A stretch of DNA of 64,000 nucleotides from Negaprion brevirostris (lineage: Eukaryota). Below are positions 1 to 64,000 of the stretch, piece after piece (position 1 is the first letter of the stretch; the number at the start of each line of letters is the position of its first letter). The notes beneath the pieces were generated by a model that saw nothing but the letters and a program-made list of their open reading frames with translations, made no database searches and was not told where the DNA came from. The position numbers were made by a program, and so were the translations under genes. The stretch lies in NCBI GenBank assembly GCA_030324005.1, contig JARDVH010000163.1, positions 94,051,366 to 94,115,365 of the forward strand, read 5' to 3'.

Positions 1-63
1 TGACGGGGCAAGCTCGAAGGGCTAGATGGCCTACTCCTGCTCCTATTTCTTATGTTCTTATGT
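1..63 (+). mobile_element. CR1 LINE 3' terminus
   Basis: gctcgaagggctagatggcctactcctgctcct followed by a (TTCTTATG)n tail; nearly identical to 54545-54604. Confidence 0.85.
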
Positions 64-1215
64 AATGCTGCAAATGCACTTTCTCAAAGATGGATGCAGT
101 GTAATGTCATCACAGTTTGGAGGGCAAAATGACAGCATGACAAACCAACATTGGCAGTTCCCACCACAACAGAGGTGCTAAACCCATAGATCTTGGCACC
201 TATACTGCCACTGCAAAGAGAAACTGAATCACCACAAAGGTGTTTTGGTGAATTTGCAGGGTCACTTTTCAGTAGTAATTTGTCACTTTTCTTTCTCTGT
301 GTAGCATCCTTGTGGTGGAGGCTTGCTAATCCTGACTTAAGCCATGATACACCACTTGGGGGTAAGGTGAGGAGGCAGGTACCAAGAGCTACCTCAACTA
401 GTTAAAGGGTTGAACATCCCCTCCCCACCCCTTGCCTTAATTCTGCCCCTTCTCTGGAATTGTGCTCTGCTTGTGACGCTCATTTGTTGGAGTTTCCTCG
501 TATCATGTGAACATCAAAGAATTCAAGCCTCAATTTATGAACAACACACCCAGTACACATTCTGTACTAAAAATGCAATCTTACTGTATCATCATGGATT
601 AGTGATTCCCATGTATTGTCTTTTACATTATGGAAAACAACTATTTCCCTGATTCACACCACTGTAGGGGATCTCTGAGTTATATATTAAAACTTCTGTG
701 TTGAATGTCTGCTGTCATGCACTTCTTGCAATGCTTCCACCTCACTAGTTTAGTCTAGCAACTCAGAAAACTTTGTTTCTGCATCAGCTAATTGGACTAT
801 TTTTCTCACATAACTGACCTATGCTTTTTAAAAGTTGCAGCAGACCATGCACAAGTAGGTTAAAGTTGCTTCAAGCTGTGTGTTTATGTCAGAATGTTAA
901 ACCTTTTTTAAACAATAAATCTTACAATTAAAACAATTTGCACTTTCAACTCACAGTCGACTTACAATTTTATACTGTATACGTTTCAGCAACCTTGCTC
1001 CAGAAACATACAGTTCTGAACCATCTCCTACTTGTTAATTGGACTGTCAAACAAATTCCAGATTCTTATCTGCAATCTGACTTTTAAGTGAACTGACCAC
1101 TCAACCCAAGACGCTCTGCACTTGAACCTTTTATAGTTAAAGGGACACACAACTACCCTCTATTTTAACATTGTACACTATTCTTGTCCTTAGAAAATAT
1201 ATTATTTGACTTCCC

Positions 1216-1673
1216 ATGAACAGTATCATGAGAGATTTAGTAGTGAAAAGTTGAATAGACTGGGACTTTTTTCTCTGGAGCGTGGGAGGCTGAGGGGTAA
1301 CCTTATAGAGGCCTGTAAAATAATGAGGGGCACAGACAAGGTAGATAGTCAATATCTTTTCCCAAAGGGAGGGAAGTCTAAAACTAGAGGGCATAGGTTT
1401 AAGGTGAGAGGGGAGAGCTACAAAAGTATCCAAAGGGGCAATTTTTCACACACAGGGTGGTGAGTGTCTGGAACAAACTGCTAGAAGTAGCAGTAGAGGC
1501 AGGTACAATTTTATCTTTTAAAAAGCATTTAGATAGTTACATGGGTACAATGGGTTTAGAGGGACATGGGCCAAATGTGGACAATTGGGATTAGATTATG
1601 GATTTTAAAAAGGGCAGTATGGACAAGTTGGGCCAAAGGGCCTGTTTCCATGCTGTAAACCTCTATGACTCTA
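1216..1673 (+). mobile_element. 5'-truncated CR1 LINE (ORF2 C-terminus plus 3' UTR)
   Basis: LNRLGLFSLERGRLRGNLIEACKIMRG..TRGHRFKV is the CR1 ORF2 C-terminal motif; tail ctctatgactcta. Confidence 0.92.
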
Positions 1674-3826
1674 GATTAGAAGTATTACAAAGAGCATGTA
1701 TTGTCATGATCTTTATGTTTAGTTTTGTGTAACAATTTTGTATCATACCTAATTGCAGACAAATATTTTAATTCCTAAACTTATGCCGTAGATTTCTTGC
1801 AATTGATTGAATGATATCCAAACTTTTTCTACTCGAACAAATACCCTCCTCTAGGCTGGGTGATATGAAAATAGAAAAATCTAAATGTTAAATATTTTTC
1901 AAAGTACTATCACATTTAACAACATAGCTATAGTTAGTGTTTTTTTAATTAAGCTTTGTTCTTTTCAGATGCTGTCTTCTAAATAGTATTACCAGATGAA
2001 AGTAACTTATTTATGGTTTTCATGGAAAAATTACCAGAACCATAGTTAGATTTTAAACTACTGGAATAAGTTGAAGGATGCAGGAAATTTAATATTGTAA
2101 TTTGATTTACATTCAGTTGGCATCAGTCAGAGGCCCAGAAATTTTACATGTCATCAAAATGACAAATGAAGCTATAATTTAAGGGTTGCAATATCTTGGC
2201 ACAGAATAAGTATGTGAAAGCCATTTTGTTGGTTCTGATGGCTTTGTTCTGTGCCACATCACAAAATATTGTTCTATTATCTTTTATCAGTTTTAGTTAG
2301 GCCAAAGCAACGGGAAGTTAAGGAGGAGCTATGTCAGTTAACTGTAGTTTAAAATTATTTTCTGCATCCTATAGGCAGAATATGTGAACAGTACCTTGGA
2401 GTGAATTGTTTGATTTGTTTGTTGAAGTAGTTTATATTTATAATTTCCTTTTTGTCATATTTTTTAATTATTAATGAATTCCTTGTGATACAGTGAATGG
2501 GAGGGAATGTTATTTTACATAACAAGATGTCATGTGGTGTAATATACAATGCAATTCACTGCCAGTAAAGTGCAGTGGTTGTGAGAAAGCTTTATATAAA
2601 TGCAAGCATTTGTTTTTGCCTTTGGGTTGTACTACAGGATGTAACTTCAAGTTGTATAGATTTGATCAATAATGTAGAATACCCATTTACGTTTTACCAC
2701 AGCTGCTTCCGTCCTCAGGCTGGAGTTAAAATTTGGGATCCATTTGATATCATTGGATCCTAACATGCAAATTCAGTAAGGACACCACCAGCTGTAGATG
2801 GCTGCTATACCTCCTGCTTAGAAGATTAAAATTGGATATGGCAGGATCTAGTCAACTTCTTGGTGAAAAAGAGAGCCAGTGCATTTTAGCTGTTTTGTTT
2901 CTTTGTTTGTGGACATCCACTTATGGGGCCATCAGCCCCTTCAACCCTTGGTGCTCGGCTTCTCTGGAGTTCTACAGTACTTCAGCAATGAGAAAAAGCA
3001 GTAAGTGTGAGAAGTGGATTGCTCGAAGAGGAGGGGAGAGATTTGTGGAAGCATGGCTGTTAGGTGACATGAAGTTGAGTGAGACCATGTGCGTTTGTTT
3101 AGATACAGACGAAACATGTCTAGCGAGAGGGAAATAAGAGGAGCCCCAAGGTGTGTTGTCGTGAGGAGCACTTTGTAGCAGAATTCTGAGAAAGTCAAGA
3201 GTATGAGACTTGGCAGCTGACAGTGTTATGTCAGTCACCTTTCCTGCCTTCCTCATGTCCTGAAACCTCTTGCTGCACTGACTTCAGTTTGGAGGGGCCA
3301 CACTTCTACTGCTCATTTTCTCTGCCACTTCCATTCATGCCTGCTTGTTTTGGAGCAGATGGTCATTTTCTCCTGTCCTTGGTAAATATCACCTCATCTC
3401 AATCTCTCAGATCCACCAGGAAAATCTCCAGGTAAGAGTCTGAGACCTTGGGTTGGGGGTGGGGGAGCGGTATTGAGCAGAGGTGGGAACAACTTTCCCT
3501 GTTCTCCTCTCCATTCCTCTGGTTACTGTGGCCACAAGATTCAGTGTACAATTTAACCACTTTGACTCTTCCCTTAACTAGAGATCCTTACTTTAAAGAT
3601 TCGGCACATCGTCATGCCCATCCTCAGTGATTGGTAGGGAAACCCCAAAGTGGTATGCTAATGTCATGGCTCAGTTGAAGAGCCTTGGCAAAATCCACTC
3701 AGTTAGAAACAGGCCCCTGACCTGCCACTGGTTAACTCACTGTGAGCAAGATCTTGCTTTTGTGGCAAGCAAGAGAAAGAGATGATATGAATTGTGACAG
3801 TCACTACAGTTTATCTTCTAATTTCC

Positions 3827-4150
3827 AACAACAACTTATATTTATTAAGCACCTTTAATGTAATGAAACATCCCAAGATACTTTATAGGAAATCAATTAT
3901 ACAAAAGCAAGTATGACATTGAGTAACATAAGGAGATATTAGGACAGATGGCCAAAATCTTGGTGAAAGATGTTTGCTTTAAGAAGTGTCTGAAAGGATG
4001 AATGTGAGTAGGGAGGGAATTCAGAGCCTGGGCCTAGGCAACTGAAGGCACAGCCAGCAGTGATGGAGCAGTTATAATTGGGAATGCACAAGAGGCCAGG
4101 ATTAGAGGAGGGCAGATATCTCGGAGGGATCTAAGGTGGGAGGAGATTAC
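3827..4150 (-). mobile_element. L2-clade LINE 3' end
   Basis: Begins caacaacttatatttattaagcacctttaatg..catcccaag (reverse of the L2/DeuSINE-type tail); similar copies at 36816 and 50234. Confidence 0.65.
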
Positions 4151-6029
4151 AAAGTGCCTGGACTACAAATTCCCTGGATTAATTAGTCATTAATTGATTT
4201 GTCATTAATCAGCTGATGTGCATGTGTTTGCAGTAGCCTTTTACAACACATGTAGTCTATTACAATCTCTGATAAAATAAGCAATCCTTAGGTCTCACTG
4301 TCTTTTCCAGTCTCTCAGACATACATTCCAAAAGACATCTTGATATAAGATCATTACAACGCATAGAGCAAAACATATACCCTTGTCCTCTGCGTAAGGG
4401 CACTGTATGTTATGTTTTATATTGAATTTTTCTGATTGACTAAACAGTTCATTATTCAGTTGGCACTCTTAACTGTGGCAGGTTTCACCAAAGATAATTA
4501 GTGAGTTTCATTTACAAACCACATTCACTGTATTCGTATGACTTTCTGATTTCCAAAATTTAAATGTTATACTTAGAATGTACTATGGTAGCTGCAGAGA
4601 TTGGATCCTGTGATTAATTTACTGATTTTTTTTGTCTGAAGATATGTAATTTTTGTACCCACAGATCACTTAGGGCTGTCATTAAACATTTAAAATGTAA
4701 AAAAAATGTTAGGTTCAAAAGATGGTAGCTTTGACTGAATAATGTAAAACGACTGTAGGGCAACGAAATAACTGGGTTTGTACGGAGAAATACATTCCTG
4801 CTCTTTTTTCTAGAATGAAAAACTATATTTCCGTAACAAAAGCCTTTATTGTTTCAGTCTAAAAGTTTACAGTCTCTTCCTTCTCTCCATGTCCCCAGTT
4901 CTCACCCCCCCCACACAAAGCATACATGCATGAACATGTTTGCGGTTACATACACAGTTTATATTCCCTTGCCCATCTGTCTATGTGTCGCTGCGTTGCT
5001 AGTTGGAACCAAAAAGAGGGAAGCTGAAATTGAATAAATGCTAAGCTGTCAGCCAAACAGGAATGTTAAACAGAAGTCAGAGTAGGTGTTGAAAGTGAAG
5101 CAAATTTTAGTGAAACTATGTAACAGAAATGAACTGATGGTGATTTGTAACAAAGTCTCCATGGAGAGACAGCATGACAATGACAAAAGACTGTATTGCT
5201 GAATGAGTGAATGCTAACATGAAGTGAATGTGAGGGATATGGAAAGAGCACAAAATAAGGTAATGACCATAAGATAAGTTGTGGCTGCAAGCAACAATGA
5301 GGCCCACAGAGAAAATGTTAAATAAAGGCAAATGGGGTGGCAAGCTATGGCAACGCTGTGAGAAGTAAGATAAAAAAAAATACAGAAAGCATGAATTCTA
5401 AGACACCTAAATGGAGATCACAAAACACAAGTCAGTCCAATTTATGTTTTACCTGCATTTCACGGGAGTCTCCTTTCTCAGGCCCTCTTTTAGTTGGAAT
5501 ACTAACAAAGAGTAATCCTGAAGTGAATATTATCTAGGTTTTCACTGTGAAATTTGAGATCTCATACATATACATTCTTATAAAGACCAAGGTCAGAACT
5601 TTACATTGCTCAGGTGAGTGTGTGCCTGATGTGGAAGTGTTTGAGATTGTGCAAGAAGGAATTGACAGCAGATCCCAACATCATCATGCACTTGCGTAAT
5701 ATTTTTGACAGTGGGCATGAGTGGGAATTGGCTGTGTGTCCACCAACAATTAAACAGCTGGTTAAAGAGGTTAAAATTCCAATTCACTGGAATTTTATAA
5801 TTCCTGTGTGATTTTCAGATTGGCGCATGGGCAACAAGGGCATGCAACCATCGCATTTATTTACATTTTTTATCTTAGGGCAGGATAAAAGGGGGACTGG
5901 AGCATTGACTGTGTGAGTTGTTAGGAGTCCAGGTAAGAGATGGCTGCAGTGTTACTGTTGAGATTTCAGACCTTTTCCTCTGGTTTCTTGTGAGATATTT
6001 GCTTTGTCAACCATGTTCTGAAGACTCTT

Positions 6030-7250
6030 TTGTTTGGATAATTTTGTTGGAACATTGCTGCCCGTTGCAACCCTCAGTGCACTGGGCAGTGCCATCTGCA
6101 TTTCAGCAGACGGAGATTGGGCAGGGCCATCAGGGAGGGCAAGGAGAAGAGGCCCACAGAAGGTGCCACTATCCATTACCACTGTGTACTGGCAGGATCC
6201 AGCTACTTCAACATGTCTGACATCTCATGTGGCAGGAGGCTCTGCCTCTCTAGGGCAACCGTGACATTATGACATCACATGATAAGGTCGAAGAATCGCC
6301 TCCAACTCTGTGGATAGACACCCAGTGTCAGTAGCTGTGAAGGTCACAGTTGATCCATTTGGATCTTTCTAGGGCTCAGTAGGGGATCTGAGCGGTGTCT
6401 AAATCAGTTGTCCATAGCTGCGTCAAGCTCATAACTGACACATTGTTCAGATGAGTCCAAACATTCATCCATTATCAGATAGACCAAACTAGCTAGGCTG
6501 AGTGAGTCAGAAGCTTTGCAGGTATTTTCGAGTTCCCCCACACGCAGGGTGACATGGACAGCATCCATGTGGCCATCAAGGCACTAGTGGGTCAGCCAGG
6601 CACCTTTGTGAATAGAATGAGTTATCGTGCCATGAATGCCCAGATAGAATGTGACCACAGGACACAGATTCAGCAAGCCTATGTAAGTTATCCTGACAGC
6701 TCCCATGATGCATGCATCCTGTGACATTCCCAGGTGTCAAGGCTGTTCCTAGCTCCAGTTAAGCTGGATGGTTGGTTGCTGGATGACCCCAGGACGGTTG
6801 CGGAAGAGAGACACAATCGGAGTCATCACCGCAAGGGTCGTGGTAAAGAGGATAATAAAAGCTATTGAAGATATGCATTCACTGCCTGGACCATTCTGGA
6901 GGTGGGGNNNNNNNNNNNNNNNNNNNNNNNNNNNNNNNNNNNNNNNNNNNNNNNNNNNNNNNNNNNNNNNNNNNNNNNNNNNNNNNNNNNNNNNNNNNNN
7001 NNNNNNNTGGAGGGTGGTATCCCTGCAAAATCCTTCAAGCATGTGTCAATTATTGTTGTGGGATGCTGTACTCTGCACAATCTGGCATTGCCAAGGGGAA
7101 ACCCCTCAATGTTGAGGATGCTGAGGCAGCTCCACACATCTCTGAGGAAGACTCCACATGGATCTGCTGAGGAACCTGGGCAGACAGAGGATGAGAACGA
7201 GGAGGTAGCTTTGATGAACTTTCAGGGAGACAGAGACACCGGGGGACATT
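6030..7250 (+). pseudogene. Harbinger (HARBI1-like DDE) transposase pseudogene
   Basis: Collinear decayed motifs: VAVKVTV; GSF*GSVGDL; FPHTQGDMDSIHVAIKA (6533-6583); FVNRMSYRAMNAQIECDH; YPDSSHDACIL*; LKICIHCLDHSGG; HVSIIVVGCCTLHNLA. Many stops and frameshifts. Confidence 0.9.
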
Positions 7251-7496
7251 GATTCAACCAGTGCTCCTTCATCGAGAATGCCAAGGCTTGGCTTTCATCT
7301 GAATCCAAGGGCACTGCCTTCTTCCTGCATATTTCTGAGATGCACTACCATGACCCCAATGTCACCCCACAACCTCTGTCAAAAACTTTGCTGCTCCTTG
7401 AATCCCAATGAGGCCCACACAAATGGAAAATGTGAAGAACGCTTAGATCATTGCAACACAATACTTACTTATAGCGTTAGCAAACTTGCAAACAAG

Positions 7497-7538
7497 GGTG
7501 GCACAGTGACACAGTGGTTAGCATGCTGCCTCTCAGCA
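7497..7538 (+). mobile_element. HE1-like SINE 5' fragment nested in the Harbinger
   Basis: ggtggcacagtgacacagtggttagcatgctgcctctcagc resembles the SINE head at 51747. Confidence 0.6.
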
Positions 7539-7606
7539 GGACTCTGCTGCCATGTTGGTCCTGATGACTTTGACAGTCATGTTCTGGTCAGCGGAGCCAG
7601 GATGTG

Positions 7607-7894
7607 GAGATGCCGACGTTGGACTGGGGTAAGCACGGTAAGAAGTCTCACAACACAAGGTTAAAGTCCAACAGGTTTATTTGGTCGCAAATGCCACTAG
7701 CTTTCAGGGATTTTCCCCTTTGTCAGGTGAGTGGGGAGTTCTGATCATATAAAGAGCATATAAAGGGACACACTCAGTTTACAGAATACTGATTGGAATG
7801 CGAGTCTTTACAGCTATTCAAGTCTTAAAGGTGCAGACAATGTGAGTGGAAATAGCATTAAGCATAGGTTAAAGAGATGTGTATTGTCTCCAGA
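7607..7894 (-). mobile_element. Penelope-like element terminal repeat (runs into gap)
   Basis: Minus strand carries a hammerhead-like core followed by AATAAA (accaaataaacctgttggactttaac), typical of Penelope pLTRs. Confidence 0.65.
7693..7731 (-). ncRNA. Decayed minimal type I hammerhead ribozyme
   Basis: Minus strand: ctcac CTGACAA AGGGG-AAAA-TCCCT GAAA GCTA gtggc; stem II pairs, core G8 mutated to A. Confidence 0.6.
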
Positions 7895-8299
7895 NNNNNN
7901 NNNNNNNNNNNNNNNNNNNNNNNNNNNNNNNNNNNNNNNNNNNNNNNNNNNNNNNNNNNNNNNNNNNNNNNNNNNNNNNNNNNNNNNNNNNNNNNNNNNN
8001 NNNNNNNNNNNNNNNNNNNNNNNNNNNNNNNNNNNNNNNNNNNNNNNNNNNNNNNNNNNNNNNNNNNNNNNNNNNNNNNNNNNNNNNNNNNNNNNNNNNN
8101 NNNNNNNNNNNNNNNNNNNNNNNNNNNNNNNNNNNNNNNNNNNNNNNNNNNNNNNNNNNNNNNNNNNNNNNNNNNNNNNNNNNNNNNNNNNNNNNNNNNN
8201 NNNNNNNNNNNNNNNNNNNNNNNNNNNNNNNNNNNNNNNNNNNNNNNNNNNNNNNNNNNNNNNNNNNNNNNNNNNNNNNNNNNNNNNNNNNGGGACACA

Positions 8300-9010
8300 A
8301 ACCCTGCAGATCTCTGCCAGATCTTCTCATGTATCCTGCTGGACATCCAGCATTTTTCATCTGATGGATGATTCCAGAGGCTCATCATCTGCCTCAGACT
8401 CAGCATGGTCCTGGCTTCCAGCAGTGCTCCCCACTCATGTTCCAAGTCAGAGCGTCCATCTCAAATGTGGACAGGATCAGGATGTTGGGCGCCCCCATAA
8501 TCGTTCTGTGCACTCTGTATTGTGGCTTCTCTTCTGAACTTGAACAACTGTATTCAGTCTTTACCTGCTACTCCATCTCAGCCTTCCAAGTCTCCCCACA
8601 AGAGCCCATTTTACTGGGACTCCTCACCCTTCCATGTACAAAAAATGAACAGCCAAATTTACCACGTTTGACATGCACAAGCATATGTGCCCTTTGGCAC
8701 TATGCAGCTCTCAACCTGAGTGCCGCTATTTACATCCACTCTCCATGACATCTGTACTCAGCAGCATGCCAAGGTGGTACTCACTCGTGTGGTGTGCAGA
8801 AGATCAGTGAATCATTTCTGACACTGGATCCATGTATGGTGTACCACATCATGCCTGCTCATGCCAATGCAGCCACCACTGTCCAGGTCTCCTTCATCTG
8901 GTGGGTTGCCTCCTCTTGCCAGCCCGTGACGTGAGTAGTTCACACCGGGCACTTACTGCTCCCACTACACACAAGCTGCCATCTGAAAATCACGAGGCTG
9001 ACTGCCCACT
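8300..9010 (-). pseudogene. Harbinger Myb/SANT-like (trihelix) DNA-binding protein pseudogene
   Basis: Minus strand ~9007-8785 reads AS*FSDGSL..AVSARCELL..GKRR..KETWTVVA..TWIQCQK*FTDLL, then a GTGAGT donor; matches the MSANTD/trihelix pattern. The downstream extent is approximate. Confidence 0.8.
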
Positions 9011-10049
9011 AGTTTTGGCATTCCACCTGCATGCCTACTAGATGAGGCCATCACATGCCAGATTTTCCACTCTCTTGTTGACAACTTCACTGGGCTCCTC
9101 ACCAACTCCTGGCAACCGTCAGGGAGCTGGCTAAGCTCATTTTAGACCCCCCAACCCCACCAAGGTTGCCATTGGGCCACGTTCCTAGCCCCATTGGTAG
9201 CACTGCACCAATGTCCGACTGTATTTCACACTGACCATTAATTGGCCAGCCAGCATGAAACCACATCTTTCCAGCGATGTTCATGAGTGGACATAGATAC
9301 TACAACTACCTCCAGGCCTGTTAATCACACACATTCAATGAGCGCAAAATCCAGGCCAAGTAACTGAAGCGTGCTTCTAATGTCACTATCATTGCTTCTT
9401 AAAATGAAAAGAGGTCTGGACCTCTCTAATACAGCATTGCAAGGAGACAAGATCTGAGAAGAAAGATGGATCCTTTGAAAAATTAAAATTTGCATTTTCA
9501 CAAGATTCAGTTAAAAACAACATCCACCTCACCATCAAATTTTGCATTTTGGCAACATATTCCAGAGCTCTGCAGTAAGTTCAACAATAACCAGCAGAGG
9601 TGGCCTTAAGAACAGGCTGTGATTCAGAATTTGTGCAGAAGGCACACCAATTATTTTTTTTAGACCTAATCTTGTTCTGAAGTAGTTGCAACAATAGTAT
9701 TAACTGCTGCAGTGCTAATATTAAACATGCAAAATAGTCTTTATTTTGGTCTTTATACTTAACACAGGCTGGTGTTAAAGTGTGTTGTGACATCAGTTTA
9801 GCACTTCTGCTCTATCCTTAGTCTTGTTCAACCAGAATTTTCAAGAATCTTCAAACTATAACTCGACAGATGTTTTAAAGGAATAAGAAATTTGAACACA
9901 TACACCTGCAATTTGAGGAGTCCTGTGATATGGGAACTAATGCAGTGCGGAGATGCACTTGGCTATACCTTGAATGACACCAATCAAATTGAAGCTGTTC
10001 AACTTCCATAAGGACTGCAGATGCAAAGAAGCCATATGACAGTTCTATT

Positions 10050-11695
10050 TGATTTACTCGTTCATGGGATGTGTGTGGCTTTGGCTAGGTCAGCATTTAT
10101 TACCCATCCCTATCTGCCCTTGAGAAGTTGGTGGTGAGCCACTTTTTTGAACTGCTGCGGTCCCATCTGGTATAGATACAAATGTGATGGAAGGGAAGTT
10201 CCAGGAGGTCATGGGGTTAAAATACTAGCATGGCTGGAGGATTGATTTGCGAACAAGAAACAGGGAATACGTATACAGATGGGTCATTTTTGGGTTGGCC
10301 TGATGTGATGAGTGGAGAGCCAAAGGGATCAGGGTTACGGCCTCAATTACTTGGATGACTGAATGCATAGTAGCTAAATTTGCCACTGGCATCAAGATAG
10401 ATAGGAAAGTAAGTTGTAAAGAGAACGTAGGTTAGGTTGAGTGGTCAAAAATTTGGCAGATAAGAGCATAATGCAGGGAAATGTAAACGTGTCCTTTGGC
10501 AGGAAAAGTAGAAAAGCAGCATTTTATTTTAAAGGAGACAGATTGCAGAACTCCTGAGGTACTGAGGGATGTGGATGTCTTGGTACGTGAGTCAAGAAAA
10601 ATGAGCAAGCAAGTGATTAGGAAGGCAAATACAATGTTGTCATGTATTGCAAGGGGAATTGAATATGAAAGTGGGGATATTTAGTTGTACAGGGCATTGA
10701 GACCAATTTTGGAGTATTGTGTTCTCCTTATTTGAGAAAGGATGCATATGTATGAAAAGCAGTTGCAAGAAGGTTCACTTGACCAATACCTGGAATTTGG
10801 AGATGGAGGAGGGGGAGAAGTGTGGGGAAGAGAGGTTATCTTATAAGGAAAGATTGAGAGATGATCTTATTAAAACATACAAGGTCCTGAGGAGATGATG
10901 GGGTGAATGCTGGAAGCACATTTCAGCTTGTATGAGAGACTAGAATGGAGATTTGGGGGGGCGGCACAGTTTAAAAATAACAGGCGTCTCATTTCAACGG
11001 AGATGAGAAGAAATTTTTTCTTAAGGTGTTGAAAGTCTTTGGAACTCTGTTCCCCAGATAGCGGTGGCAGTAGGATATTAAATAGTTTTAAGGCAAAGTT
11101 AGATAGATACTTAGCCTACAACTCCCATGGTAGACATCAAGAGTAGGCAAAATATGGGGTTGAGACTCTTGTTGCATATCATTGAATGTTATACTTTAAG
11201 TGCTTATCCAAATACTGTTTAAAGGTTGTAAGTTTTCTAGCTTCCACCAGCTTTCCAGGCAATGCATTGCAGATTCTCACACAAAGTGATTTTTTTTTCT
11301 TAAATCCCCTCTGAATCTCCTGCTCCTCATTCTAAAACAAGGCCCCTTCGTTATTGACCCCTCAACCAAAGGAAACAGTGCTTGCTATTCATCCTGTGCA
11401 TACCCCTCATAATATTATACACCTCAATCATGTCCCCTGTCAGCCTTCTCTGCTGGAGGAGATAAGGGGGAAGATAAGGATAAGAATATTTCATCCAGAA
11501 GATTGTGAGGGTCTGAAACTCGCTACCTGAAAGGGCAGTAGAGGCAAAAATCCTCAACTCATTTGAAAGATCCCTGCAAGAATACGGATCAAATGCTGGA
11601 AAGTGCGATTAGATTGGGGAGCTTGTTTTTCAACTTGTGTAGGCACAAGAGGCCGGGAGCTCTTTCTGTGCTGTAAACTTTCTCTACTTCTATAA
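10050..11695. mobile_element. Cluster of old CR1-type LINE fragments (- ~10050-10200, + ~10208-11160, - ~11180-11455, + ~11460-11695)
   Basis: ORF fragments KQVIRKANTMLSCIARGIEY (+) and QQRRLTGDMIEVYNIMRG (-); CR1 3' UTR-like ends. Confidence 0.8.
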
Positions 11696-12369
11696 GATGA
11701 TAGTTAAGATCTCTTTCAACTGCAAGGACTACAAGTGTACCCTTAAACAATTGACTCTGAAGATAGCCTCCAAAAGCCAAAGCTTCAGAAACATCATTTG
11801 GGACATTAGTATAGCTGGGCATTTTATGAATCAATTCCACTTAAAAATTGATATGTCAAGTTGTTGTAAGAAATATACAGCCTGAGCAATGTATGTGTGA
11901 ATCTTGAGACCTTACTGATTTCTTCTGGCCAAATGAAGTGATACTGGGAGTCTGACACTGGTAATCATTAGTCAACAGTGTGCACACTTGTATATATTCT
12001 GTCAAATAATTACATTTTGATCATTGTGGAATAATTTACAGATTTTGAATAATCATTAGAAAACAGTCAATGTATCACATTAATTCACTAATAAGCTGAT
12101 TTAGATCAGGAAGTGCTTTAGTCCTCAAATTAATTGCAAATTGAGATATTAAAACATATTACTCTCTAATTTGTGCTTTAAATTAAACATAATCTGACGT
12201 CAGTTCTATTTTAGAAGTGAATATTTATGGTCACCAAGAATAATAGCACTCAGGATTAGAATACTTCCAATTTGAGACAATGCGTGATCTGTATTAAGCA
12301 CACCTTGGCAGCAAAGCCAGCTAGAAAGTCCCCTCCCTTTGACTTTGAAAGCACACCCAATAGTCGATA

Positions 12370-12600
12370 AAGGTAAAGTTGCCATAGTTCTAGATGACTA
12401 TAGGCTGTTTTCCCCTTTAAGGGGGAGATCTGACTGGTTGTGATTTAACCTGAGGATCACCACACTTCGGGCAAGGGGCAAGCTTGAGAAGGCAGGTCTT
12501 CATGAATAACCTCAGCCGGTACAGGAATTGAATCCAAGCTGTTGGCATCACTCTGCATCGAAAACCAGCTGTCCAGCCAACTGAGCTAAACCAACCCCCA
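12370..12600 (-). mobile_element. tRNA-derived SINE
   Basis: Minus-strand head ggggttggtttagctcagttgg (A box) ... ggattcaattcc (B box). Confidence 0.75.
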
Positions 12601-13035
12601 GTTCTCCTTACTCTCCGACTCTGGTATTTCTGTTTCTCGTATTTTGAGCAGTTTTGTGTTCTTGGGGGCGGTGCCCACAAGGAATTAGTTTGAAATAGTT
12701 TTATTTCATATCAGATCTTTCCGATCAGTAGTGTGTGAGGCCTTATAAATTTCAGGATGGTGAGGCTGCAGCTTTGTTTGTGGGGTGAAGGGCTGGAGAA
12801 TTAACTAATATCAAGTATCAATGTATAATAGTAGAACTACTAGTTAAGTACTTTACCAAAATCTGCAGATCAGCTGGAAGGTTTTCCAAGGTTAGTTTCT
12901 AAATTAGACAGTATATTTTCCTGAAAATGGAAATCTGAATAGCTCTGACTAGATCTGATATATGCTTACACAAAACATTATTAGTTAGACTTATCAACAG
13001 TCTGGTGTTTTGTCAGGTAGTATATTAATAATTAT

Positions 13036-13172
13036 GGGTGGGATTTTCCAGCCATGTTCATCGCCAGACTGGAAGTTCCTGCTCGAGGTCAATGGACCTT
13101 TGCATAGTCTGCCAAAGTTTCTGTCCTGCCTGCTACAGTTCCTGTGGTGGGCAGGGCAGGAAGATTCCACCA
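13036..13172. mobile_element. Harbinger/Tourist-like MITE
   Basis: TIRs gggtgggattttcc / ggaagattccacca; TAT on both flanks. Confidence 0.7.
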
Positions 13173-14431
13173 TATGTTTCTGACAACTTCACACAAAGCC
13201 ATTTCATCATCTAAGAAGCCACTTTTACGTGACCACTGGTGTCTACAGGTTAACAGTATGAAGGAAACAAGTTGGTTACTTACCAGCAGTACGGTAACTC
13301 CTGGTGCTGTCGGTAAGAATATTGGCCACCCACCACCTGCATGCTCTTACCTTGTGACCTAGAAGTAAAAAGATACAAGGCAAACTGTGGCTAAAGCAGA
13401 ACTAAGATAATATTATAGTAGGAAGTCATGGTCACAGAAAATGAAATACATCTTGTAGGAGGTTGTATCCTGATACAAAATTTAAGGTAAGAAGCAAATG
13501 TTGTATTTTCTCTCAAGGAATTTGCTAAATATGGGATACAGTGAATGGAGAAGGAATTGTATTAGGAGAATGGATCAGTATATCATCAGCGAGTAATCTA
13601 TGTTTCTTATAATTCATTGCACTGCTGGGTTGTGAAGTGGATTTAAGTTTAAATGGCAATTTATATAAAATATCTCGTACAGCTCCCACAAGTATCAATC
13701 AGAGTTCCTACTTTAGAGGTTTCAGTCTATCTCTAAGCCTGTATTTTACTTACTTTATTTGACACCTGCTGTTTGTAATCTTACAGCTCTTGAACTACAG
13801 TTAAAAGAAATTCTGGAACAGAAAAGCTGACCTTTGGTAATATGAAAAAATACTCAGACAACTATAAATGTCCAGCTGTGCTTGTCTTTTTGTGTTCTGT
13901 CTTCATCACTTTGCTCAGTTTCACTTAATAACATCTTCATCACTGTGGTGCAGGGAACTGCGTTTGCTGATCAAATTCAATTGGATAACATTCTGATCCA
14001 GTAGCCTAAAACAGCAGAGATGTGCTTCGAATATACAAATATGAAGCAATGTGATTGATTGATTCTGCTTGTCACAGATGAAGATAACTGTATCCGTAAA
14101 TACTGTGTGCCATTCAGCAAAAACCATAAAATTAAGAGTTAAGAGCAACACAGGGCTTCCCAAAACTGAGGAATACATGGACAGAATGATGGAATTAACA
14201 ATAACTGTGTAGATGAGACTTCTTAAAAAATAGAGGCAGCAAATGCTCACCTTACACTTATAAAAATCTACATTTAGTTTGAATGACATACACCAGCAGC
14301 ATTATCCAATAGTTTGGTTCCAATTATCAAATTTTTGATGTTCAAAATTAAAATGCCTCTCTATGAATTTTATAATTCTAATAATTTTATGAACTAAAAT
14401 TCAAAATTAATATCTTTGCATATCTTAATAA

Positions 14432-14556
14432 GGTTGGAATTTTACCGCCTCGCCCTCCCCAGAATCAGGACGGGCGAGGCTCGCAGAACAGAAATCTCCA
14501 TTGGCCTGAGGCAGGATTTTATGATCTCACCCAAGCAAGGTCATAAAATCCTGCCC
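14432..14556. mobile_element. Harbinger/Tourist-like MITE
   Basis: TIRs ggttggaatttta / taaaatcctgccc; TAA TSD; two internal hairpins. Confidence 0.8.
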
Positions 14557-16779
14557 TAAGTATCAGTGAATTGGTATGAAAACAATTCAATGATAAATTG
14601 AAGCAGCCAGAAATAAATCCGATTGACATATAGGTATGGCAAAGGCAAGATGTCCAAAGGGTAAAATATGTTAAGAACTGTATCTTATCCTAGATTCTTC
14701 CTTTTCTAAGACAATAGGCAAGAAAAAAAGCAGATGTGGGAAAAAGGAGACACCAGAGGGCCATGGAGAAATTGTACATAATATAGCTGATGCAGAAGGC
14801 TCTAGTGAATTATGAACCTTAGGTGGGTGGGGTCGAGAGGTTGGTAAGAAATTACATCCTCTCTCTCCACAACTTGGCTTCACTGCAGATTACAAATGGT
14901 ACAAAGTATACAAGACTTGTCAGTGTTAAGTTGCATTTGGTAAGTGCAGACAGTATCAGGAAAGTGCTGTATACTATCCCAAGTGGGACAGGTCTCTTCA
15001 GTAAAAGCTGATAATTAGTTCCTTATCTGAAAAAAATCAGGTGAGGTGTGGAAGCAGTGGGTTTTTTGTGTTTATAAATGGCACATGAGGAAAACACATA
15101 TCACCTTACCACTCTCCAGATAAAAAAGAAATACTTTAATCGACAGTTAGTATTTTTAATGTAAATGTGTCAGATAACCAATGGAGTTAAAGAGTTATGA
15201 AAATCCTGTTGAGTGGTGTGTGTTAAATTGAAATAGGTGCCATGGGGAATTAAGGTCCCCTTGTGTTCTGCTAGATGTAAACCTATCCTAGTTCCTGCCT
15301 TTTCTTTTTTCTTTTTATCCTGTGGTGCTGCTAGACTATTAAAAATACTGTCTAGGGTAATCTTTATAATGCAGGTATTGTTTTGTGAGAAAATTCATAC
15401 ATTTGAATGAAATGCATAAAGTGGAAGAGTTCAGTTTTAATGATAACAATATACCCCTACACTGTATGACTTGTTTTCCTTGGCAGGAGCCTCCGGGATA
15501 AGCATGACATATTTATGCAGAGGGCTGGTATTCGGTTTGGAATTTACACGTATGGATGATGAACTAAACAGAACCCAGTTGTTGCTTTCCTTCCCTTGCC
15601 TATGGAAATCTGAAGTTATTGCAGACAAGTCTGAACCCATCTACACCACGTTTGGTCACTAGAATTAATAAATAATTGAATTCTTGGATGATCCACAGAG
15701 ATGAAAGGTTATGCAACTCTGCAATGTAAGAAGTTTAAATTTAAAAATTGTTGCTGGCACAAAGTTTATACACAGTAGTCTGTTTGTCCTGTATTTCCAG
15801 CACCTGAGTTTGAGCCAGAACACAATTGTCTTCCATGTGTTTCAAACAGATGCTGAGGGAAACATGCAAACAAAATAAAAGACTGGACTTAAACTTGAAG
15901 ACTTGAACTTAAATTGTTTACACTCTTTTTGGTTTATTGCTGCGGTTGAGTCTTGGTTAATGGATTTTATATTGCAGCCCTCAGAAAATTCATGAATAAT
16001 AGCTTTACTCCTTAACTTTTCTCCATGCATAATATATTACAATAAAAGAAGTTAAGTTTCTTTGAACTGGAGTTTTTTTAAACATTTTGCCACTTTATGA
16101 AGCATCTGTACTAGATATGACAATTGGAACTAACTGAGTGTTTCCAGTCTGAACAAGTGATAAGGGAGAAAGAAATAAGACATTACTCAGCATCTTCAGT
16201 GTTGTAAAAAAAGGGTGTAATAATGGAGCAAAACAGAAAATGACATGACAGACGTTTGTGACAGCACTAAAGTGATATATTTTTCCATGTCATTCATTCA
16301 TTGAAATTTTTCGGTTTTGACAATATGCACCTGTTTGCTATCCGAAAAAAATGTTATACTGATTTTCTGTAGATTTTGAGTGGTGTATTTTCAAGTGTAA
16401 AGGAGCAATAGAACCGCTCCAAATGTACAGTAACTTCCAGAAAAACAGATTCTTATATAATATATTTTTGTACCCAAATACTTTTGCAGTCTCGAAAGAA
16501 TTAATTTAGCGATGTTTCAATGTTAGGAGTGGCCAACAAAGCCAACGCCTGCCCCTAGTTTTCAAAGGTATCAATATTTTAAATACCAGGATATTTGGAA
16601 AATATATAATTTATCATTGAAAGATTTCAGTGTTGGATAAACATCCTTTCTGAATAACTCCTAAGGTATGCATCTATGGTGCCATTTTATTTTCTAATAA
16701 AGTTTTCCCTCTACCAGGGCAGCTTCTGGTGGTTAGATATCATTGCAAAAATGTTATTTTCTATGTTTTGTGATTGCTT

Positions 16780-17400
16780 AGTAGGTTCCGTCTGTTTTCA
16801 TACTACTTTACTAAGTATTTAACTAATTATTTTCTTAAAAGGATCATGTTTTCTTGATGACAGAGATTGCGTTTTTAGTTTTCTACTAATACAGTAGTAG
16901 GTGTGCCTCTGGTTTTCCAGGTACTTAGATGCATACGTAGAATATGCCTGACTTTCTTATTGGATTAGTGGTAATATGTCTTGTTTCCTAGTGCTTATGG
17001 GTATGTTTCTGGTTTTCCTGGTGATGTAGCAAGTTGCATGTCAGGTTTGTCTAGTGCTTAAGTGATAAATAATTGGCCTACTGGTTTAGCAAGGATGTGC
17101 CTGGGTTTCTTGATATTTAGTAATGATATTTCTTGAACTATAGGTTATTGACGTAGGCCTTTTTTTTTAGACATGGAGCCCATTACAAATCTAGGGAGGA
17201 TCGGCATTTGTTCTCGTTGAGGTTCACCCACTTTTTACGTCAGTTTAATAAGAATGTGCCCAGTTTTCATAGTGGTTTAGTAGGTACACATCTGATATTT
17301 TTATGTTCAGTCTGACTTGCTTTGTTGGCCACAGGTCCAGTTTTTGTGGTGATTTAATGGGAGGAAATGTGGTTTTCTTATTGATTCGAGGTTACATAAA
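16780..17400. repeat. Highly degenerate ~30-35 bp tandem array
   Basis: Recurring unit approximating tagg-tgtgcctggttttcctagtgatttag, e.g. at about 16894, 16969, 16998, 17031, 17089 and 17246. Confidence 0.6.
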
Positions 17401-17425
17401 GGGTTTAAAGAAGGAGAAAATTAAA

Positions 17426-17600
17426 TAATGCTTTTATTTAGTGCCTGCACATCCCCAGGAAGTGCCAAGGTGCATTACATAAATTGTCAGTTAATCGGTT
17501 CTGGTAATATTGGTTGAGGACTAAATATTAGCCAGGATAGAAGGAAATCCCTCTACCCCTCCCCTCCACCTCCTTTCCACTCTTTGAATAGTGTGAGGAT
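17426..17600 (-). mobile_element. DeuSINE (SacSINE1/AmnSINE1-like) fragment
   Basis: ttggttgaggactaaatattagccagga..tctttgaatagtg is the reverse of the Deu domain, preceded by a reversed L2-type tail. Confidence 0.55.
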
Positions 17601-18951
17601 TGTTAACGTCTCCACCCTTGTTGGTGTAATGATGGGTGTGCGTCCTAACCATTGCACATGATGATGGGTCTATTTTTAAGTTTTTATGATGCAGTGTTTC
17701 TTTGAATTCTTACAGCTTAGTGATACGCATACAGCTTCAGTGATTTGATAGTGATTATTCAATGTTTGCATTGGCCTTTATTAAATTCAGATTCAAAAAG
17801 TGAGGATTGTAAACTGTGAATTGGTACCATATTAATTAGTTGCAGTTTTCTTTAAACACATTTAGAATTTAGGAAAGAATCATTTGTGAAATTATTTTGC
17901 GGAGATTGTGAGTGTTTTTAGAAAGTTTGAATCAAGTACCTAAATTGTATGACAATCACAGCATTAGAAAGTGTTATTTATAAATATTTGTAATACTTCT
18001 ATTGAAAATGCATTAAACAGTTGCTTTATTTTCAAATTGCATCTTTATGCATCTTCATAAAATTTATGAGTTGCATTTGTTACTATAGTATTTATTTGAA
18101 ATTGCACTATAGTGGTTGTAAACTGAAATGCTCATCATCAAAGCTGTGGAAATTGAGTTTCTCCTTCCAGCAGACTCCTTTATGCCTCCCAGCTGTATAC
18201 ACAGTACTCCTTGAATAAAAACTATTTCTGTAAATCAGTACAAGTAATCTGTAAATGTAATAAAGGATCTCTGACTTTCAGGTGTGGTTTTGGCCATAGG
18301 AGGGTTAATGAGTTATTGAGTGACTTCTTGCTGGAGGACATCTATGTTGTTACTTGTTTTGCTGCCATGACAATGTCACTCTTCATGCTTTATAAATAAC
18401 ACACTGTAATACAGAAAAAACATTTTAAATACAAAAGAGTTTAGGTTCATCACAAGGCCAGAACTGAAGTCCACTCATGTTGTTATAATACCCGTAGCTG
18501 CTTGTAGTGTAGGTTAACTTTTATGTACCTGGAACTTTCTGCATTAGAAGTAATGCAGAGAAATAAGACTGCAATATTGGATTATGGAGTACTGTTTATG
18601 GGACATTGATGATGTTAAATACTGCTCGAAAATCTTGTAGCTTTTGTGTTGAGCTGCAATAACTGAAAGAGGTTCACTATCATTTTTAAGTAGGACCCCC
18701 ATTCCAGCACTATTTATAGGGATCATGAGCCTTTCTAGGTTAATTGCTTGGCTATCCCGGTTGATGGTGCAAATATTGCAGCTTTCCTTTTCTTGGCTAA
18801 AGTTCAAACAGTATGGGAATTGGAAATTGTCTGGGTTTTTACTATTAAAATAATATATTAATTAAAATAATATATTAATAATATATTAAATATATATTTA
18901 TTATAATAAACACACTATGTAAATGAATATTATTAAATACACATTTGTTGA

Positions 18952-19395
18952 TTTAAAAGATAAAAGCAAATACTGCAGATGCTGGAATCTGAAACAAAAA
19001 CCTGCTGGAAAATCTCAGCAGGTCTGACAGCATCTGTTGAGAGAGAATAGAGCCAACGTTTTGAGTCTGNNNNNNNNNNNNNNNNNNNNNNNNNNNNNNN
19101 NNNNNNNNNNNNNNNNNNNNNNNNNNNNNNNNNNNNNNNNNNNNNNNNNNNNNNNNNNNNNNNNNNNNNNNNNNNNNNNNNNNNNNNNNNNNNNNNNNNN
19201 NNNNNNNNNNNNNNNNNNNNNNNNNNNNNNNNNNNNNNNNNNNNNNNNNNNNNNNNNNNNNNNNNNNNNNNNNNNNNNNNNNNNNNNNNNNNNNNNNNNN
19301 NNNNNNNNNNNNNNNNNNNNNNNGTAAGTGAGGTTTTGCAAACCCAGGCAAGTCACGGGGGTTACAGATAGTGCGACATGAACCCAAGATCCCTG
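18952..19395 (-). mobile_element. Penelope-like element fragments spanning a gap
   Basis: aaagcaaatactgcagatgctggaatctg..ccaacgttttgagtctg is a reversed pLTR end; the ribozyme core would lie mostly in the N-gap. Confidence 0.55.
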
Positions 19396-19771
19396 TTGAT
19401 ACTGCCCTGGTAAGGGCAGTATTACCAGTGGCTTCAAATGTGATTTACTTCCCCATAGTCTGCTGCTTCAGATACTAGCAACTTCTCACAGTTTGCCATG
19501 CAACACTGCATAAGAGAAGTCAATGTGGGTCACTATCCACAGAGTGACAGATTCTCTCTTGCCAAAAATGAGCAGCCAGGTGAGCATGAAGGTTTGCACG
19601 GATTACAGGTAACCATTGACGACACACATTATTTTGTGTGTATCTTGTGAATCTAGCCTTTTCCAAGGGACTTGGCTCCATCTTGGTATGTGACCACAGG
19701 CACCTCATTTGCAGAAACATAAACATTATCCTGGGAGTAGTCATGATCCCTTCATCTTCAGTGCTAACTGT

Positions 19772-19906
19772 GGCTGGAACTCTCTGACCTCTCCTGCATC
19801 TGGGATTCTCTGGTCTCACTCTGTTACTGGAGATTTGTCTGAGTGCTAAATTCCCCGTTCTCACTGGCAGTAGTTGCAGAGCATACAAGACTGGTGAATT
19901 CCTGCC
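19772..19906. mobile_element. Harbinger/Tourist-like MITE
   Basis: TIRs ggctggaactc / gaattcctgcc; TGT TSD; interior shared with 34331-34450 (aaattc-ccgttctcactggcagt). Confidence 0.75.
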
Positions 19907-21026
19907 TGTATTTGATATTATAACAAGTCAAAGGCTGCCTACTGGGCAACAAGGATTATCCACTCATGAATCCTGAATCCATGCAGACCTACTCAGTAAG
20001 CCAACAGTGACAGCCTTGCTGCCATAGGAATATTATAGACACCATCTGCATCGATGATTTGTTGTATGAACTACTCTGAGGAGCCCTACAGTACACCTGG
20101 GCAGGTATTAAGATTTATGGTAGTTGCATACTGAACACTGTCCATTATGGATAACAGCCCTTGCCATCACCCATGAGGTGAGAGGTTGAGGAGCAGTAAC
20201 ATCCAAAGAAGGGAATAGAAATAAAAAGTACCAGGGAACAGTAGTTTCCTGCCGAGATACTATGTGATTAAATAATTAATGAGCGCAGATGGGAGTGGCA
20301 AAGGGGATGGAGAGTCCAATGAGAGTTCCCAAAGAGATTGAAAGAATTCAGTTACCATACATTTGAATGCCATTAGTGGCGGTAGGGAGGGGTGTGTCCA
20401 TGGGGGGACTGTCTTGTCCATGGGGGGGTGAGATTTCCCTGGGGGTAGATCTGTGTCCAGTATGGGTAGAAATTCCCNNNNNNNNNNNNNNNNNNNNNNN
20501 NNNNNNNNNNNNNNNNNNNNNNNNNNNNNNNNNNNNNNNNNNNNTGCAGGGAAGGGATATTGTGTTTAGGTCACAGGACCCCGATCTCTTGAAGACAAAT
20601 TTTTCTGCCAGCCCCCCCTGCCAGCATGATATCTCCAGGACACTTTTTGACTAAGTGTCAAAAAATAATGGGAAATAGCCAACAGTTGAACCAGTGAGCT
20701 ACATATCATTCTTCCTGTCTGAGTTGACACTTAGTTAAAAAAATTCTGCCCATTATCACTGCAGTGCATCCACAACACTGAGAGCATCCGTGTTTGGGAT
20801 GCGACCATGTTGCAGCTTAAGGGTGCTCGGGAAGCGAGGGAATGAATGATTGCCAGACAGTCAGGGAGGGCTAGGCAGGTATTGCCACTGAGGACATTTC
20901 CAACCCAGCTAAGGGCAATGTTTCCTTTGGGTTTCATAGCCAGAGCCAAGTCCATTACACCGCGAATGGCTTAGCTGTGTTGGGGAGGGATGTGTGTGGA
21001 ATGCGGGTAGGTGAAAGTTCAGGAAA

Positions 21027-22843
21027 GCAATATTGATGGGAATTTCAATAGTTAGGGGAGCAAACAGACATTTCGGTGACTGCAGATGTGATTCCAGAAT
21101 GGTATGTTGCCAGTGTCAAGAATGTCATCGAGCAATTGCAGAACATCCTGAGAAAGGAGTGTAAATAGCCAGAGTCATGGTCAACTTACTTACCAATAAC
21201 ATAAATCTAGGCCTTTACTGGATGTCAAAAGACCATACAAAGTAGGATGAGAAGAAAGCTTATGTCAGGTGTCTAACAAGCTCAAAACTGCAGAAACATC
21301 TGTACAGAAAGTGCAGGGATGAATTTTTAAAAAGTTAGCAAAGCAAAGAGATGGCCAGAAAATTTTTTGACAAGTTAATAATCATGGAAAATCTAAACAG
21401 CAAAAAAAAACTAATGAAGGATTAGGATCAATTATAGACCAAAAAGGTAAGGTTTGCATTTGTTTTCATAAAAGGTAGGAACAAAGCAGACACTGTTGTT
21501 TGAGAGGAGGAATGTAGAATGGGGGAGGAAACATTAAGATGTTTGTTATCCTTCAAAATGGATAAATCACCAGGCTCAGCTTAAGTTTGCCCAAGGCTGC
21601 TAAGGGAAAAAAATAGTGGAGGCTCTAATTATTGTTTTCCAGTCTTCTCTAGCTAAATACTGGTGGACTGCTAACATTGTACAGTTGTTTAAAAAGGGAA
21701 GAAGTGATAGCCTGAGCAACTACAGGCCCGTCAACCAAACCTCAAAGTTGGGCAAATTATTGGAAAAAAGTCTAACAAGCAACATACGTTGTAATTTAAA
21801 GAATCACAGATTAATCAAGGACAATTGGCTTGGATTTGTGAAGGCAAGATTATGCCTGACGATTGTAACAAATTTGACATAGTTTACTGAATTTTAGCAA
21901 GACTTCTGACAAAGTCTCATACAGTAGGCTGGTCAGAAAATTAAAAAATGGGATTCAAGCAAAAGTGGCAAATTGGATTCAAAGATCAGTGACAGGAAGC
22001 AAAAGGTTATGACTGACAGGTGTTTTTGTGACTGTTACTAGTGAGGTCCAAAGTACTCAGTAGTGAATGGAATCCTTGCTATTCTTGATGTATATCAACA
22101 ATGCATTTGGGGAAGACAAATGAGGCAAGGGAACACAGAAAGAAAATGATTTTGAAAAATGTAAAGGAACATAAGACATTGGAGTGTGTGTTTGTAGATC
22201 TCAAAGTAGCAGCAGAGATGGGTCACTTGGTCAGGAAGGTATATGAGATACTTTTATTTGCTGAGGCCTAGAGCATAAGTGCTAGGTTATGCTAGAACTG
22301 TATAAAACACTAATTAGGCCACAACTAGAGTACCATGTACACTTCTAGACACTGCACTACTGGAAGGATGTGATCATGCTCGAAATGTATACAAGAGATT
22401 CACAAGGATGTTGTCAGATCCAGAAAAATGTGGAAAGATTGTATAGGCTGGGGCTGTGTTCTTTGGAACAGAGAATGCCGAGAGGAGATCTGATTGAGAT
22501 GTGTAAAATTATAAGGGGCTTAGTTAAAGTAGATAGATTGATTTATTTCTGTTAACAGAAAATTCAGTAACCGGGGATTATATATTGAAAGTAATTTGTA
22601 GAAAGATTGGAAGGGAGTTGAAGAATATTTTTCTTTCACGCAGAGGAAGTTGGGGAATGGATGGAACTCATTCCCTGAAAGGGTGACAGAGATAGAAATC
22701 CTCATCACATTAAGAAAAAAACACTTGGATATGCACATGGTCTGCCAAAAGGGCTATGCACTGAGAGTGGGATGATGGAATTAATTATTTCAGCCAGCAT
22801 GGAGGCTGAATGGCCTCCTTCTGTGCTGCAAATGTACTATTAT
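21027..22843 (+). mobile_element. Internally deleted CR1 LINE: ORF1 esterase remnant plus ORF2 remnants and 3' UTR
   Basis: 21027-21203 reads AILMGISIVRGANRHF..DSRMVCC..VKNVIEQLQNIL..TNNI (SGNH esterase of CR1 ORF1); ORF2 WWTANIVQLFKKG..NYRPVN and RLGLCSLEQRMPRGDLIE. Confidence 0.85.
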
Positions 22844-22872
22844 AGGGATACATTTGGATAATAAAACATATT

Positions 22873-23590
22873 GGGTGGAATTCTCATAATCCCCACCAAT
22901 GGGTTTGATAGCAGGTGTGGGGAGAATGATTATGGAAGGAGGCCCAGAAATTGATTTCACACCTGTGTGAATTTACAGTGAGATCTTCCACTGATGCCTT
23001 CCATGGTGGGTTGGAAAAATCACCAGAGGCTGGCGTGAACCTAATTTGAATCCCATTAATGGGACGCAAATGAAGGCCCAAGCCCCCCCATGTCAGGTAC
23101 TCCATGATGCCGGTCCGAAAACATGCCAATGTGAAACATGTTTGGATTAACGGTGCAGGCAGATGTCAGGACTCACCTAAACAATGCCCAGGGCTGCCTC
23201 TGGAGTTCTAGGTGGAGGCTGCTGGCAATCCTGGACCCGGAACATCGCAGCAGTGGGTCAGGGATACATCTACAGGTGGATCTTCCAGATTCATTGTCCT
23301 GCAAGAGGGGTTGATCTTCCAGCTTCAAAGTTCTCCAAGAGATCTATCTTCAATTTCAGGGGTCTGCCTTCTTCAATAGTTGATCAGTGATGTTGCCCGC
23401 CTTTTCAATATGGCAACCCAAACATGCACCATCCATGTCACTGAATATGGCCTGAAACTCGTGGGCACATAATTAATGAAGTCGGGGGTGTAAGATTTGG
23501 TGTGTTTCCCCTCCCACCTCTGCAGTGGGAAACATTCTGTGTTTCTGCTCCCGCCGTGGCACTTAGTATCAAAATGGGAGAATTCCATCC
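22873..23590. mobile_element. Non-autonomous Harbinger-like element
   Basis: Terminal inverted repeats gggtggaattctc / gagaattccatcc (12/13); GC-richer interior. Confidence 0.65.
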
Positions 23591-26500
23591 AATGTTTCTG
23601 TTGGTAATTGATAGACTTTCATTGTGAGTCATTAACCTGAAAGTAGACCTCAGTAACTTCATGAGGTTACTCAGTCAACCAAAATTAAAATTACATTATT
23701 ACTAGTCTAGGCCCATGTAATATAGGTATGATGAGTCCTTTGTATAATCATGCACTAATTTAGGAGGCAGTACAGAGAAACCTAAGGCATTGTCTTCCAC
23801 TTAAGAAACTGATTGAGCCGATGCCTTAATCAGCTACATTTCATCTTTTTTGGAGAGTTAAAATGGTCTGTAAAACAAATTATTTTAAAGATGAAATGTG
23901 AGTATGTATTGTCAGTTGTTCATTGTATATTTGACATTAAAAATATGACATTATTATGAACAATATGCTAAAACACATGTATCATACAAGTGCTACATTC
24001 TTTATAAACAGTAGTTGGTCTTTTCCAGTAAGATTTCTAATAGATCTTTTGCACGTAAAGATCAGGGGAAACAAATTGCAAGACTGACTTCTTCATTTTT
24101 GTATCAGTGAAAGCCATTGTGACATTATTTTCTGATACGTTACAAATTTCAGAAATCCATCTTGCTTTTGCTTTTATTTCTTCCTTCCTTAAGTCCTGAA
24201 TGTAGCAATATTCCTCAACCAAGATTGACAAGGGATCCAGCTTCAAAACGTCTACCATTTATTTTGGACCAGTCCTAGAAAGATATTATAATTACGCAAA
24301 AAATATCAAATCAAATACTTAATTTTTAAAATACACTGCGTTCTTAAATCCCACCTTGGGATAAATCTAAGTAGCTGCATCCTTCAGTATGGTTCTGTGT
24401 TGAGGGCTTTCAGAAACATTGTGCACTATGTTGGTGACATCATTTGAAGGCTGGATGGAGATCGCTGGATATAAAACCTCTATTGTACTTGGTACATTTT
24501 ACTACACAGGCAATTCAGCATAAAAATTGTCTTCATTCAGTCTATTAAGTTTCATGAAATTGCTTAAAAAAAATAAAGTCTCCTAAAAGCCAGTGATGTC
24601 TTACTAACATAATACCTTTCACTTGAATATTTTCAATTTAAACTCAGAACAAGTAGTGTGTGCTGCATCACTGTGCCACGGGATATAGGATAATTTTTTT
24701 GAAAATACAGTGAGATTAGAAGCTAATTCTGTCACTTCATATTCTATGGCATCGGCAAATATCTTATCGACTGAAATTTTGTAATTTTTAAATGTATAGT
24801 TTTCTTGATTTACTGAGTTTTTAAACTTTCAAATCATATTGTGCAGCTAAATTTTCAAGCTATTCACTTTTACCCATACATTCACACAAAGATTGCATAT
24901 AAAAGAACCAAGATATTCACACACCCTGCAGTAAAACACAGCTTACTAGTTACATGAAGTACAAATAGGAAAAGCTAAATGATGCTGATTTCCCCCCCCC
25001 TCCCTTTGCTTATTACAGAGGCAGATTTTTTCTATCATTAATGAAGGTAATTTGCTGTGGTTGAGGGATTGCAATTCAAAAGAATTAATTCCGCATTCCC
25101 ATTCCAAGATTTAAACACATCTTGGACTTTTTCACAGGTCGTCTGTTAGTGGATGGTGTTACTCTCGCATAGCAGCTAATGGGCTTGAACCACAGCCTGT
25201 CATTTATTGTTACCTAAGTGTGTAGGTCCTTTGCCCTTGATGGTGTCTGTGCTTTCCTAACAGAGCAAGTGTGTTTAGTACAGCATTACATATATATGGT
25301 GCATTTTAAATACACTTTAGTAAGTAGTAAAGTGACTTCTATGCGGTATGGTCACTGAATTGTGTTAAATACTTGAAGTAGGGTTGTTGAGGGAGGTGCA
25401 ACATGCAACTCTGAGATTAAACTTAATATTAGATTTTTATACTACTTTCTTTTGTTGTAACTATAAATAGCAGCAGTTTGCTTGCTCAGATAATGAGCAA
25501 TATAACCAATACAAAAATGAGAAATCAAAGAGGCATTTTACATGTGATAGGTTTCCAGACCATTTTCATGAACAAATAATAGTCAGAGAAGCTATCTGCC
25601 ACACTAAAGAGAGCTTCCTTTTTAAATCTGCTATTTATCATCTGTAAGATTTCTGACATTGTTAAAATAAGATGCTTTCTCGTTCTCAATTAACTTAAAG
25701 CAGGGGTGTTAAAGATGCAGAAAGCTACTGTGGATGATTACAAGTACGTAAAAATGCAGTACTTTAATGGTACATATTTTCATGTGGCAGCTCTGTTGCC
25801 TTTCATTTTGCAGCTAATATGTCTATTCTTATGAGTCATTTACTTCTTTAATTACCTTTTGGAACTGAGGCATCGTAATGTATTAATGCGAATGATTTTT
25901 ACAGCCAGTTTATCATACAATGCCCCTGAAGTTGAAAGATATAATTGACTTGGAAGAGCAGCTCATGAATGAAACAATATTTAGTTGACAGTTTCCTTGT
26001 AGTCTTAGATGGAGTTTAACAAATACGTACGAGGCAAAAAGAAGTAATGGAGTCAATTAAGAAAAAAACAGAAGCAGGATCCCAAGTAAATTAACAGAAA
26101 TGAATTACTTTGCACATAATCCTATTTAAAAATAGAGAAAATATTCATTATAGATTGACACGTTTAGCATTGTGTGTGTTTGACCTTCTTAACTCTGTAG
26201 TACATTTTCTGTGTACAGTAAATGCATCAATAATATTGGTCAAGTAAATTAACAGATTATAGACTGTAAAGGCATTTATATTCAAATCTTTGTTAACCCA
26301 TAGAACATGGGTCTCGTGTTCTCACATTACATAGTACTGTTGTTTATTTAATGGAATAGCATAAGCTTTTTCAATTTTCTGTTTATGATGTTGACTACTT
26401 GAATTTGAAGCATATCAAAATAAAACACATGGAGGTTATGAAATGCTACTTATTTTTAGCGGGTTAACACTCATACCCTCGTGCAGTGTAATTCAAATAA

Positions 26501-28869
26501 CATAATGGAACTTTCTTGCCATATGTTTTAAGATAGTGGTGAACAAGGTCAGGATATCCAAACAAAGTATTGGTCTCCTGTAAACTGAACCTGTCAACTA
26601 GACATAGCTCTGCTGACCTACCCAGTGTGCAGGGCATTATCTAGTACCAGGCACTGGTTTCATTTATAGCTTAGAGGAGGGGAACCACTGAAGGGGAAGA
26701 TGTTTACTTGTCTTACTTGGATTCCTTTATCTAACTTAGAAAAAATTTGCACAAAACTCTTAACCAGACCATATTATATAATTCTGCATTTTAGGAATTT
26801 AATGTGAATTTAATTTTCTCATAGTAATGGTCTAGTGTAATTTCCTTACTTTTTTACTGCTTTTTATACACAAACCATTTTTGTAATAGGGAAGAGAGAG
26901 TTCTGTGGAGTTGGCCTCCAGATTTAGAGATCTGAACTTAAATCCAAAACACTCGTACAACAAGAAAAAAAATTGAAGGTTAGTGCAGGATAATATTTTT
27001 AGATTGTCAGCCAAGAAAATTATTGTGATAATGAGTTAGACTCGACCAAACCACCAGGAAAATGGACAGCCAGCCATGATACCAGTGAAGAAGTTTAACG
27101 GATCTGGAGGTGCTTACAGTTAAAATAAAACCAAAATACGAAAAGGGTTTGTTCACCAGTCTTTTCAGAAGTTGATGCAAAATGTCCGTTGGACTTTAAG
27201 GAGCGCAGATGTTTAGTGTGCTGCTGTTAATGTGACATTACACATGTACAGGACAGGCCAACAACATCCCACTCTCCATGTCTGGTATCATTGATTTTTC
27301 CCAATAGTATGTCATTATCTAGTTTTTCTTCCCAACCTACTCACTTGTCAAATTTTTTTCAGTTATTACTAAGATGTGCACAGGAGGTACTTTCTTTTGG
27401 TATTTAGTAACCAACTTGTCTACAATTTACCTAATGGAGATTGGGAACACGGCACTTAATATATTATTATATTGGTGCCGTACCAGTTGGCTCTACATTC
27501 AATATTTTGTTAATGGACATGTACATGCAAGTGCAAATTGGCACAAATTGCAGTTTATTTTCTCAAATGTAGATTGACTTTAGATTATATGTTGCTTTTT
27601 TAAGAGCACCTTATTAATGAGGATGGTGGGGTTTCCTTATTAATAATATCTTGCCTAAGACCCCTAAAATTGACTCTTGTGATAAGCTTATTAACAGCAA
27701 AAGAATAATAATTTTACGGAGTTCCTCTCCTTTAGTGCCCTGTTCTTTTTTCCTGTTTTAATGCCTTTCCAGGAGATTAAATGGCTTTTGGTATCATGAG
27801 TGTGGGGCTGACTTACTGGACCAGCTCATCTTTTCATGCCTGCTACTTTTGTATGTTCATAAATGATAGTATAAGATTTCCATTAGTAATGTGTATTCCC
27901 GAATTTGTTTAAATTCGAGCTAGTTTTTTGATTGTTGGAAGCTGAAGGCAATTTGAAATTGATGGTCAGCATTTTCAAGGTTAAAATGGTACTAATTTTG
28001 TTTGTGAAGATTTGTGTACTTTGAAGGATTTGAACACTTGTTTCATACAAATTCTTTGACTTAAACCATAACCTTCAAACATAAGTAGGATAGGATTTCT
28101 GATCTAAATGTCAGGTTCTCTTAAGTACTGAGGAAGTGTGAAACGCTACAGAAAGTCAAGGAGATAACCTTGACATTTGGGACATTGGCTGCCGGGATGC
28201 AAAGCCATACTTTAAAAAAGGACTACATTAAGAGGTCACCTATTAGTGATGTTTTTGCTGACTGTCTGAAAGCCAGGCTTGCCTGTCTATTAAACTCCAA
28301 CCATTGTGTAAACATTCCTCTGTTGTTCCTGGTCTCCACAATGGCCTCAGGGATCAGGTTTCACCTGTGTGCACATCTTCAAGCAATTATATCAATTAGC
28401 TTCAAGTCCATTTTCACATTCAAGGTCTAAAGTGGTATTCAAAATGTGGCCATTGTTCGTTGAAAATGCAGAACAATCTTTAATTCGTGCTACAGGATGT
28501 TTAAAGCACCTTTTGACATTTTATGGACACGAGATGTTGGTTAATATGCTGTATTTTAAAAATATTTATCTCCGTTGTATTGAACAACATTCTGAGAATT
28601 GTCATATGCAAAAGTAGCTTTCAAGGGAAATGTGATTTTTTTAACATTTGCCTTGTATTTTAAACAAATATTTGCTGACATCCTACTGCACTGAATTCCT
28701 GTTTGGCGGGAATTGAGTATATTTCCAGGATTGGATCACTAAATGAGGAATATTGTTTTTTCCCATATTTCATGCATTAAATAAAAGGATTTATTTGAAA
28801 TAGTGGATGCTATTGAGGTAGGGTACTGTAGCACTTCATATCCTTTACTTCCAATAAATATATTTTTAA

Positions 28870-29045
28870 AAGAGCAACTCAATTGCAGCACCTTTCATGT
28901 TCCCAAGATGTCCACAGTTTTCTTTTTGAAGAATAGTCGCTGTTGTAATGCAGACAACCACTGCAGTTAATTTGCGCTTGGTCACATCCCACAGTCAACA
29001 GTCACATCCCACAGTCAACAATGAGATAATTAACCAGATAGTTAT
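28870..29045 (-). mobile_element. DeuSINE-like fragment with a 20-bp tandem duplication
   Basis: Reverse SINE tail; gtcacatcccacagtcaaca occurs twice at 28981-29020. Confidence 0.5.
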
Positions 29046-29865
29046 TTTGTTATTTTGGTGGGCTTGTTACAATAGACTAATTCCAGAAAGGGCAGGAGTG
29101 TAGTAGTAACTGTCTCTGATGCAGCTGAGACTGCAGCTTGATTTTGCAATCGGGCTTTATAGGAAAGCAGTGTAAGCTAAATTATGATTTGGAAAGTTTG
29201 TGCTTTCTAACCGAATACCACTTGCTTGATTCCAGGTATGCCAAATCACTGCTGTCTAAGCAAAATGTTTGACTGTTGAACACACTTACATCTGGTTTAT
29301 ATAGTGTCAACACATTGTGTCAAAGAGGGTATTTTGCAGGCTCGCAACCTGAAGTGACCACAGGGTGAGATTTCAATCTTGGTTGGATTTTTGCGAGAGG
29401 TACAAAATGATTTGAAACATTGATACATGAAAAGAAAGAATATTAGAAGCTTGGGTAATCCTGGTCAATATCACCTACCTCATAGTCACTGTTTACAGGG
29501 AAATATTAGAAGGCATCAAGGAAAAGATTGCCTGCTCGTTTTCACAACTGAAGAATGTTAGACTATATTAGTATGTAAAAGAGGGGAGGATAATGAAACT
29601 AACAAAGGGTTTTCCAACTGACAGCTTGCTCTACATGCTATCCTATGGAAAAACTGGCCAGTCACTGAACATCTATCACAAGTAAAAAAATGTATGGTTA
29701 GTGTTGGATTACAGTAAATCTTCAAAGATATATTCATGTTTAGGATAGATGATGGAATAATTTTTGAAAGAAGATATGCTGTAAAGTTATTTTAAACCTG
29801 ATAACATAAGCAACAGAAAGACTAATTCACAGGATGACTAATATTCTATACCTCACTGACATTCT

Positions 29866-29989
29866 GACTGGGATTTTCCAGACCTGCCCATCACCAGGAT
29901 CATCCAGTCCTGCCAAAAGTTAATGAACCTTTGACTGGCCCGCTGAGGAAGATGTGGCGGGTCCAGCTAGGGTAGAGCCAGAAAATCCT
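29866..29989. mobile_element. Harbinger-like MITE (ends at gap)
   Basis: ctgggattttccag ... ccagaaaatcct; similar to the 13036 element. Confidence 0.55.
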
Positions 29990-30140
29990 NNNNNNNNNNN
30001 NNNNNNNNNNNNNNNNNNNNNNNNNNNNNNNNNNNNNNNNNNNNNNNNNNNNNNNNNNNNNNNNNNNNNNNNNNNNNNNNNNNNNNNNNATCCTGACCTT
30101 TAATGCCGCTTTAGAACCATAGAAGTTTAGAACACAGAAG

Positions 30141-30340
30141 GGGGTTCACTAATGTGCTTTTTAGGAAGGAACCCTGCCAGCCTTCTGGTCTGGTCTGTCC
30201 AATCCCACACCTACATGTATGACTCTCAACTGCCCTTTGGTATGGTTTAGGAAGCCACTCAATTGTATCAAACTCAGAGCAACTAGAGATAGGTGTTGCT
30301 CCGGCATTGCCACCAATGCTCACATTCTGAGAATGAATCA
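30141..30340 (+). mobile_element. SINE 3' half (same family as 52652-53038)
   Basis: ggttcactaatg..aggaaggaa..aactgccct..aagccactca is shared with the 52.8-53.0 kb copy. Confidence 0.6.
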
Positions 30341-30829
30341 AAGAAAATGCTCCAACAAAACCTCCCAGTAAAGGCATTTTACTATAATCCCACTTCTGGC
30401 GCTTCTACTTACAGTTTCAATTGACAAACACTTGTCACTACTGTTACCAAAACTTTCATGATGTTAAAAAGCTATGCACCAAAAATCTCCANNNNNNNNN
30501 NCTGCAAATGAATAGTGTTTTGGCTGGAACACCAAATTCTCTGTTCTCACTTGCAGTGGGTTGTCAGGAACAAAATCAGACAATCCTGCTCATTAAGTCT
30601 GTTTTCAGTCTTTTTCAACTCCGTTGGACATATCTCTGGTGTATCAAGTCTCTCAACAGAGCTATCGTTTCCCATCTCTAACATCGTTTTTGTCAATTTA
30701 GCTATACATTCCCTACAGTGTTCTTTCTATAATGGGGCACATACACATCTGATTGTAGCCTAACCCATACTTTATATAAATTTATATTTATATATAAATT
30801 TAATATATTTATTAAAGCATAATAAATAT

Positions 30830-31333
30830 GCTTTATTAGCATAGGAAGACAAATGCTAAGTTAGTATAAATTTCGACACCACTAGAATACAAAGCAGGAT
30901 TTACTGCCGAGACTTTATACGGCACTGGTCAGAACACATTTTGAATGTGGTGGGCAATTTTATGCAATATATCTAAGGAAGTGTGTACAGGCCTTGGAAA
31001 TGATTGAGAGGGTGTTCACGAGCATAATCCCAGAAATGAAGGGGTTTGATGTATGATAAGCGTCTGAGGACTTTGTGTCTGCACGCGATGGAGTTTGAAG
31101 GGAGAGGGGGTATAACAATGACATGTACAGAATACTCAAAAGCCTGGATAGAGTAGACCTGGAGACGAGGTTTCCATTAGATCTAGAGACGAGAATCCGA
31201 GCCTCAGTGTAAGGTGACATCACTTTAGAACGGCGATGAGGAGGAATTTCTTCAGCCCGAGGGTAGTGAATCTGTGGATTCACTGCGACAGAAGGCCGTG
31301 GAGGCGAAGGCCTTGAACCTGTGTAGCATAGAG
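30830..31333 (+). mobile_element. CR1 LINE ORF2 3' fragment
   Basis: LYTALVRTHFEC-like motif and aggaatttcttcagcccgagggtagtgaatctgtgg (RNFFSxRVVNLW). Confidence 0.8.
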
Positions 31334-32599
31334 NNNNNNNNNNNNNNNNNNNNNNNNNNNNNNNNNNNNNNNNNNNNNNNNNNNNNNNNNNNNNNNNNNN
31401 NNNNNNNNNNNNNNNNNNNNNNNNNNNNNNNNNCACCTATGTCTTCCTCATAACTTCTACATTTTTTCTAGCTACTTGCTGGATCTCCTACTTTTGCATT
31501 ATCAGCCATTTTTGAGATTGTTTTTATACATAAAATTTATAGAAATTTCCATGACCATTAGTAAATAGAGGAAAGTACATGAAAATAAAACCAAAAGCAA
31601 AATACCACATATATTTCTATATAACTAGTAATTAGGTGGGGTAAGTGAAATGAGGAAACAATTGTTCAGTTTAGACATAAATGCTATAGCAATGTTTACT
31701 GTTACATACAGTAATATTGCAATGTGATATGAAGGCTTGTAATGAAACAGCAGATGCTGACTTGATAGAAGTAGTGTAGGCATTATGAAGTGACATTTTT
31801 AAGTGTCTTTTGGATAATTGGAAATATACAAGATGCTGGTCGCTTGTAGTAATTCTGAATTTATAAACTGTTGACATCTCTCTTTCGCATTCTCTGGCCA
31901 AGCTCAACTGTTTGCCATTGTACACTTTGATCTAGATGAGAAACAGTACTTGTCACATTCCTTCAATTTTTCCCTTCTTGAGAATGCATTATACATGTGT
32001 GTGCTGTTCTACATGTGAAGTATATGAGATTGTTATGTTTTGGGAGTATGTCTTAACCTAAGGATAAGCTAAAGGGGGATCATGTCATCTGATGTGTCCT
32101 GACAACAGGTCTGGGTGGCGTGGCTGTTAAAAGATTAAATCAAGGCCTAGGTTGTTTTGCTGGAGAGAAGGTTTGAGGTATTCGCACTTGGAGACATTGG
32201 CGGCACCATTTGTGCTTAAGTGGCTAGCCTGGTAATCTCCAAGGTCCCAGGAATGTGTTGAGAATGTCAGGTTGGAAACAGTTGTGCTTTAAAGTGTCCA
32301 TGTGGTTCCAAGATAATAGAGCGTTGGTCACTAAAGTATAGCTGATCAGCATATCTACCTGGATACAAAACCCTTGTGATTTATGTTGCCACGGAGATGG
32401 AATTTGAGAGGGAAAGATTTCTAGGATATCTCTGATATTCACAGACCACTTTATTGGCCAGGAAAGTAGATAAAAAGCAGCAAGATGCTGTGGTTCACCA
32501 CAAAGTGCAATGGGTGAGATCACGCTCAGATTAAAATGGCCAAGTTCATGAGGAGTAAAAATGAGGCTGGAAGATCATCTAGCTTATACAAAAGAAGAA

Positions 32600-32885
32600 A
32601 GGTCTTGTGGTGCAGTGATGGTGTTGCTACTTCTGGGCCAGTGGCTCTGGGTTCAAGTTCGACTTAAGGGTTGATAGCCATAGAAGTTGCTTTCATAGCG
32701 TGGCCAAACAGGTTGATTATCAACCTGTAAATTCTTCCAAAATGTCTGATGGCAAGTAGTAGGAGCAGGAGAATTTATTGTCAGCTATACTGCAGAAGCA
32801 ATGGCAAATCCCTGCATACTTTGTCAAGCATAACCATGGGCCAATCCAATGGTTGCCAAAGCCCACTTAATTAGTGCCTGAAAGA
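32600..32885 (+). mobile_element. tRNA-derived SINE
   Basis: A box tggtgcagtg and B box ggttcaagttc at 32608-32660. Confidence 0.55.
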
Positions 32886-34009
32886 GGATAATGTTGGAGG
32901 AAGAATCTCTGGAGAAAAACTTAATCGTTAAAGACAGTTCCTTTCTCAACAGTTGAATTGTTAATTTCAGAAAAGAACAGAAGTATATCACTGCAGCTAA
33001 GAATCTCCTTGGACTGGTTCTGGGAGAATTGAATGTCTGCTTAAAGAACAGTTTAAAATATATCTGTCAAATGTGTTTTCAATTGTGTGAAAAGAAAATA
33101 GGACTGCGCTGTTTTGTGGTTTAAAGTATAAGTTGCCTACAACAATGGTGTTTAGTCAAAGTTGCTTTTAATTTCACAGAATTGTTACATTGTAGAAGGA
33201 GGCCATTTGGCCCATTGTGACTTTAACAATTTTACAATTGCTTTGTTACAGCAAAGATCTTAAACTGAGAAATCTTATGTCATCCTTTCAACTGTTGACT
33301 GGAAGTTTGAATTTGTTTTGTGAAGTTATCAGTCTCTACGGAGTTTGTAACAATGACTATAGTCAGTTTTGCTGGTAGGTAGAAAAAACAATGCAGGTGA
33401 ACAATCAGATTATTGGTGACCCACCCACAAGATGAAAAGAATTCTATTTGAAACTTGGATGATAAATTGCCAGTCATTCATAAATTGCCATAAACCGGTT
33501 TTCAAGTGCATGTTGAATTAAACTTGTGAACAAATGATTTCCATCTATCATTGAGGTTACCAACAAATGATCTGCTTTGAAAAATTGTAAACACATTGAC
33601 AAACAATCTCTCTCTAAATGTATTTTTAATTTGATTTACTGCTGCAGTTTAATACATGGATTGCTGTGCCTAATACATCTTGAATACCTTTTTCAGTTTG
33701 CTGCAACTTTATAATTATAAAAATAAGACACTGTGACACCCTGAGGTGTTAAAATACATGAAAGGTATACATGCTCACAGTGTGATCCAAATTAACTCTT
33801 TGAGTACCTTACATTCTTTAAGTATCTTAATAATGATAGAATCATGTTCAGATAAACAGGATACAATAAATAGTTTGGGAAATGCTTTTCAATTGCACAG
33901 TGCAAACACACCTGTGAATCTTAATCAAGCATTACATAAGGAACAATTAGAATACAGTGAAATTCTACTTGATGATTTCCCTTGAAAAATTTTTCATGTT
34001 GCAGTGGGT

Positions 34010-35800
34010 GACATAGGACCTAGAAATAAGAGTAGGCCATTTTGCTGTATGCACCTACCCCACCATTCAGTAAGATCAGGATTGATCTGATTATGGATGC
34101 AAAATCCTCTTTCCTGTTTGCCCCCTATAATCGTTGACTTCCTTGTCTATCAAAAATCTGCCTAACTCAGCTTTGAATAAGTTCAATGATGCAGCCACCA
34201 CTGCTTTCTGGGGCAGAGAATTCTAAGACAAAAAAAGTCCTCCTTATTTCCATCTCAAAAAGGAAGACCTCGTATTCTTAAATTGTGCTCTTAGCTCCAC
34301 AACCTCCTATGAACTCCCCTAAGGATCTTAGGGCCTGAATTCTCTGACCTCACCCACAGCTGGGATTCTGTGGTTCTGCTGCTCTGAATGGAGATTTAGT
34401 TGAGGGCCAAATTCTCCGTTCTCACTGGCAGTGGTGGCAGAGTGAATGAGATGTGGTGGCAGGGTGATGAGATGCTGTGTACTGTTCTGGTCACCCTATC
34501 ATAAGTAGGATATTATTAAATTTGAAAGGGTGCAGAAAAGATTTATTAGGATGCTACTAGGACTTGATGGTTTGAGTTCTAAGGAGAGACTGGATAGACT
34601 GGAACTTTTTTCCCTGAAGCATAGAAGGCTTAGGAGTCTATGAAATAATGAGGGACATAGATATGGTAGATAGTCAACATCTTTTTCTAAAGGGAGGAGA
34701 GCCCAAAACTACAGGGCATTGTTTAAGATGAGAGGAGAGAGATACAAAACGATCCAGAGGGGCAGATTTTTCAGTCAGAGGGTAGTGAGTGTCTGGAACG
34801 AGCAACTAGAAGGTACAATGTTGTCTTGGGTATAGGGGGACATGGGCCAAATGCAGGCAACTGAGACTAGCGTAGTGATAAAAACTGGGTGGTTTGGACA
34901 AGTTGGGCCGAAGCGTCTGTTTCCATGCTGTAAACCTCTATGAGATCAGAGAATCCAGGCTGTATGTTTCAAACAGATCATTTCTCATTCTTCTGAACTC
35001 CAGTGGGTATAGGCCCGGCTTGTTAAGCCCTCATCCCAGGAGTGAGTCAAGAGAACCTTCTCTGAACTGCTTCTAACACCCAATATATCCTTTTTTTTCA
35101 AATAAGTTACCAAATTATACACAGTACTCAGATGTGGTCACAGCAAGGCCCAGTATAGTTCTAATGAAACCTGCCTACTTTTATATTCCATTTCCCTTGC
35201 AATAAATGCCAACATTCCACTTCTCTTCCTCATCACTTGCATATTAACATCTTGTGATTCAACTACCACAGCACCAGATCCTTCTGCACCTACAAATTCT
35301 GCAGTTTCTCCACTTAAATAGTATTTGCTTGTCTATTCTTCCTGCCAAAATTGAGGACTCACATTTTCCCACATTGTTCTCCATTTGCCAAACACTTGTC
35401 TAATCACTTAACCAATCTATATTCCTTTGTGGATTCTTTACCTCCTTTACAACTTACTCTCCTATCTACCTTTATGTCATAAGCAAACTTAGCTCCCATA
35501 CATTTGGTCCTTTCATCTAAGTCATTGACAATAGATTGTAAATAGTTGAGGCCCCAGCACTGATCCCTCTGGCACTCCACTAGTTACAGTTTACCAACCT
35601 GAAAAACACAATTTATCTCTGCTCTCTGCTTCCAGTTTACTGACCAATCCTTTATTCATGCTAATATGTTACCCCTTACACCATGAGCTCTTATTCTGTG
35701 TAGCAACCTTTGATGTGGCACATTATTGAATGGTATTTTGGGAGGCCAAGTGCGCTGCATCTACAAGTTCCCTTTTATCCACCTTGCTTGTTACTTTCTG
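34010..35800 (-). mobile_element. CR1 LINE (minus) interrupted by a MITE (~34331-34460) and a plus-strand CR1 (~34476-34945)
   Basis: Reverse CR1 3' end at 34010; reverse RT motifs near 35480-35590 (SGVPEGSVLGPQL); the inserted copy closely resembles 1216-1673. Confidence 0.85.
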
Positions 35801-36815
35801 AAATAAGTTAGTGAGGCGACATCTCATTTCAATTGTCAAAATGGCTTTGTTTTTGAAAGTTTGTGTGAACACCCACTGTCATGGCTCAGTGATGAACTGT
35901 ACTGCATTATTTGTTTCAGGCTGCACAGATCAAAGAGGTGCTAGCCTTAAACATGAATTTGTCTTAAGTTGCAGTGATGGGGATGGATGACTTGGGCCAG
36001 GAAGGAGAAAATTGACTAGTGTTTCCTTTCCTGATTGTTAGCAAGCACAGATTCTGGTATGGGTATTCGCAGAGTCCAGATTTGCTGTGTGAGAAATAAA
36101 TTACATCTGTGACATAACTGTCAAACATCAGAAATTGCTTAAATCAGCACTGCATAGGTGGGAATCCACCCTTTTCTGAGACTGTGGACCAATTTGAACT
36201 GTTTAGAAACTTGGCCCAGAGTTTGATTCAGTGAGGTCAAAGTTGTCAATATGCACATGCACAAAATCACTTTCCATCTTCATACAAGCATTTGCACTTC
36301 CATCATAATGATGGGTCTAGTTGCAAGTAACTGTAAGTGGAAAAATAGGTATTTTGTTTTGTCAGCGTCCGTTTAATATTCAGCTTTTTTTTATGGTTTG
36401 CATTAGCATCTATCTGAAATTAGTGACAGATATGCATCAAAATCAACGAGAAAATCTCTTGCTTTAGGAATATTAACCTTTTGCTGTGCATGTGCCTGTG
36501 TGCGCATGCACGGGTGTGTTTGAGTTCATGGCGTTATCTGTACATCCTTCTCATAATTTTGTCGTGGGTATGAAGCTCAGTTACACAACCTGTCTGCAAG
36601 TCCCTGCCAATATTGTCAAGGATGTGTGACCGATTCTCTGGATCAGACCTAAATTCTGTGAATCTTTACCACTCAAAAGCTGGTTGAAATACTCAGAATT
36701 TTGAATCCCTCAATTCTTGATTTAAAAACTGGAGTTTACCTAAATGTTCAATGTTTTCTCCTTAACTACACGGACTGTAATGAGCAAACGCATTGAAATT
36801 TTACCCATGGGGCAT

Positions 36816-37180
36816 ACAACTTGCATTTATGTCTAACACCTTTACTGTAGGAAATCACCCAAAGACATGTAATGAGAGCCACTGAAAGATATACCAAGTT
36901 TAATGATCAATAGAGATTAGTTTTGAGGAACATCATAAAGGAGGATAAAGAAGGTAGAGGCCAAGAGGTTTAGAGGGGGGAATTCTAAAGTGTCAGGTCA
37001 AAACAGTGGAAACCCAGCCACCAGTGGTGTAGCAGTTAATGATGGGATGTGCAAGAAGCCAGAATTAGAGGAGCACAGAGGTTCTGATGGTTTATTGGAC
37101 TGGAATTGGTTGTAGCAATGGTGAGAGGTGAGGCTGTGGAACCACCTGAAAAGATTAATTAGGATTTTAAAATTGAGGTG
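36816..37180 (-). mobile_element. L2-clade LINE 3' end
   Basis: acaacttgcatttatgtctaacacctttactgtagg; collinear with 3827-4150 (agaattagaggagc). Confidence 0.6.
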
Positions 37181-39935
37181 GGAAATTTATACAACCCAAA
37201 AAACACATTGACGTGAACACTTCTGAAAGCTGGGTGAATTCCCTGTTCCTTTCAGTCTTGGTCTGTAATTCTTTGACAGCCTTTGCTTTTCTGCATCTCT
37301 TGTATTGTACTGTTGTACAACTTTTATTTTTGCCTTAGTTTGTGTTACAATCCCATTTATACAAACGTGTTGCCCGGTTCATCTGTCCTTTCCTTTCTTC
37401 CTGCTTTGGTTTGCAAAGGCTCCTCTTGAATTGGGCACTTGGAAGTGTCTGTGAGTAGTTTGGGACCAATGACCTATTTATTACCTTTCTCCTGGGGAAG
37501 TAGCTTGCTTTAAATCTGTGTACCTTTGTAAGCACAAGGTCAAGAACTCTATGAAGGGAATACTAAATGTGAACACGCATTTTACCATCTGTGGTGCCAA
37601 GGTACTCTGAAAACATACTGTCCACATCACTTCTTCTGTTGTTTTTAATTTGTTTTCATTTTTTCACTTCACTTGATACAAAGCATTCCTTAAATCTCAA
37701 CCAAAGCAAACATTGCCCGTGGTCTGAGAGAGCAGTTCAGGCTCGGTAACACCTCTGCAGTTATAATAATCACACACTTGCCTCCATCTAGTGTAGACTG
37801 TCTCTGAAGTCTGGAAATTGGCATCATTTTGACTATCACAAATCTGCCCTGCATTTCCCTATATTCTGAGGTAGAATGTGACTTATTCAGTATTGCTCCA
37901 TTATATAGTATTCTTCGGAAGTAAGAACAAAGCTATCCCAAATTTATTTTGGATTTAAATCTGAACCTCTTAAAAATCATGAAAAAAATGTTATTACAAT
38001 AAACAATTAAATGGTGTTATTATAACATTCTATTTAATTAAATTTTGAGCTAGATTGTTAAAGTTTCAATATCGATTATTTTGCGACAGCATCTAATTTT
38101 GCTGATCTTTGCATCATCATAAAGCAGTACTGTGGTTGATGCAAGACAACTATTGAATATGTATTCAAGGTTGTAACCTACTCAGTAAAGGTATTCTGTC
38201 AATATATACACAACAGCAAATTGTAAAGCTGGATTTGCATTGTTTGGGAATATCTATTTAAAATTATAAAGGATATTTAAAGTCAAAAACTAAAAGTGCC
38301 GATGCCAACAAGAAAGGTGACCATCAGAAGGCCGTAGGAGATTATTCAAACTATTCCTTACTTTCTATATCATAAAAATGTTCTGTAGCATACTAATGTT
38401 TTTTATTGTCAGCATGTTTTATTCAGTTTTAGTAGTAAAAGAAAAGTAAATCCATTAGCCACATAAATGCTTTGTCTAGGATATCTTTGACTGCCCAGTG
38501 GGCCTATACTATCTGGTGTATACTAAATTTTTGAGTAAAATGTCCTAATTTTATCCCTCAGCTATGCTAAATTAGCTAATATTAGCAGTAGCAGCAAATA
38601 GAACATTATAGTTGACATCAAGCATTCTAAATTAGTATGAGGAATAAGCAACTGAAGTTCCTGGATGCTGTTAACTGACATCCAGTTACCAGTGCTACGA
38701 AGTGTATAGGTATTAAAATTGGATGAGGACTCTTAGTCCTGTTAGTACATGTCTCTTAGTAGATGAGGAACTTGTCATCACTTGCTCTGTAGGCTTGCGT
38801 ACAGAGAATGATCACTTGAGTAAGGTGCCATGGGCTGCTGGAATCCATGAGGAAATTTTCCATTATGACTCCGGTGAATTCAAGAGAACACCGAAGGGAA
38901 TGATTTTGTTCACTTTGCATAAAATTGAGTGCACAATTAAGACTCAGTTCAAATCTAGAAGGCGGATCTGTAATTTGTTTGACATATTCACAGGCAAACC
39001 ACTAGATGGCACGTCCAACTAGAGAAAATACTGTAAGAACATGCTTCCTGATTACCAAATTAGAAACCAACATTGGCAGCAGAAGTTATGGGGAGAGCCT
39101 GTGGCCTTCTCACAGTACGTTCCCAGATAGATGGGAATCTGTTATAAGCTGGTGTGAGAAGGTTCGGCAACGTAAATAAAATGTCAGTTATCTCCCCAAC
39201 CAGCATCTGTGACATGTCACCAATGTGATGGAGATTCTATTTGATATCTTCAGTATCCCATGTACATCGATCACCAGTTTAGAGTACAAACTTCTGTTGA
39301 TATGACATAGTTATTTTGACTTACGCTGTCTGTGTTTTTCTAAGCTAATATTCTGGTCTAGTGGCCCCACTTTTTTGAACTTGAATGCATGGACAGTCAG
39401 CTCCACCTAATATATATCTTGCTTTTGCCATAATACATACTCAGACAACATGCTGTTACCCCCATTTGTGAGCTTTAGATGCTGCTGTCTGTCAGCCTCT
39501 GGTGGTTTATCTCTAGTGTCTGGATTTACTTTAAGACTTGTACGTCTATCACAGTGGTGTTGCTTTGAATGTGAGATCAAAAGAAGATGAATTCCAGAAA
39601 AAATTTCCTTGTATGAAGAAAGGAACAGTCTTGTGTAAACATCCCCATGACAGCTCCCAATGAGTTATTTTACTAGAGCATTAGCACCCAGGATGACAGA
39701 CAGGCAGAGACTACGTGCAAAATAACAGATCAGTCCCTGTGAGCCAGCAGNNNNNNGCCACAACAGAAATAAGATTTCTAAAGGAATTTTGTTCCACTTT
39801 TATAGTAAACGTTTGTGTGGCAGCTCATCTTTTTACAAGCTGTCTTGCCTTGGAGTCTTGCAAAGCAGACACTGGTTTTCTTTACGAGGTGATGTTTGTT
39901 ATTAAGGCACTCACCTGACAGAAAGCAGCAGTATC

Positions 39936-40235
39936 ATGAATAGAGTCAAGGATAAATTTGAGAACAAAGTCAAGATGGCTATTGTACATTTTTGTTTATT
40001 TGTCATTTACTTATATGGGCATTGCTACTGTGGAAACGGGCCTTCTGAGCTGGCCAAGAAGGGCAGCCTTCCAGTATATTTTCATTTCAGTGAGCTTCAG
40101 CAGCATAGCACTTCCTGTTTATTCAACATCTTTACACCATTCTTCAGCCCCCGCTTCACAGCAACAGCCAAAGAACAACTGCAAGCCAACGGAAATTTAG
40201 AGGCATTAAGATCTTTCGGTAAACTTCCCCACTCT
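39936..40235 (+). CDS. FOXP1: Putative alternative first coding exon of the FOXP1-like gene (100 codons), spliceable in frame to 41586
   Basis: ATG 39936 (atcATG) and in-frame ATG 39975 (aagATGG, strong Kozak); open for 300 nt to TCT|gtaatt (phase 0, weak donor). Contains LQQHSTSCLF and RSFGKLPHS, resembling the recalled human FOXP1 alternative N-terminus (..VLQPHSTSCLFKHLF..RAPFAKLFIFS|ALQVARQ). Translation is not demonstrated. Confidence 0.55.
40110..40123 (-). promoter_or_regulatory. FOX:ETS composite motif
   Basis: ACTTCCTGTTTATT = AATAAACAGGAAGT on the minus strand, an overlapping forkhead plus ETS site matching the established endothelial FOX:ETS motif. Confidence 0.55.
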
Positions 40236-41585
40236 GTAATTATTTGTGTCATATCCAGAATTAAATCTGCCAATTAAACAGTCCCAGTGAGCCGAGTAGG
40301 GGAGCTGTCGAAAGATGCAAATGTTATGATTTAACCTTAAATTGATGGTAAATTAGGTCATGCTGAGGAATAAGGAAAATTTTACGAAGAATCAATTTAT
40401 ATTTTTATCAGTCAGTTTTGTGTATAAATACTGGGGGTGACTTGTACAACCAAAAAAGTTTGCTTCATAAAGTCAAATAACAGGTAGTAACAAAGAACAA
40501 CTCGTCTGCCAAAGCACATATAATGAATGTTTTCTAAATAATATTTAACTCCATAAAAGTTGCCTTTTGTGATTAAGAGTGGTCAGATGTTTGGAACTGG
40601 TCTGAACTGTTTGTTTAATAGTAGGAGTAATCACATGGGGGAGGGGAATGGAAAGAGTGACTGAATTTATTTACTCAGATGTTATACTGATGTAGGTGTG
40701 GAACTGAAAGTCATTGTGGGAACTGTGGGTTGGTTTTTGTTGGTATCTTCATAGTTCTGATGGTCATCGAATTTCCCAGCTTGTTGGTTTTGTTTATTCT
40801 GGACAGTCTAAGTTTGATTATTTATCAGAAGGAAAAGGGAGTAGTTTGGGCATAAAACGCCTATGCTGGGTTTTATTTTTCCAGCAGCCAGAAGCATGGT
40901 TTAGTGCATTGCAAATCTTTTAAAGACAGCATTCTATGGTATGATTTATTTTGATGAAAGAGAGTAGAATTTTTAATTCAGTTCTAATTATCCCAAGCAG
41001 CATCGTACTTATAAGTAAACAAATGGCTAATAATGTTCTTCACGTCCAACTTTTTGTATTATTAGGATAGTTTCATGATTTCTTTTTGGTTTGTAAGATA
41101 TTTTAATATATCCCATTTTATTATTCTCCCACTCATAGCCCAAGGGATTCTTTGGTTTAGCTGTTTTGTAACATTCTAGCCAGCTCTTCATAATGCATTG
41201 TTCCTTTGGAAAATTTGATATCTACTGACAACCATCCATCAATATAGTCTGAAAATGGAATACTCTTTTAGTGCAAAAAGGAGACATCAGAATGCAGAAT
41301 ATTTCGTAGATATACCTTTATGTTCAATAAAAAGCATGTTAACTTTAAAGAGACTTCCAGAATTTAATGTTGCAGAATTATATGTGGCACTGTCATCAAT
41401 CGAAATAAATTTCATTTATCTATTTAAAAAATTTCTTTTAGGGTGTTAGCTGTGGAGGTTTGAGCTGTAAAACAAACTCTATGAAGCACCATTTGTGGTA
41501 ACTCTTCTTTGTGTAACAGAGTAGTAAACTGTCCCATTGGGTCTATTTATGGTTAAAAGGTGAATGTTATTCTTTTTTTATGTAG

Positions 41586-41675
41586 GCTTTTCAAGTTGCA
41601 CGACAGCTCCTGCTGCAGCAACAAGCCAGTGGGCTAAAGTCTCCCAAGGGAAATGACAAGCAACCGACCCTACAG
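41586..41675 (+). CDS. FOXP1: Internal coding exon of a FOXP-family forkhead transcription factor (N-terminal Q-rich region), best match FOXP1
   Basis: Acceptor ttcttttttatgtag|GCT and donor CAG|gtaagt; 90 nt, phase 0-0; translates [30 protein letters not shown]. Compare human FOXP1 [11 protein letters not shown]7VSGLKSPKRNDKQPALQ and FOXP2 [34 protein letters not shown] family near-certain; the paralog call rests on VAR and NDKQPxLQ plus the upstream exon. Confidence 0.9.
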
Positions 41676-42819
41676 GTAAGTGTATATTTATAGATTATAT
41701 GTATAACGTGTGCATGTTTGAACTGTTCTTAGATAGGAAGAATGTGAAGTGGACAATTTTGACGTGGGTGTCATGTGCTATACTTAATGGAATGATGCAA
41801 AATAATCTTTAATGATCTGTGTGCTAACCAGATCTGATGTTAGGTAGTGAAGAAGTGCTTTGTTGTGTTGTTGGTGTCTAAAAACTCCCTTAGAAAATCA
41901 AATATGACTACTTTGACCTTTCAGCTTATATGTGAGTATTCAAATAACTTGAAAGGATCAAATGAGCCACTGTTCATAGTCAAACTAGGAATTTTGTTAC
42001 AGAGGATACTCTTATAGTCAGTTCTATTACAGAACCAATCTGATTCTTATGAAGGGTTGGTGCCACTGAACTGAGGTATCATTATTAAAATTCAGTTTTA
42101 TTAAGGCATTCAAAACATAATTAAATAAAATGCTATATTTATTCTAATACCACTTTGGGTCTTTGATATTTATATATAAATCTACATACTGTTAATACCA
42201 TGAATGATTTTTGCTCTCTGCTTTGTCTCTTGCTCACAAAAAACATGAAATGAAATGCACTCCAGCAATATGCATTCATGCCATTTTATTGGCCACACTA
42301 AAATTGAACATTAAAAAAAGTTCTGATTTCCCTAAACTGGGTTGAAGTAAAATGACCTTGAGCTAGGATTACAACATTTTCATGGTAAAGAAAGATTTAT
42401 ATCAGCCAGTATACTTTTGATATTAAAAAAAGAAAAAAAAACTAAAAGTGATTTATGTTTCCATTTTGTATTTGGAAATTTTTTCTCACTTTAAACTATG
42501 TGCACCTCCACTGATCATAGCCCTGTTCTCCACTGACATCCACACACACATCACTGAAATTTTGTACCCTGCCAAGTTCAGGAATGGAGCATAATGGAGC
42601 CTGAAAATACTCGCGCCACTCGGCATGCCAATTTTCTGATTCTGTTCCTGCAGCTGCCCATTATTATGCTGAAGTGGTTTTCAAGCCAGTAGTGTTATCT
42701 GCCTCAGTGAGACAGGTAGCCAGTTGTGTCAGCCAGAGATAAAGAAGACTGTCTAGGATTTTTGCAGCGGGCTTCCAGTTTCCTGATGGGACAAAGGACC
42801 ATGTGACTGCTTGAATGCA

Positions 42820-43770
42820 TGAACATAAGAACTAGGAGCAGCAGTAGGCAATTCAGCCCTTTGTGCTTATTCCACCATTCAATACCATCATGGCTGTTCT
42901 TGTCTTGGCCTCAACACCACTTTTTTGTCCATTCTCCATAACCCTTCAACTCATTACTAATTAATAACCTGTCTATCCCTTCAAATTTACTCAATGTCCC
43001 AGCATCCACTGAATTCTGAGGTAGTGAATTCTATGGATTCACAACCCTTTTAGAGAAGCAATTTTTCCTCATCTCTGTTTTAAATTTTCTACCCCATATC
43101 CTAAAACTATGACCTCTTGTTCTAGATTGCCCTACAAGAGAACAGTCCTCTCTACATCTACCTTGTCAATCTCCTTTAGCATTTTACATGCCTCAATTAG
43201 ATCTTCCCTCGTTCTTCTAAATTCCATCATGTATAGGCCTAAACTGTTCAATCTGTTTTCAGAAGACAAACCTCTCATCTCTAGAATCAATCTAGTGAAT
43301 CTCCTCTGGATTATCTCCTATGCAACTACATCTGTCATCAAATAAGGGGACCAAAACTGTACACAATACTGCAGGTGTCACTAATGCCTTATACAATTGT
43401 CAATATATTCAAGAGGTGGCTAGATATAGCGCTTGGGTTGAAAGGGATCAAAGGTTATGGGAAGAAAGCAGGATTTGACGATCCCCATTGATGATCTGCC
43501 GTGATCGTGATGAATGGCGGAGCAGGATTGAAGGGACAAATGGCCTCCTCCTGCTCCTATCTTCTATGTTTCTATGTTCGTACAGTTGCAGCGACATTTC
43601 CCTACTTTTATACTGAATTCCTCAATAAATGCCAAAATTCCACTTGCTTTCCTTATTATTTACTGTACCTGTATACGAGTTTTCAACAATTCATGCACAA
43701 GGACACCCAGATCATTCTGCACTCTGAATTATCTCTCCATTTAGATAATAAGTTACCTTTCTATTTTTCT
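42820..43770 (-). mobile_element. CR1 LINE (minus) with a nested plus-strand CR1 3' end (~43400-43578)
   Basis: gaacataagaactaggagc reverse tail; the insert ends ttctatgtttctatgtt and is flanked by tacaattg / tacagttg (possible TSD). Confidence 0.85.
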
Positions 43771-46086
43771 GACATGGGCATTTCAGGCAGGATTACAGGC
43801 CCACCTTGTCTGTCTACTTGGTGTGGGTGCAGCCAAAGCCCGTCCACTGGAAGGATTCTTATCCAGCCCCCGGGGTTGGTGAGAGGCTATCTCCGTGCTG
43901 AAGCACTCTCTTAGTTACTTACCGTTTACTGTAGGTCTTTTAAACTGGAAGACCTATGATTGACCTTCCAGCTTTGAGAGCCCACCTGCTGCCCTTAATC
44001 ATAGAATCCTTAATCACAGAATGGTTACACTACAGAAGGTCATTTGTCCCACATTGTCATGACCTGGAAACTGTTGCAACTGCTGTTTCCCACTGGAAAA
44101 TCAGAGATCATATAATTAACACACACCATCAGTTGTGCTTGGAATCTCCCTAAAATTCTCATTGGATTAACTCTTCAAATCTTTTGGAGGAAGATCAAAT
44201 TTCAGTTGTAACCACATATATAAAAACTTGTTATTTTTGCATAGCTCCTCAAAGCCATGGTGATGGTAACTTATGCTATGAAAGTATCTTTGGTTAAAAA
44301 CAGATTTGTAATTCAGAGAATTCAAGCTACATGGTTTGTGCAGCTGAAGGACTAATTCTGAAGCTGTTGGTGAATAGGCAGAGAGCCTTGAATGACTGTT
44401 ACAAATTACCCCGCAATGCTGACAAATGCCTTTATTCACTGAAATAGCAAGAAAAAATACTAACTTGCTATTTCAGTGACATCATTGAAAATAATCTTTG
44501 TACTCAATTGATTGGCACAATTCAAATTTAATTTGGACATACCTTCCCTCCTCTGTCCTCACCAACACCCACCATCTGAAACAAGACTACATCTGGAAAT
44601 ACGTAGTTATATTCTATATATATAACTCTATATAGGTGGCAATTATTGAAAACTGTTGGAATATTCATTCCAGGGTATAAATTGGGCCAATTAATTACTG
44701 TTTGCTGGTTTAAATCTTTAAGCCTACTTTAACTTAAGACTTTTGGTTGCTTTAACCTTAAGTGAACAAGGTATCATTCTCTCTGAGCCATCATTACTTT
44801 TCAGTTATGCTTACAGAAACAAATTCAAATGCAGTGTTTGCAGGTTATGTGAAGCAGATATTATCAGCTTTTCATATTGGAATGCAAAACATTGCCTAAA
44901 GATATCTAACTCAATTCTCCAAGCTGAGGTAAAACATGTAACATTTTTTTGAGGAGGGACAAAGACAAACTAAGTATACTGGACTGGCTATAAGTGTGCA
45001 AATTGTTGACGGTTTCCCTTAAATATTCGATGTCTCCCTTCCCCTCCCCCACGACTTGGTTTACCCATAGAATCCTGCAAAAGAGACTCCCACCTAGCTA
45101 ATTAACATTATCACTGAAATGGTAGGGTTGAGTCATTAGTTCCATGTGCATTTAATTAGAGGCAGACTGAAATTGGATTTAACTTATTACTTTTCATGGA
45201 TCACTTTCTTGTCATCACTTCAAATTGGATTGCAGCCCCAGGTAACTAATTATGGGAGCCACAGGATCAAGAGTGAAGAAGAAGGTAATTAGGAACCACA
45301 GCGTTGGACCCTTGCTGATAGTCCACTAGTGCTGGGGAAAAATATAGTTTTATTTTGTAGCACTGCCACAAGCAGGGGCATTAAAATTGTGGAAATAATA
45401 TTCTGTTCTGTTTGGAATCATGGGAAGGCTGCTGCCACCTATTGCGGTTTATGTGATGTGCAGCTGTGTTGAAGATGTTATGTCCACATGGTTCCACAAT
45501 GAACTTCTTAATGTGTAGTTTAAACAAGTGAAGTCAACATATTGCATGTAGGCATGAGGTAATGCAAGAACTATGCACTCTGAGGCTTTTTCATTTGTGT
45601 GGAAAAAAAACACTATCAAACAAAACTGTGTAGCAGGATGTGGAACAAAACCTTAATGTTTTGGATTAGTGTACATGAGAATTGTCTGTACATTTGAGAT
45701 GTAACCAACTGATTTCCAAGTATTCCATTTGTGTAATTTTCTTATAGGATGAAAAGTATCTACTTCTATAGGATCATAAAACATATGTATTAAAAAAATT
45801 GATGGAAACATCATGACGTGGACTTTTCAAGCAGTGCTCATTGTTTCCTGTATAATGTTAGTAGGTTTAAGAAATAATATCTGGGCGCAAAATATAGACT
45901 GCAACACATTAGCCTTTACTACTGCGTAATTTTCCTTTAATGAACAGAAATCCACAACATTATGCACAAAAACTCAAGGCATCTTCNNNNNNNNNNNNNN
46001 NNNNNNNNNNNNNNNNNNNNNNNNNNNNNNNNNNNNNNNNNNNNNNNNNNNNNNNNNNNNNNNNNNNNNNNNNNNNNNNNNNNNNN

Positions 46087-46272
46087 CTGCACCTGCAGGC
46101 TGGGTTTTTGCGACTCATGCACAAGGACCCCGAGGTCCCTCTGCACCGTCGCCTGCTGCAGTAGGAATTCTGGTGAGGGACTTCCATCTCTGAAGGCTTT
46201 CAATTGGTGAGCCGGTGTAGACTCGATGGGCCAAATGGCCCCCTGCCACATTATAGGGATTCTATGTTTCTA
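46087..46272. mobile_element. Adjacent CR1 fragments (minus ORF2 piece, plus 3' end)
   Basis: VQRDLGVLVHESQK on the minus strand; gactcgatgggccaaatggcc..ttctatgtttcta on the plus strand. Confidence 0.8.
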
Positions 46273-48260
46273 AAAGTAAAACTTGCACCTTTCAAAGTGT
46301 AAGCATGGACTAATTGGGCCAATGGCCTTGCAAAACGAAATCCAGGAATGCTAACCTTTCTTCAAAGTCTGAAGCTTTTTCTGTTGGGAGCTGAGGGTCC
46401 TTTTCCTTTAGTTTGTGTAGGCAGCATTTGAACTACTGTGCTGTACACACCATAGCATTGTCCCAGCATATGTGCACCAAACGGCTCAAATCTGCAACTC
46501 ATTACTGCACAGCACTGGAGCCCATCCAGTGGTTAGAATATTTCCTGAAGCCTAGAATAACAGCAGTTAGTGCAAGCGCCACACTATAGAAGTGACAATG
46601 AGGGGCGGCCTACTCCTGTTGGCATGGTGCCCAGTCAGGAAAGCTAGTTAAGATAGCAAGACAGTAAGATTGCTGCCATCCGTATGTGTTGTGCTGTCGG
46701 ACTTGGACAAGACTGATTTTTTTTTCAAAGGAGAATGCGGTTTAAACAATGTGACAGCATCAATCTGCTCCACTTCTTGCTTGTGCTATGTAGAATTTGG
46801 TCTGTGATTATGTATTTTTTATGACTTCTCTTAAGTACTGTATGCAGCATATCTTTAATGACTTAAATTGGTTATTATGGATGTGCAGCTACTTTGCAAC
46901 TACTGCATACATTTTTACAACGGTACAAGTTCGGGAAAGATTGAAGACTTAAAAAATGTTTTTCTTGTCAAAAACAATTTGCAATGTATATCAGATATTA
47001 GAACCAGATTGTGGTAATTCTGCCTGAATTAAATAGCTGTTCTTGCTTTGTGTGCTTTCTCTAAGATAATGGACATCTAAGAAATCATAAGATTCCAAAC
47101 CCCACTACCCCTATAGCACTCACCATCCACCCTTTTTTCTTTAGCTAAAGATGTAAATTAATTTTTTGTCCATTCTGAGCCATTTTGTTGTTTGACTTAA
47201 CAGCCGTTGTCCATTGCATAAGCAGACTGGGGAAGGGGTGTGGTTCACATCTGTGTGTCTGCAGTTTTGAAAGCTTTAGGAATTTTCCTGAAACTTGAGT
47301 AATATGTCACTCAAAGTGAGGCTGTTGTAATAAATTTAATTACAATTGGAGAATCTTACATCTGCATGTTATGTCTGGATAAAAATATTTCTGCATCTTT
47401 TGCCCATTTCTGTTTCCTTGTTTACAGCTGAAGTTGTATGGCAATAATGCATAAAATTACTATTGCTAAATAACAACGAATACTCTATGACTTCTGAAAA
47501 TTCAAAAAGGCACATAGGTGTTTGTATTAAAACAGTTATTTTTACTTATTGTACCAATTTCAGCGGCTGGCTGAAGAAAAATGCCAGTTGCAGTTGCCTN
47601 NNNNNNNNNNNNNNNNNNNNNNNNNNNNNNNNNNNNNNNNNNNNNNNNNNNNNNNNNNNNNNNNNNNNNNNNNNNNNNNNNNNNNNNNNNNNNNNNNNNN
47701 NNNNNNNNNNNNNNNNNNNNNNNNNNNNNNNNNNNNNNNNNNNNNNNNNNNNNNNNNNNNNNNNNNNNNNNNNNNNNNNNNNNNNNNNNNNNNNNNNNNN
47801 NNNNNNNNNNNNNNNNNNNNNNNNNNNNNNNNNNNNNNNNNNNNNNNNNNNNNNNNNNNNNNNNNNNNNNNNNNNNNNNNNNNNNNNNNNNNNNNNNNNN
47901 NNNNNNNNNNNNNNNNNNNNNNNNNNNNNNNNNNNNNNNNNNNNNNNNNNNNNNNNNNNNNNNNNNNNNNNNNNNNNNNNNNNNNNNNNNNNNNNNNNNN
48001 NNNNNNNNNNNNNNNNNNNNNNNNNNNNNNNNNNNNNNNNNNNNNNNNNNNNNNNNNNNNNNNNNNNNNNNNNNNNNNNNNNNNNNNNNNNNNNNNNNNN
48101 NNNNNNNNNNNNNNNNNNNNNNNNNNNNNNNNNNNNNNNNNNNNNNNNNNNNNNNNNNNNNNNNNNNNNNNNNNNNNNNNNNNNNNNNNNNNNNNNNNNN
48201 NNNNNNNNNNNNNNNNNNNNNNNNNNNNNNNNNNNNNNNNNNNNNNNNNNNNNNNNNNNN

Positions 48261-48480
48261 TAGATCCCTCTGCAGACTTTCCACACCCTCCGCACAATTT
48301 GCTTTTCCACTTATCTTCGTGTCATCAGCAAATTTCAACACCCTACACTCAGCCCCCTCCTCCAGATCATCTATATAAATGGTAAACGGTTGAGGCCCCA
48401 GCACCAATCCCTGCGGCACTCCACTAGTCACCAACCGCCAATCAGAATAGCACCCACTGATACCAACTCTCTGCCTCCGG
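48261..48480 (-). mobile_element. Young CR1 reverse-transcriptase fragment (continues into gap)
   Basis: Open frame RRQRVGISGCYSDWRLVTSGVPQGLVLGPQPFTIYIDDL..KFADDTK..LQRDL. Confidence 0.93.
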
Positions 48481-48942
48481 TGCTTGTATACCGCCTGTGC
48501 TTGTGACAAGTATGCCTTGTTCAACCTTTTCAGATTGGCTGAGGGGGCACATTTCAATTGTTTTCTTGCTCATGAAATTTAGTCAAAATTCGGTAAGATC
48601 AGGTATCATAGAACAAAAATATCAATGTCCAAGCAATAAATTTCAGTAAAGAGTAATTAATAAAATGCCCATTAAAATGTGCCAAGCAGCAGATTCACCA
48701 GTTAAACCTCTTTATTTGCCATTTTGCTTAAGAAGCAAAGTTAGAGAGAGACACACAGACAAGGCTGCAGGGTCATAAGGCAAGGGTTAGGGATAAGCCT
48801 TAGCAGTAGAGCTGGATTTATCAAACATTGACCTTTACCCCTGGAGGCACACATTCTGTGGTGGCCTGAGCAGAATTCATATGAAAGCAGGTTATTTTTC
48901 AGCCTAGATTTTCCTCCTTTCCCAGTCTGCGTTGTGGATAGA

Positions 48943-48945
<3 letters not shown>

Positions 48946-48973
<28 letters not shown>
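48946..48973. repeat. (CA)14 microsatellite
   Basis: Directly visible. Confidence 0.95.
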
Positions 48974-49025
48974 TTCACTCCCCCTCACTCAAAGGCCTAC
49001 TTATCCAAGCTGCAGATACTACTGG

Positions 49026-49160
49026 GCCTACCCGAATTCCAGCCAGACTTTCTTGGCTGCCAGCTTCTCCCCAATCTATCTGACCTGACCTCCAGCCGCT
49101 CTGGACCTACCTGACCTCCAGCCACTCCCGGGTCTACCTGGCTTCTAGCTGCATCCAGAC
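49026..49160. repeat. Degenerate ~26-27 bp tandem repeat
   Basis: acctgacctccagccgctctggacct / acctgacctccagccactcccgggtct / acctggcttctagctgcatccagact. Confidence 0.7.
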
Positions 49161-50233
49161 TTAGCAACCACCACCTGTTGCTGGACAAATGTTGCTTTCT
49201 ACTTGCCACCCTACCTATCGCTTCTCTCCAGAGCTCTTCCACTCTGCTTTTCCTTGTGCCATCATTTTGGCCCTTTGTCCTTTCAGGGGCCGGTGCCTTC
49301 ACAGGACAGTGAGAGAGCACACACTCTGTCCTACGTAGGACAGAGTGTGGATGTTCTTGTCGCAAATTGCCCATCAGCCACAAATATGGCAGAGAGCAGA
49401 CTCTCTGATTGCACAAGCAGATTATTACAGATCTTTCATTCACTTACCGGTAATTTGAGGAGTGAGTCCATGGGGTGGATGCAGGGCCTCAGATGCCAGG
49501 TTGTGATCCCCAGGCAGGGTTTGGACAAACCTGCAGTTGACCTTGATAAATTGTGTTAGTGTGAGCTAAACAAGAAATTGTTCTTATGATTTGCATGCCA
49601 TTTATTTCCCTGCACCTTTAGTTTCTAAAGACAACTGACCTATCCAGGGAAAATATCAAATGGATATGAGATACTTACCCAATTAAATGGTGAGAAAATT
49701 GATGACAGTTGGATACCTTTTGTTATTGGCAAACAATTGGCAACAATAAATGTTCAGTTTAGAACATAGCATCAATATTGTGGCATAGTGGAGTTTATAT
49801 TTCCAGTTGGAATAGTTCTCCATCTTGCCGCTGACTGGATTGGCTGCCTAATGACACTACTTAAAGGTTAGGTCATTCAGCCCCACAAGTCTGTTCCATC
49901 ATTCCGTCAGATCATGCTGATTGGTATCTCAATCCCATTTGCTCACCTCTGTTCCATTCCATCTTGGTTTGAATGATAAAATAAGTTGGATTAACTCAAG
50001 GAAAGGCAAAGTTTGAAATGAAAATAGGGCAGACAGGAAGAAGATTGGGAAGGAAGGACCAAACGTCTACAGGAGGATTTACATTTATCATTTATATTTT
50101 AAGTTTCTTTGAGTTGTGTGAGATTGTTACATTAAGAAAGACACAGCTGACATTTGAGCAGCATTTTTCACCTGGATCTAATTATTTTCAGGATTTTTCC
50201 AAAATCAATAGCACATCATATTTTGAGTGTTTA

Positions 50234-50460
50234 CAACAACAACTTGCACTCGTACGACATTTGCAGCACAGAAACTCAGCCTAAACCACTCCGCAGATAC
50301 GCAAGGACAAATGAATGGTTAAAGAAAGAATTATTGGGGGGATCAAAAGTTTGGTGAGATGGGTGGGTTTTAATGAGTGCTTTATCATAGAAAAGGGGAT
50401 AGAGATTTCAGAGGCTTTTAGGAAGGGAATTCCTGTGTGTGGGGACTAGATAGCTGAAAT
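50234..50460 (-). mobile_element. L2-clade LINE 3' end
   Basis: caacaacaacttgcac.. start and ggaagggaattcc..agctgaa, as in the 3827 copy. Confidence 0.5.
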
Positions 50461-51039
50461 TGATTTTCTCAAATTAAGTTGCATTACCTAGAATGATTGT
50501 TTTTTTTTAAACCATTATGAAAATTCTGACAATAATGCCCTAGTTTTGGGAATGAGTGATGTGCATGAATAATGAGGTGCTGGTTAGCATTTGCTAAGGT
50601 GAGGACAGAGGCCATCAATCTCCTGTTTAAACATGCATTATATGTGTATGTTGTAAAAAACATACAGTTAAATGAGTTTGATCCTTACAATATATTTAAT
50701 GTAAATTATACATAAATATTTGATGAAAATGAATGAATAGAAATATTGTTTAAGTAATTTAGCACTTAAACAAGATGAGTTTGACCCAGAAAACCCCTGT
50801 AGCTGCCGCCACTTTACCATTGTAACTTTGGTAGTAAATGGGTTTTCAACCAAACTTGCATTCAAATTATGGTTGTGGACCAGGAGAAACACCCAGGAAA
50901 TTCCAGGTCTATAGCCTCAGTTTTAATATCACTTGAGAATGGGATACACACTGTTTATATGTCCAGTTTGCACCCAGTTCAATTCTCGGCTTCATCCATG
51001 TCAATGAAGTGTAAGATCAGGCTGGGCATAAATCAGATT

Positions 51040-51250
51040 CCTCACCATTTTTCACTCAGAAGGTGGTGAGTGAGTGGAATCGGCTGCCGTCGGTGGTGGT
51101 GGAGGCGAACTCGTTGGGGTCTTTTAAGAGACTTCTGGATGAGCACATGGGATTTAATGGGATTGAGGGTTATAGATAGGCCTGGTAGGTAGGGATATGA
51201 TCAGCGCAACTTGTGGGTCGAAGGGCCTGTTTGTGCTGTAGTGTTCTACG
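51040..51250 (+). mobile_element. CR1 LINE 3' end
   Basis: ttcactcagaaggtggtgagtgagtggaat (FTQKVVSEWN) and ggtcgaagggcctgtttgtgctgta. Confidence 0.85.
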
Positions 51251-51746
51251 ATCTCTGTTTAATGCACCACACTGCTTTTTTCCCAGATATGCTGTTAAAA
51301 TTAGGGTTTTAGATTTTATCAGATATACAAAAATCTATTTAATTAATTTGTTTTTGTTACAAGTCATTGTGTCAGAAAACATTTTTTGCTGCCTTTGCAG
51401 CAGCACTAGCGCTTGGCATCTTTTTAAATATTTTGTGCAACCGTAAATGTTTCTGAGTGTATATTAAAATAAATGTTCCTGTGAAATGACTTGATCGTTA
51501 AAAAGTGAACATATTTCATAATTTAGTGCATTGGCACATTTTACTACAAAGGTGATATACAAGTGTAAGTTATTATTCAAATATTTTATGGATGTGTTCG
51601 ATCCATTGATGTGCTGACCAAGTTGGATGAAGTAAAGTGGGAGGAGGCTTGTATGGAGCATAAAGTAGCAAAGGCCATTGGATTACTTGCGTCAGTAACC
51701 ATTGAGTGTAAAATCTCTATTTCTTCCCACCTCATACAACACTTCT

Positions 51747-52056
51747 GGGTGAAAGGGTGGCACAGTGGTTAGCACTGCTGCCTCACAGTGACAGGGACCT
51801 GGGTTGGATTCCCAGTTCATGTGGAGTTTATACCTTCTCCCCATGTCTGCGAGGATTTTCTCTAGGTGCTCTGGTTTCTTCCCATAGTCCAAAGATGTAT
51901 GAATTAGGTGGATTGGCCATGCTAAATTGACCCTAGTGTCAGGGGGATTAACACGGCAAATGTTTGGGGTTGTAGGAATAGGGCCTGGGAGGGATTATGA
52001 TCAGAGCAGACTCGATGGGCCAAATGGCCTCTTTCTGCACTGTAGGGAGTCTATGA
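51747..52056 (+). mobile_element. HE1 SINE (V-SINE), near full length
   Basis: tRNA head ggtggcacagtggttagcactgctgcctcacag, V-domain tgtggagttt..ttctccccatgtctgcg..tccaaaga, and CR1-like tail gactcgatgggccaaatggcct; HE1 is an elasmobranch family. Confidence 0.9.
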
Positions 52057-52389
52057 AAGAGATGCTGCTGCACTCAGGCCAAAGCTACTCTAAGCCAGTA
52101 GCTAGCAGACATGCGACATCAACCTTCTATCTTACAGTTAGGTTCCTGAACTAATGATCCAGAGAGAATGTGAGATCAGATTCCACGATGCAGTTCGGGA
52201 ATTTAAATTCAGACGTTTTTAAGAATCTGGAAATAACTGGTATCAATAATAAAAGTGGCTGTGGAGCTGTCAGATTATTATTAAAAAAAAACTGAATTAT
52301 TTGAGTGTAAAAGGCAAATGTTTCAACCAGAGGAAGATTCCTCTGAGTATCCACATGCTTTTCCCACCATCTCAGTTGCCCATTTTCAA

Positions 52390-53740
52390 CCAGCTCAATT
52401 GACGCTACTTGATGTCAAGAAGTGACTAAGTGCACTGGACACACCAAAACTATGGCAACATTCCAACTGCAGTGGTGAAGACCTAACCAAACTGTTGCAG
52501 TGCAACAAGGACACTAGTGTCTGCTAAACTGCATGAAAAGTTTTCAGATACCTCTTGTCCACGAAAATGCAGGAAAATTCCCTGCATTTACTTTATTAGT
52601 CTACTCCACATCATTAGCAAAATATTGTTGGTGGTGGAATTAAGCAGCAGTTGGGGAAGTTGGTGGCTAGTGGCAATGTCACTGGACCAGTAATCCAGAG
52701 GCTTAGGCTAAGGATCTGAGGGTTGTGGGATTGAACTCTGCCACAGCAGCCGATGGAATTTAAGTTAAATTAATAAAATCTGGAATTGAAAGCTAGTCTC
52801 AGTAAAGATGACCATGAAACTATCATTGATTGTCATAAAAATCCATCTGGTTCACTAAAACCCTTTAGGGAAGGAAATCTGCAATCTTTACTTGGCCTGC
52901 CTACATGTGACTCCAATGTGGTTGATTCTTAACTGCCCTCTGAAATGGCCTTGAAAGCCATTCAGTTTAAGGATAATTCAGCTTGGGCAACAAACATTGC
53001 CAGTGATGACCATGTTCCATGGAAGGATTAAAAAAAAGTTACTTGCCAATAATCTGCTTAAATTGGGTTCTGTTAGGTCCACACTATTCAAAGATTTCTT
53101 AGAGCTCTGATCAAAACATGAGAGCAACAGCTAAATTCTAGAGCTGAGGTGACAGTGACTTGTTTTAGTATAAAGGTAGCATTCAACAAAGGATAGCACA
53201 AGAATCCCCAGTAAAACTGAAATCAATGGTAATGGGGTAGGAAACTCTTCAATACCCACAACATACCAGAGATGCTACTGATGCTTTGGTAGTTGGAGGA
53301 TGCTCATTTTGGTGGTGTAGGAGTTCTTCCAGGCACAATCCTGCACCCAGCCATCTTCAGCTGCTTTATCAATGGTCTTAGTTTACTATGAGGTCAAAAC
53401 TGGGGCTGTTTGCTGATGATTGCAGTGTTCGGTGGTATTCACAATTCCCAAGTAATGAAGAGGCCCGTAACGCAAAACTTGCAGAACATCCAAGTTTGGA
53501 CTATAGAGCGGCATTTTCACTACATAACTGTTGGTCAAAAAAAAAGTAAGAGAGAGCATAACTATTTTCTCTTAACATTTAGTGACATTTCCATTACTGT
53601 ACCCCATCAATAACATCCTAGAGACCTAATTGACCAGAAACACAAATGGATCAGTCAGATGAACATCAGGGCTGTTAGACTAGACCACAGGCTGGACATT
53701 CTGAGGTGAATGGCTGATTTTCTGACTCTCTGTAATGTCT
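52390..53740 (+). mobile_element. Old CR1/L2-group LINE RT remnant interrupted by a SINE
   Basis: GVLPGTILHPAIFSCFINGL and LFADDCSV at about 53320-53430. Confidence 0.7.
52652..53038 (+). mobile_element. Full-length tRNA-derived SINE with LINE-derived tail
   Basis: Head tggtggctagtggcaatgtcactggac, degenerate B box and A-rich end; related copies at 30141 and 57920. Confidence 0.75.
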
Positions 53741-54139
53741 CTGCTATGGGAAGTTACAGATCCTTTTTACTCCTAGTCTTTATATTCTAGTGAATCTTGT
53801 GGGAAAATGAACACATATGGATCCTAAATGGTCAAAGGATTGTGTTTCCTCTAAAGTGAAATAGCCTCCCCGCACTGTCTGTGTTCTCACATGAAAAATG
53901 ATCACTTGTGTGAAATACTGGAAAGGTCAGCCAGCACTTTGGAGATGTGCCACGATATGAATCAGTGCTTTAAGGATTGTGGCCAGGAATCTGTTTGGGG
54001 TTCTTCTGATTGGTTATTGTAGCTACAGTGAAAGATTTGTGTAAACCACAGAGATGTCTGATTATAAGGTCTCCTCTGAAATTACAGCAATTGATTGGTT
54101 AAACCTCTGAAGAAATTTCCAGTGATGACCTGAATTAAC

Positions 54140-54350
54140 ATCAGTGCAGCAGTGAGGGAGCACTTCATTCTCAGTCACCATCTTCCAGATGAGGTGTTAA
54201 ACCAAATCTCCTTGTGCTTGATTGCACAGAGGTAAAAGATGCCATGATAATTTTTTCAAAGAAGAATGGGGAGTTCTCCCAGTGACTAGGCTAACATACC
54301 TCACTACAGTTGAAAAGTAATTAATTGGCTGTGAAGCACTTTGGGACATT
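54140..54350 (+). mobile_element. DeuSINE (SacSINE1/AmnSINE1-like)
   Basis: cagatgaggtgttaaacc..gtaaaagatgccatg..aagaagaatggggagttctccc (Deu domain) and gtgaagcactttgggac tail. Confidence 0.7.
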
Positions 54351-54604
54351 CTAATGTTGGCAAGTGCGAGGTGGTCCACTTTGGTAGGAATAATGTTAGG
54401 AAGGACTATTACTTACGTGGCGAAAAACNNNNNNNNNNNNNNNNNNNNNNNNNNNNNNNNNNNNNNNNNNNNNNNNNNNNNNNNNNNNNNNNNNNNNNNN
54501 NNNNNNNNNNNNNNNNNNNNNNNNNNNNTGATCTTACTGAATGGCGGGGCAGGCTCGAAGGGCTGGATGGCCTACTCCTGCTCCTATTTCTTATGTTCTT
54601 ATGT
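54350..54604 (+). mobile_element. Young CR1 LINE across a gap
   Basis: NVGKCEVVHFGRNN before the gap; 3' UTR with (TTCTTATG)n after it. Confidence 0.9.
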
Positions 54605-57600
54605 AGATGATACCAAACTTTTTCTTTCTTTCCGTTGAGGAGAGAAGAAAGTCATAGTTGATGGAATACTCTTTAGCTTGTAATATTGTAAACAATCTTT
54701 ATTAAAATTGTGCTATAAGCTACCTTGACATGACTTTCAGAATGATGGTTATTGACCATTTTCTTTGTTTGCCAATGTTACTTCTGATTGGACTTCTTGG
54801 AAGATATGCAAGTGTAAATAAGGTAACTCCCTACTCCCTTGATTCTGATAGTGAAGTTTTTGGCTTAGTGTTTTCCTCCAGGTAGTAATTAAGGGAAGGA
54901 ATTCACTGCTTTGATAATCACTGGCATAAACTATATTCTAACACATCTAATGCTAAATTAGAGGATCAGCACATTCACTATCTTTCCATTCTAATGTACT
55001 TTAATGTATTTGGTCACACATTGATACTATTACATTTGTCCTATTGCAAACTGTTATACATTTTTCACAATTAATTTTTAACTTATAAGGTCATTGTGCA
55101 ATGGGAAGGAAAGCAATGTTTAAAACAAACGTAGGAGCCTTCACTTAGTGCACGTGACAATAGTATAATGAATTATAATACTGTAAAATGGAAGTGATTT
55201 GGCCAGAGGTTTTGTAGCTTTAGTATCCTTTGCTTGTTAATTTTCTGTGCTAATATCTCTTCTCTAATGAAGGTTTTGACTTTATTCATTGCTGTGCTTC
55301 TTCAACATTTCTCTTTGCTTCCACAGCCATTCACAAATGAATCTTGCTGGGAAAGCTTGAAGGGTATTTGTTGAAAAATTCAAAGCTGAGCCCAACTCTG
55401 TTCTCACCTGAAATCCATACAGATGCAATTTCTAGCAAAGATCATGCTTGAGAAGCGAGAACCATGGCTAACTTTCCTCTTGTTCAAACTACAGAGGCAA
55501 AAGACCAAGGTTCTTTGCTACTGCCTTGGTTGACAACTTCAAACATACAATAATATTGGGCTGTCAGATTTAGTTGTACATTGGTTAAGCTTTTAAAGGA
55601 GCTCAGTTTAATTATGATGATCTTAAATGTGTGCTGCAATGCACTTTTCTATCATAAATGACACAAATCCATTATCGTGTTTTGATTGAGCAGTGTGAAG
55701 GTTTTACTTTGTACGCATTACTTGAGTGATCTGTAATTGAAGCAAACAAAGCAACAACATTTAATTAGGCCATTAATTTTTCCTACTTGGCAACATTTCA
55801 ACATGACTAATTAAATATTGTTATCAACGTTTAATGCAGAGAGCTAAATTTGTTAACCCCCAAAAATGCGGTCAGGTGTCATGATGCATGATTAACCAAC
55901 ATCAGAGATTCCAATTCAGGCAGATCACAAATGTTGTGCTGCCTGTTAAGTTACATGACTGCAAGTCCAGCCACTGCTAACTGTGCTATTGATTGGTGGG
56001 ATGCCTGAACCGGGAGGGGGTAGTATCTTGAGTGGCGAGCATCAATCTAGTAGACATGAGCCTGCACCACTTAAAAATGATGGTGCACTATGACGGGGCA
56101 GCACTGGAAGTACTCTGTGAGATGTCGCTGTCTTCCTCATGCACCCCTGGCCTGGGTCCCTCTGCTATGTTAGACCTCTTCTTGGGTGCAGCAGCTCTCC
56201 ATGGTGCTGCCGGCCTCTGATAATGGGATTTTCTCCTTGAATCTGGAGGCGAGCCCAACACTGGCCAGAGAAGTACCTGACAGACACTTAATTCCATTGG
56301 GCGTTCTCCAGCTGTGGGAACTTGAGGCTCCCGAGGGGTTGGTAAAAAACCCACGGACAGATGTTTCCTGCACATCAACAGGCATCCTCCCCTGCCCTGT
56401 TTTTGGTACCATGGGTTTCATTGTATGTACACTAGGCACATGGATTGCTCAATGGAGTCATCAACTATGGTTAACTTTTCCATTTCACATGGGAGTTGCC
56501 ACAATGATGGCTGATCACTCTTAATGTCAACCAACATTCTTTGAGGGGGGATTTGATGAGTGGTTTTACAAACAGCTGCCCTTCCTGGCACTATCTTTCC
56601 CCATCCTTCACAGTTACCTGGACTGTAACCAAGCATCAATACATGCCTACTTGCCTGAGCCAGAGTCTGGCTTCTTCCTTGGTGAAAAGTCCTAGAGTGT
56701 GACTTGAACCTAGGATCTTCTGGCTCAGAGATAGAAGAACTACCCACTCAGCCACTGCAGCTCCCTAAGAACTATTATTTCAACAGCTTATTTTAAGTAG
56801 CATATAACATTCAAACCCCTTATCATGGTGAGGCCAGCGGGTATAATGGACTGAGTGCTGCAGGCAAATGTTGACATTGTCGTTGGAAAAATCTTACACT
56901 GGAACTTTCAATGTATTTGATTGTTGCAGGCCACTCAGCATTTTGGCTGTATTAAATATATAATCAAATCCATCTATTTATGGTCTTCATGAGAAAATAA
57001 AGCTGTTACAATTTCTGGGCCCTCCTTTAGATATTTCACACGTCCAATATCAATGCCTATTTCCATTAAAAAAAAACCCTTACTCTTTACTGTGTCTGCG
57101 ATACCTGACAGGGGTGCACAGATTGCAATCCTTTTGTGATCTGTTCATTGGAAAAGACGTAAGCCCTCACTTGGCCTTTTTTGATAAGGGAAGAATGATT
57201 GATTTGTTTGGTTGTAATGGTTTAGGTTATGATCAGAGGGATCACAGGATTGTTACAGGGTAGAGGGAAGCTATTCAGCCCATCACATCTGGACCAGCTG
57301 TCTAATTGAGCAGTTCACCTAGAGCCATACCCCTGCTTTCTAGTTGGAGCCTTGCACTTTATTCCTTTTGAGGTCACAGTATAATTCCCTTTTAAATGCC
57401 TTGATTGAAGCTGCCTTCACCACATGCTCTCACCTCTTAATCAACTTTATGAAAGTAAAAATTTAACAGTGGCCAAAAAAAAATTAACATGACAGATTCC
57501 ATTAAATTATATTTCTTATTCCACAGAAATAAGATACATTTTTTCTTATAACATGCAATTTGGATTGATTTGTGTAATACAAACTTTATGCCAGTACTCT

Positions 57601-57919
57601 CTGCCTCAAGGAGCCTTTCTTTGTTCATCTCTATGTGGTCTGCAGCACAGTAGAACAGGAGGAAGTATTAAGTTAGATAAAAGCTGCTGAATATGTTTCT
57701 TTGCCTGGATATGAAGCTGTCAATCAACTCCATTTCCCCATAGACACGCTAAGGCATTCCCTGCCATAAGAAGCAGGTTACTTTAATCTGATTTTGTAGA
57801 CATTTGAGATTGCCACTCGTCAAACAAAAGATTTACCATTCCTAATGCATTTACATGTCAGAGGAAAGTTTTTTTTGCAGGATTTCTACCTTTAAGTATG
57901 AGTGCTTTTAAAACCAATT

Positions 57920-58295
57920 TACAGGATGTGTGTGTCACTGGCAAAGCGGCATTTCTTTTGGCCTTTTCTGATTTCCCTTGACTGAGTGGCTTGCTAGGTC
58001 AATTCAGAGGGAAGTTGAGGATCAGCAACATAGTGTAGGTCTGGAGTCACATATAAGCCAGGAGTCACATGCAAGTCAAAGTGAGTAAGGACAACAGGTT
58101 TCCTTTCCTAAATGACATGATTTTTACATCAATCCACTGGTTACGTGGTCACCATTACTGATGCTCATTTTATTCCAGATTATTTTTTAAATTACTAAAT
58201 ATAAATTCCCCAGATGTTTTTGAGGGACTATAATTCATGTCTCCAGGTCCATGGTCGAAGTGTCTGGATTATGAGCCCAGTAGCGTAAACACTAT
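57920..58295 (-). mobile_element. SINE related to the 52652 family
   Basis: actgagtggcttgctaggtc..cagaggg..ctggagtcacat is the reverse of the 52.9 kb sequence. Confidence 0.7.
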
Positions 58296-61200
58296 CCTAT
58301 CATTCCCTACGAACAATTTCCTCACACCTCTACAATTCATCCTTGATTCTCTGCCAAGTCACCATTTACATCATTTGAATGTTCCAAACTGAGACTAGTG
58401 GTGAAACAACTCCACATTTCCTGGATTTGGACCACAGCAGTATTTGGGGTAAATTACAATGATGAACTGCTGTTAAAGCAGAAAGGTGGAGTTTTTTGTA
58501 TTCGGATTTCCGCAGGTAAAAATATAGAAAAATACAAAAAGTTTTTCTTCGCTGTTGTGCCCACAACCACCTTATTCTGATTTTTTTCACAACCAGGTAA
58601 ATTTTGGACACTTCCTGCTCACCCCCCCACCTCCCTCCCTCACCCTCCCTCACCCAAAAGGAACAGGGTATCAATTCTTGTCTTTTAGACTGCCTGAGAG
58701 TCAGGTTTACAGTGGTTGGTTGGCTGCTCGTGTCGCACAAAAAACCCATGGAACTGAGATGGCCCTTGTCTCGTCTCTGCTTGCTTCTTGGCAGCTTGCT
58801 GTTGCTTCCAATGTTCTGTAGTGCAATGGGGGACATGTCTGACCTAGCAGATGATGGTATACTGTAGGTACAGCTCCTAGCTAGTACTCAACATCATCAT
58901 CATCATCATCTTCCTCCTTCTTGTCTGTTGTCCATTGTGGTGATGGATTTGCAGTCGAGAAAAAAAATGGTGATCCTTAGCCTTTGGAAAAAGGAGACAG
59001 AAAAGGAGCATCCAAGGTTATGGGAATAAGAATATTTCTCAAGGATAGTTATGCAACTCTGCTTTAAGGGGAGCTGGGGTCCAGGCTGGGCAAAAAGAAA
59101 GAGAGAAAGTTTACAGGTATAGAAGTAGTAGTGGGAGTGGAGTAGATTTAAGGAGTGAGCCACTGACATTGTGGAAGAAAGACAGGTAGAGAAATAGCAA
59201 GGCCAAGTGTACAGGTACGAAAGTGACTACATTCCTTCATTTATCATGTGCAGCACCACTGCAGATCTGCTAGGATTATAAATATGTTAGTATGGCAAGT
59301 GCCCAGTTTGTTAATGCTTCTAGTTACTGATCAGTTTCACAATTCCTTGAATCACATTTTTTATATCCTATCTTTGTGAAACTGCTTAGCTGCTGTGCAA
59401 AGTTATTCCTACTTGATATAAATTTATTCCAGCTGATTGGGTAATATGCTTGTTTATTAATTATCATTAACTATAATCATATGCAATTCCCTTATAAATG
59501 AGAAGACAGCTCAGAATCACTTAATGTATTTGTCAGAAGCATCTTGTCCATGTTATTCTCCTTCAGCCTCTCTATCACATAGCTTCTAACACAATAAGAT
59601 CTGTGAAAAAAATCACACTTCTTCATGCAATTAAGTTTGCAAATAGAATTGTCTTTGTGTCTTTGAGTATTTGCATTACTGGATTCACATGAAGGTCTCA
59701 GCATCTCTCCAAAGCCTAGCATCGGGGTTGCTATTCATTCCATTCCTATCAATCATTCTTGTCAACTGAAGTAAATTACCACACTCCCTTCCTCAGTGCC
59801 TTCCTAAACATCCCTCCCCAAAGCTGTCAGATCCTGACACTTCTCTAATGTTGTCACTTTCAGGTACTCCTCTGCTATTAAAATTCCCTCCCACAGCACT
59901 GAAAAATCCAAGAAATCCTCCACTGAACAAAACTCTACACTCTCAATCTATCTGCCAGTTTTACCAAACCCCAGATGTAACAACTTCAATGCGGTCCATG
60001 AGGTAGGCCTCTTGAAGTATGAGCTCTCTGATTGAGGCCGTGATTGCCTGCTCACCTGTATATTATTATGGGAGTATGAGGTCTACTGGCACTCTGGATT
60101 CCATCGTTGTACCTGAAGCAGCCTTAGGAGTAGAACTGAGTTTGTAAATACCGGGAATCTGATGAAGGGACGGCAGCCTCTGAGGAGCTATTTCACCAGC
60201 TTCCCCTTCTCCAATGCTGCCAAATTACTGGATTCAATACAGTTAAACTCCGATTTGTTGTTTGAAGTGTTGCTAAAGCCTAAGAAATCTCATCTCCTAC
60301 CACTTTGCAAAACTGCAAAACACATGACAAAAAAAGAAATGAGGAACTTGGACTTCAGCAGTATCTTACATGATCTGAGGACATTCCAAAGTGTTTCACA
60401 ACCATGAAGTAGTTTTGGACTTTAATCACCGTTAAAATAATGCAAGACAGTGTTCAAGAATCCATTTCCAAATCTGTAACAGGCCAATGCAGCTGAAACC
60501 CGACCAGCATACGGAACCCTCACCCAATCACAGGTGAAACCTCAGGATTCTTTCTTCCTGTTGCTAACAACTAAAATACCCCCTTCCATTACTTGTAAAG
60601 CCTCAGGCCCTTTGCTCTTTCCCCCCACTGCTAAACCCCAGGACCTTTATCTGACTTTGAATATATTGATACATTGTGCATTAATGGCATAACACCACTA
60701 TTGATGCAATGCATCATGTGACTTACTGTGAATAATGTGCTGGGAAATCTACTAATGAGGGCTATAAAATGTTATATATTCACATTTCTTACCTGCAAAA
60801 TTTCTGAGTGCTGATCCTACTGTTTGAATTGCCCAGGGAACATTAATCCTGTTTCTTGGGTGCCAGCAGTGCCCTCAAAAGCTCCAAGCTGGTGTTTGTG
60901 GCATATACACACTTGTGGAATGAATGATGGCAGTGCCACGATGTAAGCTTCAGAATGTATATAATGAACATCACCAGAAATTCTCATAAGTTGCATAAAT
61001 AAACAAAACAGGAAGGCCCCATTCCCCACTAGTGTGATTAAAAGGGAGCATTTACTGGTTAGTTGCTGGTTGATTTATTGTGGATAAACTTATGATTCTG
61101 AGCTTTTGTTGGTTTGTGTAATTATTTCAAGCTATAAAATTCTAGATGGAGAAGTGTGGAAGGTGTTGGAAGTTTTTGCTGACCTCAGGGCTTCAACTCA

Positions 61201-61687
61201 AAACAGTTGCTTCCAGACATGGGTGTACTTGTAGATATTCTTTTTGGAATGCTGAACAACTTGGAGATTAAGGAGAGGACACACTGAGCAGGAGAAGCTT
61301 CTGGGAGAGGGAAGAGGACCAAGAGTAAGATGAGGGTAGCTGAGACATCCCTGTTCTTCCGAGATGGTCTGCGAAGAACTCATCCGAGTATGACACTGGT
61401 AAAANNNNNNNNNNCCCAAGTTTTTCATCCACTAACAGTTCTGTACCATCTTTTTTACCTGATTGATTGATAGAGATTGTTGTTTGGTGTTTGATGGAGT
61501 GTGATGATTTGAAGAGTGGCTTGTGCTAGTGCCACATTTGGTAAGACATGACATTGAAGATGAAGTCACTGACTTGACTGGATCATGTGAAGTTATCGAA
61601 CTTTTAGCGTCATTGCATATTGGCCCTATGGCCATATTCCTGACATTGACTTCCACTGCTCTCTACTCCCACTGCCTTTTTGATTGT

Positions 61688-62662
61688 GGGCCCGATTTTA
61701 CCATTTTGATTCAAAGTGCTAAGCGGACTTGAAACTGGGAGTGTTTCAGATCTGTCTGTTAGACCCATTCTCAGGTGCCCCCATACGTACCCTGCCTGCA
61801 AAAATATCAGCGATTCTGAATCGTGCTGCACAAGCCTGTGGGCGGGGCTTTACGTGCCCAAAACCCTGCAGCTCCAATCAGTACCTCCAACTGCACGTGC
61901 ACAGAAAAACAATGATGGAATGCTGCTCCCTTGCCATGTCTCTCCTGGGTCAGATAATGCCTCCCCCTGGTCCCCACAGACACTGCCCCACCCTCATAGC
62001 ATTACTGACCCCCTTACCACCCCCACCGATCTCAGACAGAGCGGCAGCAGACCTCCCTTTTCTCCCCTCCTATTCATCTCAGGCAGAGTAGCAGCAGATC
62101 CACCCCCCACTGATCTCAGGCAGAGTTGCAGTGGACCCCCCTTCCTCCCTACTGATCTCGGGCAGAGTGGCAGCGGACCCCCTTTCGCTCCCACTGATCT
62201 CAAGCAGAGTGGCAGCGTAGAGTGGCTGTCTCCCTCCACTGATCTCAGGCAGAGTGCCAGTGGAGAACCCCTCTTCCTCCCCACTGATCTCAGGCAGAGT
62301 GGCAGTCGACCCCATTTAGCCTCCACTGATCTCAAGCACAGTGGCAGGAGACACCGCCCNNNNNNNNNNNNNNNNNNNNNNNNNNNNNNNNNNNNNNNNN
62401 NNNNNNNNNNNNNNNNNNNNNNNNNNNNNNNNNNNNNNNNNNNNNNNNNNNNNNNNNNNCCCCCCCCACCAAATGCACGCAAATTCATTTAGATGGCTGT
62501 TGCGCCCATTTCGGGCACGGTTATGATTGCGGCCATTTTTGGGCCTTGCTAACAGGGGATCCGACGCGGAGGCGAGTGCAGATCATATTACTTGCCTCGT
62601 GCCCAACTTTATCAAGTTTGCATGCCCAAAAATGGGTGCAAAGTGATGGTAAAATAAGGTCC
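61688..62662. mobile_element. Non-autonomous Harbinger-like element containing a minisatellite
   Basis: TIRs gggcccgattttaccat / atggtaaaataaggtcc; TGT TSD. Confidence 0.75.
62022..62359. repeat. ~43 bp GC-rich minisatellite, at least 8 copies, running into a gap
   Basis: Core ccactgatctcaggcagagtggcag with variable pyrimidine-rich linkers. Confidence 0.92.
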
Positions 62663-64000
62663 TGTGTGTTTGTTGGGTTTCCTGATCCTTTAAAGATACT
62701 AGTTGTCTCGCCCACTTTCCATCTCCTCCACCAGGCCTATGTTGGGAGCATACTCTCTCCCAGATTGTGTCATTCTTCACTGTTTCCCAGGCCATGTTCA
62801 CTTCCTGCAAGACTGCAAGCACCTGCTCCAGCCATATATTACACCTCCCCTTTAAGAGCTGCAGGCTAGCTTTAAGTGGCGTTTGGAAGTTAGGATTTTG
62901 GGCTGCCTGTTGGTGTATGCAGCAAGTAAAGAGTGCAATTAGCACTGGCTGTGTTTAGCAATCATTTTAATGAGCATGCAGTAGAATGGTGTGCTGCTTG
63001 CTTTTCAATCAGTTGCCAAGGGTTAATCTCATTGTGATCACCAGACTGTTTTAGGGGCTTTCCAGTGTAGCCCTGGATGTATGTATTTATTTTCAGATGC
63101 CTGTCGTTAAGAAGCAGTTACTTCATTGTTGCAAAGCTGATCTTTTCAAACTTCTTTCTTAATTGTTTCTGTGCAGGTTAATCCCTCCCACTATGTTCAA
63201 ACACGGGTCCTTTTCCCCCACAACATTCTCCATGAACAACACTACAGGAAGGCCACTAGTATTTATAGAAAAAGCTCACAAAAGGTGATATCAGGTTTTA
63301 AATGACTGAACAATGATTTCTAAAAACATCTACCATTTAAGTCCTCTCAGTTGTTTATTAAGGTATAACAGTTATAGCAATGTTTGCATCTGGTAGGTCA
63401 GTATTCCATGATCACTTTTCTACATCAATGCTAAGAGTTCTTAACTACCTGAATTAATGTAAACCTGCGTACTATATTTCACTGGACTAAAAATCAATGG
63501 GCTCTGTAATTTGATCCCAAAATAAGAGCCAAAAACTTTGCCACTGAATCCCAAAGTTTGAAGAATCAGTGAGACATTTACTAATTCATTTTGCTCGGGA
63601 TGTTCACCTGAACTTGCCACTGTTGGTCACCAGCACAACTAAGGGCATAACTAATGCTCCTGTCCAATGAAAAACCTACATACAGCATCATACTCTGTCA
63701 TTTCAATGAATGCAGCTTGGTCTCACTGCCTTGCAAAAAAAATTGTTCTGTTTGAAAAGAGTCTGCTTTTAAAAGTAGAAAATAAATTCCTTGTCTAAAA
63801 TCCAAAAGGTTGCAGGCCTTGGCCTGAATCCCAAGTTGGGGCTATCTATGACCCTGGTTTCACTACCACCCATCAGGTTCTGGACCTCTGCAAGTTTTGG
63901 CAACTCCAGCTGGTGGATTTCCTTCCTTTCTGCCATATTAATGATGTTGCTTTATACACATGGCATCTCTATTCCCTACAAGGTAACATGAAAGCCTCAA

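What the first reader, a model, noticed from the sequence alone, without database searches (positions are those of the whole stretch)
39936..41675. Alternative FOXP1 first exon that would give the transcription factor a signal-peptide-like N-terminus
Seen: a 100-codon ORF (39936-40235) ends at TCT|gtaatt in phase 0. It joins across a 1350-nt GT-AG intron to the FOXP exon as ..RSFGKLPHS|AFQVARQ... From either ATG the start reads (MNRVKDKFENKVK)MAIVHFCLFVIYLYGHCYC-GNG: basic n-region, ~13-residue hydrophobic core, small-residue c-region. Inference: either an ER/membrane-targeted or secreted FOXP1 isoform, or, if unspliced, a stand-alone 100-113 aa Cys-containing micropeptide (stop at 40277). I know of no such FOXP isoform. 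Caveat: the hydrophobic codons overlap a T-rich forkhead site, so the peptide may be a by-product.
Basis: partly seen in the sequence, partly recalled or inferred. Interest (0 to 1): 0.8.

Follow-up and report, generated by a model that had tools for sequence, protein, structure and literature searches.

The report
Ancient FOXP1 internal promoter, scrambled peptide
This shark DNA is the counterpart of an alternative start of the FOXP1 gene already catalogued in humans; mammals and shark read it in different frames, so it is likely kept as a gene switch, and the signal-peptide look is likely a by-product.

Summary
The ORF, both ATGs and the 1350-nt GT-AG gap are real. The region is the shark orthologue of a known mammalian FOXP1 alternative first exon: human isoform Q9H334-3 and a marsupial isoform both align to window 40069-40226 (scores 116-125; random intron pieces reach at most 52). 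They align only by switching frame 3-5 times, along different paths. The mammalian ATG is GCC here, and a TAG lies in the frame that matches the human middle part. The best-kept block is an exact Forkhead-ETS composite site (40110-40122), read as different residues in human and marsupial. So the DNA is conserved and the peptide is not. None of 79 cartilaginous-fish FOXP1 entries carries this N-terminus. A signal-like start is found in 2 of 34 long intronic ORFs, this one included. The donor may sit where the mammalian donor sits but is weak, and two contig sets read through it. Best reading: an internal promoter/first exon that likely yields nuclear, N-terminally shortened FOXP1. A shark-specific ER-targeted isoform is not excluded (about 5%).

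The parts
39936..40277 (+). ORF of 113 codons (second ATG at 39975); likely incidental
   Evidence: no Pfam family; 1 unrelated repeat-protein hit among 1.84 billion representatives
39975..40031 (+). T-rich codons giving the hydrophobic stretch; forkhead consensus at 39993
   Evidence: best 11-aa Kyte-Doolittle mean 2.7, best 19-aa mean 1.64, 56% T
40024..40035 (+). short block matching the 5' extension of a cat-family isoform (P0221) in a frame other than the ORF's; overlaps the proposed cleavage region
   Evidence: 4 of 4 residues identical in frame 1; short, weak
40066..40235 (+). orthologue of the coding part of the mammalian FOXP1 alternative first exon (human Q9H334-3); GCC at 40066-40068 where mammals have ATG; TAG at 40198-40200 in the frame that matches the human middle part
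40110..40122 (-). exact Forkhead-ETS composite site (published k-mer RTMAACAGGAAGT)
   Evidence: only match in the window, 0.01 expected; none in 27 other loci; k-mer from PMC6949242
   Evidence: GT..AG, 1350 nt; donor score -3.55 against 1.39, 8.88 and 4.88 for three canonical FOXP1 donors; contigs of X1 and X2 bridge the donor
40578..41010 (+). second alternative first exon region (limits approximate); spliced to 41586 in run X4; its GT is AT in this genome; candidate ATG|GT donor at 40936-40940
   Evidence: joint 41007 to 41586 with 3 letters between; Heterodontus isoform X6 (P0122) maps to 40942-41010, E 4e-6
41586..41675 (+). FOXP1 second coding exon (human exon 7)
   Evidence: contig depth 198 and a loose end matching the canonical upstream exon in X1

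Best explanation
The stretch 40066-40235 is the shark counterpart of the mammalian FOXP1 alternative first exon and holds an exact Forkhead-ETS composite site; it is likely kept as an internal promoter and 5' leader rather than for a peptide. Inferred mechanism: a forkhead and an ETS factor bind the composite site together and start transcription inside the 76-kb intron, skipping the first coding exon. The transcript would splice into the exon at 41586 from this donor or from the second first-exon region at 40.6-41.0 kb. The shark has no ATG at the mammalian position, so translation would mostly start at the Met pair of the next exon and give a nuclear FOXP1 lacking about 95 N-terminal residues, like the short isoform of human B cells. 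The 113-codon ORF and its hydrophobic start are likely what T-rich, forkhead-site DNA happens to spell. Shown: homology, frame switching, loss of the ATG, the motif. Inferred: promoter activity, factor binding, start site, splicing in this species, start codon used.
For: Homology: human P0302 (Q9H334-3), 9 more placental entries and 2 marsupial entries carry the exon. Frameshift-aware scores are 116 (human), 125 (marsupial) and 121 (orangutan), against mean 33 and maximum 52 for 120 random window pieces. Frame not kept: human needs 5 frame changes and marsupial 3, along different paths. Over the composite site human matches 7 of 7 residues in the ORF frame, and the marsupial 5 of 5 in the next frame. 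Mammalian ATG is GCC here, with a TAG in the human-matching frame. Motif: exact, 1 in the window, 0.01 expected. Positive control: another alternative first exon of this intron (L019:9671) keeps its peptide in one frame, 7 of 11 identical to turtle, gecko and frog entries. Annotation: of 79 cartilaginous-fish FOXP1 entries from 21 species, 55 start canonically, 11 at the Met pair of the next exon, 13 with other short starts, 0 with this ORF. In run X2 the 4 listed changes in 40090-40277 are 3 non-synonymous and 1 synonymous (78% non-synonymous expected without codon selection), against 11 listed in the next 104 nt. Internal promoters and exon-8 starts of FOXP1 are reported in PMC5394978, PMC7145990 and PMC3887110.
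Against: No start site, binding or promoter activity could be measured. Marsupial and placental versions both stay open from ATG to donor (61 and 62 aa), and the marsupial shares the shark ORF frame over 38 codons with 21 identical, so an open frame may be under some selection; annotation also shows only species where it is open. The second ATG has a strong context (A at -3, G at +4). The lower density of listed X2 changes runs to about the ORF's stop codon, past the donor. The X2 count is tiny, from a table with 81 rows hidden, with limits chosen after seeing it. The donor matrix is rough: a real alternative donor in this intron scores only -0.12. The cluster listings showed at most 15 members each.
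Confidence: 0.75

Rival explanations
1. The exon is spliced at 40235 in this shark lineage and translated from ATG 39936 or 39975, adding an 87-100 aa leader whose sequence does not matter much; the protein stays nuclear, as presumed for human Q9H334-3.
For: Donor probably at the mammalian position (G-K-L anchor then a Ser codon and GT). Frame open from both ATGs to the donor. Strong context at the second ATG. Mammals use this exon as a coding start.
Against: 0 of 79 cartilaginous-fish entries have it. Weak donor. Contigs of X1 and X2 bridge the donor. An alternative alignment for carnivore and fox entries places the mammalian exon end about 20 nt further 3', where the shark has no GT.
Confidence: 0.13
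2. One reading: the leader acts as a signal peptide and sends a FOXP1 isoform into the ER or out of the cell.
For: From the first ATG: net +3 n-region, 11-aa hydrophobic mean 2.7, small residues after it. X4's contig over 39900-40033 has no gap.
Against: Needs the previous rival to hold first. 2 of 34 long intronic ORFs pass the same rule. The core holds His and is followed by Tyr; the second ATG has no basic n-region. Mammalian versions have no hydrophobic start (best 11-aa mean 1.0-1.2). X1's contig over 39905-40082 is one base shorter than the window, position not shown, depth 2.65, so inconclusive.
Confidence: 0.04
3. Unspliced transcripts make a stand-alone 100-113 aa micropeptide.
For: Contigs of X1 and X2 bridge the donor and the stop. 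Listed X2 changes are sparse up to about the stop codon.
Against: No relative among 1.84 billion representatives but one repeat protein matched over 20 residues. No Pfam hit. Frame broken in mammals. No synonymous bias in 4 changes. X1 covers 27 of 30 bins of the intron, as unspliced precursor or DNA would.
Confidence: 0.03
4. In sharks the element is only an intronic enhancer (for example endothelial or lymphoid); first-exon use arose in mammals, and sharks start at 40.6-41.0 kb or elsewhere.
For: The only alternative joint seen in the stretch comes from the downstream region (X4). Heterodontus X6 maps there. A FOX:ETS intronic enhancer of human FOXP1 is listed in PMC10952167, position relative to this element not established.
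Against: A GT after a Ser codon appears to be kept at the mammalian exon end. This rival overlaps the best explanation (regulatory DNA, no peptide) and differs only in whether transcription starts here.
Confidence: 0.3

Closest known systems
Human FOXP1 isoform 3 (UniProt Q9H334-3) and its alternative first exon; probably the 'exon 6b' of Ensembl FOXP1-011/-009 in PMC3887110
   Same: Same intron, homologous DNA, joins the same exon. Full-length mammalian forms with this start weigh 76.2-76.4 kDa, like the 76 kDa given for FOXP1-011.
   Different: Shark has GCC for the ATG, a different frame path and a stop in the human-matching frame; its upstream ATGs and hydrophobic stretch have no counterpart in the mammalian peptides. 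That this exon is 'exon 6b' is inferred: the paper's primer table has no 6b primer.
Short FOXP1 (FOXP1-iso, start at M101 in exon 8) from internal promoters in B cells
   Same: Transcripts that lack the first coding exon, keep exon 7 and start in exon 8 (PMC5394978, PMC7145990); 11 of 79 cartilaginous-fish entries start at that Met pair.
   Different: Which first exon gives those shark entries was not visible; no link to this element was shown.
Forkhead-ETS (FOX:ETS) composite elements
   Same: 13 of 13 match to the FOXO1:ELK3 reference k-mer of PMC6949242; such motifs drive endothelial enhancers and promoters (PMC10952167).
   Different: Here it lies inside a first exon that mammals translate. 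Binding, cell type and any FOXP1 self-regulation are untested. Not shown to be the +138 kb FOXP1 enhancer.
ER-targeted transcription factors (NFE2L1, CREB3/ATF6, MYRF, SREBP; recalled, not from a call)
   Different: Those segments are conserved in frame and serve regulated release; here the segment is not conserved and a cleaved signal would leave FOXP1 in the ER lumen.

Membership tests
Mammalian FOXP1 alternative first exon (Q9H334-3 type) | Lies between the first and second coding exons of FOXP1 | tested here: met
   76-kb intron, element 1.35 kb before the second coding exon
Mammalian FOXP1 alternative first exon (Q9H334-3 type) | Homologous sequence | tested here: met
   scores 107-125 against a null maximum of 52
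Mammalian FOXP1 alternative first exon (Q9H334-3 type) | ATG at the mammalian position | tested here: not met
   GCC at 40066-40068
Mammalian FOXP1 alternative first exon (Q9H334-3 type) | Same peptide in one frame | tested here: not met
   3-5 frame changes; TAG at 40198
Mammalian FOXP1 alternative first exon (Q9H334-3 type) | Phase-0 donor at the matching place, spliced to exon 7 | tested here: inconclusive
   two possible 3' alignments; weak score; contigs bridge it
Mammalian FOXP1 alternative first exon (Q9H334-3 type) | Own transcription start site | not testable with these tools
   only contigs were available; they cannot show starts
Forkhead-ETS composite element | Forkhead core directly followed by GGAA | tested here: met
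   exact 13-mer, 0.01 expected
Forkhead-ETS composite element | Conserved across species | tested here: met
   indirect: human and marsupial peptides match the shark DNA over the site in two different frames; mammalian DNA itself not seen
Forkhead-ETS composite element | Cooperative binding and activity | not testable with these tools
   needs EMSA, ChIP or reporter assay
Sec signal peptide | Basic n-region | tested here: inconclusive
   +3 from ATG 39936, 0 from ATG 39975
Sec signal peptide | Hydrophobic core and small residues at -3/-1 | tested here: met
   by a simple rule only, which 2 of 34 long intronic ORFs pass; SignalP not available
Sec signal peptide | At the N-terminus of an expressed protein, kept in relatives | tested here: not met
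   0 of 79 cartilaginous-fish entries; mammalian versions not hydrophobic
Conserved micropeptide | Frame and codon-level conservation | tested here: not met
   shark-to-shark data thin (4 changes)

The most novel reading that the evidence does not exclude
A shark lineage has turned the leader of an ancient FOXP1 internal promoter into a new coding start whose signal peptide sends a forkhead factor into the ER or out of the cell, so that promoter choice switches FOXP1 off or exports it.
Probability: 0.04. Interest if true: 0.75.

Novelty: new member of a known kind. Interest (0 to 1): 0.22.

Why it matters
It dates a FOXP1 internal promoter region to the common ancestor of sharks and mammals and names a testable input, an exact Forkhead-ETS site, for the internal promoters that make the short FOXP1 of activated B cells and lymphoma. 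It also suggests that the 62-aa start of catalogued human isoform Q9H334-3 is a passenger: a marsupial reads the same DNA in other frames and the shark lacks the ATG. I found neither point in 9 literature searches, but two key papers were not held. The headline claim, a secreted or membrane FOXP1, would matter much more but has little support.

Tried and rejected
Homologue search with the ORF among longer proteins: 16 candidates, none at E <= 1; weak evidence, and proteins of similar length were not searched with this tool. phmmer over 50% representatives: 1 hit, a tandem-repeat protein, rejected. No RNA holder listed for the stretch; the 5 'RNA?' runs hold small shares. Four of them were laid (X1, X2, X4, X5; 4 of 11 runs listed): no 40235-41586 joint was listed, but contigs show presence, not absence. 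No DNA run was laid, so the ATGs and frame in other sharks were not read directly. No second copy of the element in the genome. Pfam and Rfam: nothing. The ESM Atlas gave no result. With 1 mismatch the 12-mer motif is expected by chance (0.60); only the exact match is rare. The 40938 donor as source of the isoforms that add only a Met (5 shark entries, 1 sheep entry) is unproven: 85 ATG-GT sites lie in the intron and 7 score higher than 3. The exon-6 donor line was mis-located and was redone. Five rows of bacterial-looking short proteins in a cluster listing were dropped before the count of 79. Earlier scan notes: none on this place or its relatives; three unrelated ones by words. No structure prediction was run.

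Full report
Observation. The ORF runs 39936-40277 (113 aa), with a second ATG at 39975 and TCT|GTAATT after codon 100; a 1350-nt GT..AG gap leads to a 90-nt exon at 41586-41675. The window is G000:C163:94051366-94115365. In 20 neighbouring stretches the first coding exon of FOXP1 lies at L021:5040, 76 kb upstream, and the next exon at L011:7408, 50 kb downstream. The first-exon peptide equals that of a RefSeq shark FOXP1-B entry (P0052). So the gene is a shark FOXP1 and the exon is its second coding exon (human exon 7 in PMC5394978).

How much is chance. Any Val codon gives a phase-0 GT, and the ORF has 7 such sites. On a rough donor matrix (recalled base frequencies) the chosen one scores -3.55, and 924 of 2396 GT sites score as high. 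Three canonical FOXP1 donors score 1.39, 8.88 and 4.88, and a real alternative donor -0.12, so the matrix is only a guide. A simple signal-peptide rule is passed by 2 of 34 ATG-started ORFs of 100 aa or more, and 4 of 547 of 45 aa or more, in 264 kb of the locus, this ORF included. The second ATG has no basic n-region.

What it is. Two homologue searches and two cluster listings gave 410 proteins (one). Ten placental entries start with a 62-aa peptide in place of the first coding exon, among them human Q9H334-3 (P0302); two marsupial entries (Dromiciops, P0347-8) start with a 61-aa version. These map to window 40069-40226. A frameshift-aware alignment of my own (penalties chosen by hand) scores 121 for the orangutan peptide against mean 33, maximum 52 for 120 random window pieces, and 116 for human and 125 for the marsupial. 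The region is therefore the orthologue of a catalogued mammalian alternative first exon. PMC3887110 describes a frequently used alternative exon 6b in Ensembl FOXP1-011 (76 kDa) and -009; full-length forms with this start weigh 76.2-76.4 kDa. That it is exon 6b is likely but not shown.

DNA kept, peptide not. The human peptide follows the shark DNA through 5 frame changes and the marsupial through 3, by different paths; at least three switches are clear in each from blocks of identity. Where mammals have ATG the shark has GCC, and the frame matching the human middle part ends in TAG at 40198. The best block, about 40101-40124, is read as HSTSCLF in human and shark and as ALPVY in the marsupial, each identical to the shark DNA in its own frame. 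It holds ATAAACAGGAAGT on the minus strand, an exact match to the FOXO1:ELK3 reference k-mer of PMC6949242: 1 match in the window, 0.01 expected, none in 27 other loci. As a control, another alternative first exon in this intron (L019:9671) keeps an 11-aa peptide in one frame, 9-10 of 11 identical to other sharks and 7 of 11 to turtle, gecko and frog. Against this reading: both mammalian versions stay open from ATG to donor, and the marsupial shares the shark ORF frame over 38 codons, 21 identical.

The donor. One alignment (G-K-L anchor, two one-codon gaps) puts the shark TCT|GT at the mammalian exon end; another, preferred for panda and fox, puts it inside the exon.

Expression. Four contig sets guessed to be RNA were laid on 39900-41720. 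X1 has a loose end matching the canonical upstream exon and a contig of depth 198 on the exon. X4 joins 41007 to 41586 with three letters between, the same exon end as Heterodontus isoform X6, which maps to 40942-41010; in this genome that donor reads AT. Contigs of X1 (40107-40434) and X2 (40059-40532) bridge the proposed donor, as precursor RNA or DNA would. X2's listed changes are 4 in 40090-40277 (3 non-synonymous; 78% expected without codon selection) and 11 in 40278-40381 (Fisher p 0.004; limits chosen afterwards, 81 rows hidden). X1's contig over 39905-40082 is one base short, position not shown, low depth. Of 79 cartilaginous-fish FOXP1 entries from 21 species, 0 carry the ORF: 55 canonical, 11 starting at the Met pair of the next exon, 5 adding one Met to this exon, 8 others. 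The listings were partial (best 120 hits; at most 15 members a cluster).

Mechanism. Most likely an internal promoter and leader: a forkhead and an ETS factor would bind the composite site and start transcripts that skip the first coding exon. Without the mammalian ATG they would mostly be translated from the next exon's Met pair, giving a shortened nuclear FOXP1 like that of human B cells (PMC5394978, PMC7145990). FOX:ETS motifs drive endothelial enhancers and promoters (PMC10952167). Binding, start site, splicing here and start codon are inferred. Whether sharks start transcription here or use it only as an enhancer is open. If the start lies upstream of 39975 and the donor is used, the strong second ATG would add the hydrophobic leader; this is the 4% case.

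Literature seen. Passages only: PMC3887110 (plus its primer table; one supplement was a scan and two slide files could not be read), PMC5394978, PMC7145990, PMC10952167, PMC6949242. Brown et al. 2016 on internal FOXP1 promoters and the 2008 FOX:ETS paper were not held and may describe this element. A search for the peptide's first six letters found 0 papers; a search for FOXP1 with signal peptide and secreted listed 15 of 21 papers, none on such an isoform by title or abstract start. Other binding-site consensus patterns and the ER-targeted factors named above are recalled.

Verdict. Real sequence, real ancient element, known kind. The signal-peptide isoform is not supported. Interest 0.22.

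Noticed in passing
L019:9671-9703 (G000:C163:94041036, about 10 kb before the window): Alternative first coding exon of FOXP1 giving an 11-aa start (MDD..SW.TK), intact here with a GT donor and kept in one frame in sharks, turtle, gecko and frog (7-10 of 11 identical). Not seen among the mammalian entries fetched. A better candidate for a conserved, little-studied FOXP1 isoform than the finding itself.
   Followed up: partly
window 40578-41010: Second alternative first-exon region, covered in X1, X4 and X5 and spliced to 41586 in X4; the donor at 41011 is AT in this genome, with a candidate ATG|GT donor at 40936-40940 and forkhead consensus sites at 40791 and 41015.
   Followed up: partly
P0045-P0048, P0127, P0325: Isoforms that add a single Met to the second coding exon are annotated in five sharks and in sheep, hinting at a conserved first exon ending in ATG|GT; its place was not fixed.
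   Followed up: partly
L018:1732-1776: Counterpart of a Stegostoma alternative start (P0139), 10 of 15 identical but with a stop codon in this genome: another lineage-limited leader peptide.
   Followed up: no
P0302 versus P0347: Human Q9H334-3 and the marsupial isoform read the same first exon in different frames for most of its length, so the human N-terminal peptide is probably not selected as protein.
   Followed up: yes
window 61920-62492: Tandem-repeat-like open frames on both strands next to an N run, probably a minisatellite.
   Followed up: no

Follow-up and report, generated by a model that had tools for sequence, protein, structure and literature searches.

Why should DNA lying between two coding exons of a shark FOXP1 gene read, piece by piece and in different frames, like the N-terminus of a human FOXP1 isoform? 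The window, the whole 64,000-nucleotide stretch of the Negaprion brevirostris genome that was analysed, spans intron 6 to intron 7 of FOXP1 (exons numbered as in the cited FOXP1 papers). Exon 7 occupies 41586-41675 on the forward strand (30 codons, phase 0), its junction with exon 6 appearing as a loose end in run X1 of a relative; exon 6, whose translation equals P0003, lies about 35 kb before the window, and later FOXP1 exons follow downstream on the same contig, one of them 100% identical to annotated Mustelus asterias FOXP1. The exons match FOXP1 rather than FOXP2, FOXP3 or FOXP4, and the other FOXP genes are on other contigs. The alternative 5' element considered here lies between exons 6 and 7, 1.35 kb upstream of the latter; a DNA search of the shark's own genome with the element returned this locus alone, with no FOXP2 or FOXP4 copy at that sensitivity. 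Our preferred reading, to which we give a probability of roughly 0.6, is that the element is an orthologous exon conserved as DNA, likely non-coding in sharks and likely kept as a Forkhead-Ets element of an internal promoter.

The first-pass annotation had recognized peptide words of a human isoform in the shark sequence, and all are found where it placed them. Frame A (codons starting at 1 mod 3) holds FQYIF (40069-40083), HHSSAPASQQQPK (40135-40173) and KPTEI (40183-40197), and frame B (that of the ATG at 39936) holds LQQHSTSCLF (40095-40124) and RSFGKLPHS (40209-40235). That isoform is also real: its 62-aa N-terminus occurs letter for letter in P0238 (UniRef: Isoform 3 of FOXP1, Homo sapiens, Q9H334-3), and again in the gorilla, orangutan and mandrill records P0226-P0229. 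Comparison with the human DNA was made through peptides rather than nucleotides. A frameshift-aware protein-to-DNA alignment lays amino acids 2-46 of P0238 on 40069-40197 with 27 of 45 residues identical and a score of 100; the score falls to 53 without shifts, and 34 control stretches give 28 +/- 4 with a maximum of 42. The score and the siting in intron 6 bear out the suggested orthology to the human alternative exon. The path needs three -1 shifts, near 40093, 40125 and 40136, and the proposed splitting of the match over frames is real, though it runs through three frames (A-B-C-A) and not two. A six-frame search of the shark genome with the 62-aa N-terminus gave nothing significant (best E 1.09, at a different locus), as expected for a match cut by frameshifts. 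Programmed ribosomal frameshifting was ruled out by reasoning, given three shifts, an absent start codon and a stop at 40198.

In this alignment register, with residue F2 at 40069, the shark has GCC (40066-40068, forward strand) where mammals have the start ATG. The conserved core of the element extends from 40060 to 40218 on the forward strand, as delimited by the three-frame alignment to P0238 amino acids 2-46 and by the absence of indels in relatives. These comparisons establish, at the level of sequence, that the element is the shark orthologue of the FOXP1 exon encoding the human isoform-3 N-terminus. That exon appears to be the one called 6b, judging from the description of the 76-kDa FOXP1-011 in the available text of PMC3887110.

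Among vertebrates the peptide itself is unevenly distributed. A profile search of 80 candidates recovered 20, namely gar and 19 mammal-type records, of which 13 are in frame with a Met, two have Leu for Met and four are frameshifted (Galemys, marmot, bowhead and one further contig); these mammalian frameshifts come from gene predictions or single contigs, and some may be errors, with two agreeing records for marmot. No bird, reptile, amphibian or teleost carrier appeared among the 20 hits or among 244 other proteins screened, a weak search; the tortoise model P0314 failed to match the exon (score 24). The 83 cartilaginous-fish FOXP1 isoforms, which are listed subsets of larger clusters, start in exon 6 (57), in or at exon 8 (17), with a lone Met (5) or in other exons (4), and in none of them does a 5-mer match any frame of the element. 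It might still be that the 62-aa peptide was encoded ancestrally and disappeared secondarily from sharks and some mammals, as the approximately 90% peptide likeness among in-frame mammals and the gar model P0034, with its 62-aa N-terminus and its core in the human frame, would favor. However, the gar model lacks the Met, and its first nine residues fit shark frame C (7/9), so that the model is shifted relative to the human start; together with the missing bird, reptile, amphibian and teleost carriers and the even freezing of all codon positions described below, this makes an ancestral coding peptide very improbable.

In our preferred reading it is the DNA itself that is conserved. The central block is read in three ways: primates and gar have it as STSCLF, Galemys as ALPVYS and marmot as HFLFIQ, and every one of these readings matches one shark frame exactly. 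The human frame by itself would permit 3456 DNA strings; the three mammalian frames jointly permit two and, on the assumption that the three mammals have this DNA in common, 40107-40125 equals the shark at 19 of 19 bases. Contigs from relatives were compared in five of the 14 listed runs (X1, X2, X4, X6 and X7, taken by guess to be RNA), a set apart from the closest runs, X9-X14. In X7, 40060-40185 carries four listed changes in 126 nt vs. 17 in the 102 nt upstream (Fisher P 8e-4, with core bounds chosen post hoc and one X7 change unlisted). The third positions of codons are as frozen as the others, with third-position changes in the X7 core numbering 1/42 in frame B, 0/42 in frame A and 3/42 in frame C vs. 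the same 17/102 upstream. Nine variable sites in the relatives are synonymous three times in frame B, once in frame A and twice in frame C; the same sites give six replacements in frame B, and seven replacements and one stop in frame A. No excess of synonymous changes was thus found in any frame, nine sites being few. The suggestion that selection acts on nucleotides rather than on the peptide is upheld by the three-frame alignment, the 19 forced bases and the replacement-rich variable sites.

Splicing of the element to exon 7 is seen in one of the five relatives' runs. A 985-nt contig of X7 covers 39936-40219, reaching 674 nt further upstream than its aligned part, and then continues with 28 letters, 26 of which, compared by eye, agree with 41587-41614. 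The overhang is shorter than the 31-nt bridging rule and comes from a single contig of a single relative, to which, rather than to Negaprion brevirostris, the junction belongs; the GT-AG rule applied to this contig places it at 40218/41586. The X1 and X2 contigs read through unspliced, and those of X4 and X6 end before the donor. The splice donor seen in X7 is thus GTAAAC (40219-40224, forward strand), with the exon ending at 40218. With this donor the frame that enters exon 7 in phase is A, which two stops, TAG 40198 and TAA 40207 (40198-40209, forward strand), close. Both are unchanged in X2, which shows no difference across 40158-40279. The last 20 or so bases of X7 are unreadable; of TAG 40198 the first letter, T, is all that can be seen, unchanged. 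X7 has an additional frame-A stop at 40162, yet also an ATG in frame A at 40186-40188, 11 codons before the junction; a short 11-codon coding start there is unlikely. Candidate donors at 40090 and 40287 were dropped, being altered in relatives.

The first-pass annotation had proposed that shark and human alike retain a frame that stays open as far as a shared donor. The mammalian donor, placed with the help of the Logan peptides P0230 and P0232, which both read through, has its positional counterpart in GTAATT at 40236-40241 on the forward strand, 17 nt downstream of the donor seen in X7. This GT has T at +5 and scores -2.26 by a simple frequency matrix, a score equalled or bettered by 30% of the window's GTs, and the X1 and X2 contigs read through it. 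With the spliced contig using 40219 and 40236 a poor donor, the shared donor is not supported. Nor is the net frame kept: start to donor measures 170 nt in the shark vs. 186 nt, and the homologous start is GCC.

A variant of the same proposal deserves separate weighing, namely that donor 40236 is used, giving a 100-aa N-terminus from the ATG at 39936, and that selection maintains an open frame whatever the peptide. Frame B is open from 39906 to 40277, in phase 0 with the GT at 40236 and with exon 7, and that GT is unchanged in X2. The long ORF within it (39936-40277, forward strand), which with donor 40219 becomes a 117-codon upstream ORF ending in exon 7, is also unusual, 123 open codons having P ~0.01 in 1000 dinucleotide shuffles, although the window holds 11 frames of at least 123 codons. 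Against this stand the weakness of the donor, the junction observed at 40218 and the relatives, in which the continuity from the in-frame ATGs 39936 and 39975 is broken: all three that cover 39994-40059 carry a 1-nt indel within the ORF there, at 40017 (X1), 40044 (X7) and 40056 (X6), each in a single contig, at depths of 2.65, 7.3 and 5, respectively, one of them thus below 5. By comparison, 40060-40218 is free of indels in 4/4 relatives where covered. None of the 83 annotated isoforms uses such an N-terminus, and a protein search with the frame-B ORF, a weak test, scored none of 16 candidates. Selection for frame continuity therefore seems highly improbable to us.

The exon as a whole does not behave as a conserved coding exon, with GCC for ATG, lengths of 170 vs. 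186 nt, in-phase stops and indels in three of three relatives, and in sharks it is probably an alternative 5' exon without a coding role. Of the eight ATGs upstream, none opens into the FOXP1 frame with donor 40219 (two do with 40236), so that, if Negaprion brevirostris uses donor 40219, FOXP1 would be translated from the Met pair of exon 8 and would lack about 100 N-terminal residues. The short human FOXP1 is described as starting at M101, in exon 8, in the accessible part of PMC5394978.

An untranslated exon could be constrained after transcription: in such a 5' UTR, long upstream ORFs (whatever their frame) or sites for protein binding might adjust how strongly exon-8-initiated FOXP1 is translated. 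Two of the eight ATGs upstream of donor 40219 give upstream ORFs of 104 and 117 codons over the core, and stops are scarce in 39958-40197 (4 vs. 9.5 expected, P 0.006, with bounds chosen post hoc). In the core itself, though, no depletion of stops was found (2 vs. 3.3, P 0.24), nor a stable RNA fold (z +0.74), nor a match of the element in Rfam at E up to 1; the frames of the upstream ORFs vary between relatives, and the exact identity of a motif of DNA-binding type would be left unaccounted for. We consider such post-transcriptional constraint unlikely.

In the preferred reading that motif would be the Forkhead-Ets element of an internal promoter. It is a predicted motif of Forkhead-Ets composite type, ATAAACAGGAAGT, at 40110-40122 on the reverse strand, the sole match in the window and inside the 19-base stretch 40107-40125, and it fits the published composite k-mer WAAACAGGAAG as given in PMC6949242. 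The pattern has 739 matches in the 2.69-Gb genome vs. 755 for a reversed control, and so is not enriched. By our own arithmetic the chance of a match is ~4e-5 per 160 nt, but the motif was spotted after the fact, and with one mismatch allowed 0.51 chance matches would be expected in the window. Its bases show no listed change in X2, X6 and X7 (X1 is unreadable there), and substitutions in camelids and bowhead fall at 40109, one base outside it. The motif covers 13 of the approximately 160 conserved bases. The 122 nt without a difference in X2 run past both donors, which the motif does not explain.

Conservation beyond both donors would also be expected of an intronic enhancer of FOXP1, beside which the exon would be a side effect, transcribed at a low level and with donors free to drift; the unspliced X1 and X2 contigs, the different donor positions in shark and mammal and the adjacent alternative exons that lack a start or donor in Negaprion brevirostris fit this picture, and the motif argument applies equally under it. 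We nevertheless regard it as rather improbable, since the exon is joined to exon 7 in a cartilaginous fish as well as in mammals, and exon 6b transcripts are reported as frequent in human 5'RACE in the available text of PMC3887110.

The events favored here, in which the exon belongs to an internal promoter, can be set out as follows. From shark to mammals the core is orthologous and shares its nucleotides, and in one relative the exon is spliced to exon 7 at 40218/41586. A transcript with an untranslated 5' exon in sharks would most likely come from a promoter internal to the gene, within intron 6. The transcript may be driven by an ETS factor and a FOX protein (either FOXO1 or FOXP1 itself) that bind 40110-40122, an input that is possibly autoregulatory. 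The 62-aa N-terminus would have arisen in mammals when an ATG gained frame with a downstream donor, and would have been lost again in several mammalian lineages. Human exon 6b is common to the 573-aa and 76-kDa isoforms, according to the part of PMC3887110 available, and lymphocyte activation raises short FOXP1 isoforms, according to that of PMC9576946. A more specific version is tentative: the isoform-3 N-terminus would be a mammalian by-product laid over a regulatory exon common to jawed vertebrates, and its most conserved "peptide" would be the Forkhead-Ets site at which FOX (possibly FOXP1) and ETS proteins act on the internal promoter that yields the short FOXP1 found in activated lymphocytes and in ABC-type lymphoma.

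Several neighboring features of the intron and of exon 7 may be recorded in their own right. Another alternative 5' exon of intron 6, at L031:4637-4669, has an 11-aa start that stays in frame from sharks to turtle (P0006, P0151, P0196) and forms a coding counterpart to the exon studied here. The N-terminus of Heterodontus isoform X6 (P0135) has its match at 40942-41010, with the start codon and donor GT absent in Negaprion brevirostris, and that of Stegostoma isoform X2 (P0152) at L031:6698-6742, where Negaprion brevirostris has a stop. Five sharks, gar and sheep have an annotated isoform in which exon 7 is preceded by a lone Met. Intron 6 holds five candidate sources for it, among them an ATG followed by GTAAAT at 40345-40353 on the forward strand (score 3.43, in the top 2% of GTs), a candidate second donor whose use would leave an N-terminus of one Met. 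At exon 7 itself, an 839-nt X1 contig of depth 198 runs from 41589 through the donor into intron 7, to about 42430, and would end near ATTAAA 42422 and the A9 run at 42433, by intronic polyadenylation or internal priming. Across 41556-41605, every X1 contig that includes the exon-7 acceptor is short of one G at 41585, which the other X1 contigs keep, from an artefact or a second copy.

The practical result is a single candidate site of 13 bp, the same in shark and mammals, for control of short FOXP1, whose promoter mechanism is described as "largely unknown" in PMC3887110. Variants in the human isoform-3 exon may act through DNA binding and not through protein, and frameshifts in it need not mean loss of function; the exon would also illustrate clearly how a coding N-terminus was likely built from regulatory DNA that predates it. 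We found no account of the exon's conservation in sharks or of the motif in the open-licence literature (Brown et al. 2016, possibly relevant to the promoter, falls outside that scope), and the accessible parts of PMC6625093 and PMC5866538 held nothing further on the exon. None of the three ingredients (the human exon, Forkhead-Ets sites, enhancers in exons) is new in itself, so the gain is moderate.

Among known systems the closest is human FOXP1 exon 6b itself (Ensembl FOXP1-011 / -009; Q9H334-3), which lies in the same intron between exons 6 and 7, has homologous DNA and is likewise spliced to exon 7. The shark exon differs from it in lacking the start ATG and an in-frame N-terminus, in its three frameshifts and in the relative's donor, 17 nt upstream. 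The predicted shark product corresponds to the short FOXP1 without the first 100 amino acids (M101; mouse Foxp1D), and 17 of the 83 cartilaginous-fish isoforms begin in or at exon 8, annotated proteins whose link to the exon studied here is hypothetical. The FOXP1 endothelial enhancer Foxp1+138, which probably lies far upstream of human exon 6, we take to be a different element. Its position is given as hg19 chr3:71,493,515-886 in PMC11896612, six of whose supplementary files contained no Foxp1 entry. With the Forkhead-Ets and endothelial FOX:ETS enhancers, as presented in the accessible portions of PMC6949242 and PMC11896612, the shark motif has in common an exact fit to WAAACAGGAAG and is deeply conserved, but its place is within an alternative 5' exon. 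The coding exons of developmental genes can also contain enhancers, which, as described in PMC3342275, likewise involve exonic DNA conserved beyond the needs of the peptide; in the shark and mammalian case, by contrast, the coding role is restricted to certain lineages and is probably younger than the regulatory one.
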